45,251 bases of DNA from Octopus sinensis (lineage: Eukaryota), in the NCBI RefSeq assembly GCF_006345805.1, contig NW_021834822.1:1-45251 (forward strand), read 5' to 3'. Of this stretch, positions 1-45,251 are shown one piece after another (position 1 is the first letter of the stretch; each line of letters begins with the position of its first letter). Made by a program: the position numbers and the translations under genes. The notes under the pieces were generated by a model, which saw only the letters and a program-made list of their open reading frames with translations, made no database searches and was not told where the DNA came from.

Positions 1-64
1 TCTATCTATCTATCTATCTGTATATCTATCTATCTCTGTATATCTATCTATCTATCTATCTATC

Positions 65-103
<39 letters not shown>

Positions 104-104
104 C

Positions 105-160
<56 letters not shown>

Positions 161-161
161 G

Positions 162-220
<59 letters not shown>
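1..220. repeat. (TCTA)n microsatellite
   Basis: Near-perfect TCTA tandem array at the window start. Confidence 0.98.
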
Positions 221-221
<1 letters not shown>

Positions 222-966
222 CAACTTTCCCTATGTATGCACATACTGCATTTCTATACCTACACATACATTTTAACTCGTATATATTTATATATTATAT
301 ATATATATATATAATATATATATTATATATATATATATATATCTGCCTTCATACATACATAAATAGATAGATACATACATATATATATACATACTATATA
401 TGCACACGTACATAAGATGTTTGTGTGTAAATACATGTAGAAATAGTGGTATATTTATGCATATGTACGCATATATATGTGTATACATATCGCAGATATA
501 TATGTATAAGTATGTGTGCGTGTATATAAACACGCATATATATATAATTATATTTCTAACATGATTGATCTCTTCAGAGTAGGTTTTTCCGATTATATTT
601 CGAATAAATATTGTCTTTAGATGCTCTATTGAGAGTATGTGCAACCAATTATATTTCCATAAAGTACGTACATACATACATACATGTTTAAGAACATGTG
701 CCCCCTCACAGATACACGCATGCATACATGCATACATGTATATATACATATGTACACACATGCATTCATGCGTATGTACAAACACATACAAACATACACA
801 CACACATACACACAAACACATTCAAATTTATCTGCGCGCGTGAAATGTTGATGTAGACCAAGACAACCTGTTATTAAATACTAGCAATTACAGCTCAAAG
901 TGTTGAGTTCTATACGACTCACCAAGTCGTATACTTACATACATTTTCATGTTTGATATATACACA

Positions 967-997
<31 letters not shown>

Positions 998-1308
998 CAC
1001 ACGAGTGTGCGATTATTTTTGTATAAGCGCTTGTATATATGATATGTATGTGTCTGTGTTTGAGTATGCGTGTGAAAAAATGTATATTTATGTGTTTGTA
1101 TATACACTCACGCAAATATATCCACAGTCTTAAAAGTTTGCTGAGAGCTCGGCGAATGTCTACTTGTAACTGTTAAACTAGGAGATATGAGAATCCTTTC
1201 CTGAGTGAGTCGATTATATCAGTGAACAGTTAGCCAACCATCTTTTGGGTTTTGTAACCCAATGCTTAATGATCATCTAGTGGTGATAATTATGTAGAGT
1301 TTTAAACC

Positions 1309-1505
1309 TGCGAGCTGGCATAATCGTTAGCACACTGGACAAAATGTTCAGCAGCATATCTCCTGCTCTTTTCGTTCTGAGTTCAAATTCCACCGTGGTC
1401 GATTTTGCCTTCCATCCCTTCGGACTTGATAAAATACGTATCAGAAGTGTACTGGCGTCGATGTAATAGACTTTTCCCTCCCCCGGATTTGCTGTCCTTG
1501 GCATT
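1309..1505 (+). mobile_element. tRNA-derived SINE, family A (Deu/Nin-domain type), diverged copy
   Basis: GCGAGCTGGCA head, B-box-like GAGTTCAAATTCC, central GTCGATTTTGCCTTCCATCCCTTCGG..GATAAAA. The family occurs more than 15 times in the window. The Deu/Nin assignment is from recalled consensus. Confidence 0.8.
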
Positions 1506-1679
1506 GGCAGCATATATATATATTTAATTTCATTTGTTAGGGAATAAAAATTCCGGCATAACAGGGGTTCAAATTATTCTCAATGAAGAAATATATATTT
1601 TCATTTAGAGATAGTATGCTCCTTCATCTCACCATATAAAAAATAATTTTTATTTTAAATACCTACTATTTTATAACTT

Positions 1680-1774
1680 GGCTACGCGTGTTTCATGAGG
1701 TACATTTCCCGGTTCCTAAATCACTCCGTGTTTTGCTGGAGCCATTCTTAAAATATAATCCCAATCATCAGGCC
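1680..1774 (-). ncRNA. Type I hammerhead ribozyme motif with long stem-loop II
   Basis: Minus strand reads GGC-CTGATGA-(~70 nt; TGGG...CTCA)-GAAA-CACGCG-TA-GCC: intact core, GUA cleavage triplet, stem I GGC/GCC. The base of stem II is imperfect. Confidence 0.65.
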
Positions 1775-1829
1775 TCTAAATCTCCTTCTCATCGTTCTCC
1801 TTGATTCTCTCCTTGTTTTTTCTGTGTCC

Positions 1830-1865
1830 CTTTCTGTAGAAGGGCGTAGGCTCGAAACGTAAAAG
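1830..1865 (+). ncRNA. Minimal hammerhead-like motif (CUGUAGA core variant) in a PLE-like terminal repeat
   Basis: CTTT-CTGTAGA-A-GGGC(GTAG)GCTC-GAAA-CG-TA-AAAG: stem I CTTT/AAAG, 4-bp stem II, palindromic ACGT stem III. Confidence 0.6.
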
Positions 1866-2071
1866 ACTTTTTCTATTTCGGAGCGTTATATAAATACATC
1901 TGTTTGTTTTGTACACCACTTGTCTTCGTCTTTTGATTTTTTCGTAAACTCCCTCTCTCTCCCTCTCTCTCTCTCTATATATATATATATACATAGTATC
2001 AACGTATTATATATCCGAGAAAGAAAACAAAACACAAACACTCTAAAGTATAGAGCAGCTATGTATTTATT

Positions 2072-2312
2072 TATAGTTAAGTCTATAGCCAGTCATAGAT
2101 TGACCAATTGTTTCGCATCCACTAAGGGCTTAGCCCCGTGGACGGCTTGTCAGTCTCTAAAGCCGAAGACAAATGTAACTCTTCATCCTCGTTTATTATA
2201 TGTGACCTCATTGGGCTATATACCCTGGACACTCTTTTATTATATGGGAAGACTTACATTTGTCTTCGGATTTAGAGTCTGGCGAGCCATCTACGGGCCA
2301 TAGACTTAACTA
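2072..2312. repeat. Fold-back inverted repeat containing a decayed hammerhead (2097-2158, minus strand)
   Basis: Arms 2133-2184/2248-2299 (CCGAAGACAAATGTAA / TTACATTTGTCTTCGG) and 2074-2086/2300-2312 (TAGTTAAGTCTAT / ATAGACTTAACTA). Minus strand reads AGAGA-CTGACAA-GCCGTCCAC...GTGGATGC-GAAA-CAATTGG-TC-AATCT. Confidence 0.75.
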
Positions 2313-2412
2313 CATATGTATATAGTTCAAATTTACAGAAAGGAAAAGACGAAGAGAGGCGAGGAACAATAAGCGGATGCAACGGTTTGACGCTCAGAAC
2401 GAATGGAACGAT

Positions 2413-2448
2413 CTTTGACATTTCGAGCATACGCTCTTCGACAGAGAG
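2413..2448 (-). ncRNA. Minimal hammerhead-like motif (CUGUCGA core variant), related to 1830-1865
   Basis: Minus strand: CTCT-CTGTCGA-A-GAGC(GTAT)GCTC-GAAA-TG-TC-AAAG. Confidence 0.55.
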
Positions 2449-2577
2449 GGTTGAGAGTAAAACAATGGAATGGTAACAAAAAAGGAAAAAATAAATAAAT
2501 AAAACGGTAAGTGAAAAAAATTGTAGGGATTAACGGTTCACACACATAAATGCATAAACACATATGTATATAATCAG

Positions 2578-2791
2578 ACGAGGAGATGCTGAAAAGCTTC
2601 TGGTATTTGGGTAAAGTAAAATAGAAGAGGATCAGTTACTTATGGTTTTTATTCAACAAGTTCCCTTCTAAGATTCACATACAGTTATCGCAGCCTTCCT
2701 TCAGTTATTTTAAACCATGTGAAAGGACTCGAAAGGTTGAGCCTTCAACCAGGATTTTCGCGACACCTTTAAAGCCAGGAAATTTTTCAGC
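2578..2791. mobile_element. Mariner-derived MITE, diverged
   Basis: Imperfect inverted ends ACGAGGAGATGCTGAAAAGCTTCTGG / AAAGCCAGGAAATTTTTCAGC. The outer part of the right TIR is missing. Confidence 0.5.
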
Positions 2792-2899
2792 TGGGAAGAA
2801 TGGATTGTTATACGGGATTCAGTTATCTGCTGCTCCTTGCGTTCAACTCCCACCCGGGAAACTTTGCTTTTCATCTTTTGATTGTGATTAAAATATAAC

Positions 2900-3260
2900 T
2901 CTAGAGTTGTGGATGATTGGTGAATTGTTTGAGCGTCAAAAACATCCAATATCATATGATAGTAGGAGTGGACTCCAAAAATCTGAGAAAAATCAAGAAA
3001 ATTCAAGAGCTGGTCAGAGAGAATAAGAAATTGTGAAAAATAAAGGTGACAAAATCGTCCCTATGGTATTTGGAAAACATGGCACAGAACCCAAACTGCT
3101 ACTTAAGACTCTGGAGGATATTAGCATCGAGACACGCTTGGTCAACCAGCAGAAAAATGCCAACTTGTACTCTGCGTGAATCTACGAAAGATTTTTGTAA
3201 TTTCAGAAAACTTGTCACCAAGCGTCAGATTAGTGTCCATGAAACCAAGAGCTAAAGTAT
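2900..3260 (+). mobile_element. Degenerate 3' end of an R4/Dong-type non-LTR retrotransposon (RLE domain)
   Basis: Hand translation KIVPMVFGKHGTEPKLLLKTLEDISIETRLVNQQKNANLYSA*I resembles the IIPIVIGALG...LQK...ARIL RLE terminus, also seen at 15173-15450. Confidence 0.5.
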
Positions 3261-3494
3261 TTCAAGTGATTCCTTTGTACAACAGCATTCTAGCTGGAAG
3301 GAGAAAACGAAAGGAGAATTTGTAGATTCGTAGCGCTCATCGGAAACCCAATGGTATCTCTATATGTCCATGTAAACCAGCTTGTATACAAATGTATGTC
3401 ACTGCCTATATGTACAAGTGTGTGTCTATAACTGCATGTATATATGTGTGCATCAATCGACGGCTGACAGAGTAAAATATGTTTAAGAGCTGCA

Positions 3495-3583
3495 GGAGGA
3501 GGAGGAAGCGAAGGAGAAGCAGGAGGAAGCGAAGGAGAAGAAGGAGAAGAAGGAGAAGAGAAGGTGGAGGAGAGGAGGAAGAA
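3495..3583. repeat. GA-rich low-complexity tract (GGA/GAA)
   Basis: Near-pure polypurine run. Confidence 0.85.
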
Positions 3584-3707
3584 GTGGCACATTTATGTAA
3601 TGTTGGGACGTCTTCATTTAGCAGACTTAGTCATTTATGGCGATGTTATTTTAGTGCCAGCAGAGGTTGTGACTGAGAGCTTTTAAATAAACATGGCCAG
3701 GAATTGC

Positions 3708-4215
3708 ATATACAAACATACATACATACATACATACATACATACATACACACATACATACATACATACACACATACATACATACATACATACGTACGTA
3801 CATACATACATACATACATACATACATTCATACATACATACATACATACATACATTCATACATACATACATACATACATACATACATACATACATACACA
3901 CACACATACACATACATACATACATACATACATACATACATACATACATACGTACGTACATACATACATACATACATACATACATACATACATTCATACA
4001 TACATACATACATACATACATACGTACGTACATACATACATACATGCATACATACATACATACATACATACATACATTCATACATACATACATACATGCA
4101 TACATACATACATACATACATACATACATACATACATACAAACATACATACATACATACGTACATACATACATACATACACACATACATACATACATACA
4201 TACACACACACATAT
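3708..4215. repeat. (CATA)n microsatellite, ~500 bp
   Basis: Long CATA array. It accounts for the HTYI/MYVC ORFs in the track. Confidence 0.98.
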
Positions 4216-4490
4216 ATATGTGTGTATATGCGTATGCATGTATATATATGTACATATGTTACAAACACGCATGTACATATATACATATAATATACATTTA
4301 CATATAATACTATTATAACACTAGAAGAGACTTTTAGAGATAACATTTAAATGGAGATAGACTGCGTACACACACACACACACACACACACATACACACA
4401 CATGCAGACGTACACATTCATGGATACACACGTGCACTGGTATTTGTTCACGCACATACATACACAATAGTTCTTCACATAGAACACTCA

Positions 4491-4527
<37 letters not shown>

Positions 4528-4540
4528 GCGCACACATATA

Positions 4541-5825
4541 TTGGGTTGTCCGGAAAGTTCGTGCCGATTTTTAAAGGAAAGAAAAAGGTCAATAAATACT
4601 TGCCATTACATTTTTAATCAAACAAATATGAACCATTTTGTTGCACAATGCGTCTTCATTTTTCCTTTAACTTGAAAATACCCTCTTTCCAGAATTGAGG
4701 TGCTTTCATGGCAAATAATTCATCAAGGTATCTATTTACGTCATCCAAGGAATTGAAAGTTTTACCATTAAGACTGTTCTACAGAGCCCTGAATAAGTGG
4801 AAATCCGAAGGAGCAATATCTGGTGAATATGGAGGGTGGGGTAACACATCCCAGCCGAGCTTCAGCAATTTTTATCTGGTTCCCAAAGAAACGTGCGGTC
4901 TTGCATTATCATGTTGGAAAACAACACCCTACCTGTTGGCCAATTCTGGACGTTTCTCTTGAATTGCTGCTTTTAACTCGCCTATTTATGTGCAGTATAT
5001 TTCAGAATTAATTGTCTAGTTACTTGGGAGAAGCTCATAGTACAGAGTTCCTTTCCAGTCTCACCAGACACAAAGCAAGACTTTTTTAGGGTGAAGACCC
5101 GCTTTTGGGGTGGCTAAGGGTGGTACATGTCGCTTACTCCAGGATCGCTTTCTCTGAACATTTCGGTAGATAATCCATTTCTCATCACCTGTCACAATTT
5201 GCTTTAAAAAAGGTGCGTTTTCATTCCGTTTATAAAGCGAATCACAGATGGAAATGCGATCCAAAATGTTCTTCTCACTCAACTTATGTGGTACCCAAAC
5301 ATCGTAGCGATTTGTGTACCGAAGCTTTACCAGGTGGTCGCGAACGACGGATTTTGATAGGTTGAGGCTTTCTGCCAATTTTTGGGTTGTGCAATGTGGG
5401 TTATTCTCAATTAATGACATAATTTGGCCTCCATCTGCAGTGGATGGTCTGCTTGATCGCTCTTTATCAATAAATCTACAATCTCCAGCTAGGAACCTTG
5501 CGAAACACTTCCGTACAGTTCTTTCGGATAAAGAAACATCACCGTAAACTGCGCATATTTCTTTGGTTGCTTGTGAGGCATTTTTTCCTTTACGGAAAAA
5601 GAAAAGCATCAAGTGCAGAAAATGAACTTTCTTATCTTCCATTTTAAAGCGTTACAGAATTAACACATGTTATAGGGACATAAACCTTCTTCCACGAAAA
5701 GATAGCTTAAAATGTGCTCTAAATGGAGGTGTAGTCAAATCCTATTTTTATGGACTCAACCATGTTCTAAAATAAGTCGAAAGGTAAGCTACTATAAATC
5801 GGCACGAACTTTGCGGACAACCCAA
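4541..5825 (-). mobile_element. Full-length mariner (DD34D) transposon, 1285 bp, probably mellifera subfamily
   Basis: 30-bp TIRs TTGGGTTGTCCG(G/C)AAAGTTCGTGCCGATTT at 4541-4570 and 5796-5825 (1 mismatch); TA at 4539-4540 and 5826-5827. Confidence 0.97.
4614..5642 (-). pseudogene. Mariner transposase pseudogene (343 codons, 7 premature stops, no frameshift)
   Basis: WVPHKL, TGDEKW, LCVW*DWKG, HDNARPH and YSPDIAPSDFHLF all read in one frame through to TAA at 4614-4616. Confidence 0.95.
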
Positions 5826-7150
5826 TATATATGCATGTATGTATGTATGTATGTATGTATGTATGTATTTATATATGTATGTATGTACATGCATACATAC
5901 ATATATATATATGTATACATGCAAATGTATACATTTATTTACTGATACAGACATAGATATCATTACATGCAATAGACATTCCTTCAAGCAATATTGGGAA
6001 ACCGTGTGAGGTGATTTTTTGTTTCTTATTCTGAAGAGCGGAGAAGCACGAATTGAGGCCTCATCGGTAAATGCTTGAGTGGGTGTGATGGAGGTAGTGA
6101 ATGGGTGTATTTTATACATTAGTCTTCAAATCCTTGTTTCGTTTCTTTTCTTATCTCAAAAGTTTTATCTTTTGTTGCGTAGAAAAGATCTGATCTAACA
6201 GACATACTTTCTGCTTCTACTGTCATATCTGTTATAAACAAATTTAAGAAACAGACGAAGGAGGGTTTTGTAAACAGATATGGCATTTGTTGTGATAATA
6301 AATATTTGTAGGGGGCAAATAGGGCAGTACCGGTTGAGTCGCTGTGTAGAGTGACAGACAGAATACATTGCTGTATTATCTAGTGGCATTTTTTTCCATT
6401 CAATTCGCTTGGGAAGCTGTTTACCTTTTCATTCTTTATTCTTTCGTTCGATAAAATGAATTTTAGAGTCGAAAGCATTGCGTATCCACAAATAGATTGG
6501 CAGAACAGGGAAAAATACCTGGAGGTATTTTGATAAATTTTCATTACGTTCTGAGCTTAAGTCCCGCCGGAGTCACCTTCTTCTTTAAAAGTTACAGGTC
6601 AATAAAATGAAGAATTGATTTCCCTATTCCTCAATTACGTTACATTTTGCTTAGGATATTAATCAATATTTGAAGTAAAATTTAGCATTGTAATGTTAGC
6701 GTAGTGAAGCGGTTTAGGAATATGGAAACATAGTACAGTAATGTCTTCATACTTCGTGTAGTATATTGTGGAGTAGAAATGTAAAAGAGGACAAAATGAT
6801 TTCCCTTTGTCACAGGGAATGGTCCTGATAAAATTTTCCAGTCTAAAGAAAAAATGTTTGTTAGAATTTTTAAGGTTCCAAATTAGCTTACAAAGTCCTG
6901 TAGAATTACGCTTATGACATTATTTAAAAGTTGGAAGATGATTCGCAACACGGAATTTCAACTCCGTAGAAGATAATCCAATATAAAAGAATTCTTTAGA
7001 TCCAGAGGTAACTTTGCATAGATAAACAACATTTTTAATACGGCAATTTCCATTGTGGATTCAAGTTTTATTCGGGCCACAGTTGCAAGGTCTAAAATCA
7101 TTGATATTATTATTCAAGGAGAGATTTTTGTTAATATTATTAGTGTTATA

Positions 7151-7555
7151 AAGGCGGCGAGCTGGCAGGAACGTTAGCACGCCGGGCGAAATGCTTAGCA
7201 GTATTTCGTCCGTCTTTACGTTCTGGGTTCAAATTCCGTTGAAGTCGACTTTGCTTTTCATCCTTTCGGGGTCAATAAATTAAGTACGAGTTACGCACTG
7301 GAGTCTATGTAATCAACTTAACCCCTTAGTCTGTCCTTGTTTGTCCCCTCCATGTTTAGTCCCTTGTGGGCAATAAAGAAATAAGAAACTGTAGCACGCC
7401 GGGCGATATGCTTAGCGGTATTTCGTCTGTCTTTGCGTTCTGAGTTCAAATTTCGCCGAGGTCGACTTTGCCTTTCATCCTTTCGGGATTCGATAAATTA
7501 AGTACCAGTTACGGACTGGGGTCGATGTAATCGACTTAATGCCTTCCTCCAAATT
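7151..7555 (+). mobile_element. SINE family A, head-to-tail dimer
   Basis: Complete copy 7151-7384 ending CCCTTGTGGGCAATAAAGAAATAA, followed directly by a second body lacking its first ~17 nt. Confidence 0.9.
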
Positions 7556-8129
7556 TGGTTGTTGAAAATTCAGTGGTACCTGGAAATAATGGGAAAGTTC
7601 CTTTCGATAGATTGACGAAATAGGTGTATATATTACACACGCACATACATTATATATCTGTATATATAATGCACACACACACATACACACATATACATAT
7701 ATACATATATACTGACACAATGTGGAAGAAAGATAAGTGAGAACACACACACACATACACACACACACATACACACACATACACACACACACTAACTCAC
7801 ACTCGATGAGTTTTTTTCAAGTGTGTAATACTGTACGTTACTTTCTGTATGACTCACTGTTGGTCACCTGTAAAAGGTTATAGGTTGATACACGCATACA
7901 TACTTACATACATAAAAAAAATACATACATGCAGGCATATACATACACGGATGCACACACATTATACTTATATATACATCAATTTTTCTCTTGCTGTTCG
8001 TCTCCCTCACTCCCTTCCTCTCTCCGTTTCTTTCTGCAATAGGTTATCAGTTAATTTCGGTCACAGAGTGAATGTTAAGAGAAAGATAGCGGAAGACAAT
8101 ATTAGTTAAATAATATCGCCCAATCACAC

Positions 8130-8478
8130 ACACACACGTACGCAAGCAAACACAAACACACACACACAAACATCAGCGATATACATGCATACGCACATAC
8201 ATACACACACATATACACATATATGTAAGTGCATGTATATATATATATGTATATGTGTGTGTGTGTATGTATATATGTATTTATATATAATTATGTATAC
8301 TTATATATACGTGTGTATGTGTGTTTTTGCATAAAAAGCAAATAAACAAAATTAAATCTAAATAGATAGGTAGATAGATATATATTTAGATTACGTGAGT
8401 GAGTCAATAGGAAATGTACATGCATAAATATACATAGATACATATATACATCCATCCATATATATATATGTATATATA

Positions 8479-8541
<63 letters not shown>

Positions 8542-8557
8542 TAGATATATACATGCG

Positions 8558-8591
<34 letters not shown>

Positions 8592-8785
8592 ATATATATA
8601 TATATATGCATATATATACATATTATATATATATATACATATATATACTATATATATATATTACATATATATAATATATAATATATATATATATATATAG
8701 ATATATATATATATATATATATACATATATATAATATATATATATATACATACACACACATATACATATATATATATATATATAC
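8130..8785. repeat. Compound (CA)n/(TA)n/(TAGA)n microsatellite block
   Basis: Visible low-complexity arrays. Confidence 0.9.
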
Positions 8786-9209
8786 ATCGCTGGACGGAAG
8801 GCTGGCCAACCGGTTGGCTGGGAGGTTGTGTCGCTGGCTAGTTGGGAAACTAAATTGATAAGCAAGAGATAAAAGGAATGAACAGAACGGTGGCGGTAGA
8901 CAGATAAAGAGACGGAAATAAGAGGTGTATTGGAGAGAAGAAGCAGAAGCGTTTTATGTGATGGATGGGTTCTGAAGAGGAACAGGGAAGTCACGTGAGG
9001 ACTACGTTGATGAAGATGAAAGCCCAACAACAATAAAAGTAAGGACAATAAAAATGTAAAAGTTGATAAATAAATAATAGGAAAATAAATAAATAAATGA
9101 ATAAATAGATAAATATATATATATATATCTAAAAGGTTAGACTTTGATTTAAACAATAAAACAATTAAAGCAATAAAATAAGAAACGTAATTCATGCACA
9201 GACACAAAC

Positions 9210-9219
9210 ATATATTTAA

Positions 9220-9251
<32 letters not shown>

Positions 9252-9387
9252 ATGTGTGTGTGTGTATATACGTTTATAGGCACATACATATATACGCAAA
9301 AAGGGGTATATAAATACGCACTGCATGTGTGTGCACACAGGTAGTTAATGACTCACGCTGGCATAAAAATTGTTTCTGTGTTTTTGC

Positions 9388-9452
<65 letters not shown>

Positions 9453-9515
9453 CACATATATATACATAAATATACATATACATATATACAAATATATACA
9501 TACACACATACACAC

Positions 9516-9573
<58 letters not shown>

Positions 9574-9657
9574 TTATGGATATATATATGTATGGATATA
9601 TGTATATATACATATATATGGATGAATATAAGTATGTTCGTATGTACTTATTCTGTG

Positions 9658-9723
<66 letters not shown>

Positions 9724-9735
9724 ATATATACATAA
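9210..9735. repeat. (TA)n-rich microsatellite block
   Basis: Long TA runs with TG/CA interruptions. Confidence 0.9.
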
Positions 9736-9981
9736 TAGAAAATGAAAAAAAGAAAATATAATAGAGAATGTACATTTTGATTAGGGCGAGTGATTATTGT
9801 ACTTGTGCGCATGCGTAGATTTATGTGAATTCAAGGATGATAATCCGGCAGCTGTAGATTTTAATGCATGGTGTCATTCATGAGTTTATCCCACAAAAGA
9901 ATAGAAATAAAAAAAAGGAAAAATTGTCCGTCTATCTCTCTCTCTTTTGTGTCTCACCCTCTCTTTCTTTCTCTCTTTTTC

Positions 9982-10061
<80 letters not shown>
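9982..10061. repeat. (TCTA)n microsatellite
   Basis: Perfect array. Confidence 0.97.
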
Positions 10062-10461
10062 GTCATGTGTCATTTGTTTGTGTACATATATATGTATCAC
10101 TCTGTCCATCTCTTCCCGATCTTGACTCACTCTCCCTTCTTTCTCCCTCCTTCTCTCTCTCTCTCTAACATATGTATGATATTTATGGACAATATGGATA
10201 TATAAATACATATTACACATATCATACACACACACACACACACACACACATATCAAAATAAGCAACTTTGACTTGTACAGACAATACCGCACTGACTTGG
10301 TGCTTTAACTTAAGTAACTAATTCAACTGAATCTCAATTATTTCTTATATATATATACATATTACATATACACATATATATATAATATCGTATATATATA
10401 TAATATATGTAATACGTATGTGTATATATATATATATTAAACCTCGCCAAGTTAAATATTT

Positions 10462-10610
10462 AAACCACCTGATGAATGACTGCAACTCGAAAATTTAAAG
10501 AAATTAACAGCCATGAAACGATATTAATTATATTTTTTTAATAATTTTGTTATATATTTAAATAATATAAATTAAATAATCTTATGTATTGGTTTGCCTA
10601 ATAGTGGTTT
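10462..10610 (+). ncRNA. Possible decayed type I hammerhead motif
   Basis: AAACCAC-CTGATGA-ATGACTG...CAGCCAT-GAAA-C...(~80 nt AT-rich)...TA-GTGGTTT: 7-bp stem I and 6/7-bp stem II. Stem III is not convincing. Confidence 0.4.
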
Positions 10611-10668
10611 TATCTCTAATTTAATATAATATATATATATATATATCCTATATTGTACATATTATATA

Positions 10669-11050
10669 CAGCAGTCCCTCGACTATCGTGGATGTTACGT
10701 TCCAAACCACCCCGTGATAGGTGAAAATCCGCGAAGTACAAATGGTACAGTACTTATTATGTTTTAAATTATTTTTATAATTTGTATATATTTATTTTAT
10801 TATAAATGCAAAACAACACCACGGAGATTACAACGACGTAAGATTAAATTAACCTCGATATGGTGATATTGATTACTGTATTTTCTTTTAATATACTTCA
10901 ATTAATATGTTATACACTGCAGGACTTTTTTTTTTATCTATTAATTAATTTTTACTTGTGAAAATGCTTACTTTACCGTAGAAGTAATAAAAATCTAAGA
11001 AAATATGAATCGCAGAAACCGTGATATACTGGTGAGTCCGTGATATAAAT
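10669..11050 (+). mobile_element. Tigger/pogo-like MITE
   Basis: TA|CAGCAGTCCCTCGACTATCG start and internal GTGAAAATCCGCGAAGTA shared with the copy at 22607-22816. The right end is degenerate. Confidence 0.7.
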
Positions 11051-11108
11051 TTACATATATTAGCCAGAAAATTGCGTGTTATTACTGTATATATAATATA
11101 TTATATAT

Positions 11109-11274
11109 AGGCACAGTCGTGACTGTGTGGTAAGAAGATTGTTTCCCAACCATATGGTTCCGGGTTCAGTCCCTCTGCGTAGCACATTTGGCATGTGTCT
11201 TCTGCTATAGCCTCGGGACGACCAAAGCCTTGTGAATGGATTTGGCAGACGGAAACTGAAAGAAGCCCGTCGTA

Positions 11275-11275
<1 letters not shown>
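11109..11275 (+). mobile_element. tRNA-derived CORE-type SINE, family B (5' part)
   Basis: TGTGTGGTAAGAAG head, GGTTCCGGGTTCAGTCCC, GACGGAAACTGAAAGAAGCCCGTCG. Confidence 0.85.
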
Positions 11276-11305
<30 letters not shown>

Positions 11306-11312
11306 CATATTT

Positions 11313-11670
11313 AGGCGTGCTTGTGTGGTAAAAATCTTACTTCCCAACCACATGGGTCAGGATGCAATTCCACTACGTGAACCACGGAGCTGACCGAAGC
11401 CGTGTGTGGATTTAGGAGGTGGAAACTAAAAGAAGCGTGCCGTACATATATATATATGTTTGCGTGTGTATGTATGTATATGTGTGTATGTATGTGTGTC
11501 TCTTTGTGTCTGTGTTTGTTCCACTCCAACCACCGTTTAACAACCGGTTTTAGAGTGCTTACGTTTCTGTATCTTAGCGGTTAGGGCAAAGAAGATCGGT
11601 AAATAAGTACTGGAGTCGATACATTCAACTAAAGATTCTTGAGGGTTGTGCCCCAGTATGATTGAAGCAA
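11313..11670 (+). mobile_element. SINE family B, diverged copy
   Basis: Same head, GGAAACTAAAAGAAGC block and CTTAGCGGTT...ATAAGTACTGG 3' part. Confidence 0.75.
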
Positions 11671-12259
11671 GTAAAATATATATAAATATATATATGCATA
11701 TGTGTATAGATATATATTTATATGTGTGTATATGCATACATAAATACATATATATATAAATACAGTTGATTGTAAGATGAATAGACATTTATAAACCACG
11801 ATTCAACTCTAATACCAGCAGAGGTGATTATAAGACCAGAATTCAGTTCGATTCAGAAAGTAGTGTTATCACCTTCAACTGAATATCAACGCAGGACGCT
11901 TGTTTGAATCAGTTTACTTTGAAAACGTCGTGATTGACCCTCGATGAAATAGCAGCGACTAATATGCATAATTGCATACGGAGCAATGTGCAGTTGCTGC
12001 AGATGAAAGATATGTTGGTCAATCTTTATATATGCTATATAAGACTTTATTAACAAAAAGTTTTGGATACTAATAAATCTCCATTTTCCACTTCGTTTTC
12101 GATCATATATATATTACAGGCATCCCCCCACATACACACACTAAATAAACATAGACGCACATAGAGATATAAGCATGCGCAAATGAAGACATACAATAGA
12201 AATACAAAATGGCTGACGGTTAGTAAGGAGAGACACAAATAAGAAAGAAGAAAACAAAG

Positions 12260-12303
12260 GACCACTGATGCGGTCACAGGAGTGTGACGAAAGAACTCTG
12301 GCC
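12260..12303 (+). ncRNA. Minimal hammerhead-like motif (CUGAUGC variant)
   Basis: GACCA-CTGATGC-G-GTCACA(GGAG)TGTGAC-GAAA-GAAC-TC-TGGCC: perfect 6-bp stem II, 4/5-bp stem I, CUC triplet. Confidence 0.55.
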
Positions 12304-12477
12304 GAAATAAGATTAAGATTAATGTAAAAAATAAATAACACTGAAGCAAAATAACACCAAATATATAGTGCGTGTGTTTTCATTGGCTAAACTGGCAAAA
12401 TGACCATTCCTAAATACAACAATATCTGTTTCAACACACGATTTCACATCAAAAATCCTGCAAAACAAATATATATG

Positions 12478-12540
<63 letters not shown>

Positions 12541-13413
12541 TTGTAAGATGTTTCTTTCGATCCCTGATTGGGTGATGCGTGGTGTTCATGAAACTCTTAT
12601 ATTTTATGTTACTCCAGCACTTAGCTAACAAAAATGATTGTTCTTGCGATAGAACGTTGTCCGTTGAATGGGGAAATATACGGGCTGATGGCTCGGGAAA
12701 AGATATTTGTTCAGCTATTTTGTATATATGTATAAAAATAAGATTGTGGGTGTGTGCACACATACACACATTATCATCCTGATTGATGCAACACAACTAG
12801 ATGCACAATACCTTACCCTCTTGGCACTGATGCAGGATGGGTCGAAGCGGTCGTCGTGCTGAATAGAGATTCGTACTAAATCCATCATCCGTTTCTTTTA
12901 TACACACACATACAGCAACACACAGTTCTATCTCTTAATACTACATCGATTGTAATTGCTGTTTACAGGGCGCTGTTATGTGTAATCATAAACAACATAT
13001 ACATATATGATAGGACTTACCATTGCGAATATTGGAGTATGTAGAACCCTCATAATTCATGCAAGTTCAGCGGACTATAAAATATAAAGATTGCCATTTG
13101 GGTTGATACTGCTTCCGTCGCCTGGCAACTATTTGCAACATCAGTGAATGAAAAAAAACTTTAACAGTTAGTCTACATATCGTTGGCAGTGAGATTTGGC
13201 TTATATATGGCAACGGAACGCCCACCACGGAAGAAGTGGATGACGTTGAAGCCACGTGACCTGTCAGTTCTGGCGCTCATGGCAGATGATTCTCATCTGC
13301 TACGATATATGTTTGTGCTCTTAGCTCCATGCATCTGTATGAGAGGAAGTCCAAAGGCGAATACCGCAATATCTGGTGTTCTGGTAATATATCCACGTTT
13401 TGTAGTATATAAA

Positions 13414-13532
13414 GCCGGTATGCATGTGCGACTGCTGGTCTTCTATAATCAAACTTGCCCGCACATGTGCCTGAGGGGGTAACTTGCTAGGTGCAATCCC
13501 ATGGCCAGTCATGACCGAAGGGGGTCTCAGCA
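13414..13532 (+). mobile_element. 5'-truncated SINE (family D 3' end) with 12-bp TSD
   Basis: Ends AGGTGCAATCCCATGGCCAGTCATGACCGAAGGGGGTCT like 24141-24451; flanked by GTAGTATATAAA at 13402-13413 and 13533-13544. Confidence 0.8.
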
Positions 13533-13592
13533 GTAGTATATAAATATTGCCATTCGGTATTAATATGCTTCCTTCGCTAATATATGTATGTG

Positions 13593-13643
<51 letters not shown>

Positions 13644-13800
13644 TAAGTTGAATACGGAAGGATGACTTCCCTTGCAAATACTGACAGGACACAGAAAGTG
13701 TGTCTATGGCCAGCTGGAGGAGTGTCCTCCTGGGGCTAAAAACTACAGTAGCATCCACCCTTAGGGGTTAGCCATATTGAAATGGCAAAAATACGTCACG

Positions 13801-13844
<44 letters not shown>

Positions 13845-14677
13845 GTATGTATGCATAAATACATATATGCATGTATACATTTACACACACACTCACACAC
13901 AGGCACACACTCGCACATACGCACATATATCATAAATAGGAACAGCATAAACAATGATAATGGTAAATGCTTGTTTTTTGCTTTCGGTGAAAAAACTTAC
14001 TAACATAAACCCAAAGAATTAAATGTTAAAATTATTCGGACGGCTGTTGAAGAACGTAAAAATTTCCAAACAGGTTTGAAACGAAAAAAAAAAAAAAATC
14101 ATAATAACAAAAAAAAAAACAAACAAACAAACAAACAAAAAGTCATGGTAAATCATAAAAAAAAGTGGCTAGTAAAATATGAAGTCGTAAATGAAGGTAT
14201 TAAACTCGTGAAAAAATCAACTGAATAACCTATTGACCAGAGTCCAAAAATGAGAGAGCATCTATATCACCTTGGCAACAACAAGAGCTAATATCAATGA
14301 AATACAATCAACTGGAACATGGCAATCAAAATCACTCACAATACTCCAATACACGTTCACAGTCTCTCATCACAAATGTCTGGTGTCAGGATTTTGGAAA
14401 ACTTTTTTCTCAGCTTTTTTGGCTTTTGTTTACCCCAATTTATTCCGAGTTATTTATTGTTACAGCTGTCATTGTTGTTGTTACTGTTGTAGTCGTTTTT
14501 GTTGTTGTTGTTGTTGTTGTTATTATTTTTTTTTTTCTTCTTTCAAATTTACTTTCATTTCTTGCCGAGTGTCTTCCCGACTCCTAGGGCAAAGAAACTC
14601 ATAGTATACATTGGTAGGCCATTAAACTAAACTCAATACTTCGTTCATTTAAAAAAAAACATTTTTTTAAAGTTAAA

Positions 14678-14736
14678 TTAAAATACATGGGTAGTAATAG
14701 TTCTTTAAAATACATGGGTAGTAATAGTTCTTTAAA

Positions 14737-14738
<2 letters not shown>
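14678..14738. repeat. 27-bp perfect tandem duplication
   Basis: TTAAAATACATGGGTAGTAATAGTTCT twice plus a partial copy. Confidence 0.9.
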
Positions 14739-14775
<37 letters not shown>

Positions 14776-14838
14776 ATTATTAATATTATTATTATTATTA
14801 TTATTATTATCATTATTATTGTTGATGTTGTTGTTGTT

Positions 14839-15055
14839 AAGGCGGCGAGCTGGCAGAATCGTTAACATACTCGACTAAATGCTTAGCGCTATTTCGTCCG
14901 TCGCTACGTTCTGGGTTCAAATTCCGCCGAGGTCGACTTTCCTTTCATTCTTTCGGGGTCGATAAATTAAGTACCAGTCAAGTACTGGGGTCGATGTAAT
15001 CGACTTAATGCCTTCCCCGAAATTTGAGGACTTGTGTTTCCAATAGAAAGGATTA
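14839..15055 (+). mobile_element. SINE family A
   Basis: AAGGCGGCGAGCTGGCAGAATCGTTA head and GTCGACTTT..TTTCGGGGTCGATAAATTAAGTACCAG core; lies between (TTA)n runs. Confidence 0.9.
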
Positions 15056-15074
15056 TTATTAATTTTATTATCAT

Positions 15075-15449
15075 TCAGTAGTTTTATTTTTATAACGTAC
15101 TTTCACTTCACTACCGAGCGCAGCTCTGTGTGCCTTGGGTATGTGCTGTGATTTGTTGTGATGCTCTGATAGTTACTGTGTTGAAAGTGTTCTGCGTAGG
15201 ATGTGTGCAGTGCCTAGTAGTGCAATTTTCTGTATGTTATATGTGTTTGTAAGTCCTGGTGTTTTTGTTATGTATTTGTCTGAATATTTTTTTATCATGC
15301 CTAATGCACCTACTATGATAGGAATTGTTTCTGTTTTTAGATTCCACATTCTAGATACCTCTATTTCCAGGTCTTTGTATTTTGAAAGTGTCTCCATTTC
15401 TTTTAGAGACACGTTGTCATCTGCTGGTATTGATACATCAATTAGAAAG

Positions 15450-15450
<1 letters not shown>
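15075..15450 (-). mobile_element. 5'-truncated R4/Dong-type non-LTR retrotransposon (RLE C-terminus and 3' UTR) in (TAA)n
   Basis: Open frame CFLIDVSIPADDNVSLKEMETLSKYKDLEIEVSRMWNLKTETIPIIVGALG...IQKIALLGTAHILRRTL; both junctions abut TAA-type repeats. Confidence 0.88.
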
Positions 15451-15497
<47 letters not shown>

Positions 15498-15519
15498 AAT
15501 AATTTTTATTATCATCATC

Positions 15520-15561
<42 letters not shown>

Positions 15562-15570
15562 GTCATTATT

Positions 15571-15920
15571 TAGGTTGTGAGCTGACAGAATCTTTACTAC
15601 GTCGGACAAAATGTTTTGTGGCATTTCGTCCGTATTTACCTCATGATTCCAAATTCCGCCGGGGGCCATTTTATCCTTCATCATTTCTGGGTCAATAAAG
15701 TAAGTACCACTTAAGCACCAGGGCCTATGTAATTACCTTAACCTCCCTCCCAAAATTGCTGGCATTGTGCCAAAATTTGAAACCATCATTATTCTTAAGG
15801 CTGTGAGCTGGTACAATCATTAGCACGCCTGACAAAATACTTACGGCATGTACTGGGGTTGATGTAACCGACTAGAGTCAAGCCGCCAAAACGTTAGTCC
15901 TTGCATCTATAACAGAAAGG
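15571..15920 (+). mobile_element. Two diverged SINE family A copies
   Basis: GTGAGCTG heads at ~15577 and ~15803 with partial cores. Confidence 0.65.
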
Positions 15921-16825
15921 ATAATCGTGTCTATGGTGATGAAGTTAATGATGAATATAAGCGTGACAATCATGATATTGATGGCGATGATGATGGTAAT
16001 ACTGATGTTGATGAAGATGCTGTTGATGATATGATGATGATGATGATGATGACAATGGTAGTGGTGGCGGAGGTGGTGTTATCATGATCTCTACCGACAA
16101 TATTTCCCACCTTTTTCCGTAATCTTTTTTCTTCCTTTAAAACTTTATTTTGTTTTGTTTTCCCTTGTTATCATTGCACTTTCACTTCCTGTTTTACTAC
16201 GACTTGCATTTTCCTCCCCCCCTTCCCCTCCTTCTCCTTCTCCTCCTCCCCTCCTTCTCCTCCTCTTCCTTCTTCCCCTTCTACTCCTTCTACTCCTTTT
16301 CCTCCAGCTTTGTTTTACTTCTTGGGTCTAAGTTCTATTATACGTTTTATTGTCGAACTTGGCGTGTTGTTGTTATTGTTCATGTTGTTAGTATGTGTGC
16401 AAATGCTTCTCTTGAAGAGTTCAACATTAACGACGTGGCAATGAAAAGACAGAAGTAATAAAAAAAAACAAAATAAAAGAAAAATAAATCTTTAGAAATA
16501 TAGAAGACCTCTCTCACCTCACCAAACAACAGACTGCGCCATTTGTAGGATACACAAGAAGAACGATGCCAAGAAAATAAAGCAAAATTTTACCTTCAAA
16601 TATCTAGCATTGTCAGCTTGTTGAATAACAAAATACTCATAGTTTAAGACATCACTGACATTTGACCTGTGGCAAAATTAAAGAAATATTATTGTTCTCT
16701 CTGTTGTTGTTATGACTGTTGCTAGGTTGAATATATCTCTGGCCGAGAAGACTTTAGCATGAAAGCTAACTCAGCTGTGCTTATCTCGTCTTTGTTTCAA
16801 CAATGATGTGTGTATATATATATAT

Positions 16826-17240
16826 ATTTCTTTACTACCTACAAGGGGCTAAACACAGAGGGGACAAACAAGGACAGACAAACGGATTAAGACGATTACA
16901 TCGACCCCAGTACGTAACTGGTACTTTATTTATCGACCCCGAAAGGATGAAAGGCAAATTCGACCTCGGCAGAATTTGAACTCAGAACGTAGCGGCAGAC
17001 GAAATACCTATTTCTTTATTACCCACAAGGGGCTAAACATAGAGGGGACAAACAAGGACAGACATAGGTATTGAGTCGATTACATCGACCCCAGTGCGTA
17101 ACTAGTACTTAATTTATCGACCCCGAAAGGATGAAAGGCAAATTCGACCTCGGCGGAATTCGAACTCACAACGTAACGCAGACAAAATACTGCTAAGCAT
17201 TTCACTCGGCGTGTTAACGATTCTGCCAGCTCGCCACCTT
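16826..17240 (-). mobile_element. SINE family A, head-to-tail dimer
   Basis: Full copy 17009-17240 plus a headless second body with the same tail at 16826-17008. Confidence 0.92.
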
Positions 17241-17589
17241 TGATGTGTATATATATAGGCGTAGTTATGGGCGTTCGCTCCACAATTATGTGATTTCGTG
17301 TTCGTTTCCCGCTGCCTTATCGCACTGGGCCGACCACTTCCTTGTGAGCAAATTTAGTAGAGCAAATTGTGTGGAACCTCATCGTGTACACACACACACA
17401 CATACACACACGCTCTCACGCAGAAGCTGCGCACGCACAGATGTGCATGTAGACAAACAGACGCGCGTGTACATACAGAGGCACGTGCAAAAACACAGAT
17501 ACGCGTGCACACACACATACACGCAGACGCACGCTCTCTCTCTCTCTCTCTGACACATACACCCAAGCACTCACATATGTGTGCGTAAT

Positions 17590-17790
17590 TTTGTTTCTAG
17601 CTCTAACCCACTGTTTGACAACCGGGGTTGGTTTGCTTACCTTTCCTGTAACCTTGCCGTTCGACAAAAGAGAGCGATAGAATAAGTATCCAACTTTTAA
17701 AAAAATGAGGAAAGACGAATGATCAATTAAACACTTTAAGGTCGTGCTCCAGCATGACTGCAGTCAAATGACTGAGACAAATAAAATGTA
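17590..17790 (+). mobile_element. SINE family B 3' part, diverged
   Basis: TTGACAACCG...GATAGAATAAGTA...GTGCTCCAGCATGACTGCAGTCAAATGACTGA. Confidence 0.75.
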
Positions 17791-19440
17791 AATGACAATA
17801 TATTTCAGAAGTTTGTAATATGAAAGAGAGCTCTATTTGGCTGTTATTTCTGGTTGACAGACTCTCATAGAGAAATTGAAAAATCTGATTGTACACTTGT
17901 TATTCACACCTTTCTCGATGCTACCAGTAACAATTACAGTTAATATTGAAACAAGACTTTTGTTAATGTAACTATACACTGGCCTGTCCTTAAAATTGAC
18001 AAGTTTAATGTTTTACGTAATTCTTCAGATGTCCAACCAGATACCTGAATATACGAGAGTATATCTATATCAATTTTGGAAAGGCAGAGTGTTATTTATA
18101 TATTTCTGTCTAATAGCTAGACTGTGATACACAAGGAAGACAAGTAAAATCATTCTGGCATTTATCCAGTTTTACGCTGATCGCTATTCAATGGGATTAT
18201 GCTGAACGGCTTCATAATACGGAATATAAGTGACCAAACAGTCACTCAGATCTGTTCGGATTATCCTAAACCCTACGTTTGCTTTATCAATATGATACCT
18301 AACGTTTCAAAGTGTCTGTAAAATGCTCTGCGGTATTCATTTCGGATTTTACGTTCTGAGATCAAATCCTGTCGGGTGCAATTTAACAAAGTACTAGTCC
18401 AAATAATGTACTAATCAAGATACGGAGGTGAGGGTATTGACTAACCCTTTCATTCAAAATTACTGGTCTTGTGTTTAAATCAGAAATCATTATTATTAAT
18501 ATTCAGTATCGAAAGAGTGACAGACAAGATAGCATGCAATATTCTTTCCGGCTTTTTACGTTCTGAGTTCAAATTCCAACCAAGTCAAGTTTACCTTTTT
18601 ACCCTACGAGACCGATAAAATAAAGTACCAGCCAAATTCTAAGGTAAATGATATCGAGTAATCCCATCTCATCAAAACTGATGCCCTTGTGTTTAATTTT
18701 ATGAATAATATTTTTCCTTCGATTTCGCTTCCTTTAACAATCCCAGACACGCGTCAGCTACATGCCTAGAACAGATATTGCCATGTAATGGTGGCTTTCG
18801 CAGCCTAATGTCGCTATAAACAAGTATGATGTTAATCTAGAATCAATATATAAAGATATTGATTTCAGATTAATATAAAGATATTAAATTACATAAGTTA
18901 GAAAACGGGATATACATACATACATACATACACACATACATATTATAGAAGGGAATTCAGTATTAATTATTCGGTATTACAATTACAAAAATTTATCATT
19001 CAACCACGGTAGTTTTTGAATATATTCTTAAGTCCACCATTTCGTCAATCGCAGCAGCTTCTAAGCTTCACCGCTAATTCAGTTCTCAACTAAATTGCAA
19101 ACTGTTAATAGTTTTAAAGAGGACACTTTGGTATAAATAGTTTGAGAATTTGTTAAGTAGAAAAAGTTACATCAAAATATCTGCGACCTCAAGGGGACAG
19201 TAAGGCAGATATTCATCTTCAACTAAAATAAATTTTTAAATTTAAAATTGAAAGTATACTTTTCTTAGGCTTAAATGATAGAAAAAAACGCATGAAGATT
19301 TCGGAATCGTTAGATGCATTGAACAAAAGTTAGTAGAAAAACAGTTACGAGGTAAAATGCTACGAAATTTAATGTCAGTAAGTGAGGAAGTAAGAAGTAA
19401 CACCCAAGCAATAAGAATAAAGAATATATTTCTAAAATGA

Positions 19441-19763
19441 ATGTTTTCATTCTAAGGCGGCGACCTTGCAGGAACGTTAGCTGGCCGGGCGAACTGGTTA
19501 GGAGTATTACGTTTCGAGTTCAAATTTCGCCGAGGTCGACTTTGACGTACAGATTTTTTAACTAAACACTTTCAAACTTCCGATATTGGTAGAATGGGTC
19601 ACATAGAACAGGGTTTACTCTTAACGTTTTTCACAAAATTTTGTACTTTAGAAGTGTAATATGTTTTCATTCTAAGGCGGCAAGCTTGCAGGAACGTTAG
19701 CTGGCCGGGCGAAATGTTTAGGAGTATTACGTTTCGAGTTCAAATTTCGCCGAGGTCGACTTT
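19441..19763 (+). repeat. 103-bp direct duplication (flank plus SINE A head) around a 117-bp insert
   Basis: 19441-19543 vs 19661-19763: 4 mismatches, same flank and same internal deletion in the SINE. Confidence 0.9.
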
Positions 19764-20164
19764 TCCAGGTCTATAATCTTAAGAATATTACTTCTCATGC
19801 TCGCATTTTTCCATGTAATATAAATATGTGAGCCGTACTGCTGAGGACGAACTTTTTTAAAACTTCATAAATGTTGGATTTACCTGAAATGTTTGCATGA
19901 AACACATCTTTCTTAATGACAGAGTGTGCCAATCAAAATTGGGGTTGTTTGTTTCTTTAATTTCCACATAATGCTAATTTCGATTTCTAGACTTTTCTAC
20001 GTCGCAAATTTGTCGTACAATTTTAGCAGATAATTTTTTCTCAGATTCTATGATCATATCAATGAATTGGAATGTTTTATTATTAAAACCATTAATGATA
20101 ATAGTTGATCGATTGATTTGTTTACAAAGTGATTTAATTTGAAACCATAAATTAAAATAGAAGA

Positions 20165-20602
20165 AAGGCACAAGTGAGGCTGTGTAGTAAGAAGTTTGCT
20201 CCCTAATCACACGGTTCTGAGTTCAGTCCCATTGCGTGGCACCTTGGGAAAGTGTTTTCCACTATAGCCTCGGGTTGACCAAAGTCTTGTCAGTGGATTT
20301 TATAAAGAGAAACTGAAAGAAGCCCGTCGTATATATATATGTGCGTTTGTGTATTTGTGTGTGTATGTGTGTTTGTATATTTCTGTCTGTGTTTGACTCC
20401 CATCAAAACTTGACAATCAGTTTTGGTGTATTCACTTCCTCATAAGTTAGCGGTTCGTCAAAAGAAACCGATAAAATAAGTACCATGTTTTTTAAAAATA
20501 TACTGGCTCGATTAATTCATTCGATGAAAAATTCTTCAAATTGGTGCTCCAGCATGGCCGCAGTCTGACTACTGAAACAAATGAAGGATAAAAGATAAAA
20601 GA
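20165..20602 (+). mobile_element. SINE family B, near full length
   Basis: GCTGTGTAGTAAGAAG head, CACCTTGGGAAAGTGT CORE-like block, (AAAGAT)n tail. Confidence 0.88.
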
Positions 20603-20649
20603 TACTATTGATACATTATGGAAGAGCCATAGTAGTTATTTAATAGCTC

Positions 20650-21830
20650 AAAGCAGAATTGTATCACTGACCAGGTTGAAGTGGAGCGTCGAAAATATTA
20701 GCACCTGATGAAATAAATTTAAATATTAAGTGATATTTAACAGCATCACGTGCTATTAAATAGCCATAATATATCTTCGACGTTGTAATTGTTCCTCCAA
20801 TATGTACTTTTATTATTTCCCAACTCGACACAACTTTCTTCTCTTTTAGTGTCTTTGATTGCATGAAGAGGAAAAACTACTGCTTTACTATTGCTTGGCA
20901 TACTGATATCAGAGGCAGTTTCCTTTTATTTTTTTCTAGATTGGTTTATGATTCCACAAGAGAGATTTTATACCAAATTCGCATACGAAGATAATTTTGA
21001 GTTCTACTATTACAAGCGGAACTCTTCTTCCGAGAAATGAACTTATTTCTCTAAATGTATATTTTAAACTCTGATATCAATGGTTTCTAATCATCTTGAA
21101 TTTTATAGTTTTATAATAGCTGTATAATTGCAGAAAATCCACACCCACTGAATTCGTAGTAACATATAATCTTCCCAAATCTGCTTCCGGCTTGTGTATT
21201 CTTAATTTCGTCATTATTTTCCGTTTATCTCTCTCTATATAAACGGCAGTTTGTCTGTGCGTGTTTCTGTGTGTCTGTTTGCTTGTACCCTCACCCTGAC
21301 CACGGCTTTCAACCGATTCTGATGAAACTTGACACACACATAGCCCAATGTCATAATTCAAAACTAACGCAGCAAAAATTTTGAAAAGTTCCCCCAGTTC
21401 TGAAAAGAATCGATAAATTCGACATGGGGTCGAGAATCAGGAACTCAAACCACAAACTGTGTAGGGGACGCAACTCCACCTTTTTTAACTATCAAAAAAA
21501 AATTTACCATAATTTTTTTCCATTTTTTTGCTATTTTTTGGCTATAACTCTCTAAAAATGCTTTATAGTTATTTCCCTTACAAACCTGAGCAACGCCGGG
21601 CGATACTGCTAGTGTATAATATAATATTGCTAATTTACGCAGCTTGTTGAAAATGTAATTATAATTTATTGCTGAAATCGTATGTTCAGAACTTATTATC
21701 TTATATATTCTTGCTTTTAATTCGGTAATTCTGAAGTGACAGTTAATGTGTGTATATTTCTTTCTAAACTCTTCTCTTGTTTATATATGTACATTAATAT
21801 ATAAGTATTTGCAATTTGATTTTATACAGT
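20650..21830 (-). mobile_element. Highly degenerate R4/Dong-type RT remnant, interrupted by a Helitron
   Basis: KLRIHKPEADLGRLYVTTNSVGVDFLQLYSYYKT (~21100-21215) resembles the HHPKADVDRLY...GGRGLLQLE motif. Outer boundaries are uncertain. Confidence 0.45.
21228..21612 (+). mobile_element. Non-autonomous Helitron, 385 bp
   Basis: A|TC 5' end, TCTG-type microrepeat, ACGGCT..ACCGATTCTGATGAAACTTG block, subterminal hairpin-like CCTGAGCAACGCCGGG (21585-21600), CTAG|T 3' end, no TSD. Confidence 0.85.
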
Positions 21831-21844
21831 ATCAGTAATATTGC

Positions 21845-21865
21845 CCCTTCTCCTCCTCCTCCTCC

Positions 21866-21904
<39 letters not shown>

Positions 21905-21972
21905 ACAACAACAACAACAAAAACAACAACAACAATAATAATAATAATAATTATTATTATTATTATTATAAC
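21845..21972. repeat. Compound trinucleotide microsatellite (CCT)(CAT)(CAA)(TAA)(TTA)
   Basis: Serial trinucleotide runs. Confidence 0.92.
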
Positions 21973-21974
21973 AG

Positions 21975-22190
21975 TAGTTTCAAATTTTGGTACAGGGTCA
22001 TCAATTTCGAGGGAGGGCCCTGGTGCTCAACATCAGCCCCTGTGCTCAGCTAGTACGTATTCTATCAATCCCGAAAGGATAAAGGACAAAGTCGACCTCG
22101 GCGGAATTTGAGATCAGGACGTTAAGACGAGAGAAATATCGCAAAACATTTTTCCAGCGGGCTTACGATACGGCCAGCTATCCGTCTTAA
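21975..22190 (-). mobile_element. SINE family A, diverged
   Basis: CCCGAAAGGATAAAGGACAAAGTCGACCTCGGCGGAATTTGA on the plus strand. Confidence 0.8.
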
Positions 22191-22606
22191 GAACACCACT
22201 AATATTAATTATGATTATGATTATAATTATAATAATAATAACAACAATTTTTACTATTATACCTAGTTTTATTCAATCTTATGGAACCAATTAATTTTTT
22301 CAGCCCGATGCTTATTTTAGCGGTATATGAATGTCGAACCGCTAGGTTACAATACACGGAAGTTTACAGCATATACCATAACAGAACTACAAGAAAACAT
22401 GCACACAAATGAACTCATTCTTTCCTTCACTTTCTTCTCCTAATTATCGCTTCCGACTCCTCCTCCCGATCCTTCTTTCTTTATATTTTTAGATTAATCT
22501 TCCCGTGATTTTTCCATTGTCAAAGTCTCATCTTCCTTTTATTATAAGTCTGGATTAATGATATTTAACAGAAGCAGACAGAAGGAAGGAGAGAAAAATA
22601 GAAATA

Positions 22607-22816
22607 CGGTAATACCTCGCCATATCGCGGTTTGTTATTTAAGCTTATGTCGATTCCTCCGTGGTGTTGTTATGCGTTTATATTAAAATAAATATATACA
22701 AATTATAAAAATAATTAAAAATATAGAGTACAGTACTGTTTCTACTTCGCGGATTTTCATCTATCGCGGGGTTTTTTTTTTTTGAACGAACATCCGCGAT
22801 AATCGAGGGATTAACG
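22607..22816 (-). mobile_element. Tigger/pogo-like MITE abutting the mariner fragment
   Basis: TA-flanked; imperfect TIRs CGGTAATACCTCGCCATATCGCGG / CCGCGATAATCGAGGGATTAACG; related to 10669-11050. Confidence 0.75.
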
Positions 22817-23366
22817 TAGCTCATTGATTTTTGTTGTTACTTAAAGCATGCGGAACCCATGTTCCATACTTCTGAAACTTTCCCATCGAATGAAGATGCT
22901 TCTTTATAGCAGTGTGGGAGCATTCCATTTTCTCTGCCAGTTCCCTTGTCGTTTGACGAGAATTTTCGTGCAAAAGTTGGTTTAATTGCTCTTCATCGAG
23001 CTCAACTGGATGGCCAGAACGAGGTGCGTCTTTGAGGTCAACATTTCCATTTTTGAACTTGGCATACCAATCACGAGCGGTTCTTTCAGCTAAGTCACCC
23101 TATCCATACACAGCACAAAATCCGCGAGCAGCTTTTGCGGCCTTAGAACCTTGAATAAAAGCAAAAAGAAAGAGGTGTTGAAAATGCTCGTTTTTCTTAA
23201 CTTGACATTCCATTTTAATGATCTGAGAATAAACAAAAATTAGCTAAAATTAACTAGAAAAACAAAACAAAAACAAAATAGACTTCAAAATGATTCAAAA
23301 ATAGAATTCTCGAAAAAAATAGATTCCAAAATTTAAAAAAACACGGGAACTTAGTTGCAAACCCAA
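22817..23366 (-). mobile_element. 5' half of a second mariner family (TIR plus N-terminal transposase with stops)
   Basis: TIR TTGGGTTTGCAACTAAGTTCCCG with TA at 23367-23368; ATG at 23213 gives MECQVKKNEHFQH...DAPRSGHP...TTRELAEKM...GTWVPHAL. Confidence 0.9.
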
Positions 23367-23864
23367 TAGTTTGTCAAATGTGAGTCGGCAGAGTGGATTG
23401 TCAACTTTCTGTAAGTAAATCTACTTCACAATGCATTTTGAAGTAACTATATTTCGTACGTTTGAAACAGTCCAATGCATAGAAATAAATGATATAACAT
23501 ATGATAGATAATGTAATGCAATGTAACCTAGTACAGACAACATGAGGAATAATGCTTTGTGTTTGCTTAATCATTCGTTGAACAGAGTGGCGCAGTTGAA
23601 GTGTACTGGGTCCTGAATTCAGTGATCTCTAGCTGAAAATCTACGCACTGCGAAGATATGGATACTATTTTTGATATCTATACATCGCAGCTGTGTTGTC
23701 TACAAATGTGCGAACCCCATTCTTGTATATATACCTACAGAGAAGACAAATTAATTTTATGTAATAGAAATTTATACCAAAATAAGGATCACCTACCTAG
23801 CGGGGTACATCTAACCTCAAGTAGCGTAGCGGACATAGACAATAACAAGAATTTTCGCTTACTA

Positions 23865-24071
23865 CAGTGGTTCGCAATCGGGTCCATTTAAGTTCGGGGG
23901 TCCATATAAGATATTTTTGCTAAAAAGTATGTGCAATAAATTGCAAATGCTTCAAAAGTACACAAAATATTTTAACATTTTTTTTATTACAATTCGCAGT
24001 AATCTTTAGTTATAACAACATAATGCGATTTTTTAAACATCGAGGAGGTAAAAAATGGTTGAGAACCAGTG
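23865..24071. mobile_element. hAT (Charlie-like) MITE, 207 bp
   Basis: CAGTGGTTCGCAATC / GGTTGAGAACCAGTG ends; 8-bp TSD GCTTACTA / GCTTAGTA (7/8 match). Confidence 0.85.
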
Positions 24072-24140
24072 GCTTAGTACAAAGGGTAAAAGGTAAATGC
24101 ATAAATAACTAAATGGACGAACATGCTGAATATTAAAGAC

Positions 24141-24451
24141 GGTAAAAGATCCCCTTCGGTCATGAACGACCATGTGATTGTACCTATAAGGCTGTCCTCC
24201 GAGGCCACACGCCCGGGAAAGCTTGTTGATAGAAGACAAGCAGTCGTTCATACATACCAGCCTCCCTTCTCCACACCTTCGATGTTATCTAAGAGAAAGG
24301 CCGATATAGCTTGGCACCAGTAACACATTTCTACAGCTGAATGAGCCGAAGCAATGTGAAATAAAGTGTCTTGCTCAACCCGGTCTGGAAATCGAACTGA
24401 TTTCCTCATGACTGTGAGGCCGACGCTCTAACCACTGAGCCATACACCTTC
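24141..24451 (-). mobile_element. tRNA-derived SINE, family D
   Basis: A box TGGCTCAGTGG, B-box-like GTTCGATTTCC, TTGAGCAAGACACTT block, 3' GTTCATGACCGAAGGGGATCT. Confidence 0.85.
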
Positions 24452-24554
24452 ACTATAAAGCTGCTGCATCATTAAAATAAATATACATACTCCAAATATC
24501 CTTTTGTTTGACATAAGTCCATATTTCTAATAGCAATGCATAGAAGGATTAAAT

Positions 24555-24606
<52 letters not shown>

Positions 24607-25085
24607 CTGTAAGAACTCATTTTGCTTTAATCAGCATATGGCAGTAGAAGTAATATGGAAGTATAACTGGGTTTTTTTTTCACATGCCCGGATTTGGAAT
24701 GATTTTAAAAATCTATGGAAATTTAACCGAGACCATCTGATAATTCAATAAGATTTAATGCTATTTCCTTATAAATAAATTTTATATACACTTAAATGGG
24801 ATTTGCAAAATAAATTCTTTATATTTCATAGAGTACTTTGTTAAAGCGATTACACGTAAAAATAAGCACAAAAATCAAAAGCAGAAAAAACAAATGGACA
24901 ACGTGCATGAAAAATTACTACACTCGGATTTTTGCTCACTTTCAACTGCTGATGAAGCAAATCGTGTGTGTCTGTGTGCGTGTGATTCCTCAACATATAG
25001 CTATTAGATATAGAAATCTCTGCTCAGGAAAAGGAGATATAGACAATGTTTGTTTATTTTAATATGTGCACCCGATATTATTTAA

Positions 25086-26990
25086 CCCTTGGTCTACAAA
25101 CAACCTTTCCCGAGTGTGTGGCCTCGGAGAATAACCATGTAGGTACAATCACATGGTTGTTCATGACCAAAAGGGATCTTTTGCATGTCACTAATTACCA
25201 ACTGGGTCCAATGGACTTAATAGTTTTCTTTCAATTAAATTTCATTCAAACTACCACTATTTTTTAGCTACATTATATATGCTATCAGGTGAATGAAAAA
25301 TTATTGTTTCTCGCAAATTTTAATAAAAAAAATACAGCTTCCAGAATATATAAATTTTAAAAGATTACAAAAATGCAGAATTACAGTTCTTCATGGCAGT
25401 GTATGCAGACAAAATTGGAATGTTCCTGTCAAATATAGATATTGCCATTCTTACATACAATATGAGTTTTCCTGCCTTTTTTGGGCCTCACAAATACCAT
25501 CTTCCTTTTTTATGTGGTTGAGGAATCTCAAATGAGGTTGAAGATTGTCTTCTTTTCTTGTTTAGTTGAGAAATGTTAGCGCAACTAGAAGACTATTTGT
25601 CACGTTCTTGTTTAGCATTAACCCCAGCAAGTTCCTTTCCTAACTGAATTAGGCGGTATCTTCTTTTATCCTTGAAACTTTGCAAGTGAAGCTGTTTAGC
25701 AACAATGAAAGGATTCACTAACTTTTAGCAATCATGTTGTAGAATATATTCATAGGCAACCTTAGAGTCATTCTTTTGCAAGTGTATGCCCTTACCATCT
25801 TATCTAGGATATCTTTTTACCGTCTTATCTAGGGTATCTTCTTTCTATGTTGTCCCCTTGTGGGAAATAAAAAAAATCATCTTATCTAGGGTATCTACTC
25901 CTCCTTTTGTTTTGTTGTAGCATGTAATAACTTCAGGTTTCTTTTCAGCTCTTTTTGAATCAATTGAAAGCTGAGAGTGCATTGTACTTATAAGTGTGAC
26001 TACATAATTTTTCTTGGGACAGTAAAATAGGATCATGGAATCCTTTTGAAATCCAAATATTGTGCTGTTGATTTCTCTTTTTTTTTCCATTTGTGAAAGC
26101 ACTTGGAAGTTCAACTCTTCTTTCTAATTGTTTCATCTGAAGGAGTTTTCTTGCTAAGCAGCTTTCGAGCCGATCCTAGACTTCTAAAAATATTATCACA
26201 AGTTATATTGCGACCAGTATTTTCAAGTTCTTTTACTAGGTCTTCAACAACCCTTGAACCTTGATTTGTCTCCCTTTTACTGGGTCTTTTTAAGTGTAGA
26301 TTTGCATTTTCCAGGCATAAGATATTTCCCTATCGCATATTGCCCAAACTTTAATTCCATATTTCCCTGGTTTTGAAAGAATATATACGTAGAATGGGAA
26401 GCATCCTCTGAATGAAACTAATTGTTCATCACTGTCATGCATGAGCTTGAAACATATCCATCTTGCAAATTCTGATTCGACATTTCAAATACTTCTCTTA
26501 ACGGCTCCACTTTATCATAACTTCGCTTTTTTTCTTCTTGCACTAGCATCATCAAAGCGCAATACTTGTAAAAATCTGTTGAAATCTTCCCTGTTTCATA
26601 ATTTTGTTGGGCGGCCATCTTCTTGACTCCATATCTGTGTGACATTTTCATGTTTAGATTTATAACACCTATAACAATAATCAGTGCAATAAATTTCTTT
26701 ATTTCAGAGTCATCAATTTCCTTCCATTTATCTTTGTAAACAACCTGACCTTCAACATTTGTCCATTTACGAATAACTTCAAGAAGATTCTGGTACGTAA
26801 AGATAGTAAAACATGTTTCCTTACAAGACCTTTTAGCAAAACGGGATTGTCCATATTCTTGGCGCACAATATTGCAAGATGAAGTTCTTACTGCCACTTG
26901 AGTAAGAGGATTAGGATGCAAAACGTCTTGTCTGTCCCTAGAAACATATTACTCGTTCATAACTGGGTGGTTTGAGTGATGAAAGAAGGC
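25086..26990 (-). mobile_element. Decayed piggyBac transposon (PGBD4-like transposase pseudogene)
   Basis: KPEVITCYNKTKGGVDTLDKM, SKPGKYGIKVW, GRNITCDN, VTLISTMH motifs with stops and frameshifts. TTAA|CCCTT at 25082-25090 is a likely terminus; the other end was not found. Confidence 0.88.
25091..25182 (+). mobile_element. SINE family D 3' fragment inside the presumed piggyBac terminus
   Basis: GTGTGGCCTCGGAG...AGGTACAATCACATGGTTGTTCATGACCAAAAGGGATCT matches the 3' end of 24141-24451. Confidence 0.75.
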
Positions 26991-27102
26991 TAATAATGAC
27001 CGTTTTTTTTTGCCCGTCCTAATTGTTGTTTCTCTTGTCCACCTATGTATCGTCTATCTGTCGGAACGTTTTAATGCCTTCTATTGTGTTTTGGTTCCAT
27101 AT

Positions 27103-27177
<75 letters not shown>

Positions 27178-27181
<4 letters not shown>

Positions 27182-27289
27182 CCTGCTCGCTTAGCTAGCG
27201 GGGTGGCGTCGTTCGAAGGCTAAAACAATGCGAGCGCATTGTGACCAGCGATTTGTAACAACATCTGATGTTCTGGTCGGTCACGTGAT

Positions 27290-27297
<8 letters not shown>
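27178..27297 (+). mobile_element. GC-rich island in (TA)n, probable retroelement 3' end
   Basis: About 120 bp flanked on both sides by (TA)n; ends in (CACGTGAT)2 after a GACCAG/CTGGTC hairpin. Confidence 0.5.
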
Positions 27298-27364
<67 letters not shown>

Positions 27365-27399
27365 TATTTACTACTATTGACACAAACCCTGAAACTTTA

Positions 27400-27522
27400 G
27401 AGTAGGCAGTTTGCCGATTGCATCGACCACATTGTTTGAAAGGTAGTTATTTTAACGACCCCGGAAGTAAGAAAGGCAAAGTTGACCTCAGGGGAATTTG
27501 AACTCAGAACGTAATGACGGAC
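27400..27522 (-). mobile_element. SINE family A fragment
   Basis: GAAAGGCAAAGTTGACCTCAGGGGAATTTGAACTCAGAACGTAA. Confidence 0.75.
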
Positions 27523-28029
27523 CAAGAGAGAGAGAGAGACACACACACACAGACAGAAAGAAAGAGAGTGAGAGAGAGAGAGAGAGAGAGAGTACATGCG
27601 TGTCCATGGATATGTGTGTCAATATATACACACACACATAGACAGCTATTTATAAGCGTGTGCGAATGACACCGTTTCCGGTATGTGCGAATTAGTATTT
27701 ACGCGTCGTTCCAGAGTGTTTTACAACTTTTACTTCCATAATACTATGCCTACTTTGGTGAATGTCTTGGAAAGAAAGCGATTAACCGTTATATATTAGG
27801 CAATATAAATATATTCTCATGCCTACGCAGCAGTTTACACACGAATGTATGTATATTTACATAAAATACAGACTTCCATACATTCATACAAGTACATACA
27901 TAGATACATGCATACATGCATGCATACATACATATATATATACATACATACGCTTGTCTGTGTATACGAGTACATGTATATATGGATATGTGTATAGAAA
28001 TGTGTATGTACATATACATATACATGCAT

Positions 28030-28065
<36 letters not shown>

Positions 28066-28886
28066 GTATGTATACATGCACGCACACTACACCCATGCAT
28101 ATTTGTATATAGAACATACATATGTATATATATGTATATATATATATACATATGTATGTATAGATATATATTATATATATGTATGTATGTATACATATAT
28201 ACATATATACACACATAATCCCTGTAGACATGCTGTACATACAAAGAAGTTCTCATGTGCATACACTATATGAGGGTATGTTTATATTAACCTGCGCGCG
28301 CTTATAAACATACACACATAGGTATGTATGTGAACACACAAACACATACACACACATATGTATGCGTGTATTCATTTCGTATATTTGTGTGTGTGTGTGT
28401 GTGTGTGTGTGTGAGCTTGTTTGCATAGTACATATATAGGCTGATATTTTACATACGCACGTATCCCAAGAATCTATTCGACAGGAACTGATGAAAACCA
28501 CGCAAAACTCCCCATCTGTTTTTAATTCGAGTTCCAAATACGCAAGCCAGGACTTAGCAGATCTAATGTTGCTCGCATTGCTCCGTCCTTCTTCCGGAAG
28601 AGACCAGCAGACATCTGCAAGGGAACTCACTGTAGTTGTTTATATAGATTAAGGGGATTTAGGGGAGCTTATAGTGCATAGGGGGTCTTTGCCCGAGGCA
28701 ATCGTTCTGCAAAATAGATGTAACAGCATTTAAATTTTTAAGCCTTATCTCTCCACTATCGCCGTTCTACGCCTATATACACAGAAACATATCAACATCA
28801 TGTACAAATACAAGATCACACGCAATCGCACACATATACAACTCTGTATGTATGCATGTATGCTTGCATATATGTATGTATTTATG

Positions 28887-28990
28887 TCATTGTTCAGTTT
28901 TATTTTAAGATTTCATGCCAATAGGGAAAAAGCCGGTTTTCAACATAGATCCAAGGCTCCTTCATTGGAATTTCAACTTCAACAACCAGG
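28887..28990 (-). mobile_element. Isolated 3' terminus of the adjacent R4/Dong-type element
   Basis: Homologous to 29019-29121 (TAGATCCAAGGCTCCTTCATTGGAATTTCAAC); flanked by (TATG)n. Confidence 0.85.
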
Positions 28991-29018
28991 TATGTATGTA
29001 TGTATGTATGCATATATG

Positions 29019-30015
29019 TCATTATTCAGTTTCTTTCAAGATTTCTTTCCAGCAGAGAAAGAACCGGTTTTTAACCTAGATCCAAAGCTCCTTCACTGGA
29101 ATTTCAACATCAGCAACAGGGTATTTTTGTTTGTATGTATGTATGTGCAGATTTGTATGTTTTATGTATGTATTCTTATGCATATAGTTGCATATCTAGA
29201 CACGCTCATATAAACATCTGGAAAGTTTTACAGATTTTTACAGTTCCAGTCATGGACTGGATCATTAGTCTTCGAATTAGCTTTCTCTTTTCTGGTTTTA
29301 ATAAGCCCACTTTCTTAAGATTGGTATTTAGACAGTGTGTTACATATCCCAGGGCTCCAATAATTACAGGTATAAACCTGAACTTTGGATTGAATAACGG
29401 CAGATTTCTCAATAGTTAAGCATAGGTATTCTCTTTTTCACTGATCTTCAGCCTTTTTATTAACATCCGTTGGGCAGCTAATTTCCACAACTGCGCACAG
29501 TTTCCCTTCTTTATCTCAACTCATTATATTAGGTCTGTTGTGCTTACATTTCATTGAGGTCTTCACTAGGACATTCCACCAGTACTCCTTTGTATTATGA
29601 GTGACTATGGCTACTATCATGCTGTGAGTACTTATTTCTTTGTCCTCGGGGTTATCCTTCCGACGTATAACATCATGACTCATCGGTAGCTATAACATCA
29701 TGTCTCACCGGTAGATCAACCGTGATGACATTTTCGAACAACTGCTTGTGATGTGGGTGATAGCTTCGGTATTAACTCCACAAAGTCTGAATAGGTTGTC
29801 ACATTTTACTGCTTTTTCTGCAGCTCCATCGCTTTTGTGTATCAGGTATTTGGTTGATATTTCCTTTTCCTGGATGGCAAACGCATACCCTCCAAAGTAG
29901 GAGGTAGTAATCCGGCTATTGATCCATGATAGGCTGCTTTGATGATCAATGTTAGTATCAACTCGGAGCTTTCTACTCACATATTCATGCTTAGTCTTCT
30001 GCTCATATAGGCTCA
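29019..30015 (-). mobile_element. 5'-truncated R4/Dong-type retrotransposon (CCHC, RLE, 3' UTR) in (CATA)n
   Basis: YAFAIQEKEI, FRLCGVNTEAITHITSSC (degenerate CCHC), WWNV, HNRPNI, VVEISCP, FIPVIIGALG; contains stops and frameshifts. Confidence 0.88.
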
Positions 30016-30155
30016 TGTATGTATGTATGTATGTGTGTATGTATGTATGTATGTATGTATGCATGTACGTATATATGAATCTGTACGTATTTACGTATGT
30101 ATATTTGTATACACATAAACATACTCTCACACACATATATATATATATATATCTA

Positions 30156-30191
<36 letters not shown>

Positions 30192-30206
30192 TATATATAT
30201 ATATGC

Positions 30207-30250
<44 letters not shown>

Positions 30251-30274
30251 TCATATATATATATATGCATATAT

Positions 30275-30321
<47 letters not shown>

Positions 30322-30405
30322 CATACATATATGTATATATACACATATATGTGTACACACAACATACACACACGCATATATATGTGTGTGTCTGTGTATG
30401 TATAA
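30016..30405. repeat. (TATG)n/(TA)n microsatellite block
   Basis: Visible arrays. Confidence 0.92.
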
Positions 30406-30793
30406 TATAGTGAGAGGGGGTAGAAAAAAAAGCTATTTCTTTTTGAGTTTCCGATATAAGTAAAGTAGCAGTGTCTACTGGTAGAGTGCACGTGTTTGCA
30501 AGTGTTGACAAAAGACAAATGTAATAGTTGAAACGAAAGTGTTTCACATAGACAGGTACACGGCAAGGATACAGAGCATGGATAATTATAAATGTTTTGT
30601 GGTGCTAACTTAGCAAAGTATGAAAGTTCTTTCACATCCTGGTGGTCGTTAAGAATAGACCAAAAAAAAACCAAACAAATGAACAAAGAAACAGTTTAAA
30701 GCGTCGTAGGATGAAATCGAAAAGAAACCTAGAAAGGCAAGAGGAAGAAAAATGATATCTCTCACTAATAATAGCAATGTTAATAATTTCTTT

Positions 30794-30910
30794 AAGGTGG
30801 GGAGCTGGTAGGTTTGTTAGCACGCCGTATTCACGTTCTGAGTTCGACGTCGATTGACATCCTTTCGGTGTCAATAAAATGTCTGCCTTGTGCCGAAATT
30901 TGGAATCAAT
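30794..30910 (+). mobile_element. SINE family A, internally deleted
   Basis: AAGGTGGGGAGCTGG head, CGTTCTGAGTTC, CATCCTTTCGGTGTCAATAAAA. Confidence 0.7.
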
Positions 30911-32203
30911 ATTTATAATTTTCCCTGATATAATACTAGAAAGCTAATCTTAGTTTACGATCATAATTCATATATAGTACGTTACGTCTGTTTAGAAATT
31001 TCTCTGTATTGCCTTATATAATTTTCAGGGACACACGCAAACAGAATCTTTAGGCTCGTTTATCGCTTTGGTAAAGCTCGGTTGAATCTATAACTGACCG
31101 ATTAACGTAATATCTTATATTCTTAAATTTCAGACTAGATATGTGCTGGTAGAAAATTCTAGTGAGGTAGAAAATTCTAGTTTACTATAAATAATGTTTA
31201 TGAGCAGATTTTTATTTATAGAAACGTGTAATATAAATTTCGAATACAGTTATCATCCATGAGACAATCTTCATTAGATTTACAATTACAGCGTTTTCTT
31301 ATGCTGGCAGTCAATTTATATACGTATATAATTTTGGATGCATTAATTTGTCTGCTTGATATTTGTACTAAAGTCAACAGGGCTTATTCGCCAGCACCTA
31401 TATAATTAACATTCTCAAATTTTTTACGTTTACTCATCGGGTATTTATTATTTTCTCTCATCCATCTTCAAGTTGTAGATCTGTTCCGTGTAGTATAAGA
31501 ATGTATATTATTCCCATCCTTGAGTAAAAATAATCCCCTATAATTCCTTCTGACTTTAGCCATATTACAAGCCATATTATAATGTCTGCGAGCTGGATAT
31601 GACGGCTTAATTGTTTTTCTATTATATATCATATATGTGGATTGAAATTTCTTTCCAGTATTTCGAAAAAAAAAAACAAATTCGGGATGGGTATTTTAAT
31701 TTAATTAGCGAAATGCACATTTTATCAGGAATTTCGCGCTTCCTTCATGCTTTCCCTGCAACTAATAACTGTATGCGTCCTAGATATAAATTTGATAGAA
31801 GTTAAGATCAACCCCACGGAAATGAACATCTCTAGAAAGCGAATCATTGTATGTTTATCGTCTCTTTCTATTCTATCCTGTTTATAAGCGCTGTTATTTT
31901 CAGTGACGTGGGTACCATCAACTACGCTAGTGGTAATAATCATTGTGTAAGTTGTTCGATCAATAGGATTTAAAGTTGACCTCTTTCCAACCAGCTAATT
32001 TTTGGTATTCCAGTATTGTTAGTACCGAATGCTAGCTCAAGTCTAGTGTTCTTAAAATTGGAAATACACTTCTGGCCTCTACAATTAAGAGCCTCAGTAC
32101 TCTACATTATTTCTAAATATCGTATCAGTAGGAGATAGGTTAGGGATCCTTATGGAAATATATTAAACTAAACTATCTCTGGCTGAATTAAGATGATTTG
32201 ACA

Positions 32204-32204
<1 letters not shown>

Positions 32205-32280
<76 letters not shown>

Positions 32281-32333
32281 CTATCTATCTATCTTCTATC
32301 TATCTATCTATCTATCATCTATCTATCTATCTA

Positions 32334-32402
<69 letters not shown>
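32205..32402. repeat. (TCTA)n microsatellite
   Basis: Visible array. Confidence 0.97.
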
Positions 32403-32407
<5 letters not shown>

Positions 32408-33049
32408 ATTGTTGGTCCTCGTTCGGCTTAACGTATGGGCAATATGAATTTGAGTCGAGGTCTGATATAAGATATAGGAAATTTACGTATTTTAAACCTT
32501 TTTTAAAGTGATGCATAAATTAAAATAACAGAATGGGATTTTCTAGGCCTTTCTAAGAAAAAAAGGGGATTAATTACATACAGTTAGGAGAACGTCACCC
32601 CCGTACATACCAACTTGCAACATAGGAAATAATTTGGAAAGTTCGTACAGCAAGTCAGATACCTGGGCCGAATCTAATTACCCCTGGTTATGTAAAACCC
32701 ATTTTCCCTGTACGCTCAAGTTCAACAGTCACCGTGGAAACAAATTCGTGTCCTGACTGTCATAAACACGGTATAATGCTTGTTTCATTCTTGCTAATAA
32801 CCACAATTTTATTTCCGAAAATGAAAAATATATTTAAGAAAACTCGGGTGATAGAAACGAATAGTTGTTTACGTCAGATGGTAGAAATGATAATTTACTT
32901 TTATTTTTCATATTCACGAAACAGATAACGACTTCTTTTGAAAATTTTATCAGGTATAGATGTATATAGTCTGTAACTGCAGGTATTATGCTATCTAATA
33001 TCGACTTGCTAATCCTATTTTATTTCAGCTTCAGCTGCGTCTACCAGCT

Positions 33050-33632
33050 TTATCTTTTATCTGTTACTTGTTTCAGCCATTAAACTGCGGCCATGCTGGG
33101 GAACCGCTTTCAAGAATTTCTTCGCTGAATGAATTGATCCCAGTACTTATTTTTTGTTAAGCCTGGTACTTATTCTATCGTTCTTTCTTTCCGAACTGCT
33201 AAGTTACAGGTACGTAAACGCACTAACACCTGTTGCCAAGGTATTATATATATTTTTTTTCTTTACTACCCACAAGGGGCTAAACATAGAGGGGACAAAC
33301 AAGGACAGACAAAGGGATTAAGTCAATTACATCGACCTCAGTGCAAAACTAGTACTTAATTTATCGACTCCGAAAGGATGAAAGGCAAAGTCTACCTCGG
33401 CGGAATTTGAACTCAGAACGTAACGACAGACGAAATACCGCTAAGCATTTCGCCCGGCGCGCTAACGTTTCCGCCAGCTCGCCGCCTTATATATTATATA
33501 TATACGACAGGCTTCTTTGAGTTTCCGTATAACAAATCCACTCATAGAAGGCACTTGCCCAAAAGGCCATGCAGTAGGATTGAACCAGGACCTATGTAGT
33601 TGGGAAGCAAGCTTCTTACCACACAGCCACGC
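33050..33632 (-). mobile_element. SINE family B interrupted by a young SINE family A copy (33255-33489)
   Basis: Family B 3' part at 33050-33240 and head at 33500-33632 flank a complete family A copy on the same strand. Confidence 0.85.
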
Positions 33633-33639
33633 TTTATGG

Positions 33640-34170
33640 AGTTTCTTTCTTTTCAAAATTGTCTAGTTTGTGGTCTTCCAAAATTAAGCAATGATATTTA
33701 AGCCTTAGAGGTTTAGTTCTATCAATTTCTAAAGTAGTAACTAAAGAATCTGCGTTAACGTTGATGCCATTCATGCTATTCACGTTATTCCTCCTTCTTA
33801 TAATTCTTATTCAGTTCCTTTTGAGTAAACGTCATATATGTAATACGGCCATAGAGAGGCTCTTTCCAGTTTTATCCGAAGGCTCACGTAACTTCTCGGG
33901 TTTTCGTATTTTCTTAACGATCTCTAAACGTTTCCTTTGAAAATGATTTTGATGCTTCCGGAATTTTATGTTCTTGATGATTTTAAGAACAACCCTTTCA
34001 AAAGAATCCAAATGTTGGTTATGTGAAGATTTAAGAGTCTTGAAGCGGTATAAGTATCTATTCCTTTCCTTATCAGATGGGTTTCAATTTATCCATTTCG
34101 AATACATGTATTTGCAGAATTAAGATGCATTCAAAATTTCAGGCATAATTTTTGCTTCTTAATGTATTGC
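33640..34170 (-). mobile_element. Penelope-like element remnant (pre-RT region, Naiad-like)
   Basis: Hand translation YRFKTLKS...LDSFERVVLKIIKNIKFRKHQNHFQRK...PSDKTGK...KNYKK...GIN...LEIDR...ILEDHKLDNF matches the recalled PLE motifs IKNIxFR, ADKT, YKK and LKDHKxNF. Not in the ORF track. Confidence 0.7.
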
Positions 34171-34220
34171 AAATGTGATTCAAAAAGTTAATACACACAC
34201 ACACGCACACACACACACAC

Positions 34221-34273
<53 letters not shown>

Positions 34274-34551
34274 GAACACGCGCACGCTCGCACAAGCGTG
34301 CACAATGCCATCAGGCAGATTCGATGGTGTAGGATATATTGTATTGCGGTAATTGTCCAGGTTCTCTACGCTATGGGTTCTTATTCCACTGGTGTCATCT
34401 TACATTCATTCTTTCGGTGTCAATAAACAGTCGTGTTCTTTCTTTCGTTTTCTGGGAAAATTTGTTTCTGGTCCGACCTGGAGTAGAATGGGCTCCAGGT
34501 TACTGAGATGAAGGCTCACTGATGCATTGATGGCCTATAGTACGGTTTGTC

Positions 34552-34632
<81 letters not shown>

Positions 34633-34689
34633 ACTATCTATATATCTATCAAGGGAGAATTTACGAAAAAAACAAAAGACGAAGACAGG

Positions 34690-34985
34690 TGGTGGCACCT
34701 TGCTCACGTGTCTTGTGAGTGAATTTGGTAGACGGAAACTGAAAGAAGCCCGTCGTATATATGTATATGTAAATATCCATATTTTTATACGTGTGTGTCT
34801 TTGTGTCTGTGTTTGTCCTCCCACCTTCGCCTAACAACCGATGCTGGTGTGTTTATGTTCCCGTAACTTAGCAGTTCGGCCAAAGAAACCGATTGAACAA
34901 GTACTAGGCTTACAAAGAATAAGTCCTGGTGTGGATTGCTTCGACTAAAATTCCTTTAAGGCGGTGCTCCAGCAATGGCTGCAAT
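34690..34985 (+). mobile_element. SINE family B, 5'-truncated
   Basis: GGTAGACGGAAACTGAAAGAAGCCCGTCG ... AAGGCGGTGCTCCAGCA. Confidence 0.85.
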
Positions 34986-35108
34986 CATCCCTCCGTCCCT
35001 CCCTCCATCCATCCATTTATTTATCCATCCATACATCCATACATCCATACATACATTTATACCCCTCCACACACTTCCCTTCTCTCTTCCCCTAAGTCTC
35101 TTTGTATA

Positions 35109-35510
35109 GGCGCGGGAGTGGCTATGTGGTAAGTAGCTTGCTAACCAACCACATGGTTCCGGGTTCAGTCCCACTGCGTGGCATCTTGGGCAAGTGTCTT
35201 CTGCTATAGCCCCGGGCCGACCAATGCCTTGTGAGTGTATTTGGTAGACAGAAACTGAAAGAAGCCTGTCGTATATATGTATATATATGTATGTGTGTGT
35301 CTGTGTTTATCCCCGTAGCATTGCTTGACAACCGATGCTGGTGTGTTTATGTCCCCGTCACTTAGCGGTTCGGCAAAAGAGACCGATAGAATAAGTACTG
35401 GGCTTACAAAGAATAAGTCCCAGGGTCGAGTTGCTCGACTAAAGGCGGTGCTCCAGCATGGCCGCAGTCAAATGACTGAAACAGGTAAAAGAGTAAAAGA
35501 GTAAAGAGTA
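35109..35510 (+). mobile_element. SINE family B, full length, young
   Basis: tRNA-like head, CTTGGGCAAGTGTCTT CORE-like block, (AAAAGAGT)n tail; nearly identical to 38284-38645. Confidence 0.93.
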
Positions 35511-35567
<57 letters not shown>

Positions 35568-35723
35568 AAATAAATATAAGAGAGTGGTCACTATATTGCT
35601 CACTCTAGCACCAGTTAATCCAAAGGTTTCAAACCACGAAAATACATGTTTCCCATGAAAGTCAGTACGACTGTTAGCTCACACGGACAGGGCAAATAAA
35701 AAATAACAAAAATACAGATTATT

Positions 35724-35799
35724 TTGGGACAATGTTTTCGCTATTAATGAATTAAATGTAATATTACTTACAAAAATCCATTTGTAGCTCGTCAGCCAA
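35724..35799 (-). ncRNA. Type I hammerhead ribozyme, left-arm copy
   Basis: TTGG-CTGACGA-GCTA...TAGC-GAAA-ACATTG-TC-CCAA; stem III differs from the right-arm copy by an AC/CA swap. Confidence 0.7.
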
Positions 35800-36517
35800 G
35801 ACTATCTGGATGAAATCCACTCAATCACACGCCAGATTTTACCATAACGATAAATACGCGTGTGGTTCAATTGATTACATCCGACGTTATAATTCAAATG
35901 CCCCAACCAACAGCGCGCCAAACTTTCACGGATAACAAAACAGCATTTAGAAATAAATGCAGTATAATTATAATTAATTAATAAGGGTGAGAGAATTAGA
36001 TACTAATTTAATAGTATATTTATTCAACACCAAGTGGCCTAGTGCTACGAGAAACCTGGATTATTATAATATTTTATAACATATTATAATATTTTTACAA
36101 AATAAATATAAGAGAGTGGTCACTATATTGCTCACTCTAGCACCAGTTAATCCAAAGAAACCTTTTGGATTAACTGGTGCTAGAGTGAGCAATATAGTGA
36201 CCACTCTCTTATATTTATTTTGTAAAAATATTATAATATGTTATAAAATATTATAATAATCCAGGTTCTCGTAGCACTAGGCCACTTGGTGTTGAATAAA
36301 TATACTATTAAATTAGTATCTAATTCTCTCACCCTATTAATTAATTATAATTATACTGAATTTATTTCTAATGCTGTATTTGTTTTCCGTGAAAGTTTGG
36401 CGCGCTGTTGGTTGGGGCATTTGAATTATAACGTCGGATGTAATCAATTGAACCACACGCGTATTATCGTTATGGTAAAATCTGGCGTGTGATTGAGTGG
36501 ATTTCATCCAGATAGTC

Positions 36518-36594
36518 TTGGCTGACGAGCTACAAATGGATTTTTTGTAAGTAATATTACATTTAATTCATTAATAGCGAAACAATTGTCCCAA
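36518..36594 (+). ncRNA. Type I hammerhead ribozyme, right-arm copy
   Basis: TTGG-CTGACGA-GCTA(42 nt)TAGC-GAAA-CAATTG-TC-CCAA: all core nucleotides present, GUC triplet with predicted cut after 36590, palindromic stem III. Confidence 0.85.
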
Positions 36595-36875
36595 AATAAT
36601 CTGTATTTTTGTTATTTTTTTTTTGCCTGTCCGTGTGAGCTAACAGTCGTACTGACTTCATGGGAAACATGTATTTTCGTGGTTGAAACCTTTTGGATTA
36701 ACTGGTGCTAGAGTGAGCAATATAGTGACCACTCTCTTATATTTATTTTGTAAAAATATTATAATATGTTATAAAATATTATAATAATCCAGGTTTCTCG
36801 TAGCACTAGGCCACTTGGTGTTGAATAAATATACTATTAAATTAGTATCTAATTCTCTCACCCTTATTAATTAAT

Positions 36876-36908
<33 letters not shown>

Positions 36909-37650
36909 GTATGTATATGTATGTATATATGCATATTTATATATATAAATGTGTTTATGTGTATTTGTGTGTATAATATTACACCTCTTGTTACACACTC
37001 CCACCCCACTCCTTAGAAACCTCCATATACCATCACTCAACTTTTCGTTACTTCTTTACCTTCTTGATATCCAAATGATATCCTCTAAGGATTTTACTAA
37101 CTCCTGGATATGTTACGTATCTTGGAATTTTCCTGGTATATCTTTCTACGTACATAAGTATGTATGAATACCGCAAATATCACAAATCACGTGTTTTATC
37201 AAGTGATTTCCTTTCTATCATTCATTCATTCTTTCTTTCTTTCTTCTTTCTTTCTGTTGTTTCTTTATTTTTGTTTGTTTACTGGTTTTTGTTAGTTAAT
37301 TTGTCATTCTGTTCATATTTCTTTATTCATTCAACACGCCTCACTATCCCATTCCACTTCAAGCCCACTTCTCACACGTATATATACATGTCCCAAGGGT
37401 GAATAACAAACATACAGGGACAGAAACCGACAAATATTTCTTGACATTTTGGTTTAATAACTGCTTCGGTACGTGTCCGGAACATGTATATATATAATTT
37501 GTTTTCGAATAAGCCTCTTTCTGATAACATATATCTAATTTTGATATTAGCTTGAATCTAACACATGCGCATATGGGCATATCTTCCTACGTACATAAGT
37601 ATGTATGAATACCGCAAATATCACAAATCACGTGTTTTATCAAGTGCTTT

Positions 37651-37886
37651 TCTTGGACATTGGACATTGTTGTAGAGCTGAAAAAGAAGTAATTTCTACT
37701 CTTCTGCTATGGAAGCCATCTACTCGCAATACCAGAGGGCACACACTCTCCTACCCTGATGTAATCTCCAGGGATACAGGCATCCAGCAACAGGACCTCT
37801 GTAATGCCATGATGGACCGTGAAGTCTGGCGTAGCATGGTAAATTCCATTGTCTCGACCACGGTCGAACAATGATGATGATGATGG
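37651..37886 (+). mobile_element. RTE-clade LINE 3' end with (TGA)n tail
   Basis: GHCCRAEKEVISTLLLWKP...RG...YPDVISRDTG...AMMDREVWRSMV followed by (TGA)n; 11-bp TSD TATGGGCATAT at 37572-37582 and 37887-37897. Confidence 0.85.
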
Positions 37887-38283
37887 TATGGGCATATTCT
37901 AGCGGCGGAGTTGTAAACACATCAGGTTTTCATACGGAATGTGCGTTTACAATTTGGAACTTTGGAACTAAAATTCTAAAACCCTCACAGACTGTCATAG
38001 TATCTTATATTTCTGAAATAAATCACTGAATTAACATCGCTGTTTCAAGAGTGAACATTAAAATATATGGATTGAGAGGATTCGAGACTCTGAGTTGATA
38101 ATATTTCATGGACAACCAGCCAATTGACCAGCGATAGGTTGACCCCTTCAGGCCAGTACATGACACAGCCGTTACAAGGTGAATTCTGTCGCGTTCGAAT
38201 TCAGATATTTAACTTCAGGGAACATATAACGGCATAACGTAAAAAAAAATATTGAGGTGTTTGTTGAAAAATATTGATATGTT

Positions 38284-38645
38284 TCCGGGTTCAATCCCAC
38301 TGCGTGGCATCTTGGGCAAGTGTCTTCTGCTATAGCCCCGGGCCGACCAATGCCTTGTGAGTGGATTTGGTAGACGGAAACTGAAAGAAGCCTGTCGTAT
38401 ATATGTATATATATATGTATGTGTGTGTCTATTTGTGTGTCTGTGTTTGTCCCCCTAGCATTGCTTGACAACCGATGCTGGTGTGTTTACGTCCCCGTCA
38501 CTTAGCGGTTCGGCAAAAGAGACCAATAGAATAAGTACTGGGCTTACAAAGAGTAAGTCCCGGGGTCGATTTGCTCGACTAAAGGCGGTGCTCCAGCATG
38601 GCCGCAGTCAAATGACTGAAACAAGTAAAAGAGTAAAAGAGAGAG
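38284..38645 (+). mobile_element. SINE family B, 5'-truncated, young
   Basis: Near-identical to 35157-35510. Confidence 0.93.
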
Positions 38646-38963
38646 AGTATGCCATGGCCACTGTACCGAGATTGTATACTAAGATTTTTCGCGGCATTTT
38701 CACTGTTCTGTGAATCTGTGATCTTAGATTAGATTGCTATTTTTACATTGCATTTCGATGATGGATGTGTTACAATACCCGAATTCCATGTCAAGTTGTT
38801 AATTTTACATTCCTAGGAGTTTAAATGATAAAGAAACAACAAAGATTATTAGTGTAATAAAATGTAATTTTATGTCAAGCTTTTATGCATTACATGTTAC
38901 GTAAAGCAATCGTAGATGAAGTTATTCTGACATTACTGTGATTTCAGATAATAAAGGGAAATG

Positions 38964-39345
38964 AAGCACTCCGTCGGTTACGACGATGAGGGTTCTGGTT
39001 GATCCGAATCAACGGAACAGCCTGCTCGTGAAATTAACGTGTAAGTGGCTGAGCACTCCACAGACACGTGCACCCTTAACGTAGTTCTCGGGGGATATTC
39101 AGCGTGACACAGAGAGTGACAAGGCCGGCCCTTTGAAATACAGGTACAACAGAAACAGGAAGTAAGAGTGAGAGAAAGTTGTGGTGAAAGAGTACAGCAG
39201 GGATCACCACCATCCCCTGCCAGAGCCTCGTGGAGCTTTTAGGTGTTTTCACTCAATAAACACTCACAACGCCCGGTCTGGGAATCGAAACCGCGATCCT
39301 ATGACCGCGAGTCCGCTGCCCTAACCACTGGGCCATAGCGCCTCC
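38964..39345 (-). mobile_element. tRNA-derived SINE, family C (~380 bp)
   Basis: A box TGGCCCAGTGG, B box GTTTCGATTCC; homologous over its full length to 41307-41686. Resembles published octopus tRNA-derived SINEs (recalled). Confidence 0.9.
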
Positions 39346-40581
39346 ACCTTTCAGATAATATTGATACAAGAGACATGATACCGTGATTACATATTATTTT
39401 ATATTTCTTTGATTTTTGCATTGCGTTATTTCTTGCTATTCTCTTTCTTTCTATTCTTCGTAACTTTAGCTTAAATTTCAACGATGTATTCCGCGTTGAA
39501 CTCCTTGAAATCCCATATATCGCTTTCATGATCACTCAATAAGCAGTTCAAAATCCAGTGACGCAGAAATATACTTGGAAACCTGAACTTCGTTTATCTT
39601 TGCAAGTTGATAACCACGAGAAAAATTTAAGTCTTTAGTTTTTGAAGAAGTAGATAGTACTGAAATCTTCCCGCCTGTTCAAGAACTTATTCTTTCTGTT
39701 CTAGAAGTCTCTGTTAAAAACACCCACAGTAGTGAAATATTTCGGCACTATGATTAGTGAAAAACTTAGTCATGATAAAAACATTATTGATAATCGTCTA
39801 TATTTTATTGTGTCTTTTGAATATATTTCATGTAAATGTTTTCAGGAACAAACATAAATTTATTCAGAAAGATATTCATATATTCAGACAAGATTCAAGA
39901 TGTTTGAGATTTTTACTTCATTGTAACCCTTCTAAAATCCAAGAAACAGAAAATTTAAATAATCAAGTACGTTTTCCATTTGCATCTGCATTTTTCTGTC
40001 GTGAACTTTGCTCACAAAAACTTGAAATAACACTTCTTCAATCCTACCTTAAGAAAATTCATGTAGCACTTAGCTTATGTATGTTACTTTTACCTATAAT
40101 AATATAATTATATAATACAATCCCGTCTGTTTTTCACTCTCTAGAATCAGTAAGATATCAGCATGTTGCACAATGATTCTTTTTCATGATTTATTCAATA
40201 TTCTTATGTTCATCGATAGTATATTGTGTACATTCTTTTCAATTCAAGGTTTCTAAGTTCCAACTCTATTATGAGAATGTCAGTTTATATATCTTGGTCA
40301 ATAATCAATATGTATATTGTATGTATGGAAGTATTTTTTGTATTATTCTACTTAGGATTAAAAAAGAAATAATTTTAAGATTCCTCTATCCTGATTTGTC
40401 GTATATATATAAATATGTGTGTGCGTGTATTATTGTTTAGTAACTCAATATTCGAGACAAAATTGTAATAAATTACTACTGTGATATTTTTTTTTCTGTT
40501 AGTGGCATACATTTTATCTTCTGTATATAACGTTAACCTCAGTTTTGTAAAGACATTTTTAAGATGCTAGTTTTTAATACA

Positions 40582-40798
40582 AGTTTTAAATTTTGGAACA
40601 AGACCTGCAATTTCGGGGGAAGGATGATAGTCAATTACATCATCCTCAGTGCTCAACTGGTACCTATTTTATCGTCCCTGGAAGGATGAAAGGCAAAGTC
40701 GACCTCGGTCGAATTTGAACTCAAAAGTTAAAAACGGACGAAAGACTACTAAGCATTTTGTCCAGCGTGCTAACGATTCTGACAGTTCGCCAACCTTA
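40582..40798 (-). mobile_element. SINE family A
   Basis: GAAGGATGAAAGGCAAAGTCGACCTCGGTCGAATTTGAACTCA on the plus strand. Confidence 0.85.
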
Positions 40799-40849
40799 AA
40801 TAGTCTTTGAATATAAAGAAAAAAAAAAGAATGGGAAAAACTATTTCGG

Positions 40850-41062
40850 GTAGCAGACTGGCAGAATGGTCAGCACGCCAGACGCAGTACTTAGCGAGCT
40901 TTCGTTCGTCTTTTCGTTTTGAGTTCAAATTCTGCCGAGATCGACTTTGCCTCTCACCCTCCGGCGCGTCGATAAAATAAGTATCAGTAAGCACTGAGGT
41001 CGATAAAATCGAATTATCCCCCTCCGAAATTACTGGCATTGTGCCCAAATTCGAAACCAGTA
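40850..41062 (+). mobile_element. SINE family A
   Basis: CTGGCAGAATGGTCAGCACGCC head, GAGTTCAAATTCTGCCGAGATCGACTTTGCC. Confidence 0.85.
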
Positions 41063-41306
41063 TTAAAACAACCTTGTGTCATCATTGACACATTTAATCT
41101 AAGAAATGGGAAAACTTAATTGAAATTTAACCAATAACTAACTGAAAAATGAAAAAAAGAACGCCCAAAACTTAGAGGTGTAATTAATATTTTAAGAAAA
41201 GCATAGCGAATATAAATTTGCGGGATTATGAGTATTGCCATGGCTGTAAGTTTGAAACATATTATATGTTAGTTTACATGTTTATATGTTATTTTAATTA
41301 TTACTA

Positions 41307-41686
41307 GGAGTCGCAATGGCCCAGTGGTTAGGGCAGCGGACTCGCGGTCGGAGGATCACGGTTTCGATTCCCAGACCGGGCATTGTGAGTGTTTATTCAG
41401 CGAAAACACCTAAAGTTCCACGAGGCTCCGGCAGGGGATGGTGGTGAACCCTGCTGTACTCTTTCACCACAACTTTCTCTCGCTCTTTCTTCCTGTTTCT
41501 CTTGTACCTGTATTTCAAAGGGCCAGCCTTGTCACATTCTGTGTGTCACGCTGAATCTCCTCGAGAACTACGTTAAGGGTACACGTGTCTGTGGAGTGCT
41601 CAGCCACTGCACGTTAATATCACGAGCAAGCTGTTCCGTTGATCGTATCAGCTGGGACCCTCATCGTCGCAACCGACGGAGTGCTC
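41307..41686 (+). mobile_element. tRNA-derived SINE, family C
   Basis: GGAGTCGCAATGGCCCAGTGGTTAGGGCAGCGGACTCGCGGTC head; inverted relative to 38964-39345. Confidence 0.9.
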
Positions 41687-42199
41687 CTACTAATTATTAT
41701 CAAATCAGTTTGAGACTGATATTTAAGTTGGAATCTATGTAAGATACGGGTAATGCTCTGCTGATAGACACTAAGCTTGTAATTATCAAACAAATGTTTC
41801 AATGATCTCAATAAAATATTATGGTACCGGGCAATTATTTCATATAAACATTAAATGTTTTCTATATAAAAAAAGTGTTAGTATATTTTTGGAGAAAAAA
41901 GTTTACAATAAGTTTTGACTTTTAATGGGGATATGATAATTAATGAGTAATAATTTATTATTGTTAGCGTCGACCAAACTGCGTTATTATCTCTGGCAAT
42001 TTACGTTCTTAGATTCAATCAGGGTCGATAAAATTAAGTATCATTCAAGTACTGGACTCAATATAATCAACTAAATTTTTCTTGGGTCAAACAGAACGAA
42101 ATTTGTTCATGTGACCAAATTGACTTGGTTTCCTTCAAATATAACACTATCTCAGTGTCCTACAGAGCTTGCTCCAGTGAAGGGTTCTTTTTAGAGACA

Positions 42200-43150
42200 G
42201 GTGGACTAATTTGCACATTGGTAGCATTTGTAGGATAATGATGGGGCTCATCCTACTGGGCAATAGGAAACCTATCAGACGAGAAATATTTAGCACAGCA
42301 ATTAAATGCCAACTTGACATAAAATAAACATTATCATTATACTGTTATAGAATAAATAACTCTTTGATATTTTCATTTATCTGAGTGTTGATCTTATCGA
42401 GACACCATCTTCAAGAGCTATGTCAATCTCCAGGAACTATGACCTTGAATGTTCCCAAGATACTGTATGATAAGTGGTTGGTGCTAAAGCAGGTGTTAAA
42501 GATTCAAAGCATGTAAGAATCATAGCTCTAGAAGACTGTTGTCATTGACCTAACCAACACCATAGTGACCTAAGCAAATGAACAAAATTCCATTAACGCA
42601 ATCTTTGGCATTGAAGTCGTCTTTTGTGATAAACAGTTGTACATTGAAAGTATTTGATGTGGTTGTCAATTTAGTTGTAGGAGTGTTGATAGGGGGAGGG
42701 GGGTATACATGAAAATAAAAGACTAATTCATGCGTTGGGAAACATTTATTCTGTTGCAGAGCTGCCGTTATTTGCAGTTTGCGGTTGTGTATTACTTATT
42801 TTAGGTTTCTAGAATCTTTCAAATAGGGATCTAGGATAGAGCATTGTCAACGGTCACTGTTTTCGTATAGTTTCGGGATTGTTTACTACAACAATTGTCA
42901 TCGTAAGTTCACTTCAGCAACCAATCCTAAGTAAACTGGTTTTCTGCTCTTCCTCTTATTCAGAGCTGCTATTGTCGTTATCGTTCATGCTTGGTGCAGT
43001 CACTTGTCGAGACGTACCCAATACTCAAATCATGCAATAAAGTAACAACAACGCATGAACGCAGGCATTCCATAGTCCAAGCCTGGGGCGACCCCACTGT
43101 CCATTGCCAAGAGAGGTGGAACAGCAACTTACCAGTTGATTGCTGCTTAG
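42200..43150 (-). mobile_element. Possible ancient Penelope-like RT remnant
   Basis: Fragments GRP (~43090), NTFNVQLF (~42640) and FLEIDIALEDG...YLFYNS (~42345-42440) occur in the order expected for a PLE RT and thumb; very degenerate. Confidence 0.35.
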
Positions 43151-43927
43151 TCTAAAGTGGCCGGGAAGCTGGTCAATAAAATTTCTCCCAAAGTTATAAC
43201 CAACCCCTAATAGATGACCATACGACTCACAAGGTGGAATTTACACTCGTTAACTTGTTATTCCTCGAGTAGTATATGTAGCTGTGGATTGCTTCCAAGG
43301 TGCTGATTTGACAGCTAAGTTATACAGAAACTCAGCGTTCAAATTTTAGAATCTCTCGCCCGGTCGTGTTGGTAAAGGACAGGTAAAACCAATAAATTTA
43401 GTATCTACATAAATGTTGTAGCTGCCAGCGTAGTTTTGAGAACAGCATTAGACACGATTAGACTGCTTATATGACGACACTTCGAATATTCATTTAAGGT
43501 TAAATCTTTTGTCTTTGTCAGACTAAGAGCAAGCACAAGGTTGTGGAATCATTTAACCCATAGCTGTGTGTCGACAGGCACTGGGCTATTTTCAAATGTC
43601 ACTGTATCTATGATCTTCTCTGGTAAGTTTAAACTGAGAACATAAGAGGGTCAATCTCTGCTTCACAGCAAGAGTTATTACCTATGACTTGTTGGAGATA
43701 TTTGCAGAGAATGACTTAGACACATGCCTGTCTATATCGCATTGATGCTAGCTATTTAAGAAGATGAAGGCGAGAAGATGACAAGCACACGGCTCGCTTC
43801 ACTGACACAGAAAATGTATCAGAACCTCCATTTTGATACACATACACATACTTACACATACAAAGAAGCATACGCGCATATACACACACGCAGTCAAACA
43901 GACATAAATATACCTTGAACTCATGTG

Positions 43928-43958
<31 letters not shown>

Positions 43959-44104
43959 GTATATATATATATATATGCATATATGTATGTACATACAATA
44001 CGAATATATATGATATATCTATAGTATATGTATATATATATATATATATATAAAGTATATTCATATATGTATGTACATACAAATATGAATATATATGATA
44101 TATC

Positions 44105-44163
<59 letters not shown>

Positions 44164-44229
44164 GTATATTCATATATGTATGTACATACAAATATGAATA
44201 TGTATATATCTTTATGTATATGTATATAT

Positions 44230-44265
<36 letters not shown>

Positions 44266-44267
<2 letters not shown>

Positions 44268-45251
44268 TGTGTTGGGCCCACTTCTCTTCATCATCTACAT
44301 AAATGATATTACTGACACCATCAAACACAGCAACATCAGAACCTTCGCTGATAATTCCAGCTCCAGAAGGTCATCAATGGCGTGGATGACCGAATAAACC
44401 TTCAGTCAGACCTACTGGCTGTTGTTCAATGGGCGGAAAAGAAAAACATGTTGCTAAATGAAGACAAATTCGAACTGATCCACTTTGGAAGGGAGGACGC
44501 TCTGAAACTCCCATACCTCTTCCTTCTGGAGAAATTCTCATGGCATCCAACAACATCAGAGACCTGGGAGTAACAGTGGACAACAACATAAGCTGGGCTA
44601 CACATATAAGCAGCAAAGTTGACATGGCCCGCAGAATGTGTTCCTGGATTCTCAGAACCTTCCAGTCGAGAGATTCCCACGCTATATCCTTCTCTTCTCC
44701 ACTTTTCCCGACCCCACCTTGAATACTGCTGTCCACTGTGGTCTCCCTACACAAAACAAAATATTATGAAGATTGAAGCTCCCCAAAGGTCAATCACAAA
44801 AAAGATAGATGGCATGTCAGACCTTGACTACTGGGGTAGACTAGAGAAGCTGAAATTGTATTCACTCCAACGACGCCGTGAACGCTACATTATCTGTATG
44901 AGTGGGGAAAATATTCCATCAGCACTGTCCGAATGATGTTGGCATCACCTTCAAAATGCATCCACGGCTTGGACCACGTGCCATCCGTCCACAAACAAAA
45001 TCTTAAATCGCATCACATAACGACAATACGGCACAACTTTCACCTCATTTGGACCTGCTCTCTTCAACATTACACCAGGACACGTCAAAAAAGAAACTGA
45101 CCACACAAAATCAAGAAGTCTTTGGACAAATTCCTTCAAACAGTAACGGACAAACCACCCACACCCGAATATGTCTCCGCAAACAATAACTCTTGCTCGA
45201 ATGGGCCTTGGTGCCCAAATCCTGAACTGAAAGACTTCGCCAGGTGGTGCT
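44266..45251 (+). mobile_element. 5'-truncated CR1-group LINE (RT C-terminal half, frameshifted)
   Basis: [56 protein letters not shown] motifs; 5' junction lies in (TA)n. Confidence 0.92.

Follow-up and report, generated by a model that had tools for sequence, protein, structure and literature searches.

A palindrome of two non-coding repeat copies and its predicted hammerhead ribozyme in Octopus sinensis: likeness to animal retrozymes and to Penelope-like insertions

The sequence analysed here (the window) is a 45,251 nt stretch of Octopus sinensis DNA (assembly GCF_006345805.1, contig NW_021834822.1, nt 1 – 45251) that is AT-rich, microsatellite-rich and of animal type. At nt 35567 – 36879 it carries a head-to-head palindrome with arms of 591 nt and 723 nt that are 97.5% identical. 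The left arm (nt 35567 – 36157, minus strand) comprises a 532-nt unit plus 59 nt, and this terminal redundancy (nt 35567 – 35625, minus strand) repeats nt 36099 – 36157. The right arm (nt 36157 – 36879, plus strand) consists of a first unit of 528 nt (nt 36157 – 36684) followed by a terminal redundancy of 191 to 195 nt (nt 36685 – 36879) that represents the start of a second unit, the final 4 nt (TATA) being common to the arm and the adjacent microsatellite. There are 1.37 units on the right strand and 1.11 on the left. The arms meet at nt 36157 – 36163, where their starts lie 6 nt apart on the unit map, and their outer ends are about 125 – 130 nt apart on the same map. A preliminary description of this DNA had reported the palindrome and its centre (TCCAAAG-AAACC-TTTTGGA), arms longer than one unit, nearly equal arm starts and (TA)n at both arm ends, all of which are confirmed by these values.

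The palindrome is bordered by microsatellites, (TACA)n(CA)n(TA)n on the left (nt 35511 – 35566) and (TA)n(TGTA)n on the right (nt 36880 – 36947), which together would represent the target. At this one locus (TA)n is found at both outer ends, and any target-site duplication would be masked by it. The inverted match is limited to nt 35547 – 36767 and the TA runs, and the two flanks are unlike, without mirroring. No further copies of the unit were found in the window. It is likely that the palindrome was inserted recently into a (TA)n microsatellite.

The unit has a G+C content of 32% and, as had been noted previously, no credible ORF. Frames starting with ATG do not exceed 17 aa on the hammerhead strand (see below) or 56 aa on the opposite strand, and nine frames of the element gave no Pfam match. 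A 66-aa frame returned four matches, two of them to sequences with internal repeats and two to RCC1-repeat proteins, but none to a reverse transcriptase (RT) or GIY-YIG protein, and a 42-aa frame had no homologue. This downstream 42-aa frame was rejected, since chance alone would yield stop-free stretches as long (stop rate 0.073). Also rejected was a spliced mini-frame beginning at an ATG in helix II of the ribozyme, with an intron from nt 36547: no such skip occurs among the contig joints described below, and a contig of run X5 spans the position unspliced. A frame with RT and GIY-YIG domains is absent from the element, and none was recognised among the window frames scanned.

A type I hammerhead ribozyme is predicted at nt 36509 – 36603 (plus strand) by a descriptor of our own, which specifies a CUGANGA core, a G-C pair opening helix II, GAAA, a palindromic helix III insert, UH and a helix I of 4 bp. 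Helix I, divided in two by an internal loop (nt 36509-13/36599-603 and 36518-21/36591-94), is followed by the core CTGACGA (nt 36522-28), a helix II of 4 bp (nt 36529-32/36575-78) extended by a long hairpin, GAAA (nt 36579-82), and a helix III of only 2 bp with a palindromic AATT loop; the predicted cut falls after nt 36590. The descriptor had a single match on the two strands of the window, at nt 36522 in the right arm, and none when the unit was dinucleotide-shuffled 20,000 times. A search of Rfam returned no hammerhead and nothing at gathering score; its 26 weak matches were all to hairpin or AT-repeat families. In the left arm the corresponding copy (approximately nt 35715 – 35808, minus strand) reads GAAAACATTGTC, which breaks helix III and fails the descriptor. 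The family contigs (below) list no departure from the right-arm letters of helix III, and the left-arm defect is probably a sequencing slip. Inside the core, the sole family variant listed is at nt 36526, the free position 7, a single and weakly supported site. The catalytic fold, when constrained, has a predicted energy of -19.7 kcal/mol; the free fold, in which helices I and II are retained but helix III is open, reaches -25.3 kcal/mol. An architecture with a short helix III, of dimer type, is described for metazoan type I hammerheads (PMC4209133), and the structure predicted here is similar. Neither outer end of the palindrome coincides with the ribozyme site, as was stated in the preliminary description: they lie about 160 nt and 285 – 289 nt beyond the predicted cut.

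Self-pairing of the unit is strong. Relative to shuffled sequences its predicted folds have z-scores of -7.9 (linear) and of -6.6 and -5.0 (circular), compared with values above -2 for 14 of 16 control stretches, the other two of which (at nt 9300 and 28200) overlap microsatellites. Long helices are predicted to enclose the hammerhead. Linear permutations of the unit, however, fold to between -145 and -151 kcal/mol, as against -144 kcal/mol for the circle, and the antisense strand likewise outfolds its shuffles, so that the data point to a structured repeat and do not imply a circle.

The unit belongs to a family that is well represented in sequencing data, with half or more of its words present in at least 20 runs from 9 studies under 3 organism labels. 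None of these listed runs is on record as RNA, some being RNA by guess. Contigs of four among the 23 listed runs were aligned to the unit in permuted form (nt 36340 – 36885); three of these (X1, X2 and X4) are DNA by guess or unlabelled, and X5 is RNA by guess. The numbers of contigs aligned were 2,098 (X1), 3,850 (X2) and 1,063 (X4), covering 29 of 29 bins in each case, and most were 95 – 100% identical to the unit. Summed contig depth ranged from 2 × 10^4 to 1 × 10^6 (single rare contigs, 14 – 54), sums that do not give a copy number and were not used for placing element boundaries. We infer that the unit family is very abundant and young. The near-identity of the two arms and the similarity of the family contigs are also in keeping with the recent event proposed in the preliminary description.

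In X1, X2 and X4 the share of contigs running into unlike sequence was 0, and loose ends at nt 36879 continue into the unit, indicating that the unit map closes on itself. At least three loose ends do lead into unlike sequence (nt 36498 in X2 and X4, nt 36601 in X1), with 149 more loose ends beyond those listed. The exit at nt 36498, seen under two organism labels, lies just before the hammerhead and passes into a different, faintly similar sequence; it may represent a sister subfamily or a junction to a coding partner. Nothing in the contigs aligned pointed to a coding partner attached to the unit, which bears on a check put forward with the preliminary description for a fixed association with an RT/GIY-YIG ORF, and an autonomous Penelope-like element (PLE) partner was found neither in the contigs of the four runs nor among the window frames scanned. 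Full tandems with two hammerheads on the same strand were not seen in the contigs, which are short, or at the locus, which has one per strand. An exact 24-mer of the unit had 0 occurrences in metagenome, prokaryote-genome and viral contigs alike; 27 metagenome loci matching a 20-mer were dismissed as chance, since all 27 match over 20 – 22 bases only.

Two other strand-change joints were present among the family contigs, at nt 36466/36838 (X1) and nt 36705/36839 (X5), and at both the counts of shared letters fit a head-to-head rather than a tail-to-tail arrangement. Both are asymmetric, their arm starts being about 130 – 160 nt apart on the circular map. Each has one arm starting at nt 36838 – 36839, in different runs with different organism labels, beside a 6-bp hairpin (nt 36840 – 36854). 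From these two cases the position is possibly a preferred 5' stop or an RNA start. In run X4, one contig breaks off within the hammerhead core and resumes immediately after the predicted cut (nt 36525 – 36591).

Aligned outward from the centre, the arms differ at 15 places in about 593 columns. Ten of these are single-base gaps, in agreement with the earlier remark that the differences are mostly single-base indels. Reads carry the left-arm letter at nt 36357, 36369, 36463, 36621 and 36656 (and partly at nt 36625), and the second right-arm unit sides with the left arm at nt 36266 and 36335, but at nt 36377, 36385, 36540, 36583-5, 36682 and 36691 no change towards the left arm is listed. Because the differing sites are split in this way, each arm appears to have its own homopolymer-type slips relative to the family, and the suspicion of sequencing error raised beforehand seems justified; probably there is no true difference between the arms. 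Of 12 family-variable sites checked, 11 have one and the same letter in both arms, indicating a single source.

Such slips, present in both arms, together with the failure to recover the centre joint in the four runs, could also be taken to mean that a real single copy of the repeat was turned into a palindrome artificially, by assembly or through a fold-back read. None of the runs lists the joint found at this locus, but since contigs drop rare variants this neither confirms nor refutes the locus. The flanks are not mirrored, the right arm continues for 130 nt beyond the mirror point and borders on a different flank, and other head-to-head joints of the family occur in independent runs. Missed bases are moreover known from nanopore reads of true inverted duplicates (PMC7229812), and base loss would be expected of a genuine duplicate on that platform, which may differ from the one used for this window. 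An artefact is thus considered quite improbable. The near-symmetric centre with its short spacer and the identical alleles of the two arms would suit a fold-back at the DNA level, by replication or break repair of a single inserted copy, in which retrotransposition played no part. Against this, the duplication ends inside the element and no flank has been copied, both outer ends lie in one microsatellite, and the family has other head-to-head joints, so that this explanation appears very improbable.

The anatomy of the locus is close to that reported for PLEs, whose insertions often combine a partial tandem with a 5'-truncated copy in inverse orientation and show a bias towards (TA)n and other microsatellites (PMC8557442). 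Head-to-head is the commonest inverted form among PLEs, one junction has a 15-bp offset, and self-priming has been proposed (PMC3846280); the structure is accordingly less unusual than the preliminary description had held. The sole PLE reconstituted to date acts on AT-rich DNA, both strands of which it cuts and extends, and starts internally in the RNA; hammerhead cleavage is unneeded and uncut RNA is the main template (PMC11167929). The identification of a hammerhead-bearing, non-coding repeat family with PLE-type insertion anatomy, made in the preliminary description, is upheld by the descriptor match, the lack of a frame, the inverted arm and the microsatellite.

We tentatively prefer, at somewhat less than even confidence, the reading that the locus contains two head-to-head copies of an abundant non-coding repeat of about 530 nt with a predicted hammerhead, for which a borrowed Penelope-like RT/endonuclease used an uncut transcript of more than unit length as its template before folding back. 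The non-coding unit family occurs in runs of three organism labels, and a tandem or partial-tandem copy of it would be transcribed. Judging from PLE biochemistry, a PLE protein would nick AT-rich DNA, and reverse transcription would begin inside the RNA, about 190 nt into the second unit. The 723-nt copy passes straight through the ribozyme cut site, and as this arm is continuous there, its template was not cut at that site (it was either uncut or re-ligated). The cDNA would then fold back at its 5' stop, or a second cDNA of the same source would stop there, giving the 591-nt inverted arm, which would join the other end of the target. Finally, to judge from one run that is RNA by guess, transcripts of inverted copies would form long duplexes that are hyper-edited by ADAR, the ribozyme core included (see below).

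Of the two routes to the inverted arm, fold-back is favoured because the short arm lies within the span of the long arm, starts 6 nt away from it and carries the same alleles; the asymmetry of the two other joints, on the other hand, fits two separate cDNAs better. Several observations count against the preferred reading as a whole, namely that the four runs list neither the centre joint of this locus nor a full tandem with two hammerheads on one strand, that no autonomous PLE partner was found in the sequences covered, the loose ends that pass into unlike sequence, the offset of the outer ends, about 130 nt as against the usual 30 – 40-nt tail of PLEs, and the strong self-pairing and 2-bp palindromic helix III, which are also typical of circle-forming retrozymes. 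A mini-palindrome at the centre was considered as a primer for the fold-back. Read from the left arm it comprises 5 bp, but the family sequence reduces it to 4 bp (GGTT-GA-AACC). For 41% of the unit, moreover, a comparable mini-palindrome is found within 6 nt, so that the one at the centre was given no weight as evidence.

The template proposed in the preliminary description was a circular RNA of about 530 nt, produced by dimeric hammerhead cleavage and ligation and reverse transcribed for more than one lap, as in the cycle of non-LTR retrozymes. This is consistent with the closed circular map, for which no boundary was seen in the contigs, with a fold far better than that of shuffles (z -7.9 linear, -6.6 and -5.0 circular) or of the 14 of 16 controls that score above -2, with the short palindromic helix III of dimer type and with the X4 contig joint that resumes exactly at nt 36591. 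Circles have been shown for retrozymes of coral, mussel and axolotl (PMC7229834) and proposed as a PLE template (PMC4209133). However, a mere 1.37 laps are needed, for which a dimer transcript suffices; linear permutations fold equally well; the reconstituted PLE used uncut RNA (PMC11167929); and the 530-nt unit exceeds the 170 – 400 nt of demonstrated circles (PMC7229834). The redundancy of both arms had been taken to point to a circle, but the left arm, if a fold-back copy of the first cDNA, would inherit its redundancy, which leaves one observation, and an uncut tandem accounts for it as well. At this locus a circle and an uncut tandem transcript explain the intact cut site equally well. 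Taking all of this into account, a circular template is possible, if on balance doubtful.

A second alternative to the uncut non-coding transcript preferred here is that the unit is the terminal repeat (pseudo-LTR and tail) of a coding PLE, the locus being a heavily 5'-truncated inverted insertion of it. Hammerhead pairs on opposite strands, 100 – 700 bp apart, have been reported and probably represent truncated PLEs (PMC4209133), and in two runs loose ends exit the unit at nt 36498, just before the hammerhead. Each arm, though, closes on itself, with the end of the unit leading to its start and no open frame between the repeats; the share of contigs running on into unlike sequence is 0 in the three DNA runs; and neither RT nor GIY-YIG nor another credible protein is matched by the frames of the unit. 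We therefore regard a coding PLE as an improbable source.

Run X5 differs from the DNA runs in its pattern of substitutions. Among its 15 listed changed places, A>G accounts for 7 and T>C for 6, and 11 such places are absent or below 0.1% in X1, X2 and X4 (nt 36536 and 36808 vary in DNA and were excluded). Four X5 loose ends, compared by eye, show only A-to-G changes besides the one-base insertions of the family, and in one of these 11 of 14 adenosines are converted, including three after G36579 in the catalytic core. When strand is taken into account there are 34 distinct A-to-G sites, only 2 of which have G or C as 5' neighbour (background 29.6%, P = 7.5 × 10^-4); ADAR has a 5'-neighbour bias in which G is depleted upstream (PMC5625713). 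The strand symmetry and the neighbour bias suggest that the family is transcribed in both directions into long duplexes that are hyper-edited. Unit-family RNA thus appears to be heavily A-to-I edited, with edits reaching the catalytic core, as seen in one RNA-guess run and at the level of the family rather than of this locus. A transcript of the locus is predicted to form a hairpin in which 1,218 of 1,309 bases are paired. No report of edited retrozymes or hammerheads was found, judging by titles and abstract openings among the matches listed, and strand-symmetric A-to-G hyper-editing that reaches a hammerhead core (X5, RNA by guess) appears to be new here. A bolder scenario, which we consider unlikely, would have a hammerhead circle of about 530 nt amplified by PLEs to thousands of copies and routinely inserted as head-to-head pairs, giving perfect 0.6-kb RNA hairpins that are a major ADAR substrate, with editing of the GAAA core acting as a host brake.

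Animal non-LTR retrozymes (Cervera and de la Peña 2020, PMC7229834; Li et al. 2026) share many features with the unit. They are non-coding and of low G+C content (32% in the unit), have one type I hammerhead per unit (predicted in the present case) with a short palindromic helix III, yield highly self-paired RNA, show partial head-to-tail repetition and have been proposed to be mobilised by PLEs. At 530 nt the unit is longer than the demonstrated circles of 170 – 400 nt (PMC7229834) and within the 51 – 972 bp range of Li et al. (bioRxiv 10.64898/2026.07.22.740005). Unlike them it has a long helix II, and non-LTR retrozymes are defined by a head-to-tail run of two or more units with an intact hammerhead in each, whereas this locus has fewer than two units per strand, arranged head to head. 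For this reason, and as circles are only proposed here, the locus is not filed as a proven retrozyme. Endonuclease-bearing PLEs (Penelope/Poseidon, Neptune, Naiad) have in common with it an inverted, 5'-truncated head-to-head copy with a small offset (PMC8557442, PMC3846280, PMC11167929), a partial tandem, a hammerhead, a microsatellite target and ends away from the ribozyme cut; they differ in having an RT/GIY-YIG frame and a 30 – 40-nt tail in place of the end offset of about 130 nt. The locus resembles an animal non-LTR retrozyme inserted with PLE anatomy, and is neither a proven retrozyme nor an autonomous PLE. With regard to editing, inverted copies of lizard Penelope, palindromic frog Harbinger and primate SINEs give long duplexes with clustered ADAR edits (PMC5625713), much as proposed here. 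By contrast, the substrate in the present case would be a ribozyme-bearing non-coding unit, with edits extending into the catalytic GAAA in the contigs of one run.

According to a 2026 preprint, non-coding hammerhead repeats derive from PLEs, and one of nine retrozyme dimers was cleaved in vitro; the species it names as sampled are vertebrates, insects and a coral, and its supplements could list related families (bioRxiv 10.64898/2026.07.22.740005). No description of an octopus hammerhead ribozyme family was found among the papers listed in our searches, three short motifs had no match in full texts, and the passages of PMC8967140 examined do not mention ribozymes. The 2026 annotation of Octopus vulgaris reports 190 Penelope-like families making up 6.83% of the genome, 31 of them recently active, and the unit family may sit unnamed in that repeat library (PMC13282606). 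The anatomy described above shows PLE behaviour of a known type, in a clean and young case, acting on a non-coding passenger, and lends support to the recent proposal that PLE enzymes mobilise animal retrozymes. Two questions could be tested in this system: whether the tandem and inverted structures of PLEs arise from circular or from uncut linear RNA, and how retrozyme hammerheads are kept inactive in vivo. The second is a question left by PMC7229834, and hyper-editing that reaches the core bears on it directly. The unit is also a candidate contributor to the unusually many near-perfect duplexes and the heavy editing of the octopus (PMC5625713).

Elsewhere in the window there are fragments of a mariner-type transposase (nt 5061 – 5651 and 22821 – 23099, minus strand; Pfam HTH_48 and Transposase_1), and fragments with Pfam DDE_Tnp_1_7 at nt 25845 – 26948 (minus strand) are presumably piggyBac-like. 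Frames at nt 15173 – 15451 (minus strand) and nt 44374 – 45250 are taken by us to be LINE-end-like (restriction-like endonuclease type and CR1/L2 type); the two scanned had no Pfam match. A SINE-like repeat is present in many copies of both orientations flanking the element (nt 34680 – 35500, 38279 – 38641, 33055 – 33630 and others) and could potentially form duplex RNA. A second, old pair of SINE-like sequences, either head-to-head or tail-to-tail, is located at nt 40572 – 41068 and is about 71% self-complementary over 505 nt.
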